DNA of 63,105 nucleotides, filler included, from Collodictyon triciliatum (Eukaryota), in NCBI GenBank assembly GCA_043381765.1. It is 7 parts of 7 records of this genome, joined end to end, with 100 filler letters (N's around TTAATTAATTAA, not from the genome) between each part and the next. Parts side by side here need not be neighbours in the genome. Positions count along the whole stretch, not along the records: positions 22,531 to 33,691 come from JBHJMP010002470.1; 6 more parts are not named here. One strand, 5' to 3'. Each line of letters opens with the position of its first letter. Positions within the stretch are counted from its first letter, which is position 1. This document shows, piece after piece, positions 1 to 63,105 of the stretch. The translations under genes were made by a program, and so were the position numbers. The notes beneath the pieces were generated by a model. The model saw only the letters and a list, made by a program, of their open reading frames with translations, made no database searches and had not been told where the DNA came from.

Positions 1-97
1 ATGTATGTATGTATGTATGTATGTATGTATGTATGTATGTATGTATGTATGTATGTATGTATGTATGTATGTATGTATGTATGTATGTATGTATGTA
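1..97. repeat. (ATGT)n microsatellite at contig start
   Basis: Perfect tetranucleotide array; source of the spurious MYVC ORF. Confidence 0.98.
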
Positions 98-205
98 TAA
101 AATGAATAGGAACAAAAACATAATTCGAGACGATTTGACTAGTATAAGCACAATCGTCGATCAGTTATATTATTATGATAATTGGATCTACACATAGGAA
201 TTCTC

Positions 206-3200
206 ATGGGAATTAAAAAAACAACATTTGTCTTCATCAGTGAGTTTTAAATTATCGATTAATTTCTCATCTATACATTTAATTAAAAAAGTTTTTTTAT
301 CTACCCAAATAGTCTCGCTTGTCGTGACCATCTATTTTGGTGGGGCGAGAGGAGACGATTTAGAAAGTACACTGATTATCAGTGGAGGCAGTGCAAGAAT
401 CTTGGGCGTCGCGGTCTCAAAAGATGGAACCAAGTTCGCCTCGGTTGGTGAAGACCAGACTGTCAAAGTCTGGAGTACTGCCCAAGGTTTACTTTTAAGC
501 TCCTTTTCTGGGCATTCAAAAAAAGTCTTTAGTGTTTGCTTCTCGCCAGATGGCTTTAAACTGATTTCAGGAAGCGAAGATGGGACCATTAAAACATGGG
601 ATTTAGTCACTTCAAAGTTTTTTGCCTCTATGACAGGCCACACTGGGGATGTTCTAACTGTCGCAGTGAGCCCTGATGGGACCAAAATTATATCAGGAGG
701 TTCTGATACAACTATCAAAGTATGGGATTTAGTCGACAGAATCTTCATCCGAACGTTAATTAGTCATACTTCCGCAGTGAACTCAGTGGCAGTTACACCA
801 AATGGGTTAAATATAGTTTCGGGAAGTTCTGATAACAAAGTCAAATTATGGAATATATCAGATGGAAAATTAATGATAACATATAATGGTCATTCTTCGA
901 AAGTGAATTCTGTTGTGATTACCCCAAATGGTCAGAATGTTATATCTGGGGGAGATGACTTGACGATAAGAATATGGGACCTGTTATCAGGAAATCAATT
1001 GAAGATAATCACGCAAACTGGGGCGATTAAGACGGTCTCAGTATCCTCAGATGGAGAAATGATTGCCTCTGGAGGTTCTACCAGATCCATTTCATATTGG
1101 AAATTTTCAGACGGGTCTTTTTTACAGAGACGGTCAGGACACACAGCGACAATTACATGTGTGACTTTTTTCCCCACCGGATATAGTTTGGTTTCTGGAT
1201 CTATGGACACAACCATTAAGGTCTGGGAATATAGCAGCAACACACCGGTGCTGAACGTCCTAAATCCTGTTGGCGGAGCTTCTTCAATAGCAGTTAGTTC
1301 TGATGGTTTGATTCTTATCTCTGGAGGGAGTGATCAAGTCGTAAAAATGTGGAATATATCTGATAATTCAATTTTGCGAACTTTCACTGGACACACAAAT
1401 ACTGTGAATTCTGTCTGCTTCAACTCAAACTCGTCTACAATAGTATCAGGAAGTGAAGATAGAACAATTAAAATCTGGAGCGTTTCGGATGAATCTTTAA
1501 GGATTACTTTGACAGGCCACTCTGGTGGTGTGAGAGCTGTAGCTGTTTCTCGAGATGGTTCATTTGTCGCGTCAGGAAGTTCTGACAATACCACAAAATT
1601 ATGGGATATGTCCAACGGAAAATTACTGCGAACATTTATGGGCCATGCATCTGGTGTAAATTCAGTCGCTTTAAATTTCGACTCTTCCAAAATAATATCA
1701 GGAAGTGATGACAATACCATAAAAATATGGAATACCAATGATGCGTCTTTGAATGTGACTATCCAGGCTCATGATAATGGGGTCAAAAGCGTTTCTATCT
1801 CATTAGATGAATCTATGATCGTTTCAGGAGGCGGGGACAAAGCCATCAGAATGTGGAAATACCCTGAAGGAGCCCTTATAGTCACACTTGGAGGCCATAA
1901 AGGTGTCGTTAATAGCATTCATATTTCGGGTGATGGGTCGAAGCTTATTTCTGGGAGCAGTGACGGAGCCATTAATTTATGGAGCACACAAAAAAAAAGG
2001 CTAATAAATACTTTGTCGGGGCATGGCCAAACAGTCAACAGTGTCTCATTTATTAATGGCACCAGTAAATTTGCAACTGGAAGCAGTGACTTTACCATAA
2101 AGATATGGAGATATCCTTCCTCGACCCTGATGATGACTATCCCTGGAGACAATTCAGGATTTACAAGCATCGCTATCGCACCAGAATTATATTATGTCGT
2201 TTCAGGAGATTACAGAGGTTATATAAGTGTATGGGATCTATCAAATGGTGAGCTAATTAGAACTATAAATGCACACAGGATTGATAATACTATTATTATT
2301 GCGAGGCATTTGACATTGACCAGAGATTCCAAAAAAATCATATCTGGCGGTTCTGACCAATTAATTAAGATTATAGACTTGGCAACTGGGAATATATTGC
2401 TCTCATTAAGAGGGCACACAAGTACAGTTCTTGTGACGGCAGTTACTCCAGATAGCGCTAAAGTTATTTCAGGGGGTCAAGATTCAACTATTAGAGTTTG
2501 GGATGCGATAAACGGAATTTTAATACATACCATCAGCGAAATGCCATTTTGGATTTACAGCATCTCAGTTACACCGATGGGAACAGAATTCATTACAGGG
2601 AGCGATGAAAGTATTTTGAAATTGTGGAACATATACGATGCGTCTTTAGTTAGGATTTTCACAGGCCAAAATGGAAAAGGTATGGCTACTGCAATAAGTC
2701 CATGTGGAGAATATGTTCTCTCTGGTAATAACCTAGGCTCAATCACCCTTTGGAATATAACATCTGCTGTAAAGCTGATGGAATTTTATGAACATATTTA
2801 CTCTGTGAGTAGTATTTCAATTACACATAATGGGACACGATTCATATCAGGCAGCATAGATCGATCAATTAAAACATGGGATTTTAAAAATAGTACTTCC
2901 ATTAAAACACTTACTGGACATTCAGGTGCAGTGAATAGTGTTTCATCAATTATTGGAGGAACTTTAATTGCCTCTGGAAGTGATGATAATACCATTAAAA
3001 TATGGGACGTTGGGATACTCTGCGAGATAGGATATTTTTACGACACGATGAAAAATTCGTGCAGCCGTTGTCCTCCTGGTAGATATGCAAACTCGAAAGA
3101 CCAATATAGCTGTTCTCTGTGCCCAAAAGGTACATATAATCCACAGAATACATCAATCAGCATAAATAGTTGCCTAGAATGTGATCCAGGATACTATAAT

Positions 3201-6200
3201 CCTGAAGAAGGGCAAGCGATTTGCATTAAGTGTAAGAGTGGAACATACAATAATCTTTTTGGACAGATACAATGTTTAGAATGCGATGAAGGATATTATA
3301 GCAATACTGGTGACCAATACTGTACAGGTTGTCCAGTTGGAACTAAAAATCCTAATAAAAAAGGAGCAACAATTACGTCATGCTCGAAGTGCTCAAAAGG
3401 TAGCTATAACAGTAGAATAGCAAGCGATAGTTGTCATGATTGTCCACGTGGATTTTACTCTGATTCAATGGGGAGTGAATTTTGCTCTTCCTGTCAGCAG
3501 GGTTCTTTTGCTAACAGAACAGGAATGTATTATTGCATATTATGTCCTATTGGGACCTATAGCGACAATATAGGGGCGAGTAATTTTACTGAATGTCTTG
3601 ATTGCCCAGAGGGCCAATTTTCATCAGAACCAGGAATGGCTTCTTGCTTAATGTGCACTCCTGGAAAATACAATGATGAGAAAAGAAGAATTTCCTGCAA
3701 AAAGTGTATGGACGGAACTTATAATCCTAATTATGGATCCAAAAACAGTTCTGATTGTATTAAATGTCCCAAAGGAACATACGGCATACCGTCTAACACG
3801 GATTGTAACTTCTGCCCAGCCGGTACTTACAACAATATGACAGGCTCTTCGAGCATAGCAGATTGTATTAAATGCTCAAACGGAAGCTTCAGCGCTGAAA
3901 GAAGCTCATCATGCATCGAGTGCTCACCTGGATTCTATCAAGAGGTAAATGCTACCAAAGACCAAGACTCATGCTACGCGTGTCCAAAAGGGACATACAA
4001 TCTTAACTCCGGCTCATACGGAAGCGAGTCGTGCGTAAGCTGTCCAGAAGGGACTTACAATGACAAGAATGGACAGCCTTCGTGTGTGTCATGTCCAGCC
4101 GGTACTTACAACAATATGACGCGCTCATCAAGCGTATTATCTTGCATCAAATGCTCAAACGGAAGCTTCAGCACCGAGAGCAGCTCATCATGCATCGAGT
4201 GCTCACCTGGATTCTATCAAGAGGTTAATGCTACCAAAGACCAAGACTCATGCTACGCGTGTCCAAAAGGGACATACAATCTTAAATCCGGCTCATACGG
4301 AAGCGAGTCGTGCGTAAGCTGTCCAGAAGGGACTTACAATGACAAGAATGGACAGCCTTCGTGTGTGTCATGTCCAGCCGGTACATACAACAATATGACA
4401 GACTCATCAAGCATATCAGATTGTATCAAGTGTGCTATTGGTAGTTATAGCTCAGAGAGGAGCCCACTTTGCAATAAATGCCCGAATCGCTCTACCACTA
4501 AGAATGAAACTTCTTTATCAATACATGACTGTATTTGTTTAGATACATACATACTTTTCAATGGTGAATGTACTTGTAAACCTGGAAATTTTGAAGACGA
4601 TGGCAGATGTGAGGATTGTGTCAAAGGTACTTACAAAAATACATATGACACAAACTTCTGTATATCATGTGGAGATAAATTTACTACAAAAAATTTTGGT
4701 TCGGTGAATTCATCTAGCTGCATCTGTAAGGATGGATTTGATTTTATAAATTCTACTTGCGAATGCAAACCAGGGTGGTTTGAAAAAGAAAAAAACTGTT
4801 ATGAATGTCCTGCAAATTACTTTAAAGAATTTTATAATCAAACTGCATGCTTGCAATGTCCTTACAATTCAATAACAAATTCTACCGGCTCAACATCAAT
4901 ACACAATTGCACGTGTAATGGAAACACATATCTAGACTTGAAGAGTAAAATATGCAAAGTATGTCCGAATGGATTCATTTGTGATGGAAGTAGCAATCTA
5001 GCTGTCTCCCCAGGATATTGGAAAGTGAGCGACCGAGATGGGGTCATCAAAGCTGAAAAATGTCTCAATGAACGTGCTTGCAAAGGAGGAAACAACACTT
5101 GTGCGCAGGGTTATACAGGAGTTTTGTGCGGTGTTTGTCAAATCGGGTATGGTGAAGTTGGCTCTATGTGTGTGGAATGCCCTAAAACTGGAGCCAGTGG
5201 ATTTCTTGTATTTTTGAGCATTATTATTCCGATGACTTTCGCAATGTTCATGATAGAACAGTCTCGAAAGCCTAAAACAGGGCACATTCAAATACTTAAG
5301 ACTCTCGCCACCCACTTCCAGATACTCTCTTACATCGCGAATTTCGATGTTAATTGGGACTACACCATGATTTCGATATTGAAGATTCCTGCCTCCTTTT
5401 CCTTTTCTTTGTCGACAGACAGTTATCATTACCAATGCCAGTTCCAGATATCTATTTACGAAAAGGTTTTGTTGTCTATGTTAACACCAGCAATCCTGGC
5501 AGGCCTTATTATTTTAATTGTCGCAGTGAAGACTGCTTGGAAATTGATTAGCGAAGAAAAAGCTTTCCATGAACTAAGATTTTCAGAGCTTCGACAAGAG
5601 TTCGTCTACTCCGTCTTGGTCATGTTATTTTTTGTGCATCCAACCATCACAGCAAACGCTGCATCTATATTCCGCTGCCATGAAATTGGAGGGGAGCGCT
5701 ACGTGATGGAAAACTTAGAGATTAGCTGTGAAGATCCGACTTACATAAGTTATCGAAATGCCACGTTTTGCTTCATTATCATTTATAGTTTGATAGCCCC
5801 TATGCTGTTGTTAGGGAGGATTGTGTACAAAAGAAACTCTCTAAAGTATCCCAATTCAAATACATATATATTGCTGAGGTTTTTAGTGGAGGGATATACG
5901 GAAAAATGTAACTTTTGGGAAGTTATTCTCATGATGCAAAAGCTTTTGATTGTAATCGTGAGTGTCTTTTTTTCATCTTCCCTCCAGATTTACTTTGGGC
6001 TGTGGATTATGTTTGTGATGATTGCATCCACCATCTACTTCAAACCGTTCATATCGAGTACGCTCAAGAACGCCCAATTACAGTCTTTGATAGTTCTTTA
6101 CTTCACTCTCATGCTCAGCCTTCTTTTCCGATACAGCGACATTGCCCCACTGACAAAAAATATCCTTATCTTTTTGGTGGGATTAATCAACGCGCTAGTT

Positions 6201-6398
6201 TGCGCCTGGTTTTTGTCCATAGCCGGACCAGAGTTTATACGAATGATATTATCCAAAGCCTTTTCTTTTCTTGGTGCAGTGAGGAGGAAGATTCTATGGA
6301 ACCCAGTCTCTAATCGCATCAGAATCCGCTTGTCCCGCATAATCGAAGACAGGGAGATGCAGGAGATATCCGGGCAAGTGCAAATGGTGACTCTCTAA
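206..6398 (+). CDS. Receptor-like membrane protein: signal peptide + 21 WD40 repeats + Cys-rich (GCC2/GCC3/ephrin-receptor-like) repeats + ~9-TM C-terminal domain; exons 206-239, 313-6398
   Basis: ATG at 206; intron 240-312 (GTGAGT...TAG) joins in frame to the long ORF, giving MGIKKTTFVFIISLVVTIYFGGARG (signal-like). 21 GH...WD-type repeats to ~3010; CxxCPxGTY repeats ~3020-5190; hydrophobic helices with FWE-x5-QK and KPF motifs ~5190-6280. Confidence 0.9.
3815..4400 (+). repeat. Near-identical intragenic tandem duplication, 279-nt (93-aa) unit
   Basis: ccagccggtac(t/a)tacaacaatatgac recurs at ~3815, ~4094 and ~4373; protein block CIECSPGFYQEVNATKDQDSCYACPKGTYNL...CVSCPAGTYNNMT occurs twice almost verbatim. 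Confidence 0.92.
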
Positions 6399-6532
6399 CC
6401 TGTGTGAGCAAGAAGGCCCTACTTTTGTGCGTGGCGCGGCAGATGTTGCAGCCATTGGAATAAACTCTGACCAACAACAAGCATAGTTGAATCAGCTAAT
6501 CATCTCCACCCCATAGGAGAAAAGAACAAACA

Positions 6533-6534
<2 letters not shown>

Positions 6535-6615
<81 letters not shown>

Positions 6616-6690
6616 AAACAAACAAACAAACAAACAAACAAACAAACAAACAAACAAACAAACAAACAAACAAACAAACAAACAAACAAA
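6535..6690. repeat. poly(A) (~80 nt) followed by (CAAA)n
   Basis: Direct read of sequence. Confidence 0.97.
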
Positions 6691-6744
6691 GAAAAAAAAA
6701 AACAGGCCAACGTCAGCGATCGGTGACTCTCGGTCTGTCCCAAG

Positions 6745-9080
6745 ATGAGCAGCCCGTCGGCTCTACGCCCTTCAAGTCGGAGCAGAGGATCTCAGCGGAG
6801 AAGTCAGACAATCGACACTGCAACACAACAAGTGCAGATGACAGAGGCGCTCGATCGGATCAACCACCTCGAAGAAGTCAACCGTAGCCTCCTGCGCCGA
6901 ATCCTCGAGATGCGTTTGCAACCCGACTCACACCAACCAAATCCCCAACTTTCGCTCTCCACGTTGCCTGCGTCGAATATTAGTGTTCCGTCTGCCTTTC
7001 TATCGCGATCATTTCTCCCTTCCGCAAACCAAACTATGGACGATAGACCAGAACGCGATCATACACCGTCGTTGCACATGGACATTGCACCCAGCCGTGT
7101 CCCTGAGGATGAAAGTCGAGCTTCAGCATCGCAGAACCAGATACTGCAGGAAAGTCTTCGCACACTGCAGCACAAATACGAGCTTGAGGTTGCTGCTCGT
7201 AAATCTTTGGAAGAGTTTCGAAACAGAGTCGCGTCGCAGAAGGACGTGTATGGATTGCGAGGATTTGGAGTGGAGAGCCCATCAGTACAATCACGCCTTT
7301 CATCTCGAGACAGTTATGGGCATTACAGAAGTACCGATGCAGACTCAAGAATCTGCTTTCTCGAGGCACAGTTACGGGAGGAAACTGAATTAAACCAGAG
7401 TTTAAAACGGGAGAATCAGCAGCTTAAGGCCGAAAACGGTAGACTTCAATCTGAAAATAGAATTTTGCTGACCGAAAAAGAACCGCATTCCTATAATACT
7501 TGGAGTTTTGAAGGAACTGGAGGCTCCCACATAGACCAACTTAACTCGAGAGTTGCTGCATCCTACCAATCAAATATCCAAAGTCAGCTTGGAATAGCAG
7601 CAAAGATAGAGGTTCGTTCTTTTTCTTTTTAATAATATTTTTCATAAAAATCTTATGAGTCTGGTACAAAACCCTTTTTCAAAACATGTTTGGTATCCCA
7701 TATGATCCGTAAAATGTAAATGCATCTCCAATAAAAAAAAAAAGGATGAAATATTGAAAATATATTTCATGATTTAGAGACTAGAGAAAGAAAATGAGCA
7801 CCTCAAAGTGAAATTAGAGGAAACAGAGTCATCTTTGGTTGAAGCATCATCCACAAGAGACTGCTTATCTGTCGAAATTCGTATACTTACATCAAGAATA
7901 TCTGAACAGAAGCAGGCCATAGAGGAGCTTAAACTATCAAACCAGGATTTTCAACGAACCCTACAAATAAATGAAATACAACACGTTCAAGAAGTGGCTT
8001 ACCTACAAAATATATGTCAGTCACTACAGGAGGATGTATATTCGCTTACGAAAAAATCCGATGACGACCTCCAAACTATAGAAGACCAGCTGATACAATT
8101 GAATGGTACCCAGCAAATGCGAACAGAATTGTCACACACAAGAAGAGATAAGAAGAAAATGGAAGAGGAATTGAATGTACTGAAAATTAGGTTGGAGGAA
8201 GAGGTCAAGCAACGTTCACTCCTCAAGGTTCGTTTGACAGAGTCTGATGCGAAATGCCAATCACAATCAAGTCACTTTGAGAAGGAGATTGAAAAATACC
8301 AACAGGAAATAGCCAAAGAGAGGGCCAAGCGAAATGTAATGGAACAAGCGAAAATGACAGCACAAAATCAGCAAATCGAAAGTATCTCATCCATGAAGAA
8401 AAGCCTGGATGAAAAGGTGCATGCAAATCATCAATTAATGGAAAAGTTAGATAATCTCCAGAACGAATTAGAAAAGGAGTCTAATAAGAATAAGGAATTG
8501 ACACAAATTATCGAAAAGTACAGAAAGGGTTACAGTTCTGAGATTGATGCCCTTGAGTCAAAAAACCAGTCCTTGCAAGATTCCATGTCATACTTTGAAG
8601 AAAGACACGAAGCAGATAACAGGGAATGCTCGCGTCTACAATCTGCGTTGGCATCTTGTGAGGGGAGACTACACATGATGCAATCTGAGAATGAATCTAG
8701 AATTAATGAGCTTTTGCAAAAGTTGAGTGAGTACGATGCATATGCAAATGATTTACAAGCACAAGAAGCAGGATTCATCGAGGAAATCGAGAGCCTCAAA
8801 TCTCGACTCATAGAGTTGGAAGACAGTCCTGTGTGGGCTGAAGAAAAGGATGAGCTATTGAAAGAAAATCAATCTGCCCTCGAGTGCATAACATTATTAA
8901 AAAATGAGGTAAGTTAATAATAATACATTTTCATTCAAATAATAGAACTTTGCAAAGACAGAATGTACTCTTTTTCTTTTTCTTTTTCTTTCTCTTTTTC
9001 TTTCTCTTTCTCTTTCTCTTTCTCTTTCTCTTTCTCTTTCTCTTTCTCTTTCTCTTTCTCTTTCTCTTTCTCTTTCTCTT

Positions 9081-9137
<57 letters not shown>

Positions 9138-11020
9138 TTCTCTTTCTCTTTTTCTCTCTTTCTTTTTCTTTTTCTTTTTCTTTTTCTTTTTCTTTTTATT
9201 TTTATTTTCTCCTACATATCTTCTTTTATCTCTTTCTCTTCTTTTTTTAGTTGTTATTTTTCTTCTTTTCTTCTATTTAATTTCTCTCTTTTTTTTAAAA
9301 AACAACAAACTAACTAAAACCCTATGTTAATCTGTAGAACGATTCAATCAAGCAGAACGATGCTCGCATTTCGAAAGAACTCACTAGTCTCCAAGTGAAT
9401 TTGGGAAATGCTCTTGAAGAACTCAGGATACAAAAGGATCTTCACGAAAAAAAGAACAAAGAATATGAAGCAGTTATCAAAGAAAAAACAAAAAATATCG
9501 ATGATATTAGTATGGAGTTCAACTCAGTGAAGCAGAATATATCCAAGCTACAGGAAAAGTTGAATGGTGCCGAGAAATCACTGAGCGCTGGTAAGAGGGA
9601 AAAATTAATTCTTATGGCTAATGTACAGGATAAAGATGCACAAGTGGAAAAATTAAATCGTGAAGTTATGACGCTCCGAAAAGATTTAGAATCAAAGATA
9701 TCATCGGAAGTCAGAGCCAAAGATATAGAGGAAAAATATAACCAAGCTTCTAAGCTGTTAGTGGAGAAAGAAAAGGATCTAGCCACAATCCAACATCAGT
9801 CTGATGCCATAAAATCAAGGCTTGATGAAAATGACAAGATAACAGCTACATTAAACGCTGAGATAAAGAGGCTAAGCGATGCTCTAGAGAAGGAGAAAGA
9901 TGGGTCGAAATCGTCCACAACTAAGCTAGAAAATGAAGCTGTATCACTAAAAAAAACCATAGAAAGTTTACGAGAAACAATTGAGAGACAAAAGAAGGAT
10001 TCAGAACTCGAACGGCAGACACTCGCTATGCAGAAAGAGACTGAAAGCTCAAAATTACATCAGTCGTTATCTGAAGCACAGAAAGAATTGCAGTCTATTA
10101 AAGATGAGCTCCAGAGAGCCAAGAATGAGTCTGCTGCTGAAAACAAGAGGCTAGTGGAAGAAAACGACAAGATTAAAAAAAAGGAATCTGAATTGCTCAG
10201 AGATATTGACTCTGTCAAAAAAGAACTCGATGTTTCGAAAAAAAACTATGGCGATGCCACAATTAAATTGAGCAACCTAGAATCAGAGTCAAAAAGAAAA
10301 CAGGATGCTTTAAGTTCCGAGAACTCAGAACTAAAAAAGAAAATTGATGCTGAAAAGCAAAGAATGCAAAATTTGGAGAAAACATCGAGTGAGACACAGA
10401 CAAAACTCAGCCAAGAGCTGGCATCTCTGAGGGAAAAAATCATGGAAGAGGAGGCCCACAAACAATTAGAGAATACTGCAAAAATATCAACCGAAGAGCT
10501 AATGTCCAAACAAAAGCAGATAGAAAAATTGGAGGAGTTATTGCGGCAGAGAGATAAAGAACTAGATTCTATGTATGAGAAAATTATGATTCAAAATGCG
10601 AATATCCGAGAAAGAGAAATTACAAATGGTAAGCTTAAGGATAGCATATTCAAATTGGAAGACGAAATGGCCTGTTTATTACAATCCTATCAGGATTCAG
10701 TTCAAAACATCTCTGGCGATGAGGCCTCTCAATCAGATATGGCTAGCAAAGAATCGGAAAATTCTACGATGGGGCCGAAACAGGATGGACAAGTAATCGA
10801 AGTTTTCCTGGAAGAGGAGGATGATACACATTCATTTACGCAAAAATCTTCGCTCACTTCTGTTGTTTCGAGGTTTAACTTCCGCCAGTCAGGTGTCTTC
10901 GGGATTGAAGACGAGGATGTGGAAACAGATGGGGAATATGCTGTGTCTGCCGAATATTCTGTAGATGACGGAGCCTCCCATGAAGGAACTCAGCGCCCGA
11001 GTATGTATGAAAACATATAG
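6745..11020 (+). CDS. Long coiled-coil protein; exons 6745-7611, 7778-8908, 9338-11020
   Basis: Three ORFs join in frame through introns 7612-7777 (GTTCGT..TAG) and 8909-9337 (GTAAGT..TAG, CTAAC branch-like site ~9310). E/K/Q/L-rich heptads and acidic C-terminal tail; no catalytic motif recognised. Confidence 0.82.
8968..9200. repeat. (TTTCTC)n/(TTTTTC)n pyrimidine tract inside intron
   Basis: Direct read of sequence. Confidence 0.95.
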
Positions 11021-11168
11021 CAAGTACATATCTCACCGCATCTGATGATGAAAATAGCATTTTGTAACACGCCTGGAAAATATCATGAGCCTGAATTCCT
11101 CCTCCTCCTCCTCCTCCTCAACTCATTTCCAAACAAACTAACAAACACACAAACACACAAACAAACAA

Positions 11169-11268
11169 NNNNNNNNNNNNNNNNNNNNNNNNNNNNNNNN
11201 NNNNNNNNNNNNTTAATTAATTAANNNNNNNNNNNNNNNNNNNNNNNNNNNNNNNNNNNNNNNNNNNN
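11169..11268. other. Artificial contig linker N44-TTAATTAATTAA-N44
   Basis: 100-nt spacer with stops in all six frames, repeated identically six times in the window. Confidence 0.97.
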
Positions 11269-11289
11269 ATACACACATATATGAACATT

Positions 11290-12990
11290 ACAAAGTCTGG
11301 TCAACAGCGAAAATACTTTCGTCTTCGCCGTTATGGTGTGGTCTTTGGTCTGCAGAGACAGGAAGGAAATGAAGGGAAAGAATGGGAAAGTCCACCTTGT
11401 GGTTTGAAAGAAGAATATTCCTCTGCAGGAATTGATTATGCCATTTGTTTCCAGGGAGGAACGCTCGATATCACAACAGGCCCAGAGTCCGCTTGGTCAT
11501 CCATTTCTTTGGAAAGCCCGGCTGAAAACCATGCATGTAAGTTCAATCCACGGAGACAGCGACCTCCATGACCGTTGCTGGGTCTAGCTCGTAGAATCTG
11601 AGCTATATGCGCATAATGAAATTCCTTCATTATGAATTCTCCATACCAACTACTTGAATATTGACAAAATTGTAGTCTATAGCATGATTGTGGTTAAGTT
11701 GATTGATATTTCCTCCAGCGAGAGAAGTATGAAGCATAAAAGAGGTTATGATTGGGGATTGAAAGAGGATTATTATTATTATTAATCAAGTCTGAAACAA
11801 GCATAACAGAACAAACAGAAAAACTCAGTGTATATATGAAACCTTTCCGTCTGCTGAACTCACCACATATTCCTCATGGTCTGCGTAAATAGCCAAGGAC
11901 AACAACGGCGATGTGGACATAATATCACTTTGGTAAACAAGCTGTTTTTTGAAGGAAATTCCATACTTTGAAGCTTCTATCTTCGCTGTAGGTCACTAGA
12001 AACTCGTCCTTTTTGCCGCCAAACACAACACATGTGATTATTCGTTCATGACCTTCGAGAAGGATAACATGCTTGTTTGTCTAAAAATATGAATCAGATT
12101 GATTTGTAGCTAGATATAGACAGGTAAAGACTTTTCACTCCCTGAGTTTTTAATTAAGAAATATATAGCAAGGAATTCAATACCAATGAAAAGAATATTC
12201 TGACGGATAAATAAATCAATTTTTTTTAAAAAAAAATAAATACAAGGTCTAGCGAAAGTTGAAAGATGTCAAACGTATTATCAGCGGCCAGTCCGACGAA
12301 GGTTCCGGTTGGGTCGCATGTTATGAAGGATGCATCACCACAATCCCGTGAAATGGGATGCGATTTTGTATCAACTTTGTAAACGATAAAAACAATACCA
12401 ATGGTAATGATAGAAAAGAAATCAAAATTTTGGATGATACTGTATTTTCTATGAAAAAAACTCTAAATGAACATAAGAAAATGGGAAAATGTTCATAACA
12501 TAACACAATATAACTAAGCATAACAAACGTGCGTCTGGGGTTCGGAGTATATCACGAAACAGCATTACGTCCTTTGAAATGGTACACATTTGAAACGACT
12601 AAGTATAATCAAAAAAAGAAAACTTCTATGAATAAACGTTTGAATTAGATACTTAATCATATATTGTAGATCATTTGATATTTATTGGTTTATATGTTTT
12701 TGATATTGCCTGACGGGATTATCGATTCCCGAATCCAAAAAATCTAGAGCCAAATTGAAGCATAATTCTCGGCTGGGCGTTGATGCGCAGTTAATAAAGT
12801 GACAGGCTAGGATTGCATGCGTATGAGCAATTCGGTGTTAATCACAACAACAGTATGAAACTTCTTAAAATTGTATTTTATTGACGAGATTGATCGACAT
12901 GCAGAGGGGAAAGCATAAATATGAATAATTTCATGTAATTCAGATATCAATGCAGAAGCGTAATTAAGCTGGTTAGAAAGACAAACGGAC
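11290..12990 (-). pseudogene. WDR27: WDR27-like WD-repeat gene, intron-containing, with frameshifts and a stop
   Basis: Exons translate to LEGHERIITCVVFGG...TYSEDRSFKVWN / LVYQSDIMSTSPLLSLAI...SSADGK|LRFYEL...PVVISSVPPWK...DFPILSLHF, resembling WDR27 as recalled. Frame breaks at the T6 run 11945-11950, at ~11581 and at TAA 11436-11438. 5' end unresolved. Confidence 0.6.
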
Positions 12991-13039
12991 TGCAAAAAAA
13001 AAAAAATAGTTATGAGATGATGACGAACAAATAATAAAA

Positions 13040-13540
13040 GGAAAATTGAATTAAAAAGAAAAAGGAAAATAGAAAAAGGAAAATAGAAAAAGGAAAATAG
13101 AAAAAGGAAAATAGGAAAAAGGAAAAAAGGAAAAAGAAAAAGAAAAAAGGAAATCGAAATAGGAAAATAGAAAAAGGAAAATAGAAAAAGAAAATTAAAT
13201 TAAAACGAAAAGAAAAGGAAAACTTAAAGGAAAACGAAAAAGAAAACGAAAAGGAAAAGGAAAGGGAAAGGAAAACGAAAACAAAAACAAAAACAAAAAC
13301 GAAAAAGGAAAAGGAAAAACAAAAACGAAAACAAAAACGAAAAGTAAAAAGAAAACGAAAACGAAAACGAAAAAGGAAAACGAAAACGAAAACGAAAAAG
13401 AAAAAGGAAAAACGAAAACAAAGAGAGGAAACAAATAAAGAAAAAGGAAAAGGAAAAGGAAATAAAAAACGAAAGGGAAAATGAAATTGAAATGATAAAC
13501 CCAGATAAGAAAGGAAACGAATAAAGAAAAAACGAAAAGA
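13040..13540. repeat. Degenerate purine-rich repeats (GGAAAATAGAAAAA, GAAAAC, GGAAAA)
   Basis: Direct read of sequence. Confidence 0.9.
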
Positions 13541-14039
13541 AAATATTCAACTCTTACTCCGTGATTTCGACGAGATCCTCAGATGACACGGTGTGCTGCT
13601 GGCGATCGGGTTGAACAGCTGCTGGGAAAGCCCGAGGTTGGCCACGCAGTCGACAACAGTTTCTTCTCCAGCGTATTTCACCGCGCAGCAAAGAGAGTAT
13701 TTATGCTGCTGTTATTCCGGGCTCTTCACAACACGCTTGCTTTGAAAACAGATATACAGCGTTTCAGTCTGCTTCATCTCAGGTTTTCCTGCTTTGTGAG
13801 TTGCTGCGATTTCCTGTTTGATTATTTGTGATTCTGCTTGATCGAAGAAATCCGTTTGATCTGGAAAGACTGAAGATTCATAGAAATACAGCTTATTTGG
13901 TAGACTGAGATTCGTTAGATAAGGGAGGAAGTGAATTTGCAACGCCACTAAATCTTACATTTTTCCATTTCTTTTTTTTAATTCTGGTTTTTGAATGCGT
14001 ATTTCCTAGCTCTCCTATTGGTCGATGCAATAGTATTTC

Positions 14040-15033
14040 CTTGAGATTGAGGACGGCAGTGCATTCCATATCAACATGGGCATCACAAAGAAAACTGACG
14101 GCTGCGTAACAGGCGCGGGCGGGAGGTTTCTTGGTGAAGATTAGGAATGGCAGTTTTATGCTGTGTAAAGTTTTTGCCATTCCTGATTCCCAAGAACACA
14201 AGATACATCGGTAGAAAAATAATAAGGTATCAAATACGCTATACGCGATATATGATATACATGAAATGACTGCAAAAGGTGAGATTTGGATTCAAGCTTT
14301 TCTGATGATGGCATGTGTCAATAATCTATCCAGTGAATGATTATATATGGAACGTGGATTTCGTTAATCACTGCAAAGTCTTTGTGTTGCGGAGAAGGAC
14401 AGTGGGTTGACAGCATTTGCAAGAGACATCTGCCAGTCTCCAGAATGACCTTCATATTCTCCAAACCAGGCTGAGTGCCTTTTGAGTGGCGTGAAAGTGA
14501 CTCGACACAGTGTACGCACACACAGATAGCCCAAATAGTATTCTATCATGATGAGGAGCTATATTGAAAAACATAAAGTCATGTCTTTGGGCAATTGATT
14601 GTTTGTGATAAACCCTGGCGAGCTTGGACTTTGGACATCGGCTGCGAGCTCCGTTTTCTGCGATGATAAAAATATTTTCTTTCAGTTTGGCTTATTGAGT
14701 GAGGGATTTTGTTCTGTTTGTGAGAAATACTTTTGTGCAACGAGTTTTTCTTTCTGCATTTGATAAAAAAGAAAGTGAAGGAGTGCTTGGTTGTGAAGTA
14801 TCCACCGAGGGATTCATTCCGCTTTGTCCAGAGGCGAAGAGGAAGCCCTTTGCTGCGGTCGCTTGGCTAAGAATAATATGCGACTTTGTTATGCGCAAAA
14901 GTACTTTAGTCAAAAGAGAACTTGTGCAGCAAGTATTGGGATAATACAATACCTTTTAAGGGCCGATCGCTTCGGGGACAGATTCCGTGTGGATGATGTC
15001 CTTCGTAGGGCGTCTCTTTTGCGAGTCAACCAT
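14040..15033 (-). pseudogene. RidA/YjgF/YER057c/UK114 family pseudogene retaining introns
   Basis: MVDSQKRRPTKDIIHTESVPEAIGP* (TAA 14956-14958 where GPY is expected, and phase mismatch at the donor) | SQATAAKGFLFASGQSGMNP | ...GLENMKVILETG...KDFAVINEI (several frameshifts) | FTKKPPARACYAAVSFLCDAHVDMECTAVL. Collinear with the RidA motifs IGPYSQA, SGQ, PAR and VEIE. Confidence 0.75.
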
Positions 15034-15479
15034 TCCTTTGGCTGAGACGGGTATTTTATTTTGTGAAAAGTCTGCTCACCCAACAAAAAACATATCTTTG
15101 AAATCAATAAGAGTCCTATTGTGCGGTGGTTTATACTCACGCTAAAACAAGACCAAAAATACAACAAAATAATAACCAAAAAACTATTGGAAAAAGAAAA
15201 GAAAAGATAAATGCTCAATAGAATTTCCTTTCTTAAAAATAACGCTAGATAAACTGAAAGCAAAAGGGATTATGCTTGCAGCGCGCCATCCTTGATTTGC
15301 GTGCGAAAAAAAGAAATAAACTCTTCTTAAGCACAGAATAGAAAACAATAGTTATGTCCGCAGGCTATTGCTGTAAGTGAAAATATCTTCGTGTCTCTTC
15401 ATCTATACATTCACTTTTTATCTTTTATTTTTCTCTATCTTTTTGTTCTTCATTCCAATATCTTGCTAACACGTCGATG

Positions 15480-16900
15480 CCAGGAAAAAGTGGCCATCAA
15501 GAGACCAAAAACAATCAGGCTGTCTGCAGAGAATGCTTCTTCCATTTGGTTGAGACAGATACACCAAACGACTGTCATTAACAGGTCTTGGAATTGAGAA
15601 AAGCGTGACTATTCTTGTTCAGTTTATTGTTTTTTGCCTCATTCCTACATTATACGATACAATATAAGTCACCAAGTCTCATCGAACTTTTCAAATGTTG
15701 CTTATTCGACAGAGGCGACAAAGCAGCGATTGCAGCGTCGAGTGGGAAAGGTAGTAGAATCACGCAAAATATCATATCTGGCTCTCTTGTAGCACATTTA
15801 TTTAATCGATTTATTCTCTCTGTGATATCATTAAAATGAGATTATATGGAATCGTTGGAATTATATGATATTACAATCCAATTTTCTTAATCATTATTAT
15901 ATTTATATATATTTAATTCTGGATTTTATTGATAACTGTTTTGCTGACCATTCTTGCATTATCCACTTGCAGACTCCAACGTGTTGACCCATGCAATGAC
16001 TCCGCTGGATAAAACACAAAACTACAGCTTGACTTTGTTATTCTGTATGTTGACGGATGAATTGCAGTATTTATACTTTATTTAATTTTTTGTTTTCTAT
16101 TTTGATAAAGCTTGTATATTTTCTTTTAAACAACCGTCATTATCTAAATCTTTCAATATTTGAGTATATACCGTGATGATTACCCGGAGGTTCCCCATTT
16201 TTTCTTATTAAAATACCCAAACACCTTTGTGTACTCAACGTATATAGCATTTCTGACAAAAAAAATGCTACAGATGTTTGCATCGGATGATTTTGACTAT
16301 GATTTATTTATTTTTATTTAAAAAAATATAACGCATACCGTAAAGCACAACGAGCAACAATATGAAAACCCCTTGAAAAACGTCTCATAGAATGAGCTTT
16401 ATGGATGGACGATGAACCGAATCGGGAGATAATCAGACAATGAAATAATTGTAATTCATTTACTTATCCATTAAAAAATTATTCTCGTCGCATCCAACTC
16501 AGACATACTCTCTTTTATCTTCTAGAAAAAAAATGCAGACTACTTAATCTATAATATTTCGCCCTCTCTCATTTCAAATTATAGGCCTTTACTTGCGGAG
16601 ACTTTTACAGACAGGCACTCGACCATGGTGCAGGACTTCTATGCGCTGACAAAATCGCTACCGAACACGGTGCAGACGAAATGGTAGACTGGTGTGATGA
16701 ATATTATGTCCATCGTTCTATTCAAACGTTCTCCCAAAAAGTATGAAATACATCATTCTTATATTCAATTCAGAAATCACACGATTTGAGTTTGTTGTAG
16801 AGGATTTCAACTATTTTCTTATTTCTCTGCTCATTGGTTTTTAAGTGGAGATATCGCTCGAATTCAACGCTGCTCAAGTATTACCTCAGGAAGCCAAGTT
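15480..16900 (+). pseudogene. Degenerate CK2-alpha-like (CMGC) protein kinase fragments
   Basis: EKVAIKRPKTIR (~15482, subdomain II-like); exon ~16586-16740 reads [34 protein letters not shown] across frameshifts (cf. CK2 [28 protein letters not shown]); TLLKY at ~16870. No intact HRD or DFG found. Confidence 0.45.
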
Positions 16901-19900
16901 CTGAGTTTAGCATGATATAGTACTATTACATAATAATAGGTAAACCTGCCTATATTTCACACAAACAATCACAAGAAAACTCATATATATATATTAACCT
17001 GCGCACTTTATTACAAATCCATTCCAATTTTTTGATTTCTTCAGCATCACACCCATGACACAAACCTCTCAAGCTTTGCTACGAGAAAGAGAAAGGGATG
17101 TGAACTTTCCTCCCTTTGTAAATCCTCGACAATCATAAATAGTAAAGACTCAAACCGTAACTTCTTTCCTTTTAGGTATGCATCGAATACCCATGACGGG
17201 TTTGGTTGAGACTATCTCAGAGATTTGCAGTGTATTTGGTCGAGTGAAATTGTAGGTTTTTTTTTTTCATCTAAATGTGTTCGCTGAACTAATAGCATTA
17301 AAAATACATATGAAAAATAGATATTTAGTGTATTCTCTTTACTCCCATAGAAATCAGTGGCCTTTTTTATTTTATTTTTTTTTTATCAAAAACCAATATA
17401 ATGTTAAATTTGTACTCTTGATTTAGTTCATGCGGATACACTGAGTTTGTGTTTATACCTTCTCAATAGACATCATCCAATCGGCTGAAGCAAGACTTTT
17501 GATAATGAGGACAAAACTCCTATGCAAAGTATGTGTTCGCGATGCGGATACATCAGCAGCCAAAAAAAGTCTGCCAAAGTGTGCTTTCTGCTCGATAGTC
17601 TTATCGCGGGCTTCCAAAACTTGCCGTTGGAAAGACAAAGAAACGGGTTTGCTTTTCCTTTTTGCTTTTGTTGCAAATAAGTGACGCTTTCATTTCTTCG
17701 CTTTTACTGTCATTTTTTTCAAATCAAACATATTTGACACCAAATACTATCAGCAGTCTCCTGTGCAATATATTTCTCTTTTTCCGAGTCGCAATGATTG
17801 ACGCATCTGTTGTTTTGTTAATTACATCAGGAGCAGTCGTTTACCGAGCGCAGTGCAGAGTCATCAATTAAGAGGCTCGATGCCATACACAAGATAAACA
17901 TCAATCTTTAGAATGTATATTAGAGCTTTAAAAAACCGGTATCAAACGAATAAATACTTTTTCGAATAATTTCGATTCTATTATTCTTGAACTTCAATAT
18001 TTACTCAAAAGAGGAGTGATTACTTTTTTATCTGCTTGGCTAATCTATACAAGTGATGCTTTGAGTTTATTGACCGATTGATAGACGCTGCAATATTCGG
18101 CCGCAGCGATGAGCAACCGTTTCACAAAGAAGCACAACATAATCCTAGCAACTGGAAATATGCATCACATATCCGCATTCAGTCGACGTCATAAGCTGCG
18201 AAAGGTGGCAAGAAATAGGCACTTGTGCATCGGGTATTGCACTCCGAGACAAGAAGAACGATTAAAAAATACTTATCTTGTATAAAAGATTATAAGAAAA
18301 CAGAAAAATTGTATTCTCTTACACATCGATGATGAACGATGTGCAGCAGATTGAATTTTGGACGATGTACTTTTCTCACTTTCATAGCAAAGAGAGAACC
18401 TTTGCAGGATGCACCATGGCCATGCAAACAACATGCGGATGAGGCTGCGAAATATCATCTAATCCAGTGCTTGGAAAAAATCGAATTAGCACGATGGAAT
18501 CAAAGAGATGTCTTGGATGGATATAATTGCGGAGCATCTGACAAAACAGTTGGGTCACTCGGAGATGAATAAATATCGACAGTTCAAGTAAGCCTCCCAT
18601 TCTGATAGTTATATATTGATAGACAACTGCAGAATTACTTTGATTATTAGAGAGCTCTGACAGCGATGGCGCTGTGTGGGTCGGGCATGTATCCATACTC
18701 GACGTGTATGTCACCATTATTTGAACAAGAAAGATGGTTTTATTCTTTTCCTAGTCGTTTTTTCAAGTCATTTACACACAAAGTACCCAAATAATGGCCT
18801 CGAAGTTCTGTTTTTCTGGTCCAAAAAAAAGAATATCTATATCTCTTCATGCGCTTTATTTAAAGGTAGGTTGTATATAGTGTTCGTAGATGAAGGAATA
18901 ATCAAAAGAGTTCCATTATATACAAAGGCATTCGATGGTGTCCCTTTCATTCGGCTGGAAGACGGAAAATGTGCTGCAGATGGTGCGGTGGACATTTGCT
19001 TCAATGTAAATCGTTTCTCCACCAGTCTGTCGCGAGACCAACTGGGTAGGAATGCCTTTTTGGGTGATTTCTTTGTTGTACTGACCACCACCTTCGCTAA
19101 ATATGAATAAATAGGCATCGTTTTTATAATTGTTTGCTTTCAAAACCCTACCCCACAAACTTACATTGACCCTAACCCTTACATATAGAAAGAGAATATA
19201 AACCTTACAGCTTTATTATTTAGCAGCAGTATAGATAAAAGAAAATCATTTTTGCTGCATAGAAACGAATATCATGCATCCGATATCGCAGGGCACTGGA
19301 TGTCAAGCGACAGCTCAGGGTTTACATCACTTTTTGTCTTGTAGTCTAATTGTGTTTGATAATCAACAGAGGATTTTCTCAATGAATACTCGTTTCGGCA
19401 AGAAAAAATGAATCAGGTATTATGGACATGTTTGTTTCTTTTCAAGTTCAGATTGTCTGCCTTTTTTCTTTTTGTTAAATTTGCCTGATTACCTGGATGA
19501 TGATATCATTTTCATTCGCGCATGCAACAATCATGATTGTGGTTCATTGAATGAGCAAACTAACCCGCTGCAGCATTTCCTATTTCCCCACTGGAAACAA
19601 TAAGGTCAACTCGCTGAAGCTTTTCCCACTTTATTACAGTATCTTTATTGAATACGCAAAGTATAATTCTGATCATATATTATACATCTATGTGTTTCTT
19701 TTGTGCATGTTTATATCTCTTCAAAAAATTATATGATGTCTCCTTTCGGGATTCTCCTATTCTATCGCGCTTTATATTCCGGTGTTTTTTTTTGATGTTT
19801 TTCATTAACCGAAAGAAATATAAAAGAAACAGGTGTTCCACGACTCGTATTTGTTTAGAATCTAGCAACAGACAACAAAAAAACCAGAATAGTAACGATG

Positions 19901-20949
19901 TTATTATCAAGTAAGTAAACGGACGAACTAATTGATGGGTTTTCAAAATATTCGAAAGAAGAAGACTTTGCAGTAAGGACAAGCGTAATTGACAAACTGG
20001 CTCATTGCTCTATCACGGTTGAATGTGTTGATTGTGCACAAAGAATACTCTCGTTCGAATATTTTGTTTGTTGTTCATTCTGTGTGTGCCAGAATAGAAA
20101 CCATGATGTCATTCATCATCATTTTTTTGTGTATCATATCTCCTTGATTGCACATTGCGATATGTGCTTTCGCGAGAAATAAAATATCTTAAGGCAAGAG
20201 ATTTTGAAAATCCGAATCAAAAAATATACTTTTTCCCCTTTATTCGATTCAAAGTGCAGCGAGGTTGTGCCATACAAAGGGGCGAGATAGGTGCGAATAA
20301 AAAAATACACTTAAAAACGAAAACAATTGAAATTATTAATAAAACCTAGAACTGTTTATCAACTACTCATCAAAATGTCCAATTTTCACTGACGAGTGCC
20401 TCACTGACAGAAACAAGAAAATTGTGCCCAACCAGTCCGTGAGTATGAAAATGAAAATTGGTTGAATACAATTGAGAATAAAAATGATACAAAAGTATTT
20501 GTTTAAACCTATATGGGAATGAATCACAAGTGTGACATAAGCAGCGTAATTCTCAATCAAAATAATTGTACCTTGTCATCTGGAACTCTTGTTGTAGACC
20601 AATGTGATTATTTTCAGGATAAAGAATGAAGCATTCAACTCTGCTTCTTCCATTAAACATACTCATAGCAGCACCGCCTGATTATAATTGGGTAGATTGC
20701 ATGGAATTAGCAGGAATCCATTCATAAAACTACAGACTACAAAAAGCGCACTCATATTTCCTATTCAACCAAGCAAACTCCATATATCTCCAGAGGCTGC
20801 AGTCACTATGGTCACGGTCTTCCGAGTTTTTATGTAGAAAATATTCCTATTCTCCCAAAAAACTGCATCGACAAATTCTTAAATTGATGGAGTTTATAAC
20901 CTACACAGATTAACAAGACTACTTGATAATATCAATATTAGATATTATT

Positions 20950-22430
20950 GAGGTATGTTTTCTTTGGATGAATCTTCAAGTTACATTACTGAAGACCTTG
21001 AGTTCCCACACCCGATTTTCAATCAAGCTTCCCGCACCTGATGGAAAAACGAGCCGAGACGGGGAGATCGGCGCAAGCCGCGACCCCGAGTGGCGCGTAA
21101 GTCTAGGAAAATCCGTGCAAAGAAGCCACCTGCAAGTCTGTATGAGCGGAGTATTTTTGCTCGGGGTCGAGCAATTCGCCTGCAACAAGAACAAGGCCCG
21201 CATACTCACAGATGCGCTCGCCTCCTTCTTGAAAGCGAACAAACTTCGGGAAGATTCCATCCAACTGCACTTACTGGATAGCGAAGGCCTTTGCCTGATT
21301 ACCTTCCGCACTGCAGAAAACGTCCGAAAGCTTCTGGAGCTGAAGCAGATAAGTTTAAGTGATATTACAATCAGCTTCAGCAGAAGTAAACCAACAGAGA
21401 CCTCGGTGTTGCTCTAACAACTACCGCTGGACGTGTGGTCACAACTCCTTCGTGAGGAGCTGGAGCCGTTCAGACCGTCCCACGTAGATATAAAAAAGGA
21501 CAAAGGCTTCTTCACAGACATAGCCAGTGAAGCTTCTTTGTCACAAGAGCCAGCTCCCTGCAAAGTTTACGATCATGGGCAAAAAGTGTCCAAAGCACAT
21601 CCTCAAAGAGCGTCCGCCAGCCGCGAACAACGAACGACAAGTAAAAGCTCCGCAAAAGAATACACCCGCCAAGCAGACAAGCAGCAACGGGTTCAAGGAA
21701 GCCAAGACAGGCAACAACATTGTCCACAAGACTCACAGCAGATATGCGCATACACGATAGCGACGACGACATGGAGGGAAATCTCGGTTCCTCTTCAGAA
21801 TCTTCGCACTCGAGCCCTTCATCACCAACATTGGACAAGCCCGTACATAGCAAGACCCAAGAGCAGTGCATCTCCGAACCCCGAAAGAAACCCCCCTTAA
21901 ACTACCCATTCAGACTGACGTGAATATGGTTAGCACAGGAGGCATCAAGGTAGTCTTTGTTACTTATCCGAAAGGATACTCCAAAGCGAAGGCAACACAA
22001 GAACAAGCACCCACCAAAGATAGTCCGTTTATCCTGCCCCAGCCCGTCGCACCGAGAACCAAGGAGCAAGAGCAGACACCACAAGTCGAATCCAAGCTTA
22101 GAACTTCACACACCAAAGGCAGTCCGAGCAAGTAGGAGCGTATGTTTCTAAAACCACGAACGCATATCCATACACCGGTTAAGCGAAGTCCACTGCCAAA
22201 TGCGCATGGTTCCGAAACCAGGGGACGGTCAAGCGCCACTTCCGCTAATACCAGACAAATAACGATGTATCGCTTTCTTCCTGAGTCGTGCAGCAAGAAA
22301 CGCAAGGAAAGTGATCCGTTGTCCCCTCAAAAGACTCATCCTGTGGAATGAAATAGGATGTAAACCTTGTCTGAGATAGATGGTTGAAAGGACTCGTCGG
22401 AATCGATTTGAGAAGTAACTGCCATGTGCG
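20950..22430 (+). mobile_element. Possible decayed non-LTR (LINE) ORF1-like remnant
   Basis: GC-richer intronless stretch; in-frame TAA at 21415-21417 followed by QLPLDVWSQLLREELEPF, then frameshifts and a basic low-complexity tail. The ITF..AE.V.KLL and VLL.QLP...L.EEL pattern resembles L1/Tx1 ORF1. No RT or endonuclease before the contig end. Confidence 0.35.
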
Positions 22431-22530
22431 NNNNNNNNNNNNNNNNNNNNNNNNNNNNNNNNNNNNNNNNNNNNTTAATTAATTAANNNNNNNNNNNNNN
22501 NNNNNNNNNNNNNNNNNNNNNNNNNNNNNN
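22431..22530. other. Artificial contig linker
   Basis: N44-TTAATTAATTAA-N44. Confidence 0.97.
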
Positions 22531-23238
22531 TTATCTGAACTCTGGTCACACAAGGTCTCTGTGCTGAATCCTGACTGGTCTCGTGTGAGGGAAATCGGGA
22601 GCGAGGGAAGTAATATTGGCCAACTCAAATACCCGAGAGGTGTTGCTATTCACCATGACGGGACAATAGTGATTGTAGACAATGACAATAATAGAATTTG
22701 CATCTACTCCCAAACTTATGAGCTGCTCCACACACTCGGGTCGTCCGGTATAGGCGATGGACAGTTTCAAGAGCCGTACAACGCTGTTTTCGACACAGAT
22801 GGCTTTTTTTATGTCACAGACCGAGACAACCACCGAATTCAAAAGTTTTTCAAGGATGGAACTTTTGTGCACTCGTGGGATGTTTTTTGTCCTGACTCTA
22901 GAGTGAAATGGAAACCTGAAGGCATCGCCCTGTCCACCGACCAAACGTTGTACATATCTTCGAGAAAACGTGGCTTGGTGCTTGTCTACTCGCGCACAGG
23001 AGAGTTCATCCGTAGAATCCCCGTGGAGGCATCAGGCGACCAGTACTGTGATATATGCCTTACTTCAGGGGACGGTTTCGCCATTAGTGACTGCGAGAAA
23101 AATATAGTTCGCTTTTATGATGCTCACGGCACTTTCCTGAACTCAATCAGCGTAAATTCTCCGGTTGGGATGGCGTTTGGATTCAACGACGAGTTCTATG
23201 TTATATCCAAAGATTCAAACGAAGTCGTCGTTTATTAG
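22531..23238 (+). CDS. NHL-repeat beta-propeller protein, 5'-truncated by contig end
   Basis: GSEGSNIGQLKYPRGVAI...VDNDNNRI; GSSGIGDGQFQEPYNAVFD...VTDRDNHRIQKF; WKPEGIA: typical NHL repeats. Confidence 0.88.
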   Translation, partial: LSELWSHKVSVLNPDWSRVREIGSEGSNIGQLKYPRGVAIHHDGTIVIVDNDNNRICIYSQTYELLHTLGSSGIGDGQFQEPYNAVFDTDGFFYVTDRDNHRIQKFFKDGTFVHSWDVFCPDSRVKWKPEGIALSTDQTLYISSRKRGLVLVYSRTGEFIRRIPVEASGDQYCDICLTSGDGFAISDCEKNIVRFYDAHGTFLNSISVNSPVGMAFGFNDEFYVISKDSNEVVVY

Positions 23239-23781
23239 CCGACTCTTTCCCCTTATGAGGACTTGCTTCCCTCTCCTTTTGCAAGCGCTGTCTTCACTTT
23301 CACAGCTCCTGAAAGATAAACCTTGCTTACAGAAAAGCGTGTCCAAACAAACACGCACGCAAAGAAGAAAAGCATGAACGAAAATACCATACTAAACCGC
23401 GCAGCACTTATGACGTGGCGCTTGTGGCGATTCGCAAGTTTTTGGCGACTGACAGGCGCACAGAAACAACGCTTTCGCAGAGAACCATGTGCCTCTGTTT
23501 GTGGTTTGTGGAGGTTGTCGGCACTATTTCATGAGGCGAAACGAAGGCGTATCTCGCTTCTTTTTTTTCTTCCTTTTTTCTTTTTTTCCTTTTTTCCTTT
23601 TTTCCTTTTTTCCTTTTTCTTTTTTTTTTCTTCCTTTTTTTTCTTTTTTTTCCTTTTTCCTTTTCCTTTTCCTTTTTTTAAGTGCTTGTGAGGCTGACTG
23701 GGTGTATGAGAGGGGGAAAGCTGAAGAGAGCTGAAGAGAGAGCACGGATGGAACTGGAATAAGCGAATCCAAGTACAGGTC

Positions 23782-25425
23782 ATGCGCAATCTACTCATCG
23801 GCCTTATTGAGTGGAGGCTTCGTGTGCGGCCGCATCTAAAAGACAAACTCGGCACATTGGCAAACGAGCAGCGTCCTAATGGTACAGTCCAGTTCATTTC
23901 ATCATAAAACACACACATAAAAAAACTCGAATAATAGCGCTTCTTTTCTTCTTTTTTGAATTTTTTTGTCATGGCAAAAAGAAAAGGAGCTCAGAAAGTC
24001 TTTCTAACGCACTATTTTCGGTGAATAAAAGAAATGAATCCTTACCACTTTGCTTTTGAGATGCTGTACTTATCAGGACAATCAAGCTTTTTGCATCAAG
24101 CATAAAATAATTATGTGAAACACACACGTTTCCTGCAGTTTTATTCATCGGCTGCAGCGACAGTCGTGTTGCAGTCAACGTCTTCGCATCCACTCGCCCA
24201 GGCGATACGTATGTGATTCGGAATGTTGGGAATCTTGTTCCTCCAAGCAAGGACTCTGCGCTTCATCAGGATTTGGAAAAGGGCTTTGTCGGCTCTGCTG
24301 TTGAGTTTGGAATACACTCGCTCGATGTAAAGAACATTATCGTATGCGGGCACTCTGGATGCGGTGCACTCCATGCGCTGACAAAATTGAATGGATTGCA
24401 CCAAGACGGCTTTGATGCAGAGAAGACCAAAGGTTATCTTTTAAGATGAAAAGCATCGAACGAAAAACACTATGATTTACCGTTCGAAAATATTCTCTTT
24501 TCTTTTTTGGAAAGGGAAATAGAAGAACAAGTTTCTAATTCTTAACAGGATGTTGCTGATATTTTTTCTTTTCCTTTATTCGATTCAAAGTGACGTTGCT
24601 AATATATTAAAGTATGGTTCAATAGAACACTTGCATGCAAAAGAGGCGAATAAAAATCAATATCCCGGATTGAATCAGCATGTCTGTAACCACTCGCTTG
24701 GGTCTTTTCCTGTGATGCAAGGGATGCCGTCAATGACATCGTGGCTGAGGTGGGGTCNNNNNNNNNNNNNNNNNNNNNNNNNNNNNNNNNNNNNNNNNNN
24801 NNNNNNNNNNNNNNNNNNNNNNNNNNNNNNNNNNNNNNNNNNNNNNNNNNNNNNNNNNNNNNNNNNNNNNNNNNNNNNNNNNNNNNNNNNNNNNNNNNNN
24901 NNNNNNNNNNNNNNNNNNNNNNNNNNNNNNNNNNNNNNNNNNNNNNNNNNNNNNNNNNNNNNNNNNNNNNNNNNNNNNNNNNNNNNNNNNNNNNNNNNNN
25001 NNNNNNNNNNNNNNNNNNNNNNNNNNNNNNNNNNNNNNNNNNNNNNNNNNNNNNNNNNNNNNNNNNNNNNNNNNNNNNNNNNNNNNNNNNNNNNNNNNNN
25101 NNNNNNNNNNNNNNNNNNNNNNNNNNNNNNNNNNNNNNNNNNNNNNNNNNNNNNNNNNNNNNNNNNNNNNNNNNNNNNNNNNNNNNNNNNNNNNNNNNNN
25201 NNNNNNNNNNNNNNNNNNNNNNNNNNNNNNNNNNNNNNNNNNNNNNNNNNNNNNNNNNNNNNNNNNNNNNNNNNNNNNNNNNNNNNNAACTGCTTCCGAT
25301 TAATTGATTTGAGTGAGGCCAACCGCATTATGGAAGCCATGAATGAACCGCCCATCAATAGAGACCTGATGGATGCATTGCGGGGGAATCTAAGTGATTA
25401 CGAGGCACTTCTGGACACAGCCTAG
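23782..25425 (+). CDS. Beta-class carbonic anhydrase (spliced; middle lost in N gap 24758-25287)
   Basis: MRNLLIGL...EQRPN|VLFIGCSDSRVAVNVFASTRPGDTYVIRNVGNLVPP...AVEFGI..LDVKNIIVCGHSGCGA: CxDxR and HxxC Zn-ligand motifs. Third exon GMPSMTSWLRWG; assignment of the post-gap stretch as the C-terminus is inferred. Confidence 0.92.
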
Positions 25426-25875
25426 ACACCAAGCCGGTTTTCTCTTTTCCTGCTTTATTTTTGTTTTGTGAGTGCTTTTCTTTCTTTTCCCTTTTTATTT
25501 CTCTCTGTTTCTTTTTTTTTTCTTTTCTATCAAATAAACTTCACCAAAGCTTGGGATTGGAGTGAAACAGAAAACATAGAGTCGGCAGGGAGACACATTA
25601 ATCATTTAATTATTTATCACATGCTATTTCCACGTAACGCTTCATTTTTTTTACTCATCACTTATACCACCGTCAGAACCGAAGAGGATATCCGGAGCTA
25701 CTGTCTTGGGATATGAGTTCTTCAGTATTACAACGTTCGATTCCAGTATTACTTATTTAATTAGTTAATTGCTTTTGCCATGCTCTCTTCGAGGTCTTCT
25801 GCTGGGCACTTTAACTGAGGCTCAGAAGAGAGCAAAGCAAACAAAAATCCGTCCAGGAAAATAGGCGATTATGAT

Positions 25876-26671
25876 TTATTTTGCCGAGCCTTCCTTTAGT
25901 TTCATGGCCTCTTTGCGTGTCGCGTCCTGCACCACCTCCGTATCAACCTGTACAGATACATCGGAAGTCCCATGATTCATATGTGCAATAATACCAAAGG
26001 ATATATCTAAACTATGTAGAGCGATAGCGAATAGCATAATGTGTTGATGCAAACAAGTCATTTGGCAAACCTCCTTCGCTTGGATCTGGACGTAGCGAAT
26101 GACCGATCCACGAACGAAGCAGCTTTTGACGGCGATCTTTCGAGAGGGAGAGAAACATCAGAACATGTGAAACAAAACCATCCACAGAAAACAGGAAACA
26201 GGCGGCCGTGGCCGTGAAATGAAGGGCAGATAACTCGAAATGGCTTGTTTGCAAAGGAAAGGCTGAGTCTGGGGACTGTGTGTCGATGACAATAAACGAG
26301 CAAAGAGAATGCCAGAGGAAAAGGTGGCGGATAGAAAGAAAAACACGCAAACACTTTATGGCGGTTGGGAGGCCTGGAGCAAATCAACAAACCATGTGGG
26401 GGTATTTTTCCTCCTCAAGGACTCTGATGTTGCTGAGTCGCAGATTCAGGAACTGATCGACCGACTGAAGTGTCCCGCTAATGCTCATGTCATTTTTGAG
26501 ATCCACAACGATTTCCTTGCCAATCAGCGACTTGAAGAACGAAAAAAAGACCTATGCAAACAACAGGCTCTCAGTTGCGCTGGCAGAGTGCCGATGTGCA
26601 AGAGTATCACCGCGCGGATCAGGCCGCACCCGAGGACACACGCAATAATAGGATCAAAGTGAGCCTACCAT
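25876..26671 (-). CDS. LSM2: U6 snRNA-associated Sm-like protein LSm2 (4 exons; first coding exon is ATG only)
   Basis: M|VFFSFFKSLIGKEIVVDLKNDMSISGTLQSVDQFLNLRL...EKYPHM|IAVKSCFVRGSVIRYVQI..E|VDTEVVQDATRKEA*; all junctions GT-AG, phase 0. Confidence 0.96.
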
Positions 26672-27221
26672 CTTATCTTGCGTGCTTTTGCTGCTGTCTT
26701 CCTTTGGAACTCCTCCTCCTGTTTTTCTACGAGTCTCCTGTCTCCTTTGACGATCGTTGTTCAGGCTTTGGCTAATCTGTTGAGTGATTTGATTTGTTCT
26801 GATCTGATCTGATTTGATTGTGCGACCCCGACTTGATTTGGTATGAATGAACCGGACTTATTTTCTATTCCTCATTTTATGTCAGCCGCAAGAAGTCGAC
26901 TACAGGCCTCAGGATTGCAAGTAACATCCAGGAATCCTATAATCCATGATTCTGGTGTGCTCCCTGGCCAGTGAAAATAGACGTATAGACATTGGCTGCG
27001 AGTCATGAACGAAAGGTATTCCATCATAACCACAGGAGACAAAATCAAGACACAATGTAACAAAACAAAAATAACACCTCATCGATGCGGCTCGATTAAT
27101 CCCATAAATCTCTGCATCATTTATTTGAGCATTTTATGTGAGGATGACATGTGAAAATCCTTGATAAAACACCCAAAATCGCTATCGCCGGCAGATTCGC
27201 CTTCCTCATTGGATAGTCTGT

Positions 27222-30200
27222 TCACAACACATAGTAAGCAGCAGCGGATGTGTCTGGGATACCAGCAACCAGCCCATCAGTTGTCATGGAGAAGGCTTCT
27301 CCAAACGAGTTAGAAGAAGGGACAGTCGAGGGAGGATAGAATGTGTGAATGTAAGAGTATGTAAGCGTGTCATCGTATGATTCGTAAAGTTGGATGCGTC
27401 GAAATCTATCTGTTCCGTCCCACACTGCCATTCTGTTGGTCTGAGGAGGCGCAGAAATGTGTTTTCCGAAGGACTGGGACGGATTCGCCATTGAATCGTA
27501 AGACGTAATTGTTTGTTTCCAGATGACATCAGAGGACACTCGTATATCATATACAAAGACTGCTCCGGTGCTGTCCTTTGCCGACACAAACCCAGGGTCA
27601 GATATCAGCAGAGAATTGCGAACGAGGGCGAGACCAGCCCCGAGTGTCCTTGACTTACTGGGCTGCAGCAGAGTAATGTATCCTGTGATTCCAGTGTGGG
27701 AGTCAAACGAGAACAAATACACGGATGCCTGTGTATTGACATCGCTTGGGGAATCAGATACAGCTATGTACGCCATCGATAAAGCCACACTGACACCAAA
27801 CTTATCTCGGTCTCTGATATTGGGCGACTGAACAATCATGGGTGTCGAAGCAAAGCCCTCTTTTTTCCAGAGCCTTATACCTAAGTCGAAGAGATAAACA
27901 GCACCACCAGACACTCGATCAATCACTGCACCAGGAGCAGAGACGGCAGCCCAGTTGGAGAAAATCCCTATGGCATGGCCAAAGCCACCGTATACTGGGT
28001 CTGCTGTATCTTGCGTTGGTGGAAGTAGCATCGTAAGGATGTCCCACGACTCGCCAGACGGACTAACACGGATGGCATATACTGCTGCTGTTTTACCGCC
28101 ATTTGATATTATCGAATCGCAGCTGACAAGAAGGATATCATCGTCCAGAATCAATCGCTCGCCACATCGTGCATCTGCTGGGTTGGATGCGCCTAGGCCA
28201 GATACGGCTCCCACGGCTTTAATTCCGTCTTTGCCGATGCTCCACAGAGTGACCTGGCCGCCGTTTCGGTCCTGAGGTTCTCCAATGGCAATCTTTTCGC
28301 CGTGAATTCCAACAGAAGTTCCAAAGGCACTTGCACTGCCGCTGCTCGTGGGCGACTTGATGACAGACTCGTCTTTTTTATATGCAAAAATATAAATTTA
28401 TCAGTTAAATATTAAAATATTATGGGGAAAACTAGAATATGGTATACATGTTCCAATATGTCTCTAATTTCATGCATGAAAACGGGGCAAAAACGAGATG
28501 TAATCATTAATATTTACGGTTTATATCCACCATCTCCTCGCAGTATTGTCCTTCAAACCCGTCATTGCATTTGCAGGTGCCAAGCCCAGTCACTTGTCCG
28601 CGGTTGTTGCATATGGATGGTGAGCTGGTGTAGCTGCAATCGCTCCCCTAAAGTCGAATTAGTCATAGAAAAGGAAGAGGACATGCCATTCATTTACGAT
28701 TTGGTATCCATGTGTTCTGATGCCATAGCTTTTTAATGAAAAAACGTACGAAATATCGCGGAGCACAAACGCACTGGCCGTTACGGTCACAAGAACCACC
28801 ATTCTTACAATCCCCATTAACTGTGCAAGAAAGCCTGACAAAAGCCGGAAGGAATCCTAAAGCTTTTGCATTCTTACCAGCACACCCCGGCGCGCTGATA
28901 GGAGAGACACACTGATTTTCCATGAAGCATTTTCTTGTTTGGTCGTACTTCATTCCTACATTGTGCGTGGCATATATTCCCACAACTTTTCTTGATGATG
29001 TAGATAGGATTGCAGAGCCAGTGGCCTGGCCATAGATGGCCGAATCCTGTTCGGAATCATTTCAATAAACATAAATAGGTTCGTAGAGGAAAAAAATGTG
29101 ACATATGCTGCTCGTGTCATTGATGGAGTAAAGCGTAGGAATTACCGAAAAATAGAAGCTGGTGGAAGTGCGTCGATTCGCATTAGGATAGTAAACATAT
29201 CCCTTGGTTACATATTTTCGCGGTAAGCCACTTGGATGACCGATGATGGCGATGTTTTCTTGCGAAGGGAGCTATTCATTTGAAGAAAATAAGTGACTTT
29301 TCTTGAACACTGATTTTTTTTCATCAAGAAAAAACGAAAAAAAATACAACAGAGATAAGAATACTTTGATTATGAAATGTATTTTGAAGGCCTACTGTAA
29401 CAGACGAAATAGAAACAGGCGTGTAACCAACAACAGCTCGATCTAGCTCAACAATTGCATGGCCTTCGGGTGTTATTTGATGGCTGGCAACTCTATATAC
29501 CTGCGTTGGATGAAATTTGAGTACTTATGGGTAGTCTATTATCACAGGGGAAAATCTCGTTCAAATGAAAAGAATTTTATATCGTATGAATACGTCAGAA
29601 GTGCTGAATGTGATTTTGGGCCTATCTACTCCAACCATAACGAATCCAAATAATATTCGAAGGTCTGATATTTGAATTGAAGCGCTAACACTGCAAATTT
29701 GAATCGAGTTAGGGATCATATGAGAGCGGCCAATATTTCATTCATCTCAACAAACCAGCTTGCTGAAGTTGCGACTTGCGAGCTAGATACCAAGAATCCG
29801 GAGCAAATGCCCATAGCAGGCTTTTGTTGATTTGAGTGTGTAATTTTTTCATTAGAATTCTAGAAATAGTTGTAGAATATGGATTTTCAATATTCAGTTT
29901 CTTTTTTTTTTTATCATGATGGATAAAGATTCAACCACCAACCTCATTGGCAAATGAATCTTCAGTACAAACACTGTGAGAGGCAAATGTTTTCGAAATT
30001 CTCAAAGAGAAAGAAGCGTCTGAATTTTGTATCAACTAGGCCAAGTATTTTAATCACAATAACAAAAAAAAAATGTATGTTAATATTTGAACGGCAACAC
30101 TTCCCTACGTTGGATAGTATCTTTTGTTTAATCAAGTAAAATCCTCACATCATCCTTGTGAATGAACATAACTGTCGATGCACCTTGCTGCTTCCATTCA

Positions 30201-31709
30201 GATGATACCTCGTATTCTTGTATAGGTCGCTCATTGACTTGATTTCGAGAATTGACTATCGCTTCCTCCACTAAAACGCGTATTTCCTTAGAGAGTTCAT
30301 TGGTATCTCCTGTAATCTGATCAAAAGTGGCATAAACAATCCAGAACTGCAGGCGACGATCAATTAAAGGGTAGAACCCGAGATATCCAGGGCTTCCATG
30401 AATACCGTTTTTGTTGCATGCCTGGTCCGGTCTTTGATCAAGACAAATAATCCACTGACCAAGACCATAGTGCCACAGGATGACACCACCAACAGGCGGG
30501 GCTGTATTGTCCGTCTCTATTATCTTTACGCTCTCTGCCGTTACCACGTTGTTCATGAAATAGTTGTACAGAATCTTGCTGTACCAATGGCCGGATGTTA
30601 CGATGTCGCCAGCCGGAAACGGGTTAGGCTCAGACTCGAAAAAGCACGGTTCTCCTATCTTCTGAGGCCTAATAATCTCGTTCTCAAAAATCTGGCTGAA
30701 TGAAGTTGCGTTTATTGCCAAAATAGCCATGTAACCAGCAACGTGCATGTGGTTACTGTTGTAAACGAAATTAGCCCCTGGTATGACGTTTGGAACGGCA
30801 TTTAATTCGTACAACGAACGCACGCACTCTTCCATGGTTATGTCAGAGGGATACTATTGTTTAGAGGGTAAAAAAATACTAATAAGCGCAGGGCCAGTTA
30901 TTTTCTCGAGAGCGCAGATGGTGCAGTTTAATTCCAGCTTCTTATTCTTTTTCAGAATGTTAATGGCATTGAATATTGCTTAGCGGGGAATAAAGAAAAA
31001 CACTATAATTATTCTCCAAAAAAAGAACTCAGTTGCATACCATGACGCAGCTGTCTTCAATATCGAGACCAGATGTCATTGCAAGGAGTTGTTGGATGGT
31101 AATGTGAGAGCGCCAGTCTCTTGGGTCAGTAGTCCAGAACGGGATGTACATTCCTGGCGTATCATTCAAACTCATTTCGCCTCGCTCGATAATCCTCAAA
31201 AGAATCATGGCTGTTATCCATTTAGTCGCGCTCATTATCTGGCCATAACTGTCACGGTTGAAGACACCTTAAGAAATCATATTTTTCGCGGCTATTAGCT
31301 GTCTTCTCCTTTTTTTTTTCTTTTCCTTTTTTGAAAAAATCAAGAATAGAGCAGAACCACGCACAGGAAGAGAGAGGAAAGGAAAACAATTAAATAAGAG
31401 CACTTTTCTTGTCAAGGAATCTTTATGGAAATAAAATAAATGTGGTGAGTAAATAAAGGTACTTGAACGAGAGACGATAAAAAAAAAAACTACTCTTCTA
31501 CACATCCAGTTACCTTTGTCATGGACGAATAATTCTCCGCGGTGATCACCAATGATGACGGAAACGTCACGGATCGATCGGCTGTTTTCGATGCCAAACC
31601 TTACTTTCGCCCACGAGTCAATGACATTTTGTCCAAAGGCAGAGTTAAACGGTAAAAGTATCGACAAAGCCACTGCTGTAAACACGAGCCAAAGGATCGC
31701 CGGCCTCAT
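27222..31709 (-). CDS. Secreted multidomain protein: serine beta-lactamase/PBP-like + catalytically dead trypsin-like + 2xEGF + FG-GAP-like propeller (~1063 aa, 11 exons)
   Basis: Exons 31709-31514, 31267-31041, 30853-30149, 30035-29943, 29820-29756, 29690-29594, 29500-29396, 29271-29146, 29046-28750, 28647-28518, 28372-27222; all GT-AG and phase-compatible, total 3192 nt. Motifs: signal peptide; SATK, LLAMTSG, FVYNSN, SPGYLGFYPLID; CSGFLV..VATSASC, GHAIVELDR, IIGHPSGLPRK, YGQATGSA; two EGF Cys patterns; FGTSVGI, FGHAIGI, FGVSVAL, GAVYLF repeats. Confidence 0.85.
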
Positions 31710-32427
31710 TTGGGTTCCTCCTTCTAGCAGACCTGTGAGTGGATGATATCATCAGCACCCCCAATGACAACCACAGTAGTTCTGATTTGACCGTATCACT
31801 TGCGCTCTATCTCTTGCTTTCATGGCCACTCGTCAGAATGTTTCAATTCATTCATATGCGCTTTGCTGGGACAAGAGGCGCAGGTAGAGCGAAGTGATTA
31901 AGTCATGGCAGCATTTTGACGTGTGGCAGTCCCCAGAAGACGCATCGTCGGGATTGTGTGACTCCGAGAAAACAATTTCTTTTGGAAAGTCCGTATTTTC
32001 TATATTGGTATGAAGTAGCAGACACCTGCAGCTTTTTCCGTCGCCTTTGGCCTGTTGGCCTCCTTGGCTGCGGTGGGGTTGAGTTTATGAAAACGGCGTC
32101 ATCGTTGGCACTTCTTGACACCACCAGAAGACACATTATCGTTTGATGACGTAAATATATATATATCACTCACTATTCAGTGTACAGTCTTGTGTGCACG
32201 TTTGCAAAGATTGCAACCCACTTGTTAAGATTGCTTTCATCACTTCTGTTTTCTCATATCCTGAAACAGGCTAACAGCGGTGAATCAGAATGGGTACTGC
32301 GAGCTGATTAAAAAAATAATCATAATTCCTACAAAGACCCTGAGACTTTGTGCGTGCGATGCTGATTACCGATGAAGCGAAAGTCTGATGGTAACTCTTT
32401 GGGGTGGTGGAACCGATGTCGACGGTA

Positions 32428-32605
<178 letters not shown>

Positions 32606-33198
32606 GCTTTGCTTTGGAGTAATTGGTAGTAAATCACAGGATTTTGACAGCAAGACAAACTACATGCGACATATAGGCATAATAACACGCAGCTGTCCAA
32701 AGGGAACACCAGCAAAGGAAACCAAGCCCCAGAGAAACTGAATAATGAGTTGGGGTGCAAAAGTCCATTGACCAACGCACACACACAAAAAAAAAAAAAC
32801 ATCAAACTGCGTTGTTTCCTTCGTTAGTGTAATCACATTTATACTGCCTCAGTTTGCTTGATTTAAGAAAGGGGTGTCTTTTGAGATGGCTACGATGATA
32901 TCGCAAAGGGCGATGGAACTCCCCACCAAAAGCGAACCCGCCGTTTCATCCTGCTTTGGCGTACCTGCTCAAACATGCCATATCCGCTCTCCTCACTCGC
33001 AGCGCCGATCGCATCAAAGCAAGCGATCGCAGCTTTGTTTTATTATGCTCCCGCTGCGATCAGCATGGCGTTCTCGCTCTCTTGCTCATGGACAAAAAAC
33101 CAATATTATTCATACATATACAGAAGAAAAGCATCTGTTTGAAAGCGCTCTTGCAATAGCCGAAGAAAAAACGAGTCAAAACAAAACAAAGCAAAGTC

Positions 33199-33511
33199 AT
33201 GTCCAACGAGCCGATCCGCATTCCAACGGGGTCCAACTTGCGACTCTTCGACGACGTCCCGCCAGAGGACGAAGCGGACGCCTCTGAGTTGGACTCTTCG
33301 GCCGCGGCTGAAAACACTGCGCGAAACGTTCGGTCACGGAGCTCTTCAAGGAGCAGAGTCACTCGCGGCTTCGGCGTGGAAACAGAGGCGAATGCAAATG
33401 CAGACTCTGAGGCAACTGCAAATGACGATGAGAACGTGGAGGATTTGGAGGAAGAAGAGGATTTGGGAGACGACTTTGAAGAGGATGAGGAAGCAGGGGA
33501 AGAGTCCCAAG
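33199..33511 (+). CDS. First exon of an acidic protein of unknown function, truncated at contig end
   Basis: MSNEPIRIPTGSNLRLFDDVPPEDEAD...EEDEEAGEESQ, then a GT donor at ~33512 and a (TTTTC)n tract. Confidence 0.6.
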
Positions 33512-33596
33512 GTGTCCCCTTTTTTATCTCTCTCTCTTCTAGTTTTGGCTTATTTTTATCCCGTTTATTATTTTTCGACTGTATATTGCTCGATTT

Positions 33597-33691
33597 CATT
33601 TCTTTTCTTTTCTTTTCTTTTCTTTTCTTTTCTTTTCTTTTCTTTTCTTTTCTTTTCTTTTCTTTTCTTTTCTTTTCTTTTCTTTTCTTTT
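33597..33691. repeat. (TTTTC)n
   Basis: Direct read; contig ends within it. Confidence 0.97.
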
Positions 33692-33791
33692 NNNNNNNNN
33701 NNNNNNNNNNNNNNNNNNNNNNNNNNNNNNNNNNNTTAATTAATTAANNNNNNNNNNNNNNNNNNNNNNNNNNNNNNNNNNNNNNNNNNNN
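33692..33791. other. Artificial contig linker
   Basis: N44-TTAATTAATTAA-N44. Confidence 0.97.
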
Positions 33792-34090
33792 GTAGCGAAG
33801 AATGCGAGCGTGTTTCAGCAGACTGTTCAGGAAGCTGTATTGCACGAGGCTCTCAAGCCTGGATACATTGATTTCTCGTTCGGGTAAATCATTGGAGCGG
33901 GAGAATGCACGCACACTCCATAAGAGAGGCCCAGACAACTTACTGCGCCCTATGCCCTCCGGAAGGTTCTGGATGATTCGAGAAGGTTCTAGAAGGCCGC
34001 TGTCTTTATATATCGGCAAACTAAGTCCGAATTTTGTTCCAAAAGAAGAGAAAATAATTCGGAGTTTGTCCAGTGGGACAAAACATCTCT
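33792..34090 (-). CDS. Possible exon of an unknown protein, truncated at contig end
   Basis: Open frame CFVPLDKLRIIF...LESLVQYSFLNSLLKHARILRY with coding-like composition; no family recognised. Confidence 0.35.
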
Positions 34091-34387
34091 ACTGATAATG
34101 TTGCCCGTTCGTCTCAAATTTGAACTGCAGTATAAAGGTTAAAATCATCGGATGTGTGGTTACGGGTGTTGTTTTGTAAACCACTAACATTGCGAGAATC
34201 GAGCGAGAGATATCAAAGTCACACGGAAAACGGTCTCGTCTCGAGTCTCAATGGCCCATTTTCCCTCCAAGAGAGCACACCTCCACGATTCCCTTCTAAT
34301 TGAAATAGTCACCCAAGAAACAGCAACTGATCTCCACAATTGATTGATCAGTCAACTGAACTCCATTTCGTTTTCGTTTCATTTAAG

Positions 34388-35944
34388 ATGGAAGAAAAAA
34401 CAGAGAAATCGGAGATACCCTTCTGCCTGAAGGCCTTGAAAAGCATCCTCGAAGAAGAGCAGCTGGATCTTAAGGCTCGTCGTTCGATGGGATTCAAGAC
34501 AAAAGTGCTGGTTTTCATGACAAACAAAGACCTGCTTTGTCTTCTCTTGTCTATCTTCTTCTCACTCTACGAGAGCATCATCTCCGAGACGGAATGTGTG
34601 ACAACAACAACAACCACGACACCACGAGAAACCCCAACTGATGGCACGGAGGCGGAAGAAGTATCTGCCAACGTGGACGTCACAAAGCAACTAAGTCTAA
34701 TTGTGATTTTTTTCGTTGGAGGGATCTCCTGGCTGATTTACATCGGCTCTATTGTGATCAAGTTGACTTGGCTCCGCTACATCGTCGGTACAAGACCGGC
34801 CCTGGAGACCGCTGGCCTTGGCCTTGGCGTTGTCTTGCTGGATTTTCTTCCCTTCTTTTCGGTCTTAGCTACTCTGAATTCCTTCCTTTTGGCTGCGTTT
34901 ACAGGGGCAGTGCTCATCGCCTCCATCGTTGACATGGCTGGGTTAGAAAGTGAACAAAAAACTAGAATCTTCTGGTATATCAACCCAGATTACATCCAAG
35001 CCTTGCTAATTGCGTCGCTTTCCTCGTTGATTATCAAGTACCTGGATACAGATGGGAATTTCAAAGACATGCTTGGTTTCATCATGACTTTCCCAGGCGT
35101 GGTTGGAATCTGGCAGTTCAACGAAAACTTTAGCAGTCTTTCAAATCGTATCCCTTACCAACTTATGCTTGAATGTTGGGACATTCGCTACGCATACTAT
35201 CTGGACCCAGAGATGTCAAAGTATGTTACCATTCGCGACAGAATTAAACCAACATATGTGAAGCTTCTGCAAGTACCCTTTTCGACCTTTCTCGGCGTTG
35301 ATGGCGGACCAGCATTTGACAGCCTTGCTAGTGCACCAGGATCTAGCACTACTGGCTCTGCCAATGTCCCACAGGACGATGCCTCTGGTGTGTCACCCAT
35401 GAATAGTCCAAGGAGTGAGACATCTGATCGAGATAGTGTTGCGCTCACCCAACTCAGAGACCCTGCGACCAGAGCCTCTGTGGCAACTGCCGACCAAGAC
35501 AGAAAAAGAATCGAGATTGAAGAAAACATTCAACGTATTATGAGCATGAGTGGAAAAGAAATTCTGCAGAGAATCGACCACCATGAACCCAATTTCTCTA
35601 ACTACATTCGCATGCTTCAAATTATCCTCACACGCTTTTCAGACGAACAGATAGAATATATGCTCTTTCGTGCTGGGTTAGTGAAGTACCAATACATAGA
35701 TCGCGCCAAAAATGAGATAATCGACAGTTTCCGCTTCCCCTTCCCCTCGGATCATGGTGTAAAACTCGATAGCAACCGTCAGTTTAGGCTCGGAGTTGGG
35801 GACATTGAATTTAACGAAGAAATGAAAGCCCAGATGATTTACAAAGCGGAGATGACCAAGGAGGGAGTAGTGGTGCGTACTCCTGACAATCCTGCTGCTG
35901 CTGCCGCTGCCGATCCTGCTGCCGATCCTGCTAACCAGGTCTAA
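34388..35944 (+). CDS. Intronless multi-pass membrane protein of unknown function (~518 aa)
   Basis: First ATG at 34388, in frame with ORF 34340-35944; about 6 hydrophobic segments, a Thr-rich loop and a soluble C-terminal half. Confidence 0.8.
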   Translation: MEEKTEKSEIPFCLKALKSILEEEQLDLKARRSMGFKTKVLVFMTNKDLLCLLLSIFFSLYESIISETECVTTTTTTTPRETPTDGTEAEEVSANVDVTKQLSLIVIFFVGGISWLIYIGSIVIKLTWLRYIVGTRPALETAGLGLGVVLLDFLPFFSVLATLNSFLLAAFTGAVLIASIVDMAGLESEQKTRIFWYINPDYIQALLIASLSSLIIKYLDTDGNFKDMLGFIMTFPGVVGIWQFNENFSSLSNRIPYQLMLECWDIRYAYYLDPEMSKYVTIRDRIKPTYVKLLQVPFSTFLGVDGGPAFDSLASAPGSSTTGSANVPQDDASGVSPMNSPRSETSDRDSVALTQLRDPATRASVATADQDRKRIEIEENIQRIMSMSGKEILQRIDHHEPNFSNYIRMLQIILTRFSDEQIEYMLFRAGLVKYQYIDRAKNEIIDSFRFPFPSDHGVKLDSNRQFRLGVGDIEFNEEMKAQMIYKAEMTKEGVVVRTPDNPAAAAAADPAADPANQV

Positions 35945-36467
35945 GAGGCCACCAACACACCGATCATGTCCGGCAAAGGGCTGAATAAATCTCCCACCCC
36001 GACATCTTGTTGGGGAAAAAGGAATAACAACAGTCACCAGAGTAAAAAAGTAATAATTATAATCCAAGTCCAGATATTTCAGGGTACACAGGGCGAGAAA
36101 AAAAGGGGATTTGGACGTTTTCCGTCTGTTCTGGATCAAATCCTGAAGAGATTTAATTGATATTGAGTATGTGCTGTTGTCCCTGAGCTACAAAAAAAAA
36201 AAAAAATAGATAAAAAAAGATTGGCAAAAAGGTAGAAGGAACTTTCCAGAAATTATTTTCCGCATTTGGTCATAGATTCTGGGCTGCGTTGTGGTTTTTC
36301 TTTTCCTTTCTTTTCTTTTCAATTCAGCTTCTGCAGTCTTTGGCTCTGGTCCTGAGGAAAGTGGCGTCACAAAATCGTGGTGTGGAAGTACCAAATCTTA
36401 TAGCGCGGAAGACCGAACAGCACATACTAATCCACAAGAACAGAGTCCAAAATCGTGTGAATAAGCC

Positions 36468-37729
36468 ATGAGCAACCAAGAGACAGACTCCAGCCCACAG
36501 AGTTTGCAGGATGAAAAGCAAGGTTCGACAGGAGCTCTTGGCCCAGTTGATTTGTTTGCAACCGCTCGCCTTTTTCTTATTCGTCTCCTTGCTAACTGCT
36601 CTCTCGTTTTTCCGGCTTTCACCTTTCGTTGAATAGTGCCTATGTCTAGTTTACTAAAAGAAAGCGCGAACCTCATTTGCTATCGCAGCACTAGTTACTT
36701 GTTAATGGGTTATCCACAAGTTCTTGTTGACCGCAAACCGCATATTTAATCATCTCCTTCTTCTACAGAACAATCTTCGCCAACGCCCGAGAGCCAGAAT
36801 GTAATTCACAAATGCCCTGCTTTGCAAAGCAATCTATTTTCCAACTTATGTATATAAATATGCACATTTGCCCAATGCTCGTAGTATGGTCGTATTTTAT
36901 GAGAGATTTTGAGAGCGTTGCTGATGTTCAACGCAATGATGCACGACGAAGTCGTTTATCAAAGAGTGGTAGTTGAGCAATGCACTCTACTCGCCTCCCC
37001 CTTATCAGAACTATACATGATGTAGGCCACCGAACAAGCAGAGACCGATGAGGCTCCCAAAGAGTGCCCGCTCTGCACGTACATGCGCGCTGGACCGTGC
37101 GGAGCTGAGTTTGATGTCTTCAACGAAAACTGTGTGAAGAGTAAGTATTTTATCTTGAACTGCTCTATATTATCATTATTATCACGATTATTGTTAATGT
37201 TATTATTATTGTTATTATTATTATTGCTATTATTATTAGTATTAGTATTATTATTATTAGTATTATTATTATTAGTATTATTATTAGTTATTATTATTAG
37301 TTATTATTATTAGTTATTATTATTAGTTATTATTATTAGTTATTATTATTAGTTATTATTATTAGTTATTATTTGTATCTTGTGTATCATTCGCAAATAG
37401 CAGAAAAAATAATGAGATAATTACGTCGATATTTCTTGGCATGGCTTCTGTTTTTATTTACCTCATGTATGCGTGTGTCTGATATTGAATATTTGGATGC
37501 CGCAGAGAACGAAGAGGAGCGTGACATGGACCAGTGCAAAGAGCTTGTCCAAGTCATGACCAGTTGTTTTATCAGCCAATCTGACTACTACGGACCGATT
37601 TTGTCCATGCTCAACGACTCTGAATCAAAACCAGACTCCGAGAATCAGACTGAGGAAACACAGACGAACGAGACTACCCCACAAGAGGTAGAGCCGACCG
37701 AGTCCAAACAAGAGGAACCGGCCAAATAA
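36468..37729 (+). CDS. GCK-domain / Mia40-like CHCH protein (4 exons)
   Basis: MSNQETDS...|EQSSPTPESQN|ATEQ...ECPLCTYMRAGPCGAEFDVFNENCVK|KNEEERDMDQCKELVQVMTSCFISQSDYYGPIL...*; CxxC plus Cx10C/Cx9C pairs and DYY.PIL; phases consistent. Confidence 0.8.
37170..37372. repeat. (TTA)n-derived repeat grading into (TTATTATTAG)n, intronic
   Basis: Direct read of sequence. Confidence 0.93.
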
Positions 37730-38454
37730 CACAATCAATAAAACAATCGAAAGTAAATACTGATAACCATGAAGTATGACCAGAGTATCTGATAACAGCA
37801 ATGAAACGTTTGCTATTGCTAGAGTCTATGGGTCCGACTTCGCAGCCCCTCACTTTCTTTCATTTTGTGTGCCCAGTTCGGAGAGTAAGATATCCACATT
37901 ATTATTTTTATGTTTCTAAGTATGAGTACTTCTATTGATATGTTATGAAAAGAATGGTGAAAATGCGACAAGAAATTGCTAGTTTTATAATTTGGCTGCG
38001 CAAGGGTTAAATAAGTGGCATATAGATTAGGGAGATGTTAACGGGAGAAAAAAAATAATCAAAATATCTTTGTTAGGGAAATATTTACCCATAGATAATG
38101 ATTGGATAAGAATAAGAAGTATCGTGGCAGGAAGTGTCTTCGAGAAAGTGGTTGATATGTTTTCACATCAGCCCAATGAATGTTAAGTGTCATAGACAAA
38201 ACTAAATTTGAATGCAGATAATGAAAAGCAGATTAAGCTCTTGATATCAGCAAAAGTTCCTGCATGTTTCTTTCCTCTTTTATTTTTTTTATTTCGGGTT
38301 ACAAACTCGATATTCGGATCCCACAGACAAATGAATGAGGAGGGAAAGAGGTTTGGTTGTGACTTCCGTTCGTAATTTTGTAAAGCGCAGAGACGAGAAA
38401 TGAAATGTGATATAGTTTGGAGTGAGTCGTCTTCGCTTTAAAATCTACAAATTT

Positions 38455-40433
38455 CTATTTTGCAGAGTAAGAAACAGACGCCTCAACTTTGTGAATCTTG
38501 AATGTAGGTAGTAATAATTTAGCCGTTGTTATGTATAAAGCGCGTATTTAGTGGCATCAAGTAGTATATTGTGTAATATAATATGCAAAAAAATATAAAA
38601 AAAAACCACTCCTCGTATCGTGCTATCATGCTAGCAAAATAGAAAAAGATTGAAAGAAAAAGATAAAGGTTTGTTATAAGAGAGCGATTACCTTGGTAGT
38701 GAAGGAACGGAGCTTCACTTCTTCAGAATTTGAGACGTATTTAGGGTCCGATTCCTCCCATGTTTTCGGAGTGGCAATATCACTAGAAAAGTATTTTATA
38801 GCAGATGAATTCTAAAATTATTATCTCGTTATTATTTTAGAAATATCGCTCAACGCCGAAATCATGAATAATTAACGTACGCATCGGTATACACCAACAG
38901 ATCGAAAGTACCTGTGATTTCAATATGATTTGACAAATATAAAAGAAATGAGTTAGTTTGTCTAGTGGTATCTTAATAGTGCTTTAGCGATGAGTGTGCT
39001 ATCGCTATCTACTTTTAGAATTAAAATTGAAAAGCTAACATGGTTCATCAAGAAGTGGGAGGTATGTGACACTAGCTGTAATCTGCCTGATGAGAGCCTG
39101 GATTTCTCCAACAATTTCTTTCTCTGATTTTTCAACCGTAATAGAACTGGTACAGGCCATTCCATAATAATTATTTTTTCACAAGCAAACATTAGTTAAG
39201 ATGCGAGAGTTTTCCATTTCATATAAATGATTTCCAAACTTTGTGTAAATCAAAGAAAGGGTGAAAAAATCGATTCAGCTAGTGATATAGTTTATCAAAA
39301 TGCATCTGCTGACCTATTTCCTTTTGCTCCAGTATCAGTTTGAATATTGAAGACCCATCTTTCTAGCGTTGTTTGGGAGTCTACACCGGCAATGACAAGA
39401 ACCAGCTGTTGGACTTTTCCAGCGTTTAACCATTCTATTCAATTTATTGATTTCCTTACTTTATGTTAACCTTATATTTAAACTAATTGACCCGTCTATC
39501 AGATGTTCAAAAGAAATTTCAATGACTCAAATCAGCAACAACAAAAAGTAAAAGAAGGAATTGACAGATGCTTCAATGGAAAATAACTGGCTTTGTAGAC
39601 AAGGGACAAACATGGGTACATTATATGATAGAATCTCTTTTGGGAAAGAAAACCTGCTAGCTGGTTCAAGACACTAGTCAAGTATTGCTTCAAGGCCTCT
39701 TCCTTTGTTGTCATGATCGATATATTGTACTTTTTCACCATTTCGAATGAATCCGTCGGATAAATCCCACGTTGGTAGAGAATACTAGAGAAGAGCGCCG
39801 GTGGAAGTATGTATGATATCAGAACACAGTGAGGGGCGCGAGAAATAAACATATTGATAGATCATCCCAAAGACATCCGAAACCTGTTGATGCTGTAACC
39901 TATAATGTGGAGGGCTTTCGATTTAAGCAAAGGAGAAATGCAACTCAAGTACTAATAAATAAATATTATTGCCCAGTTGAAGTTTGGCAACATTAACAAC
40001 AATAGCAAAGCTTATATAGGAAACAACAAACGATTTTTTTCCTTTATCTGATTCAAAGAACAAAACAACATACGATAAATATTTGTTGTTGAAGAAAAAA
40101 GTATGTGTCTTTACTTTCAAGAAAGCTGTATTAGGCCATCATTGTAGAAACATGATTTAACCACATATAATAGACAAGAGAATATGGTATTTGTTACACA
40201 GATATTGCATTCATCTTACCAAAGAATTCGACGACAATCTTTGTGGATCCTCGAAGTGTGATTTGGTTCCGTGCTGCTTGTTTTGTTGCCTGCAGATAAA
40301 CACCACGTTATTTACTTTCCAATAAAACCGGGCCAATATTCATAGCGGAATTCACATTTGCATACACATCTGTGACATACTTGGACTATGATTGGTTATT
40401 GAAAAGCTTTATGGCTACAAAGTGGCTTACCAT
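38455..40433 (-). CDS. MAD2: Spindle checkpoint HORMA protein MAD2 (9 coding exons including ATG-only and 16-nt exons)
   Basis: M|ATKQAARNQITLRGSTKIVVEFF|GYSINS|ILYQRGIYP...|EWLNAGKVQQLVLVI...TLERWVFNI|...EIQALIRQITASVTYLPLLDEP|CTFDLLVYTD|...WEESDPKYVSNSEEVKLRSFTTK|IHKVEASVSYSAK*. Confidence 0.97.
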
Positions 40434-40869
40434 CTTCTTTGACTCTTGAACGGTCTGGTATCTTTTCCGAGCTGGCTGAGGGCGATGCTTTGATGTGTGT
40501 TTCTCTCTGTTCGTCACAATACCTAGATCACAAGACATATTACGGCTTGCGTGCAGTTTGATTATTTAAATTTTTAAATCCATTTATACATATGCGGAAA
40601 TTATATTAATAATACTATAAATCAATACCCTAACCATTTAAATATCATTTTAGAATCATAAATTTGATATCATGTAGATAAATATATAAAATTGTGATCT
40701 AAGTTAGCTACGAAAAGGGATGCACTTGAATAGTTTCTGTGCTGCGCTAATTTTTCAGTCCAGGGCTCTAGTTTTCCCACATCTGGAAGATGAACCAAAG
40801 AAGCATCTGACAAACAGGTTAAAAAAAGCAGTCAAAGAATCTCGCTTTGCTGCGCAGAATAGCAGACTC

Positions 40870-41818
40870 ATGGCGAGTGATACCGGAACGAATGATGTAC
40901 AAACACCAAGGGAGGTGAAGTTGCCCAATAACGTCAAAACCTTATCACTGCCCTGATTGTCCTACATGCGACAAGAATCAAGACAGAAAGCAAATACCAT
41001 AATAGCGCAGACGAGGAGAAAGGGACATGATTCTTTCTCTTTCGGTTGAATATATTGAAACGAACATGACAAGAAAAAAAAAATATAATGAATCCGTTCT
41101 CTGCCCACCGATTTCAAAGACATGATTCCCATCGCTACTGTACAGTTTTTTCATGTGATCCTTTGCCTTGGCTTGGTTGGTTGATAGTGTATACCAATTA
41201 TTGACGAGTTTTCGTTCTTGCCCTTTTTTTCTTTCTTTATATATAAACATTTGCGTTATGCATGGCATAGTATTTGTACCTGTGAATTCTAGCTCGCAGT
41301 TTTCCCGGCCTTTGAGTTTCTTTTCCTCTCTGTACCTCTCTACCTTCTATCCGGAGGCTTTTCTTTATTTTATTTCTAGTAACTTTATTCAATTTAGCAG
41401 GCTCGGACTCCCTGTTCTTGAGATTTGAAGACCTCTCCTTTCTTTTGGACAAGCATTGTCGAAGGCTTAAACAAATGCGTGAGTAGAGGACTTTACACGA
41501 TTATTTCCATTTTTCTCGTCGGAATTATGAGAAATAAAAGGAATGCTCTATTGCACATCTGTAATGCCCTAATTTACTTGCACTTATCGTGCATCTTATG
41601 ACATGAAATATCATGATTTTTGTTTCTTTACTCTTTTCTCTTTCTTATTATTCTTTTAATCTTTATTTTAATTATTTTAATTTATTTGCGTCCAGTATGT
41701 GTGTCCATCTTACCTTACCCACGGCGTTTTTTGTTTGTTTGTTTGTTTGTTTGTTTGTTTGTTTGTTTGTTTGTTTGTTTGTTTGTTTGTTTGTTTGTTT
41801 GTTTGTTTGTTTGTTTGT

Positions 41819-41895
<77 letters not shown>

Positions 41896-44771
41896 GAATC
41901 AACGGATCCTTTTCATGCTGTGCTTACACTTTTAGACTATTGTTAAATAACTTGCATTTTTATTCCATCACCTCATCGGTTTTCCATAGACGGGTTTGGT
42001 TCGAATGGTAGCAAGAAGCACACGATTGTGACACTGGATACTCCTCGTCTGGAGCTGGAAATGATGCAGCGAGAACGAAACAGGGTCAAAGGGGCCAGAT
42101 CGCAATCACAAAAACAAATGCTGCAAATGATGATGCTGTGGGTTTCTTCATGCTCCTTCTTATTGTTCTTAATATTTTTAAAAATTACTTACACAAGACT
42201 CATTCATCTTTAGAATATCACATTCATAAGGAAATTCCTATCTTTTTATCATCATTTGCTTAACATTTCTTATCAATTTTTCATTCTCTTTCAAACTATT
42301 TTTTTTTATTATTCCATGAGCTCCACTTATTACATATGTAATAAAAGATATCTTACATAATATAAAAAAAACATTCATTCTTTGTATTAACGCTGATATT
42401 CGCCCACTCAGCTCCGAGTTTGAAGATATGTATGAGAGAAGCAAAATGTCGTATGAAGCAGAGTATGACCAAGGAAGGTTAATCCGAAATACTGGATGCC
42501 TTGCGACTGCTTGTGTGGGAATAGGATTTTCCGTAACAGCGGTATGTGGTGATATATTCTTTTTCTTCCTTTTTATCATGTCGATAAAAAAAAATCGATT
42601 TGTTCAAAGGTAATGTTTCACTATCATGCACAGCCGCATTACATCTCAATTATGTGTATTTGTAGGGGTTCATATCGTGGGATGGACAGAAGCAAGTACA
42701 ATCTGATACAGCAGAAGTTCTCCGGACATTATCCTCATTATTTTCGATTCTATTAGGTAATAAACATTATTTCGTATCCCGATGATTCTTTCAATTCTTC
42801 AATATATGTTTAGCTAATATTCGCTCTCATTCAGCTCTTCAAATTTGTGAGTATCATCGATTCAAAGTATCGTCCGTTTTCAAGCACTATGTTAAGGATG
42901 CCGAAATGCCCTGGACAGCATTCTCAAAAGATGTCAGTTTTTTATATATGTTTTACGAAGAAACGAACAACGGAATGAATGTCTTATGACTTAAAAAACC
43001 CCCACCGCGTCATGAAATTGACCAAATTGAGTTTTGAGGTAAAGTACCATGATATTAATAGAATTATTTACTTAATACTTTCTGAACTTCCTAGCTTCTA
43101 ATTTTACTCGCCGAGCTTCTTGTGTGCCTCTGGCACGTTCCACCGTTTTGTCATTCGTATATCCCAGACAAATGGATGTTTCCTATGTTCCTTCGGTTTT
43201 ACCTTATCTTAAGATATCTGCGAGATATCTCACCCATCACAAGAAATAAAGGCAGAATTATATCACACGGGTAAACCAAATGCTTGTGGCAGCATTCATT
43301 TGCTTGTGTAAATTCCTTTTTTTTTTCTTCCAGTATCCTGTATAATATCTATTTAATTCTTCTTTTGTACAGATTTTATCATCTTGGAGGCACCAGTTTC
43401 AACGCTTGGATATTTCATGCCAGAACATTTATCTACAGACAGCCAGGTGAGTATATTTGTATTTTTCTACTAATAGATTTCTTTTTCCGTTTGAATTTAT
43501 ACCATTTAACCGCAAAAACATGCTGTCAATAGGACGTATAGTGATTGTTACAACCGCCATTATCTACTTTATGATGGCCTATTGTATCTACCTGTTTGAG
43601 CGGTATTAATTAATTCACTATTGTTATTTAATCAGAAAGGCATTTTGTCTTTTATTAATTTCACTAGCTGAAGTATAAACTTTTCATTATCTTTCTCAAA
43701 TTTGTACAGAGAACGCCAGCCTGAGATATTCGACTTTGGGAATTCTTTATGGGTATCCCCTGAAACATGCCTCAAATATATTGATGAAAAACAAAAGAAT
43801 ACCGATCATAATAATCGAAAAAAAAAGTGGGATTAGATACCCCACAAGATAATGCCTGTAGTAATTCATTTATATTGATTCGAGTTTTTTTTTCTTTCAT
43901 ATTTTAGTACACTGCGGTCGCCATGACGACTGGTTGGGCCTCAATAAATTCATATTTTGATATACCTTGCTTGTATTCAAAAGTAAAATTGCATAGTAAA
44001 GTGGTTAAATATACACTATTTAGTGAATGCTTACCTGTTATTCTTCATCTTATAGTGGGCTATGGGGACATTGTTGCCAAGACGGATTTGGGTCGACTGT
44101 TCGCTGTTGTGGGTATTCCCTCTCATCGAGGAAACGTGCTGCTGTATCATCAGCATATTTTGTCTTTTTATGTGATATGCGAGCTAATATGAAGAAACTT
44201 ACATTATAGATGTCCGGTGCGATGGGAATCTTCCTGAGTACATTCTGTGTAACAGTTGCATCATCCGTTCTTACTCTATCAAAACACCAGAAAGTACGTT
44301 CAAAGGGTGTACTTATTCAATAGAATATATCTTCTTTTATATATAACTGTATCATGTTTCTGTAACTATTCCGTCATAGATTCCTGAATTAACGATGGGC
44401 ACTTTATAAAATAACCCGCATTAATTATCGATATTCATTGAATCTGTGTTGGATGAATTTTGAAGATAACCTTCTCCAATTAATATATATTCCAGTTTGC
44501 GAATGACATCGTTAGTTGGCAAGAATTGGAAAAGAAGCGACTTCACTCGGCTGCCACGGTTATTCAAGTATTGAGAATGTTTTACTTTTAATACACGATT
44601 TTTTTAAAATAAATAATCACTTCACTCAATTTTTCTGAATATTGTTTCATGTTCACAGGCGTGGTATAGGCTTCTTAAACTACAGCAAAATGGACTCCCT
44701 GATTTAATGGGTACTTATAAAAACCGAAGAATGCTACTCGAAGCTACCAGTCGTCTTAGAAGATATCGGAA
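40870..44771 (+). CDS. Small-conductance Ca2+/calmodulin-activated K+ channel (SK/KCNN-like), many exons, 3'-truncated
   Basis: VLRTLSSLFSILL|ALQICEYHR; LAELLVCLWHVPP; FPMFLRFYLILR (S4); pore AMTT|VGYGDIVAKTDLGR; S6 MGIFLS; C-terminal HSAATVIQ|AWYR (CaM-binding-like). N-terminal exons less certain. Confidence 0.9.
41727..41896. repeat. Compound (TTTG)n + (TTG)n microsatellite, intronic
   Basis: Direct read of sequence. Confidence 0.97.
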
Positions 44772-44835
44772 GTGTGACAATCCTTTATAACTTATCATAC
44801 ATATCATTTACGTGCTATGTTTCGTTTTCTTTCCC

Positions 44836-44943
<108 letters not shown>

Positions 44944-45043
44944 NNNNNNNNNNNNNNNNNNNNNNNNNNNNNNNNNNNNNNNNNNNNTTAATTAATTAAN
45001 NNNNNNNNNNNNNNNNNNNNNNNNNNNNNNNNNNNNNNNNNNN
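44944..45043. other. Artificial contig linker
   Basis: N44-TTAATTAATTAA-N44. Confidence 0.97.
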
Positions 45044-45191
45044 TTTTTTGTTTTGTTTTTGTTTTGTTTTTGTTTTTTTTGCTTTTTGCTTTTTGCTTTA
45101 CTCGATTCAAGGGAAGGGGGTTTGTTTGCGGAAAAGAAAAGATAAATCAAATATCTGCTTGACTATCTTTGGAATGAAAAATATGTATCAT

Positions 45192-46445
45192 TTACCAATC
45201 TGACCGATTTTCATATTTTTTCTCATGTGCTCTTTCATCATAAAAAGATCCCCCATGAGGTAAATTGTAAAATGATGGCGATAAGCTTGTCGGGTGGTGC
45301 TGTGGCTTAAACTTTCGGTGATTATTTTCAGATGATGGATTATGATAGTACTTTTGAGATGACCATCTTTCTCTCTCTGATAGATGATGAGGACTTGTTG
45401 GTCGACTTCCAGTTGAATTATAATCAATATATGTTGGAGTCAGCTTGCCTCTGACATCTGTGTAGTGTCCCGGAGATACGCTCTGTTCTAAAGAGGCTTG
45501 TTGAGGAGAATCTACCTTGGTATGACTTCCTCCTGCATAGGAAATCGAAAACTGTCCGTTGTGACTGATATCGCTACGGTACGTCGGCTGAGGGCTAATT
45601 GTTGGACTCAGTCCAAACGAGGTTACAGGGCGGATATTTGGGCTAGTAGGTCGATAGCCAGGAGGAAGTGCGTATGGGCTAATGTGTGGGCCAGTTTGTG
45701 ATTTTACAGTGGAATAGTAATGAGGGCTAACAGGTCTGCTAGTTGTCCTTTCTTGGGGAGCGTTGGGCATCGTGTGAGCCGAGTGTGGGTTGGCAACTTC
45801 CCATGAGTTATTAGGGGTGGTATATTGTGCAGGCATATTGTACAGGGAAATATGATATGCAGTATGTGGAGGCTGTTGGGTATTTACATGGGGAGATGGA
45901 AGAGGTTGTGTGACCTACGAAATCGCAAAATTGTTATCAATAGAGCCATATATAATTTGGAATGATTTATTGCTGAAGGCTTGGGTAGGTGGTTTAGGTG
46001 GGCGATGACTGTACCTTTCTTTTTTATACGTAAAAAAAAAAAAATTGGAGGGAAAGAATTGTGCGAATATCTCGATTATTAATATTGGCGCGCACAAGTG
46101 CATATCCATATAAACATCGGTATGCGTTTGGATGCAGAGGTTGATTATGTAAGAGGAACGAGAAATAATCGCATCAACAAAATATAAGTAAACGAGCACA
46201 TAAAGATATTAATGTGAATGTAACGTATATACTATTATCATAAATAGAGGCGGAATGTCAGGTCAGTTATCCATACAAAGGAACATAACAAAGGCTGGTT
46301 GTTAGATTAAAAAAAAAAGTACATAGGCCCACAAAAACGGCGTGCGGCAAACCTGTCGAAAAGAACTAAAAGTCAATCGATCGGCAAAACTTTTGGGCGA
46401 GGACAGAGTCGGCCTTGCTTCGAACGACGTTGGCGGCCTACTCAT
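45192..46445 (-). CDS. Pro/Ser/His-rich disordered protein, probably 3'-truncated
   Basis: Long open exon ~45913-45196 with repeated RPxSP motifs, bounded by an AG acceptor and a GTAAAT donor. Candidate first exon MSRPPTSFEAR... at 46445; the connecting phase is not resolved. Confidence 0.55.
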
Positions 46446-48226
46446 GCTTGATGGGTGTGGAATGAAACCCTGCTCTGTGGCGGACTCGGAAAGCTCGGTT
46501 CCCGCTTTGCTTGCTTGTCCGTTACGAGGCTACTTGACTTCTTTCGCATTTTCCCAGTGTCTTAGAGCAAGTACAATTCATACGTGCAATACACTTTGCA
46601 ACGAGTGTCCAGTTCTTTGGTCTCACGCTCATTAGTTGCGTTCATTTGTGTATACAGTTATAATGATATGCTTGATTTTATATTAGTATTGGTTTTTGTC
46701 GCAAGTGAGTGCTAAAATTATGGTATACAGATATTTTCCGCATTATAATATGTCAACAACCCATATTATAATCAAATATCAATTTATCAATAAGAATAGA
46801 TTTCTGGGTTTACACAAGTTGCCCTACAACCATGTTTCAGTCTTTGCGCTGGGTGCGTTATCCTAGGAAATGAGGTGTTAACCGATCCAGGATGATTGCT
46901 AGTTGAAAACTAAACCCAATGCCCCGCCTGGTGACCCACGTGGTCATCAGGCAATTTATGGAGGCCGTCATGGCTAATAAGAATCAGAGAAAATCGTAAT
47001 CGAGAGTCATCAGAGTGTGACATTAACGCCGCGATGCGTCCACAGCGCCCAATACTCCACGCACCATTCCACGATGCTGATAATCCTAATGTGGAATTCG
47101 TAGTGCTGGCGTCAACACCAAATTTGGTCAAGCGCGGCCCAATCTGGGCGACTCCCCCTTTCCTATAAGGAGAACACAGGGCGGAGCACACACCAGCTCA
47201 ACATTATTCCAAGTCCAGATTTGCCAGGAACCACCAAACATCAACAAATTCATGGCGGTTTTATTCCATTGCGCGTGCGAGTTTGCGAATTCGATAAAGA
47301 AAAAGAATAAAACTTCCTGAACGGTTTGTATTCCTTTGTTAATTTTTTTCCTTCATTGTATGTGGTTGCTTCACCAATTTTTCGGTGCGTTGTCCAAGAT
47401 AGGAAAAAAGAGAATGTCGTTTGTACCTATACCGCTTCTCTTTCATATTGCGCTGCAGACCACCAGACAAACAACCAAACAAACGATCGGCAAACAAACC
47501 AGCGTTATGGCGACAACCACCACAGCCATCTAATTTGTCCTGTGCCGAGGGTGTCCTCAAAGCCAAGAGCAGAATAGCGAAGCATTATAAACGGGGTGCG
47601 TAGCGGGCTGGTCTTCTGTCCAAGACATACGTGTCTCGTTTTCTCGCGCAATACTGCTGGCGCACGATTCAGCACAATGAAACACAACAAACACGGCAAA
47701 CGCTTTCTTGCACCCACATACATTTGTTCGAATATGAAGCAAAAATAGTGCCATACAATAAAACGGCATTATTTTCAAACGCGTTTTGCCGGCCTTTTTA
47801 GCCAATTTAATTCCCTTTTTGCTTCCCAAGCCCCTTATGTTTTTTTTTTTAATTTCTTTCTCTTTCCTCTATTTTCTTTCACATCCTCTTCAAATGTACA
47901 TATCCGCTGACTCAAACGAACACAAGACGAAGCAGATAAAACCAACACCAAAGGTTCAAACGGGATAAAACAAACGACAACAACAGCAAATATAAAGAAA
48001 ACGATGCGCTCATGTGTTGTTTATCTGCTGAGCAGCAGCACCACCGCCCAAACAGCACACAAACCCATCAAAAGAAACGTTTTGCGATCAAGACATCCAT
48101 CCATCAACCTATCCAACCATTTCTCCGCTCTTTTTCTCGCAAACAAGGGCAAAGGAGCAGACAGACAGACAGACAGACAGACAAGTAAGCACATCGACCA
48201 GTCGCCTCAGCCAGCCACTCCCCCTG

Positions 48227-50540
48227 ATGCTTGGTGCGCGAACACACAGCCACAGCCACAGCCACAACCACAGCCACAGTCACAACCACAACCACAGCCA
48301 CAGTCACAACCGCGCCGCCCCGATGACGCCACCCGGCCCACCGTTCCCTGTTTCTTTTCGTCCGCCCACCGAGGGCCACCGCGCAGCCCGGGAAGAACAG
48401 GGATCGTGGGTGTGTGCAGCGTGCTATTCTCCGAATCACCCGCGCAGAGACGTCTGTGCCCGCTGCTACCTGGCGCGCCCTCTTCCACCTGCCCAGGACG
48501 ACCCGGACGATTTCTCTGCGTACGTCGCATTTCTCATCACAAACCCAAAAAAAGAAAAGAAAAGAGGAAAAAAAAAAGACACTTGCAGAGAAATCGCACA
48601 ATTCGCCTCCCACTATCCAAAAAAACAAACAAACAAACAAACAAACAAACAAACAAACAAACAAACAAACAAACAAACAAACAAACAAACAAACAAACAA
48701 ACAAACAAACAAACAAACAAAAACGAACCACTACACCCGAAATCTCCTCTCGACCACGTCATCACCATCCCCACCCCGCCTCATCAACCCTCCCCCATCC
48801 AAACAGCAGCCACCACGCAAACCCATACGCACAAACGACCTTCGCGGAGGCCGATGCCGACTCTCTCGTCTCTGCCTTCCAGCACGGGCTTAACCTAACA
48901 GAGACTTTCTCGCCTGCATTCCACCCCGCGGCACATTCGCACCCACATTCCTATGCTCATCCACACCCACATTCCTATGCTCACTCGCACCCACATCCGC
49001 TCCCTCTCCCACACCCCATCCCTCTCCCTATTCCTAATCCAACCCCAAACCCCAATCCCAATCCACACACACATTTCCACCCAAACATCCCTGCAAACAC
49101 CGGCCTCAACTCCATCCCAAACGGGTATCCAAACGCGGCAAAGGCCGGCCCAAAGCCCGGCGTGGACGGAAACTGGACGTGTGTCGATCCTACGTGCCGG
49201 AACGTCAATTATCCGCGCAGAAAGTACTGCAACCGATGCGGCCGGCCTCGCACCGCCGACCAGGACGAAGTGGTTTGTCTCTTTCGTTTCGTTCATGCCA
49301 TAAGTGACTCTACCACGACCTGCGCCCGGCGTTGATGTGTTTTCATTTGTATCTCCATCAGATGACTAATTTTTTTTTGGTTTGTTAATGTTTAATTTTT
49401 CTTTTTGTCTTGTTATTGAGAGTGTGATATAATCGTATCTATCTCGACACTAGGCTGAGGCATACTTTCGCCGTGTCGCCGCACTTCGACAGGTAAATAT
49501 AGACTCATACCCGAATATCCCGTTTGCTTGTGGTGTGGGCTTTATGGTATCATCCAAATAACGACAAGAACCCTGATTGTGATAATGATCAGAAACTAAA
49601 TCATGTATTTTTTTCAACATATCATTGGAGAGATTCTGTGGCATTTTCCTCTCTAACTCCATGATTTGCTTGCGCTTCGGTAAATATGTAGCAGCAGCAA
49701 ATGGTACAACAGCAGCAGATGCAGCAGACACAAAGCATATGGAACAAGAAGCAAAACACTTCTCCAAGCTCAGGACCCTCCTTGTTTCAATCCATTTGGT
49801 CAGAACCTGTTGCTACCCATCCCCAAGAAAATGCATCGTCAGCTGCTTCTCCTTTCCTTACCACGAGTCCCTCCCCTTTTGCCTCTTTCTACACTCATGA
49901 AAGGGATGAAGTTTGGTTCGTAATTTTACACTCTCATGCATATACGAGCGAAAAATTGATTAGCCATATCCCTTTCCGTGGAACGACTGAATGACTAATG
50001 TTTATTGACAGCATACGCAATCATTTATTTTATGATTATTGAAGCTCTTACAACTTTGAACCACACCAGGAACCCACCCATCTCTTCAGACCGTCTATCC
50101 ATAGGCACTCTCTCCCAGCCAATTGGACCTTGTAAGAATAACTACTCGTTCGATTGCTCGATTGCTCCATTCATTGACTCATTAAACTACATATGTCTCA
50201 CCTTCACCCCTGGTGGACTTATGCTTGCTCCGCTCATAGTGAATCCTCGATTGAATAATGGAAATACACAGCCGGATGGACCAAAACCTGGAGTAGATGG
50301 GAACTGGTTATGTCCCGAATGCAGTAACGTGAACTTTCCAAGGTGGGTGTGGTGTCTGAGGCAAGCAACAAAAAAGAATCCTGATTGATTTAATCTTCAT
50401 AATATGCACGCACGAATACATTATTATTTATCTTGTTTTGCTCATTCGATTGCTCATATGCTTCTACAACCTATCAACCAACGCATATCTATCGTAGGCG
50501 CGTTGTGTGCAATCGATGCAGCAGACCAAGATACTTGTAA
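48227..50540 (+). CDS. Protein with three RanBP2-type zinc fingers (likely RNA-binding), ~7 exons
   Basis: GSWVCAACYSPNHPRRDVCARC; GPKPGVDGNWTCVDPTCRNVNYPRRKYCNRC; GPKPGVDGNWLCPECSNVNFPR|RVVCNRCSRPRYL*; GT-AG phases consistent. Start at 48227 or ~48322. Confidence 0.88.
48625..48722. repeat. (AAAC)n, intronic
   Basis: Direct read of sequence. Confidence 0.97.
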
Positions 50541-51270
50541 ATACGACAACGCATGGCGAAGAAGCCTTTTTTTTCCCTTTCATTTCTCTTTGCGCAAGAT
50601 ATTTAAATTGACATCGTTCAGTCCAAGGGTTCGAATGCCTATTAAGCGGGGGCAGATAGCAGGCGCCCATGATGCTTTTCATCTTTTACACTTAACCACT
50701 CCCCTTTTTTCCTGGCCAATCAAAAAAAAAAAAAAAAAAAAGTCTCACAAGCATGATGCTCGTTTTGGTCTGTTTTTTTCTTTCTCTCTCCCCTTTCTCT
50801 TCCTAGACGAAGAGCCGTCACACTCAGTCGTGTGAAGAAAGCCAAATTGCTGGTGGCAAACTCCCTGCACCTTAACTCAGCATTTCCAATCCATATATTT
50901 CTTTTATTTTATTCATGTCTCAGTCACTCGAATGTGATGAGTGTTATCAGTTCTATTCTGCTACGACTTCTTCCCTCACTCTTCTTTTCTCCACCTCTGC
51001 ATAAATATACACCGAAACCCCGGGACACAATCCCGTATTTCTACTCTACTAGCCTTTCCATCAGCCAACAACGAAATGAATAAACACAGCCCCAGAAGAC
51101 AAAGGAGGAATTATTCGCGGTGGGTAAATGTATGTGAATATTAGTTGTTTATTGGCCGTATTGTTCACAGGGCACCTGCCGAATGGGATTGCAAAAGAGT
51201 GTGGGCGTGGGCGTGGAGAGGGAATTACCACTTGTTTAGGCGTCTGCACCTGTTCATAGAACCCAACATA

Positions 51271-52590
51271 TTAATCACTAAACGCAACAATAAACCATCC
51301 TTCTTCAAGGCGGATTTGGACCACAACCAATAGTGAAAAATTGCAAGCTGCAGGGTCTTTGGTAGGATTGCTAATCTTACTTTCCACAGCGTACATGCGC
51401 ATCAATTCTTCCTTTCTCTTTCGGAGCAGAATGTTCTCGATGTCTTGGGGCGACGGGAGAGGGACGTGTGAGACGAATCGGTCTGGGGCAATCTCATCCG
51501 CAACATACTTTATCCCAGAAACGCGCTCCTTTTCGCGTTGTTCAGCATCCCACTTCTCATTAGCAGCTTTAATAGCTATCATCTTGTCAAGTTAAAAGGA
51601 AGAAAAGAGAAAGCAACATACTTCTAGCTATAGGGAAACTTTCACGCTACATATATTACCCCATCCTATGTATTGATTTAAACGATCTTGTCCCGTAACT
51701 GAGTCGACGCAACCTTGATGAAAAGAAGAATTGTATGTACCTTCGGCCTCTGCTGCGGCTTCCAACGGTGCAAGAACACCGTCATCGTCGTCTCGATATC
51801 CGTAGTAGTCTGCGTCAACGTGTTTGTAAAGCTCAAATCTTGTGCGCTTGATCTTTGGATTATCTGATTTTTTTTTCAATTAGTGAAATAAGTTATGCTC
51901 CGGGATCTACAATTATTATCAGCATCTGACTTTTGGTTTCAGATCGAAAACAAATACAAAGATATTGTTTTTTGATATTAATTATTTGTCTGCGCAAAGC
52001 TCTGGACAAATACTTGCCTTCGACTTGGAAAAGTTCTTTCACACCAGGAAGATCCTTTGCAGCACCAAAATACCTATTAAACAATTAGTCAAAAACTAAC
52101 CATCACAAGAAAGAAAAAAAATCGACCCTGGAATTATCATAATTGATACAGTATTACAACACAAAATACGGAATTCAATATAAATCAATAATTAAAGAAA
52201 TCACCGATATCCGAAACTCTTTCCGGGCACCAAAGAGCCTTCATCCTCTGAAATCTTTGGAGCAGAGAGCTAAATTGACAGACAGAGGTAGAAATCCAGT
52301 CAACAGTAACCATGAATACGATATCATGCAGCTCGCTGGACGATGAATCAGGGTATCTAAGGAAAGAAAGTGGAAAAGAATATGAGACATAGCAAACCAT
52401 GTAATTTGCACCGCCGAGTTCCACAATGCGTCTCTCCCAATGGCCTTTTTCCCTAAGGAGTTTGTTGATTTCATCGTTGAGGTCGCGGATTTTATGCTCT
52501 CCAAGGCCCTCTAGTCGTGATTTCATTCAATTTGGGTGTGTGAGCAATTAAATTAGCAAAACTACCAACTGGAGATATTTAAGCGAGGGA

Positions 52591-52685
<95 letters not shown>

Positions 52686-63105: not shown

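Follow-up and report, generated by a model that had tools for sequence, protein, structure and literature searches.

A gene on the plus strand of a 63,105-nt stretch of DNA from the freshwater protist Collodictyon triciliatum (hereafter the window; all coordinates are positions in this whole stretch) encodes a protein in which three WD40 units precede a cysteine-rich stalk, a neck, and a predicted nine-helix membrane module (table 1). An ORF scan identified a single frame without stop codons at 198–6398 that comprises 2,066 codons with a GC content of 39%. The ATG at 206 is in a different frame from this ORF and, if unspliced, runs into a stop codon after 14 codons (248–250); it is preceded by a TAA in its own frame (179–181), and no other ATG is able to reach the 6.1-kb ORF, to which the one at 206 is joined by removal of 240–312. 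This segment has a GC content of 0.21 compared with 0.45 over the 300 nt of exon that follow, and reading of the sequence revealed that the AG ending at 312 is the sole AG between 240 and approximately 330 that restores the frame. The spliced reading frame (206–6398) has 2,039 codons. Because none of the environmental RNA contigs matching the gene covers 120–541, and hence none spans 240–312, we infer this intron from its sequence features. Downstream of the first exon junction the gene is intron-free over 6.1 kb, and a run of A residues in the genomic DNA begins approximately 120 nt past the stop codon.

Table 1. Features of the WD40 receptor-like gene, with the evidence for each
Feature	Position	Strand	Evidence and remarks
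Exon 1	206–239	+	11 1/3 codons including the start codon; encodes charged n-region and onset of hydrophobic core
Predicted intron	240–312	+	73 nt; GTGAGT...pyrimidine-rich...AG; phase 1; canonical ends
Exon 2	313–6398	+	Uninterrupted ORF; TAA stop at 6396–6398
Remaining signal-peptide-like segment, residues 12–23	313–347	+	Small residues at -3/-1
WD repeats 1–7, first propeller	348–1229	+	Repeat register; AF2 model
WD repeats 8–14, second propeller	1230–2111	+	Repeat register; AF2 model
WD repeats 15–21, third unit	2112–3008	+	Seven repeats counted
Cysteine-rich Ephrin_rec_like stalk	3021–5057	+	PF07699, E 5.3e-82, 16 stretches
In-frame tandem duplication within stalk	3816–4429	+	279-nt unit, 2.2 copies, 92% matches (Tandem Repeats Finder)
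DUF7630 neck, immediately before helix 1	5058–5180	+	PF24633, E 2e-06
Nine-helix membrane module	5187–6251	+	AF2 pLDDT 88, pTM 0.83
Basic C-terminal tail	6252–6395	+	Approximately 48 aa, 9 Lys/Arg, modelled as helix

Three metatranscriptome studies of lakes or freshwater yielded short contigs that match the gene with 0–3 differences. One of them (2963–3112, 3 differences) bridges the junction between the WD40 part and the stalk, and further contigs match 656–861, 1869–2020, 5284–5556, 5515–5760, and 5650–5886 with 0–1 differences. Because RNA libraries can carry DNA, we regard expression of the gene as likely rather than shown.

The joined start contains two Lys residues, a hydrophobic core of approximately 15 residues, and G/A at -3/-1, with the N-terminal hydropathy peak at residues 5–23, and these features point to a signal peptide. 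With the cleavage site placed by rule of thumb, the mature chain is predicted to start with Arg-Gly-Asp-Asp. Using a 19-residue hydropathy window and a cut-off of 1.6 or more, we found no hydrophobic segment in residues 23–1641. An earlier sequence-only reading had described the spliced N-terminus as signal-peptide-like, the region from there to the end of the stalk as free of transmembrane segments, and the overall architecture as a signal peptide followed by three WD40 units, a cysteine stalk, and a multi-pass base; all three points are supported, the signal peptide as a prediction.

The head matches the WD40 model from Pfam (E 6.7e-156), and the repeat register confirms the count of exactly 21 units made in that reading (18 of 42 aa and one each of 41, 43, and 47 aa). 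In the AF2 model, residues 25–316 superpose on the seven-bladed propeller 7bie (Z 48.3, rmsd 1.1 Å, 285 of 286 residues aligned) and residues 332–624 on the seven-bladed 7bid (Z 43.9, rmsd 1.4 Å, 286 aligned), and dips in pLDDT at model residues 315–323 and 611–634 mark the propeller borders. The first two propellers are thus modelled as closed and complete. The third unit, whose repeat 16 is 47 aa long and has no Trp, is modelled as all-beta with a pLDDT mostly of 79–94; on its own it had no match among the fold-search matches listed.

The best named relatives of the head are bacterial multi-WD40 proteins and fungal proteins annotated as NACHT/HET-E, with 23–41% identity. Among solved structures the repetitive propeller 2ymu comes closest (40% identity, Z 48.3 across 561 residues). 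Neither the stalk nor the base is present in any of the head's 120 best relatives. The 42-aa period is that of STAND/NACHT arrays of the HET-E/NWD type; however, the protein described here has no NACHT or other N-terminal domain, and the array directly follows the predicted signal peptide. Moreover, HET-E-type sensors have near-identical, hypervariable repeats, whereas the 21 units here share a mean identity of 30% (maximum 57%) and are therefore not HET-E-like, so that the proposed kinship with HET-E/NACHT-type WD proteins stands for the relatives but not for the character of the repeats. Similarly, the sequons quoted earlier as numerous in the WD40 part exist, but their total of 9 lies below the 11.4 ± 2.9 expected from composition (84% of 2,000 shuffles reach 9) and therefore provides no evidence for an outside location. 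Residues 1–910 contain four cysteines, a content resembling that of intracellular or bacterial relatives. Given both properties, the head bears no compositional sign of non-cytosolic life.

The stalk contains 83 cysteines in residues 911–1640 and 19 sequons compared with 11.8 ± 2.9 expected, and it is probably stiff, disulfide-rich, and glycosylated. The tandem duplication within it is recent. The neck follows the pattern C..GY.G..C..C......C..CP and scores 28.3 bits against the DUF7630 cut-off of 27.

The first membrane helix lies at residue 1641. Hydropathy alone identifies only eight helices in the base, which would place both ends of the protein on the same side; the ninth (residues 1668–1687, mean hydropathy 0.73) was assigned on the basis of the AF2 model together with charge bias. 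The proposed inner loops together with the tail carry 19 Lys and Arg residues and the outer loops 4, and the three conserved cysteines (Cys 1720, 1800, and 1817) are all found on outer loops. The best-fitting prediction from sequence and model is, therefore, that the N-terminus is outside and the C-terminus inside, which places the head away from the cytosol. As propellers of an ordinary intracellular type are joined through the stalk to a nine-helix base, they probably face outward, which is unusual. Fold searches with the module returned no match linking it to known channel or receptor folds, and a Pfam search found no named domain in the tail.

The module was also predicted as a homodimer with a score of 0.35 (runs 0.37, 0.35, and 0.35), compared with 0.00 for the best of three controls; at least 86% of contacts were common to the runs, the partner pLDDT was at least 71, and the predicted interface comprises module residues 292–312 and 331–346. 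In calibration, this mark was passed by 21 of 30 solved one-chain pairs and by none of 23 solved single chains; for eukaryotes the figures were 17 of 29 pairs and 0 of 30 single chains, and only one of seven eukaryotic pairs without an older solved relative passed. The putative dimer is a matter of model confidence and not a measurement.

Searches with the base retrieved 3,969 cluster representatives (E ≤ 0.001), and by this similarity it falls, as the earlier reading had proposed, within a protist family, one that is very large, unstudied, and variable in its heads. The nearest relatives are Rigifila ramosa transcripts (EukProt EP00004; P0004, P0005, P0007, P0009, P0010, and P0011), in which homology extends along the entire module (E 1.6e-50 to 5.4e-37, 30–32% identity). 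They likewise have the neck, the invariant Trp/Lys/Pro/Cys columns, and the module at the C-terminal end, but their heads are RCC1 propellers, TIG, LRR, FG-GAP, or Filamin instead of WD40. Among 17 members scanned, we found heads with TIG in nine, RCC1 propellers in four, and FG-GAP, LRR, and Filamin in two each; TIG, FG-GAP, LRR, and Filamin are classical outside-type domains, and members with such heads have this type of stalk and the neck. The DUF7630 neck was matched in 10 of 27 members, and aligning the base across 27 members gave 5 columns that are invariant and 6 that are nearly so, with the FWE...K and KPF motifs at columns of these two kinds (W273, K281, and P316). Of 115 long members whose sequence begins with Met, 49 showed a strong hydrophobic stretch at the N-terminus in a crude hydropathy test. 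The family plan is a variable head, an Ephrin_rec_like stalk, a DUF7630 neck, and a nine-helix base. Regular WD repeats occur in none of the 151 members examined with phmmer and a repeat HMM, which recovered all 120 positive controls, and the WD40-like stretch of P0002 is weak and degenerate (31.6 bits); the head described here is thus a variant absent from these 151 members of an already large family. The suggested resemblance to the fungal Flc/Pkd2 TRP-like domain applies to the family, 5 of 27 scanned members of which reach Pfam TRP PF06011 (best E 5.7e-08); P0016, with 28.5 bits, is at the cut-off. The module of the protein itself has no match to PF06011 even at E ≤ 10. By these matches, the family is a distant relation of Pfam TRP.

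Three known systems share parts of this layout. In the plant receptor kinases CRINKLY4/ACR4 the propeller is RCC1-like in sequence, and the membrane part consists of a single helix with a kinase, without homology to the nine-helix base. Their extracellular order is similar, in that a cysteine-rich domain follows a seven-bladed propeller (10.1101/2020.08.10.245050). Cysteine repeat modular proteins (CRMPs) of Apicomplexa and Tetrahymena are described as having ephrin-receptor-like modules and nine transmembrane helices, with transmembrane parts predicted to pair (PMC9815656); TgCRMPa has its N-terminus outside and its C-terminus in the cytosol (PMC9670195), and five helices are predicted in Tetrahymena CRMPs (PMC9670195, PMC9815656). 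They resemble our protein in layout: a signal peptide, ephrin-receptor-like/EGF-like modules, nine C-terminal helices, and a membrane part that is predicted to pair, as in the homodimer prediction passed here. However, they have Kringle, MAR, lectin, or similar domains as heads instead of WD40, and they pair as A/B heterodimers that act with MIC15/TSP1. Fungal proteins such as Schizosaccharomyces pombe Pkd2 and yeast Flc1–3, which we take to be members of PF06011, differ in having small heads and no cysteine stalk, and among them Ca2+ permeation is shown only for Pkd2. The order of an extracellular N-terminal domain, a multi-helix module, and a cytosolic tail is nevertheless shared (PMC9727806).

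We consider it somewhat probable that the protein is a type-I-like multi-pass receptor with a non-cytosolic WD40 head on a stalk and a base with a basic cytosolic tail, which would be located at the cell surface and may function as a dimeric contact receptor. After cleavage of the signal peptide, three seven-bladed propellers would be held at the tip of the stalk on the non-cytosolic side, where their faces could bind a protein or particle ligand, for example prey or another cell. Two bases would pair through helices 7 and 8, and ligand binding, or its pull on the stalk, would be transmitted to the base. The base might then pass Ca2+, as reported for reconstituted fission-yeast Pkd2 upon membrane stretch (PMC9727806), or alternatively trigger regulated secretion, as described for CRMPs in Toxoplasma and Tetrahymena. 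That the protein recognises non-self or prey, or acts as a channel, is conjecture.

The same protein with the same topology could instead reside in an internal membrane (ER, Golgi, secretory vesicle, or extrusome), with its WD40 head turned to the lumen, and handle ions or cargo there instead of serving as a sensor at the surface. As the luminal side corresponds to the extracellular side, the topology evidence fits this location equally well, and in yeast the Flc proteins, which belong to the distantly related Pfam TRP family, reside in the ER. Pkd2 is described at the ER as well as the plasma membrane (PMC11333956), and CRMPs are described as mostly internal and only briefly at the surface (PMC9815656). 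However, when contact is made, CRMPs act at the surface (PMC9670195), and a stalk of approximately 700 residues with 19 sequons below a large binding head has the look of a displayed surface protein; we regard an internal location as unlikely. Rather less probable is a passive adhesin or cell-coat protein, whose head and stalk would attach to surfaces or prey, with the base as a mere anchor devoid of signalling or transport. The short tail without a named domain and the lack of a channel or receptor fold match would suit such a protein, but conservation of the module far exceeds that of any head, and an anchor would not need conservation of this kind (11 invariant or near-invariant columns in 27 members; 3,969 relatives). 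Distant relatives described as having transport or trigger roles also speak against it (PMC9727806, PMC9670195).

In a further reading the head would be cytosolic: the intron would be kept, or the N-terminus would be no signal, with translation from an internal Met and the helix at 1641 setting the topology. The splice is a prediction outside the RNA cover, sequons are not enriched in the head, and to our knowledge, as also judged from the names of its relatives, regular WD40 repeats of this type otherwise come from intracellular proteins. Yet the first in-frame Met is residue 118, within WD repeat 3, and would truncate the first propeller; the 83-cysteine Ephrin_rec_like stalk would also be cytosolic, unlike that of any studied member; charge bias and the conserved loop cysteines favour an outside N-terminus; and relatives with clear signal peptides, such as P0009, bear N-terminal propellers. 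A cytosolic head is accordingly very improbable. Least credible of all is an assembly chimera of WD40 and receptor parts, or a dead copy or silent retrocopy. The A-run past the stop codon and the 6.1 kb without an intron would agree with a retrocopy, and the 92%-identical stalk repeat could confuse assembly, but an independent environmental RNA contig joins the WD40 part to the stalk, other contigs match nearly exactly, and an open frame of such length at this GC content is not kept by chance. The gene at 206–6398 is real.

The gene at 206–6398 lies on the plus strand of the window (GC content 39%), where positions 198 to 6398 are open in a single frame of 2,066 codons. The first in-frame ATG of this long frame is found only at product residue 118, within the third WD repeat. 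An ATG at 206, preceded in its own frame by a TAA at 179–181, is out of frame with the long ORF and without splicing would be terminated after 14 codons; excision of a predicted intron (see the table), which has a GC content of 0.21 compared with 0.45 over the next 300 nt, joins this ATG to the long ORF in frame and yields a predicted product of 2,039 residues. The predicted splice is well supported by sequence logic. At the N-terminus of the product there are two Lys and a hydrophobic core some 15 residues long, with Gly/Ala at −3/−1, and by eye this arrangement fits the classical pattern of a predicted signal peptide.

RNA cover was assessed in three metatranscriptome runs, whose contigs do not extend over 120–541. 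Elsewhere, short contigs that come from three metatranscriptome studies of lakes or fresh water differ from the gene at 0–3 positions (see the table), and one of them, at 2963–3112, covers the end of the last WD repeat (3008) as well as the cysteine with which the stalk begins (3021). Because this contig bridges both parts, the WD40/stalk fusion is not an assembly artefact. Transcription of the gene is likely rather than proven, as DNA can be present in RNA libraries. Some other environmental RNA contigs match for only about 33 nt, at 1698–1733, 2975–3007, and 3882–3915; their flanks are unlike the gene yet still read like WD or cysteine repeats, and these contigs probably represent paralogous transcripts or those of related species.

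Coordinates of predicted and mapped features in the window
Feature	Position	Strand	Remarks
Predicted intron	240–312	+	73 nt; GTGAGT at the 5' end, T-rich stretch and AG at the 3' end
RNA contig cover	656–861, 1869–2020, 2963–3112, 3249–3399, 5284–5556, 5515–5760, 5650–5886		Metatranscriptomes
Tandem duplication in the stalk	3816–4429		279-nt unit, 2.2 copies, 92% identity
Candidate short intron	8909–8945/8961	+	37–53 nt; GTAAGT...AG; GC 0.16–0.23; joins long frames (7778–8917 and onward)
Open frame	22483–23238	+	NHL, E 9.9e-18
Open frame	27222–28397	-	FG-GAP_2, E 5.1e-10
Open frame	47911–49335	+	Sub-threshold Pfam match to a RanBP2-type zinc finger (E 4e-05; 23.2 bits, cut-off 27)

The head matches the Pfam WD40 model (PF00400) in 15 stretches (E 6.7e-156, 500.7 bits against a cut-off of 27). 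The sequence-only reading had counted exactly 21 WD repeats, and a count anchored on the terminal Trp confirmed this number, a multiple of seven: 18 units are 42 aa long and the others are 41, 43, and 47 aa, the last being without its Trp. The repeat consensus contains GH and SGS.D.TIK.W. An AlphaFold2 model of residues 13–930, computed from an alignment of 21 sequences, consists of beta structure throughout, with 83 strands (pLDDT 82.5, pTM 0.41, the latter being the value expected of a model of beads on a string), and two dips in confidence split it into three blocks. Structural comparison matched block 1 to the seven-bladed propeller 7bie (Z 48.3, with an rmsd of 1.1 A over 285 of 286 residues) and block 2 to 7bid (Z 43.9, with an rmsd of 1.4 A over 286 residues), and the two blocks together fit the double propeller 2ymu with 40% identity; the predicted fold of units 1 and 2 is therefore a closed seven-bladed propeller. 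Block 3 comprises seven repeats modeled with high confidence and, taken alone, had no match among the 50 fold-search results listed.

A sequence search with the head returned 5,231 matches at E ≤ 1e-20. Among the 120 best, the closest relatives are bacterial multi-WD40 proteins and fungal proteins annotated as NACHT/HET-E, with 23–41% identity, and the stalk and the membrane module are absent from all 120. When metagenomes were scanned with residues 1–395, 244 stretches matched and 116 were relatives, 80 of which were kept; these are generic WD40 genes, 23–45% identical to the head, and neither the stalk nor the base is encoded in any of the 80. A search of the ESM Atlas with the head–stalk junction found plain WD40 clusters only (scores ≤ 0.86) and no cluster combining WD40 with Ephrin_rec_like. 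The proposed link to HET-E/NACHT-WD proteins thus holds to the extent that relatives of that kind were recovered; it does not extend to the N-terminal domain or to the likeness of the repeats. HET-E/NWD proteins carry an N-terminal effector and a NACHT/STAND NTPase, whereas here the WD array opens at residue 24, the first position behind the signal-peptide-like segment, and the Pfam families listed for the product (25 of 51) include no effector, NACHT, or STAND domain. HET-E-type sensors, as described in Podospora, have near-identical repeats with few hypervariable positions, whereas pairwise identity between the repeats of this head averages 0.30 (minimum 0.12, maximum 0.57).

Behind the head, residues 915–1607 match Ephrin_rec_like (PF07699) in 16 Pfam stretches (E 5.3e-82), and 83 cysteines fall in residues 911–1640 compared with four in residues 1–910. 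The neck directly before the first membrane helix matches DUF7630 (PF24633) with a score of 28.3 bits, above the cut-off of 27. The high identity between copies of the tandem unit in the stalk (see the table) points to recent growth of this region. Composition was also considered as a marker of location. The N-glycosylation sequons quoted in the sequence-only reading are present, but as a sign that the head is outside they were rejected, with nine observed compared with 11.4 ± 2.9 expected from composition. The stalk has 19 sequons compared with 11.8 ± 2.9 expected, a number reached by 1.4% of shuffles and partly inflated by the tandem duplication. Depletion of cysteine in the head was rejected as a distinctive feature as well, its cysteine fraction being 0.0056 against a median of 0.0042 in the 120 relatives. 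Composition therefore gives no independent pointer to the head being outside.

Plain hydropathy analysis detects eight of the nine helices of the membrane module, and the ninth is an amphipathic segment at residues 1668–1687. With nine helices and the N-terminus outside, 19 Lys and Arg residues lie on the inner loops and tail compared with four on the outer loops, and the conserved cysteines 1720, 1800, and 1817 all lie on outer loops. Because these charge and cysteine features would conflict under eight helices, the best reading of the model is nine helices, N-out and C-in. CRMPs are reported to share this number of helices and this orientation (PMC9670195, PMC9815656), and fission-yeast Pkd2 is reported to be N-out and C-in as well (PMC9727806).

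To collect relatives of the module, we ran an exhaustive HMMER search of cluster representatives with the last 432 residues as query. This identified 3,969 representatives at E ≤ 0.001; tightening the threshold to E ≤ 1e-10 left 992, and E ≤ 1e-30 left 27. The bulk of the listed matches span query residues 1 to about 370, and among them the module is almost always C-terminal, in proteins of 290 to 6,600 residues. Transcripts of Rigifila ramosa account for six of the ten top matches looked up. A Pfam scan of 17 family members found heads with TIG (nine members), RCC1 propellers (four), FG-GAP (two), LRR (two), and Filamin (two), together with Ephrin_rec_like in five and DUF7630 in one. The RCC1 propellers, a fold best known from inside the cell, occur in P0005, P0009, P0011, and P0020, the three of these looked up being from Rigifila ramosa, and P0009 has a clear signal-like segment at its N-terminus. 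A single weak WD40-like stretch (31.6 bits) was found in the family member P0002. Five module columns are invariant in 27 sequences including that of the window: C193 and C210, which are loop cysteines, G265, W273, the Trp of the WE motif, and P316, the Pro of the PF motif. With its Ephrin_rec_like stalk, DUF7630 neck, and nine-helix module, the gene product is by sequence a member of this family. A repeat HMM built from its 21 units matched none of 151 family members compared with all 120 positive controls, and phmmer likewise found no WD repeats in the 151; among the members examined, the regular WD40 head thus appears unique to this genome. A word-indexed profile search for longer members gave 14 matches, few of them named, one being a Paramecium "transmembrane protein."

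The module had also been likened to the fungal Flc/Pkd2 family, represented in Pfam by the TRP model PF06011. This likeness stands for relatives of the protein: PF06011 is found in five of 27 aligned short relatives (best E 5.7e-08), 10 of the 27 have DUF7630, and the module of family member P0016 scores 28.5 bits, exactly at the cut-off. The window's own module has no match to PF06011 at E ≤ 10 (gathering score 28.5 bits). The sequence link to Flc/Pkd2 is therefore real for the family and only transitive for this protein. The likeness to CRMPs is at the level of layout: these proteins have a signal peptide, cysteine-rich ephrin-like or EGF-like modules, and nine C-terminal transmembrane helices, and the gene product has the same layout, its signal peptide and ninth helix being predicted. 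The conserved core of CRMPs consists of two EGF-like domains together with the transmembrane region, and these proteins are required when contact sets off regulated exocytosis.

An AlphaFold2 model of the module, based on the 27-sequence alignment, has nine long helices and a beta-hairpin loop (pLDDT 88, pTM 0.83). Foldseek gave no match to the PDB at E ≤ 0.001; its rows for GPCRs, which have seven helices, reach TM-scores of at most 0.22 with E ≥ 0.17. In VIA-align against 48,161 chains the best match, HRD1, has a Z of 7.2, a value within the noise seen with helical bundles, and the matches listed include no protein of the TRP channels, which have six helices and are tetrameric. A sequence-profile search of the PDB returned only six marginal matches of the neck to EphA2 (E 0.12–0.71). 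We know of no solved structure and no established mechanism for this chassis. Prediction of two module copies gave a score of 0.35 (runs 0.37, 0.35, and 0.35) compared with 0.00 for the best control, with at least 86% of contacts common to the runs and a partner pLDDT of at least 71; the predicted symmetric interface comprises module residues 292–312 and 331–346, in helices 7 and 8. In calibration, the pairing mark was reached by 21 of 30 solved same-chain pairs and by none of 23 solved single chains; among eukaryotic proteins it was reached by 17 of 29 pairs, though by just one of the seven that lack an older solved relative, and by none of 30 single chains. The model thus lends support to a putative dimer of the module, and pairing has also been predicted for CRMPA/CRMPB (PMC9815656).

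The head and stalk form one chain behind the predicted signal peptide, and no membrane segment precedes residue 1641; the propellers would therefore lie on the same side as the stalk. To our knowledge, every Ephrin_rec_like stalk that has been studied is of the outside type, and because this holds for the other heads of the family as well, the protein is most likely a displayed, probably dimeric receptor. The propeller faces would bind ligand, and the conserved nine-helix base would turn binding or pull into a response, which by analogy could be Ca2+ entry, as with Pkd2, or triggered secretion, as with CRMPs; we infer this conversion from those analogies. Placement of the same topology in an internal compartment is the foremost alternative, unlikely though not negligible, since the predicted topology would fit it equally. 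The protein might instead be a passive adhesin, binding through its head and stalk and passing nothing on, which we regard as rather less probable than an internal location. A cytosolic head, through failure of the splice or of the signal, is improbable. Least probable is that the gene is a chimera or a dead copy, as the environmental RNA contig that bridges the WD40/stalk junction speaks against a chimera.

Within the reading as a displayed receptor, we consider it a slim prospect that WD40-headed genes make up a small family in this genome, serving as an outward-facing recognition repertoire that gates the dimeric base. If so, the repertoire would be the surface counterpart of the intracellular WD40 sensors in fungal and bacterial NLR-like proteins; the top faces of the propellers would diversify between paralogues for recognition of prey or non-self, ligand would open or pull the dimeric nine-helix base to give a Ca2+ signal or extrusome discharge, and the CRMP/Pkd2-like superfamily would be a class of contact-gated receptor-channels.

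Regular GH-WD propellers are textbook intracellular scaffolds, and a displayed triple WD40 head would broaden the known uses of the fold. It would also mean that the nine-helix chassis takes "inside-type" propellers freely; the RCC1 heads in Rigifila show that it has recruited such propellers more than once. In the literature, searches on extracellular WD40 returned CRINKLY4, whose propeller is RCC1-like, and nothing on a canonical WD40 receptor; DUF7630 was not found in any paper searched, and wider queries did not turn up this design either. So far the chassis has been recognized only in CRMPs, distantly in fungal Flc/Pkd2, and in unnamed protist proteins; what is new here is a regular GH-WD triple propeller as its head. 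The chassis is very widespread, and its layout matches that of the CRMPs, with which Toxoplasma and Plasmodium set off invasion of their hosts. A relative that is free-living and culturable, and whose head is simple and well understood, could offer a tractable model of how contact leads to response in this family.

Pfam analysis of 15 neighboring ORFs gave nothing bearing on the WD40-headed gene. The FG-GAP_2 and NHL frames (see the table) encode repeat domains of the outside type; they may be exons that belong to additional surface proteins, perhaps supplying heads in the same receptor family. A scripted search for other short introns in the window gave one good candidate (see the table), which suggests that introns in this genome are commonly very short and rich in AT. 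The window contains 1,137 N and so spans at least one assembly gap, with no N seen within 1–6800. Around the gene, a perfect (ATGT) microsatellite of 24.5 copies occupies 1–98, some 100 nt before the start codon, and an AATAAA lies downstream at 6459. An A-rich run at 6520–6702 (TRF period 1, 73% matches) begins about 120 nt past the stop and passes into (CAAA)n repeats at its end; either an ordinary microsatellite or the remaining tail from an old retrocopy of this almost intron-free gene could account for it.

Follow-up and report, generated by a model that had tools for sequence, protein, structure and literature searches.

GPI-specific phospholipase D (GPLD1), a secreted enzyme, carries an FG-GAP propeller at its C-terminus. 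The FG-GAP propellers of integrins bind ligands (PMC3192720, in part), and a trypsin domain joined to FG-GAP repeats, trypsin-(FG-GAP)3, is reported for the Streptomyces protein NP_825221.1 (PMC2605481, in part). Among enzymes of the serine beta-lactamase/S12 fold, the YxN motif and the motifs defining class C enzymes and DD-peptidases have been set out (PMC12903863, in part), MlrB requires S77, K80, Y171, N173 and H307 (PMC11070527, in part), and motif III of family VIII esterases is not strictly conserved save for its Gly (PMC12770603, in part). Diphyllatea take prey into food vacuoles by engulfing (10.1101/199125, in part). Here, a locus from Collodictyon triciliatum was analysed within a 63,105-nt stretch of DNA, referred to as the window.

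Joined on the minus strand, the 11 exons listed in Table 1 form a frame of 3192 nt, which encodes 1063 aa and has a single terminal stop. All ten introns are GT-AG and measure 65-246 nt, with a GC content of 0.25-0.38. A transcript product of the predatory flagellate Diphylleia rotans, EP00002_P037586 (EukProt; P0002), is 1083 aa long and colinear, and the two align end to end with 361 identities in 1086 columns (33%, 595 bits). Identities are found in all 11 exons, ranging from 6/32 to 38/76, and 22 of 23 cysteines are conserved, which fits an oxidising compartment. A trypsin profile built only from 68 bacterial ORFs matched aa 358-598 of the spliced model (138 bits, E 7e-44). Since this profile starts inside exon 3, which ends at aa 376, one exon encodes portions of both hydrolase and protease. 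At each of junctions 1-9, the donor and acceptor used here scored highest against Diphylleia when set beside 4-15 alternatives that keep the frame; junction 10 ranked third of 8, yet it is spliced in the run X1. The initial annotation had proposed this 11-exon frame and had a lactamase-like ORF continue by splicing into the protease-like region; exon joining, the trypsin profile and the Diphylleia transcript bore out both points. The intron-rich gene is therefore confirmed as real and as a single fused unit, and no second copy was found by tblastn inside the window.

Table 1. Features of the fusion gene, with positions counted along the window
Feature	Coordinates	Strand	Content
Exon 1	31514..31709	-	start codon, signal-peptide-like segment (about aa 1-26), first part of hydrolase domain; 26/64 identical to Diphylleia
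Exon 2	31041..31267	-	motif I S78-A-T-K81 (31232-31221), LLxxTSG segment; Pfam PF00144 E 9e-12
Exon 3	30149..30853	-	motif II Y172 and H176; motif III S295-P-G297 (30394-30386); end of hydrolase
Exon 3, 3' part	from 30205 within 30149..30853	-	short linker, then trypsin-like residues 1-19
Exon 4	29943..30035	-	N-terminal part of trypsin-like domain, with C399
Exon 5	29756..29820	-	CSGFLV strand; S428 at catalytic His position
Exon 6	29594..29690	-	trypsin-like domain; weakest exon, 6/32 identical to Diphylleia
Exon 7	29396..29500	-	G474 at catalytic Asp position
Exon 8	29146..29271	-	IGHPSGLP segment, typical of the bacterial protease family
Exon 9	28750..29046	-	T547 at catalytic Ser, Q545 at oxyanion Gly, A541 at S1 Asp
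Exon 9, 3' part	within 28750..29046	-	trypsin-like domain ends at aa 598, then EGF repeat 1
Exon 10	28518..28647	-	EGF repeat 2; adapter-bounded cDNA 5' end inside, 28561
Exon 11	27222..28372	-	seven FG-GAP-type blades from aa 697, 750, 811, 872, 924, 982, 1037; stop codon
3' untranslated region	27113..27221	-	AATAAA 27125-27120; poly(A) tail at 27113

Three runs, X1-X3, were taken to be RNA by inference, their record type not being RNA. The predicted joint between 28518 and 28372 is present in an X1 contig, in which this last intron is spliced and a poly(A) tail follows. The contig has its 5' end inside exon 10 and a 1-base homopolymer insertion at codon 852. Coverage by X1 is missing from 28562 to 31369, which takes in exons 2-9 and the 30149/30035 junction; a second X1 contig covers 31497-31701, unspliced. 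Five of the nine differences between X1 and the genome in exon 11 are silent, against 2.6 expected, which is not significant (P 0.085). X2 gave a single 33-base intron match, and X3 matched the neighbouring gene only.

With exons taken singly, Pfam detected Beta-lactamase on exon 2 (45.2 bits, cut-off 27) and FG-GAP_2 on exon 11 (5e-10), EGF-type matches below cut-off, and nothing on exons 3-8. The Diphylleia protein is above cut-off for Beta-lactamase (90.8 bits), Trypsin_2 (36.8 against 27.6), EGF_2, EGF_Teneurin and FG-GAP_2. The SxxK, motif II Tyr and LLxxxSG that had suggested a serine beta-lactamase fold are thus joined by a PF00144 match, and S78, K81 and Y172 are kept in both protists. 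In an alignment of the hydrolase subfamily (137 rows), the Ser and the Lys are each present in 123 rows (13 gaps) and the Tyr in all 137. A His four residues after the Tyr, H176 here, is near invariant (126/137).

The remaining motifs depart from those of class C enzymes. YxN reads Y-N-S here, with S174 at its third position, and Y-G-D in Diphylleia; Asn at Y+2 occurs in 5 of 137 rows. The (K/H)(T/S)G motif III is absent, being S-P-G here and S-G-G in Diphylleia, and [KHR][TS]G occurs in 0 of 137 rows. This register was set by a near-invariant Gly (135/137) together with the alignment to the family VIII esterase EstCE1, in which motif III aligns gap-free to WGG with Trp replaced by Ser, the local alignment piece being weak (7.8 bits). 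When AmpC is aligned with MAFFT, motif III moves by one, giving G-S-P here and H-S-G in Diphylleia, and HHalign alignments against AmpC and AmpH end before motif III. NCBIfam models scored the Diphylleia protein and exon 2 at about 16-24 bits against cut-offs of 266-865; these include AmpH on exon 2 alone (17.2 against 266) and blaPDC, the only class C model matched, on the whole Diphylleia protein (16.3 against 865).

The Diphylleia N-terminal 650 aa were modelled from a 16-row alignment in which the last helix of the hydrolase rows is misplaced. The model has a pTM of 0.55, with pLDDT <50 for residues 318-354, and shows two domains without fixed packing. The top row of the structure search was the uncharacterised 5tgf from Bacteroides dorei (Z 31.6, rmsd 2.9, 299 aligned), followed by an amide hydrolase and esterases (Z 27.9-29.0); the R61 DD-peptidase and a class C enzyme reached Z 25.2-25.3. 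Foldseek placed the DL-peptidase Lip3 at rank 1 with near-tied E-values, and Lip3 had Z 27.4 in the structure search. Because Z-scores lie within a few units across the family and the Foldseek E-values are near-tied, the structure does not fix the substrate. Together, sequence and model support an N-terminal domain of the serine beta-lactamase/S12 fold with an intact-looking catalytic centre, predicted to be a hydrolase. The subfamily is found in Myxococcota, Bdellovibrionota, Chloroflexi, Proteobacteria and others; no member with assayed activity was found.

The trypsin fold of the second domain was assigned by profile, as the structure-search listings were filled by N-domain matches. Six cysteines of this domain are kept. 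The catalytic triad is lost in both protists (window/Diphylleia: His S/E, Asp G/G, Ser T/T), as are the oxyanion Gly and the S1 Asp. The domain is predicted from these replacements to be catalytically dead. Bacterial protease matches were found in 48/121 and 20/121 genomes of two phyla, Bdellovibrionota and Myxococcota, with up to 10 per genome, a few of them being the hydrolase part.

Two EGF repeats follow, and then seven FG-GAP blades, with which the chain ends. The blade pattern is present in both protein sequences; single-sequence folding of the 1083-aa homologue gave a pLDDT of 32, and the blades are known from the sequence pattern. No calcium-loop motif was found in the blades, and comparison of the propeller with solved chains gave no significant match. 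Propeller matches were found in 1 of 81 genomes. The hydrophobicity profile has one N-terminal, signal-peptide-like stretch and no later stretch of membrane-spanning strength. From this segment, the protein is likely of a secreted, soluble type. The initial annotation had called the protein secreted without a membrane anchor, with a dead trypsin, EGF and FG-GAP propeller behind a beta-lactamase-like enzyme, and its domain assignments stand, both catalytic folds being placed by profile. Its terms 'adhesive' and 'phagosomal' can only be conditional.

The fusion was looked for in several ways. Word-index searches gave 0 of 675 candidates for exon 3 against longer proteins, only the query itself among 4341 for Diphylleia aa 30-680, and 0 of 468 for the Diphylleia trypsin part against shorter proteins; their sensitivity is low, since relatives of the trypsin part exist and were missed. 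Metagenome scans gave 0 of 33 stretches and 2 of 167, both hydrolase-only. Across 155 loci (1544 ORFs; flanks of 1.5-4 kb), the hydrolase was present in 89, the protease in 66, and both in none. In a marine eukaryote transcriptome (P0071), stand-alone relatives are present whose N-terminus is signal-like; they cluster with the two protist fusions (FastTree, support 92). FastTree trees unite the two protist sequences (96, 99) and name no bacterial donor, with long branches and trypsin sampling from two phyla plus two rhizobial plasmids. Diphylleia rotans was the only second carrier in the searches run. Its protein has an assembler name only, is unannotated, and no paper on it was found. The suggestion that this architecture was undescribed agrees with the open-access text searched, where no description was found; the supplementary domain tables of the CRuMs genome papers could mention it.

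The reading that we favour, and believe about as much as we doubt, is a soluble ester/amide hydrolase of the secretory pathway or food vacuole with dead-trypsin, EGF and propeller docking modules. The single gene would send a soluble protein into the secretory pathway, for the cell surface, secretion or the food vacuole of this phagotrophic, Diphylleia-related protist. Its only working catalytic centre would be the N-terminal serine hydrolase, in which S78 would attack while K81 and Y172 relay protons, forming an acyl-enzyme that is then hydrolysed. It would most likely cleave esters or amides among small molecules derived from prey, in the manner of family VIII esterases and amidases, rather than peptidoglycan D-Ala-D-Ala or penicillins. 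The trypsin-like domain, presumably from a bacterial secreted-protease family, would be dead yet kept folded; with the EGF pair as spacer and the seven-blade propeller, it may hold the enzyme on a partner, surface or substrate. Direct observations cover how the gene is built, the order of its domains, which catalytic residues are kept and which are lost, the conservation between two organisms and 3'-end expression; activity, location, substrate class and ligands of the dead domains are what this reading predicts.

Action on bacterial cell wall or antibiotics, as first suggested, is weakened because S-P-G at motif III and the missing YxN Asn set the protein apart from class C beta-lactamases, DD-peptidases and MlrB, and the NCBIfam scores fall far below cut-offs. 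It is very improbable that the protein is a beta-lactamase shielding the protist or its food-vacuole flora from antibiotics. To our knowledge, the antibiotic target is absent from eukaryotes. The Pfam and fold family would allow such activity, and a family VIII esterase has been solved with cephalothin (4ivk, in part), but Lip3 has class C motifs and yet is without beta-lactamase activity (PMC12903863, in part). A D-stereospecific peptidase or amidase acting on prey cell-wall fragments or non-ribosomal peptides such as cyanobacterial toxins, with the other domains capturing peptides, is unlikely but deserves weight. The fold and Ser-Lys-Tyr centre are those of D-aminopeptidase, MlrB and Lip3 (PMC11070527, PMC12903863, both in part), Lip3 leads the Foldseek ranking, and microcystin degradation by axenic D. 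rotans was reported in 2013 work cited in PMC9142107 (in part). MlrB, however, loses its activity on substitution of N173 or H307 and takes linearised microcystin rather than the cyclic form (PMC11070527, in part), and Lip3 uses its motif III Lys (PMC12903863, in part), whereas the matching positions here are S174 (Asp in Diphylleia) and S295; the near-invariant His at Y+4 could perhaps replace the missing basic residue. In a far more speculative extension, a long shot in our estimate, the grazer would counter the peptide defences of cyanobacteria by using the dead trypsin as a decoy, which would capture toxic or protease-inhibiting non-ribosomal peptides from prey such as Microcystis and pass them on to the tethered hydrolase, which would cut D-amino-acid or ester bonds. 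Microcystis produces trypsin and chymotrypsin inhibitors; the loss of the S1 Asp and the absence of the MlrB residues speak against this role. If it were true, this protein, built from two bacterial-type domains, would become a eukaryotic candidate for the enzyme that underlies the reported Diphylleia microcystin degradation.

It is also unlikely that the protein serves chiefly as an adhesin, for prey recognition or in a surface coat, with the main role falling to the propeller, EGF pair and pseudo-protease while the hydrolase modifies or releases the bound surface. Non-catalytic sequence makes up about two thirds of the chain and is similarly conserved (33%, 45% and 34%, against 40% for the enzyme), and ligand binding by integrin propellers offers a precedent. 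Against this, there is no membrane helix, hydrophobic tail or calcium-loop motif, and the protein lacks the membrane docking expected of integrin alpha (10.1101/2020.04.29.069435, in part). A different kind of doubt concerns the products of the locus. The X1 contig is bounded at 28561 by sequence that we take to be a template-switch adapter, with an in-frame ATG downstream, and the neighbouring gene has the same sequence at what are plausibly its 5' ends. One of three Diphylleia isoforms departs from the shared sequence exactly at the place of intron 9 here, which we read as a putative retained intron at a shared place. Together with ATTAAA within introns 2, 3 and 9, these features leave some room, in our view not much, for shorter products as well: a propeller-only form starting in exon 10, and hydrolase-only or hydrolase-plus-pseudoprotease forms arising when an intron is retained or polyadenylation comes early. 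Against them, the other two Diphylleia isoforms are full length, retained introns and truncated cDNAs are frequent in such libraries, and a propeller-only form would be without a signal peptide. The portion of exon 10 lying upstream of 28561 has 12/29 residues identical to Diphylleia and would be non-coding if short forms alone existed. The extreme form, that the full-length protein is never made in C. triciliatum, has an almost negligible probability.

Each domain belongs to a known family, and the chain of S12-fold hydrolase, bacterial-type pseudo-trypsin, two EGF repeats and seven-blade propeller was found only in Collodictyon and Diphylleia rotans. Since it was kept intact while drifting to 33% identity, the fusion is under selection. 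Domain shuffling confined to single lineages is frequent among protists, and the present case amounts to a well-supported architecture rather than a new mechanism. The combination probably acts on prey molecules. Through it, a widespread hydrolase subfamily with S-P-G as an unusual motif III and one extra His gains a first multidomain eukaryotic representative for study. Little is known of how Diphyllatea, deep-branching predators that feed on cyanobacteria and algae, digest their food biochemically. With a defined secreted hydrolase, their breakdown of prey peptides becomes a question that one purified domain can test.

Compared with known systems, the closest is the Diphylleia protein, which shares domain order, length, catalytic and dead residues, seven blades and one intron place, and differs at motif III and in its replacements at the protease His, oxyanion Gly and S1 Asp. 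5tgf, EstB (1ci8) and EstCE1 (7atl) have SxxK, Tyr, LLxxTSG and the esterase-type spacing after motif III in common with the window protein. Relative to the PF00144 subfamily and family VIII esterases, its motif III starts with Ser instead of Trp, and it has the extra His and conserved cysteines; bacterial subfamily members are mostly single-domain, and none fetched has a trypsin domain. Streptomyces R61 DD-peptidase, E. coli AmpH, MlrB, Lip3 and AmpC share the fold and Ser-Lys-Tyr centre, but have YxN and (K/H)(T/S/G)G, neither of which is present here; for MlrB, the absence of N173 and H307 equivalents comes from motif comparison. The secreted trypsin-like proteases of Bdellovibrionota, Myxococcota and rhizobial plasmids (for example WP_166217251.1) have about 30% identity, the same cysteines and IGHPSGLP, and keep His-Asp-Ser in 67 of 68 rows, unlike both protist copies. 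Streptomyces NP_825221.1 likewise combines trypsin with FG-GAP, whereas the trypsin here is dead. Integrin alpha also has a seven-bladed FG-GAP propeller, to which it adds calcium loops, leg domains, a membrane helix and a GFFKR tail that the window protein lacks, and GPLD1 has the propeller in common but a different catalytic domain.

Removal of ten GT-AG introns from the minus strand at 31709-27222 gave a single frame of 3192 nt, encoding 1063 residues. The introns are 65-246 nt long, with GC mostly below that of the exons. This exon set was found by hand, and it agrees in length and at both named junctions with the single 11-exon frame proposed in the initial annotation. In Pfam searches with individual exons (numbered from 31709 downward), just two passed the cut-off: exon 2 (beta-lactamase) and exon 11 (FG-GAP_2). 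Exons 9 and 10 gave EGF-type matches below the cut-off, and exons 3-8 had no Pfam match.

A full HMMER search with exon 3 against 1.84 billion representatives returned 300 matches, the best 150 of which were examined. The second match was a 1083-aa protein from the Diphylleia rotans transcriptome in EukProt. It aligned with residues 9-1053 of the spliced Collodictyon model (361 of 1086 columns identical, 595 bits), with identities in 11 of 11 exons and 22 of 23 cysteines in common. Among 166 proteins compared, only three isoforms of this Diphylleia gene matched the model past residue 400. The chosen sites at junctions 1-9 had the top score against Diphylleia among frame-keeping alternatives; the site at junction 10 ranked third of eight. 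One Diphylleia isoform diverges from the common sequence precisely at the intron 9 position, which points to an intron that both genes have.

A bacteria-only trypsin profile built from 68 ORFs matched model residues 358-598 (138 bits), starting 19 residues upstream of the exon 3 end. Therefore, a single exon links the hydrolase to the protease-like domain, and a protease gene standing alone downstream would miss its opening segment. On this profile, exon 3 by itself scored just -2.6 bits in its frame, so the shared-exon argument depends on the spliced alignment. With the profile spanning the exon 3 end and the Diphylleia protein colinear, the proposed splicing of the lactamase-like ORF into the protease-like region is supported.

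Run X1, RNA by guess and used as contigs only, has a contig spanning 28561-27113. Intron 10 is spliced out, at an exon 10/exon 11 junction that had been named for an RNA check, and a poly(A) tail begins 7 bases past AATAAA. The contig and the window show nine differences. One extra base in a homopolymer at 27860 (codon 852) would shift the propeller frame; it is either an amplification slip or other artefact, or a broken allele. No X1 contig covers 28562-31369. Unspliced sequence at 31370-31701 runs from exon 1 into the 5' portion of intron 1 and stops near an A-rich intron tract. Exon 1 is present in X1 only in this form, which could come from internally primed pre-mRNA or from DNA. Adapter-like sequence, presumably of the template-switch type, lies at the 5' end of the 28561 contig and on contigs of the neighbouring gene, and this end could reflect either cDNA truncation or a genuine start inside the gene. 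Exon 10 coding sequence upstream of 28561 is conserved (12/29 identities with Diphylleia), which favours the full-length mRNA as the selected product. Production of extra short isoforms from the locus as well is unlikely, and would be compatible with any functional reading.

The neighbouring gene (25900-26777, minus strand), which resembles LSm2, starts about 340 bases past the poly(A) site. Its three introns are spliced in X1 and in X3, another run that is RNA by guess, and its first coding exon is the ATG alone. Other features are listed in the table. The long plus-strand frame continues from the WD40-like repeats into an extended stalk of cysteine-rich repeats, and several hydrophobic segments lie at its C-terminus.

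Other features of the window
Feature	Position	Strand	Remark
Stop-free frame, 2066 codons	198-6398	plus	hydrophobic N-terminal segment, many WD40-like repeats
NHL-repeat protein-like frame	22483-23238		judged by eye
Beta-class carbonic anhydrase-like frame	24111-25425		judged by eye
U4 snRNA gene	46840-46973	plus	
Splicing factor ISY1-like frame	52185-52526		judged by eye
tRNA gene	53426-53497	minus	

The hydrolase domain was compared across 137 rows, taken from the best 150 of the 300 matches plus the model and kept if at least 230 profile positions were covered; the profile behind this set took in two window exons. S78 and K81 are each present in 123 of 137 rows (13 gaps each), Y172 in all 137, H176 in 126 and G297 in 135. 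Portions of PMC12903863 and PMC12073871 give SxxK, YxN and (K/H)(T/S)G as the defining motifs of class C beta-lactamases and DD-peptidases. Motif II of the model is without the Asn. Motif III is S-P-G in the model and S-G-G in the Diphylleia protein, and [KHR][TS]G occurs there in 0 of 137 rows. The near-invariant Gly set this register, together with a weak alignment that pairs motif III with the EstCE1 esterase WGG without gaps. Aligning with AmpC in MAFFT moves the register by one, giving H-S-G in Diphylleia but not in the model.

When residues 1-650 of the Diphylleia protein were modelled (mean pLDDT 68.8), the top structural match was the uncharacterised 5tgf (Z 31.6). An amide hydrolase and esterases came next; R61 and a class C enzyme scored about Z 25. 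Foldseek gave near-tied matches, headed by the DL-peptidase Lip3. Many bacteria carry the subfamily: of 604 pattern matches, 555 were confirmed and 80 kept. A marine eukaryote transcriptome has a stand-alone member, which a quick tree placed together with the two fusions. One member, P0003 (752 aa, on a 515-kb contig), has two tandem domains of this subfamily. In two others, P0048 and P0114, the subfamily domain is joined to alpha/beta-hydrolase domains of the esterase type, consistent with a role in ester chemistry.

Relatives of the protease-like domain are bacterial serine proteases. Searches of 121 genomes in each of two phyla gave matches in 48 for the phylum that includes a Bdellovibrio genome and in 20 for that of a Polyangiaceae genome; a few of these matches are to the hydrolase part. 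Trypsins are expanded in Bdellovibrio, according to part of PMC2605481. His-Asp-Ser is present in 67 of 68 bacterial rows, the last being cut short. In the model and Diphylleia, respectively, His is replaced by S and E, Asp by G and G, and Ser by T and T; the oxyanion Gly and S1 Asp are also replaced in both, in keeping with the dead trypsin of the initial annotation. The cysteines are kept, at about 33% identity between the two domains. Since the replacements are common to both protists at two triad places, the sequences suggest one early inactivation, then retention.

Two EGF-type repeats and then seven FG-GAP-type blades follow in both proteins, in line with the EGF and FG-GAP propeller parts named in the initial annotation. 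A sequence scan of the C-terminal half found no calcium-loop motif, membrane helix or hydrophobic tail, which agrees with the reported absence of a membrane anchor.

The simplest reading, to which we give about an even chance, is a soluble hydrolase of the secretory pathway that cleaves esters or amides derived from prey, either at the cell surface or inside the food vacuole. The N-terminal hydrolase would be the one active centre, and the three other modules would serve binding or spacing. The main rival, cleavage of D-amino-acid peptides, is attractive because Diphyllatea feed on Microcystis (part of 10.1101/199125), axenic D. rotans reportedly degrades microcystins (a passage of PMC9142107, citing another paper) and the bacterial enzyme MlrB shares the hydrolase fold. 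However, MlrB requires an Asn and a His (part of PMC11070527), both absent from the fusion hydrolase, and we consider this rival doubtful. A mainly adhesive protein is improbable. The domain had been assigned to the serine beta-lactamase/D-Ala peptidase folds, which SxxK, the Tyr and the Pfam match uphold. YxN and (K/H)(T/S)G are absent and NCBIfam scores are far under the cut-offs, which makes the suggested cell-wall or antibiotic target less likely. Action as a beta-lactamase is very improbable.

Protein, metagenome and genome searches found no second carrier of the chain beyond D. rotans. The literature searched, including portions of PMC12770603 and PMC12546842, held no description of the architecture, as the initial annotation had supposed. 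As integrin alpha chains are defined in parts of 10.1101/2020.04.29.069435 and PMC3192720, this protein is not one of them. The fusion is a real, conserved chain of known domains, apparently undescribed so far. A Streptomyces trypsin that carries FG-GAP repeats is a partial precedent, and so is GPLD1.
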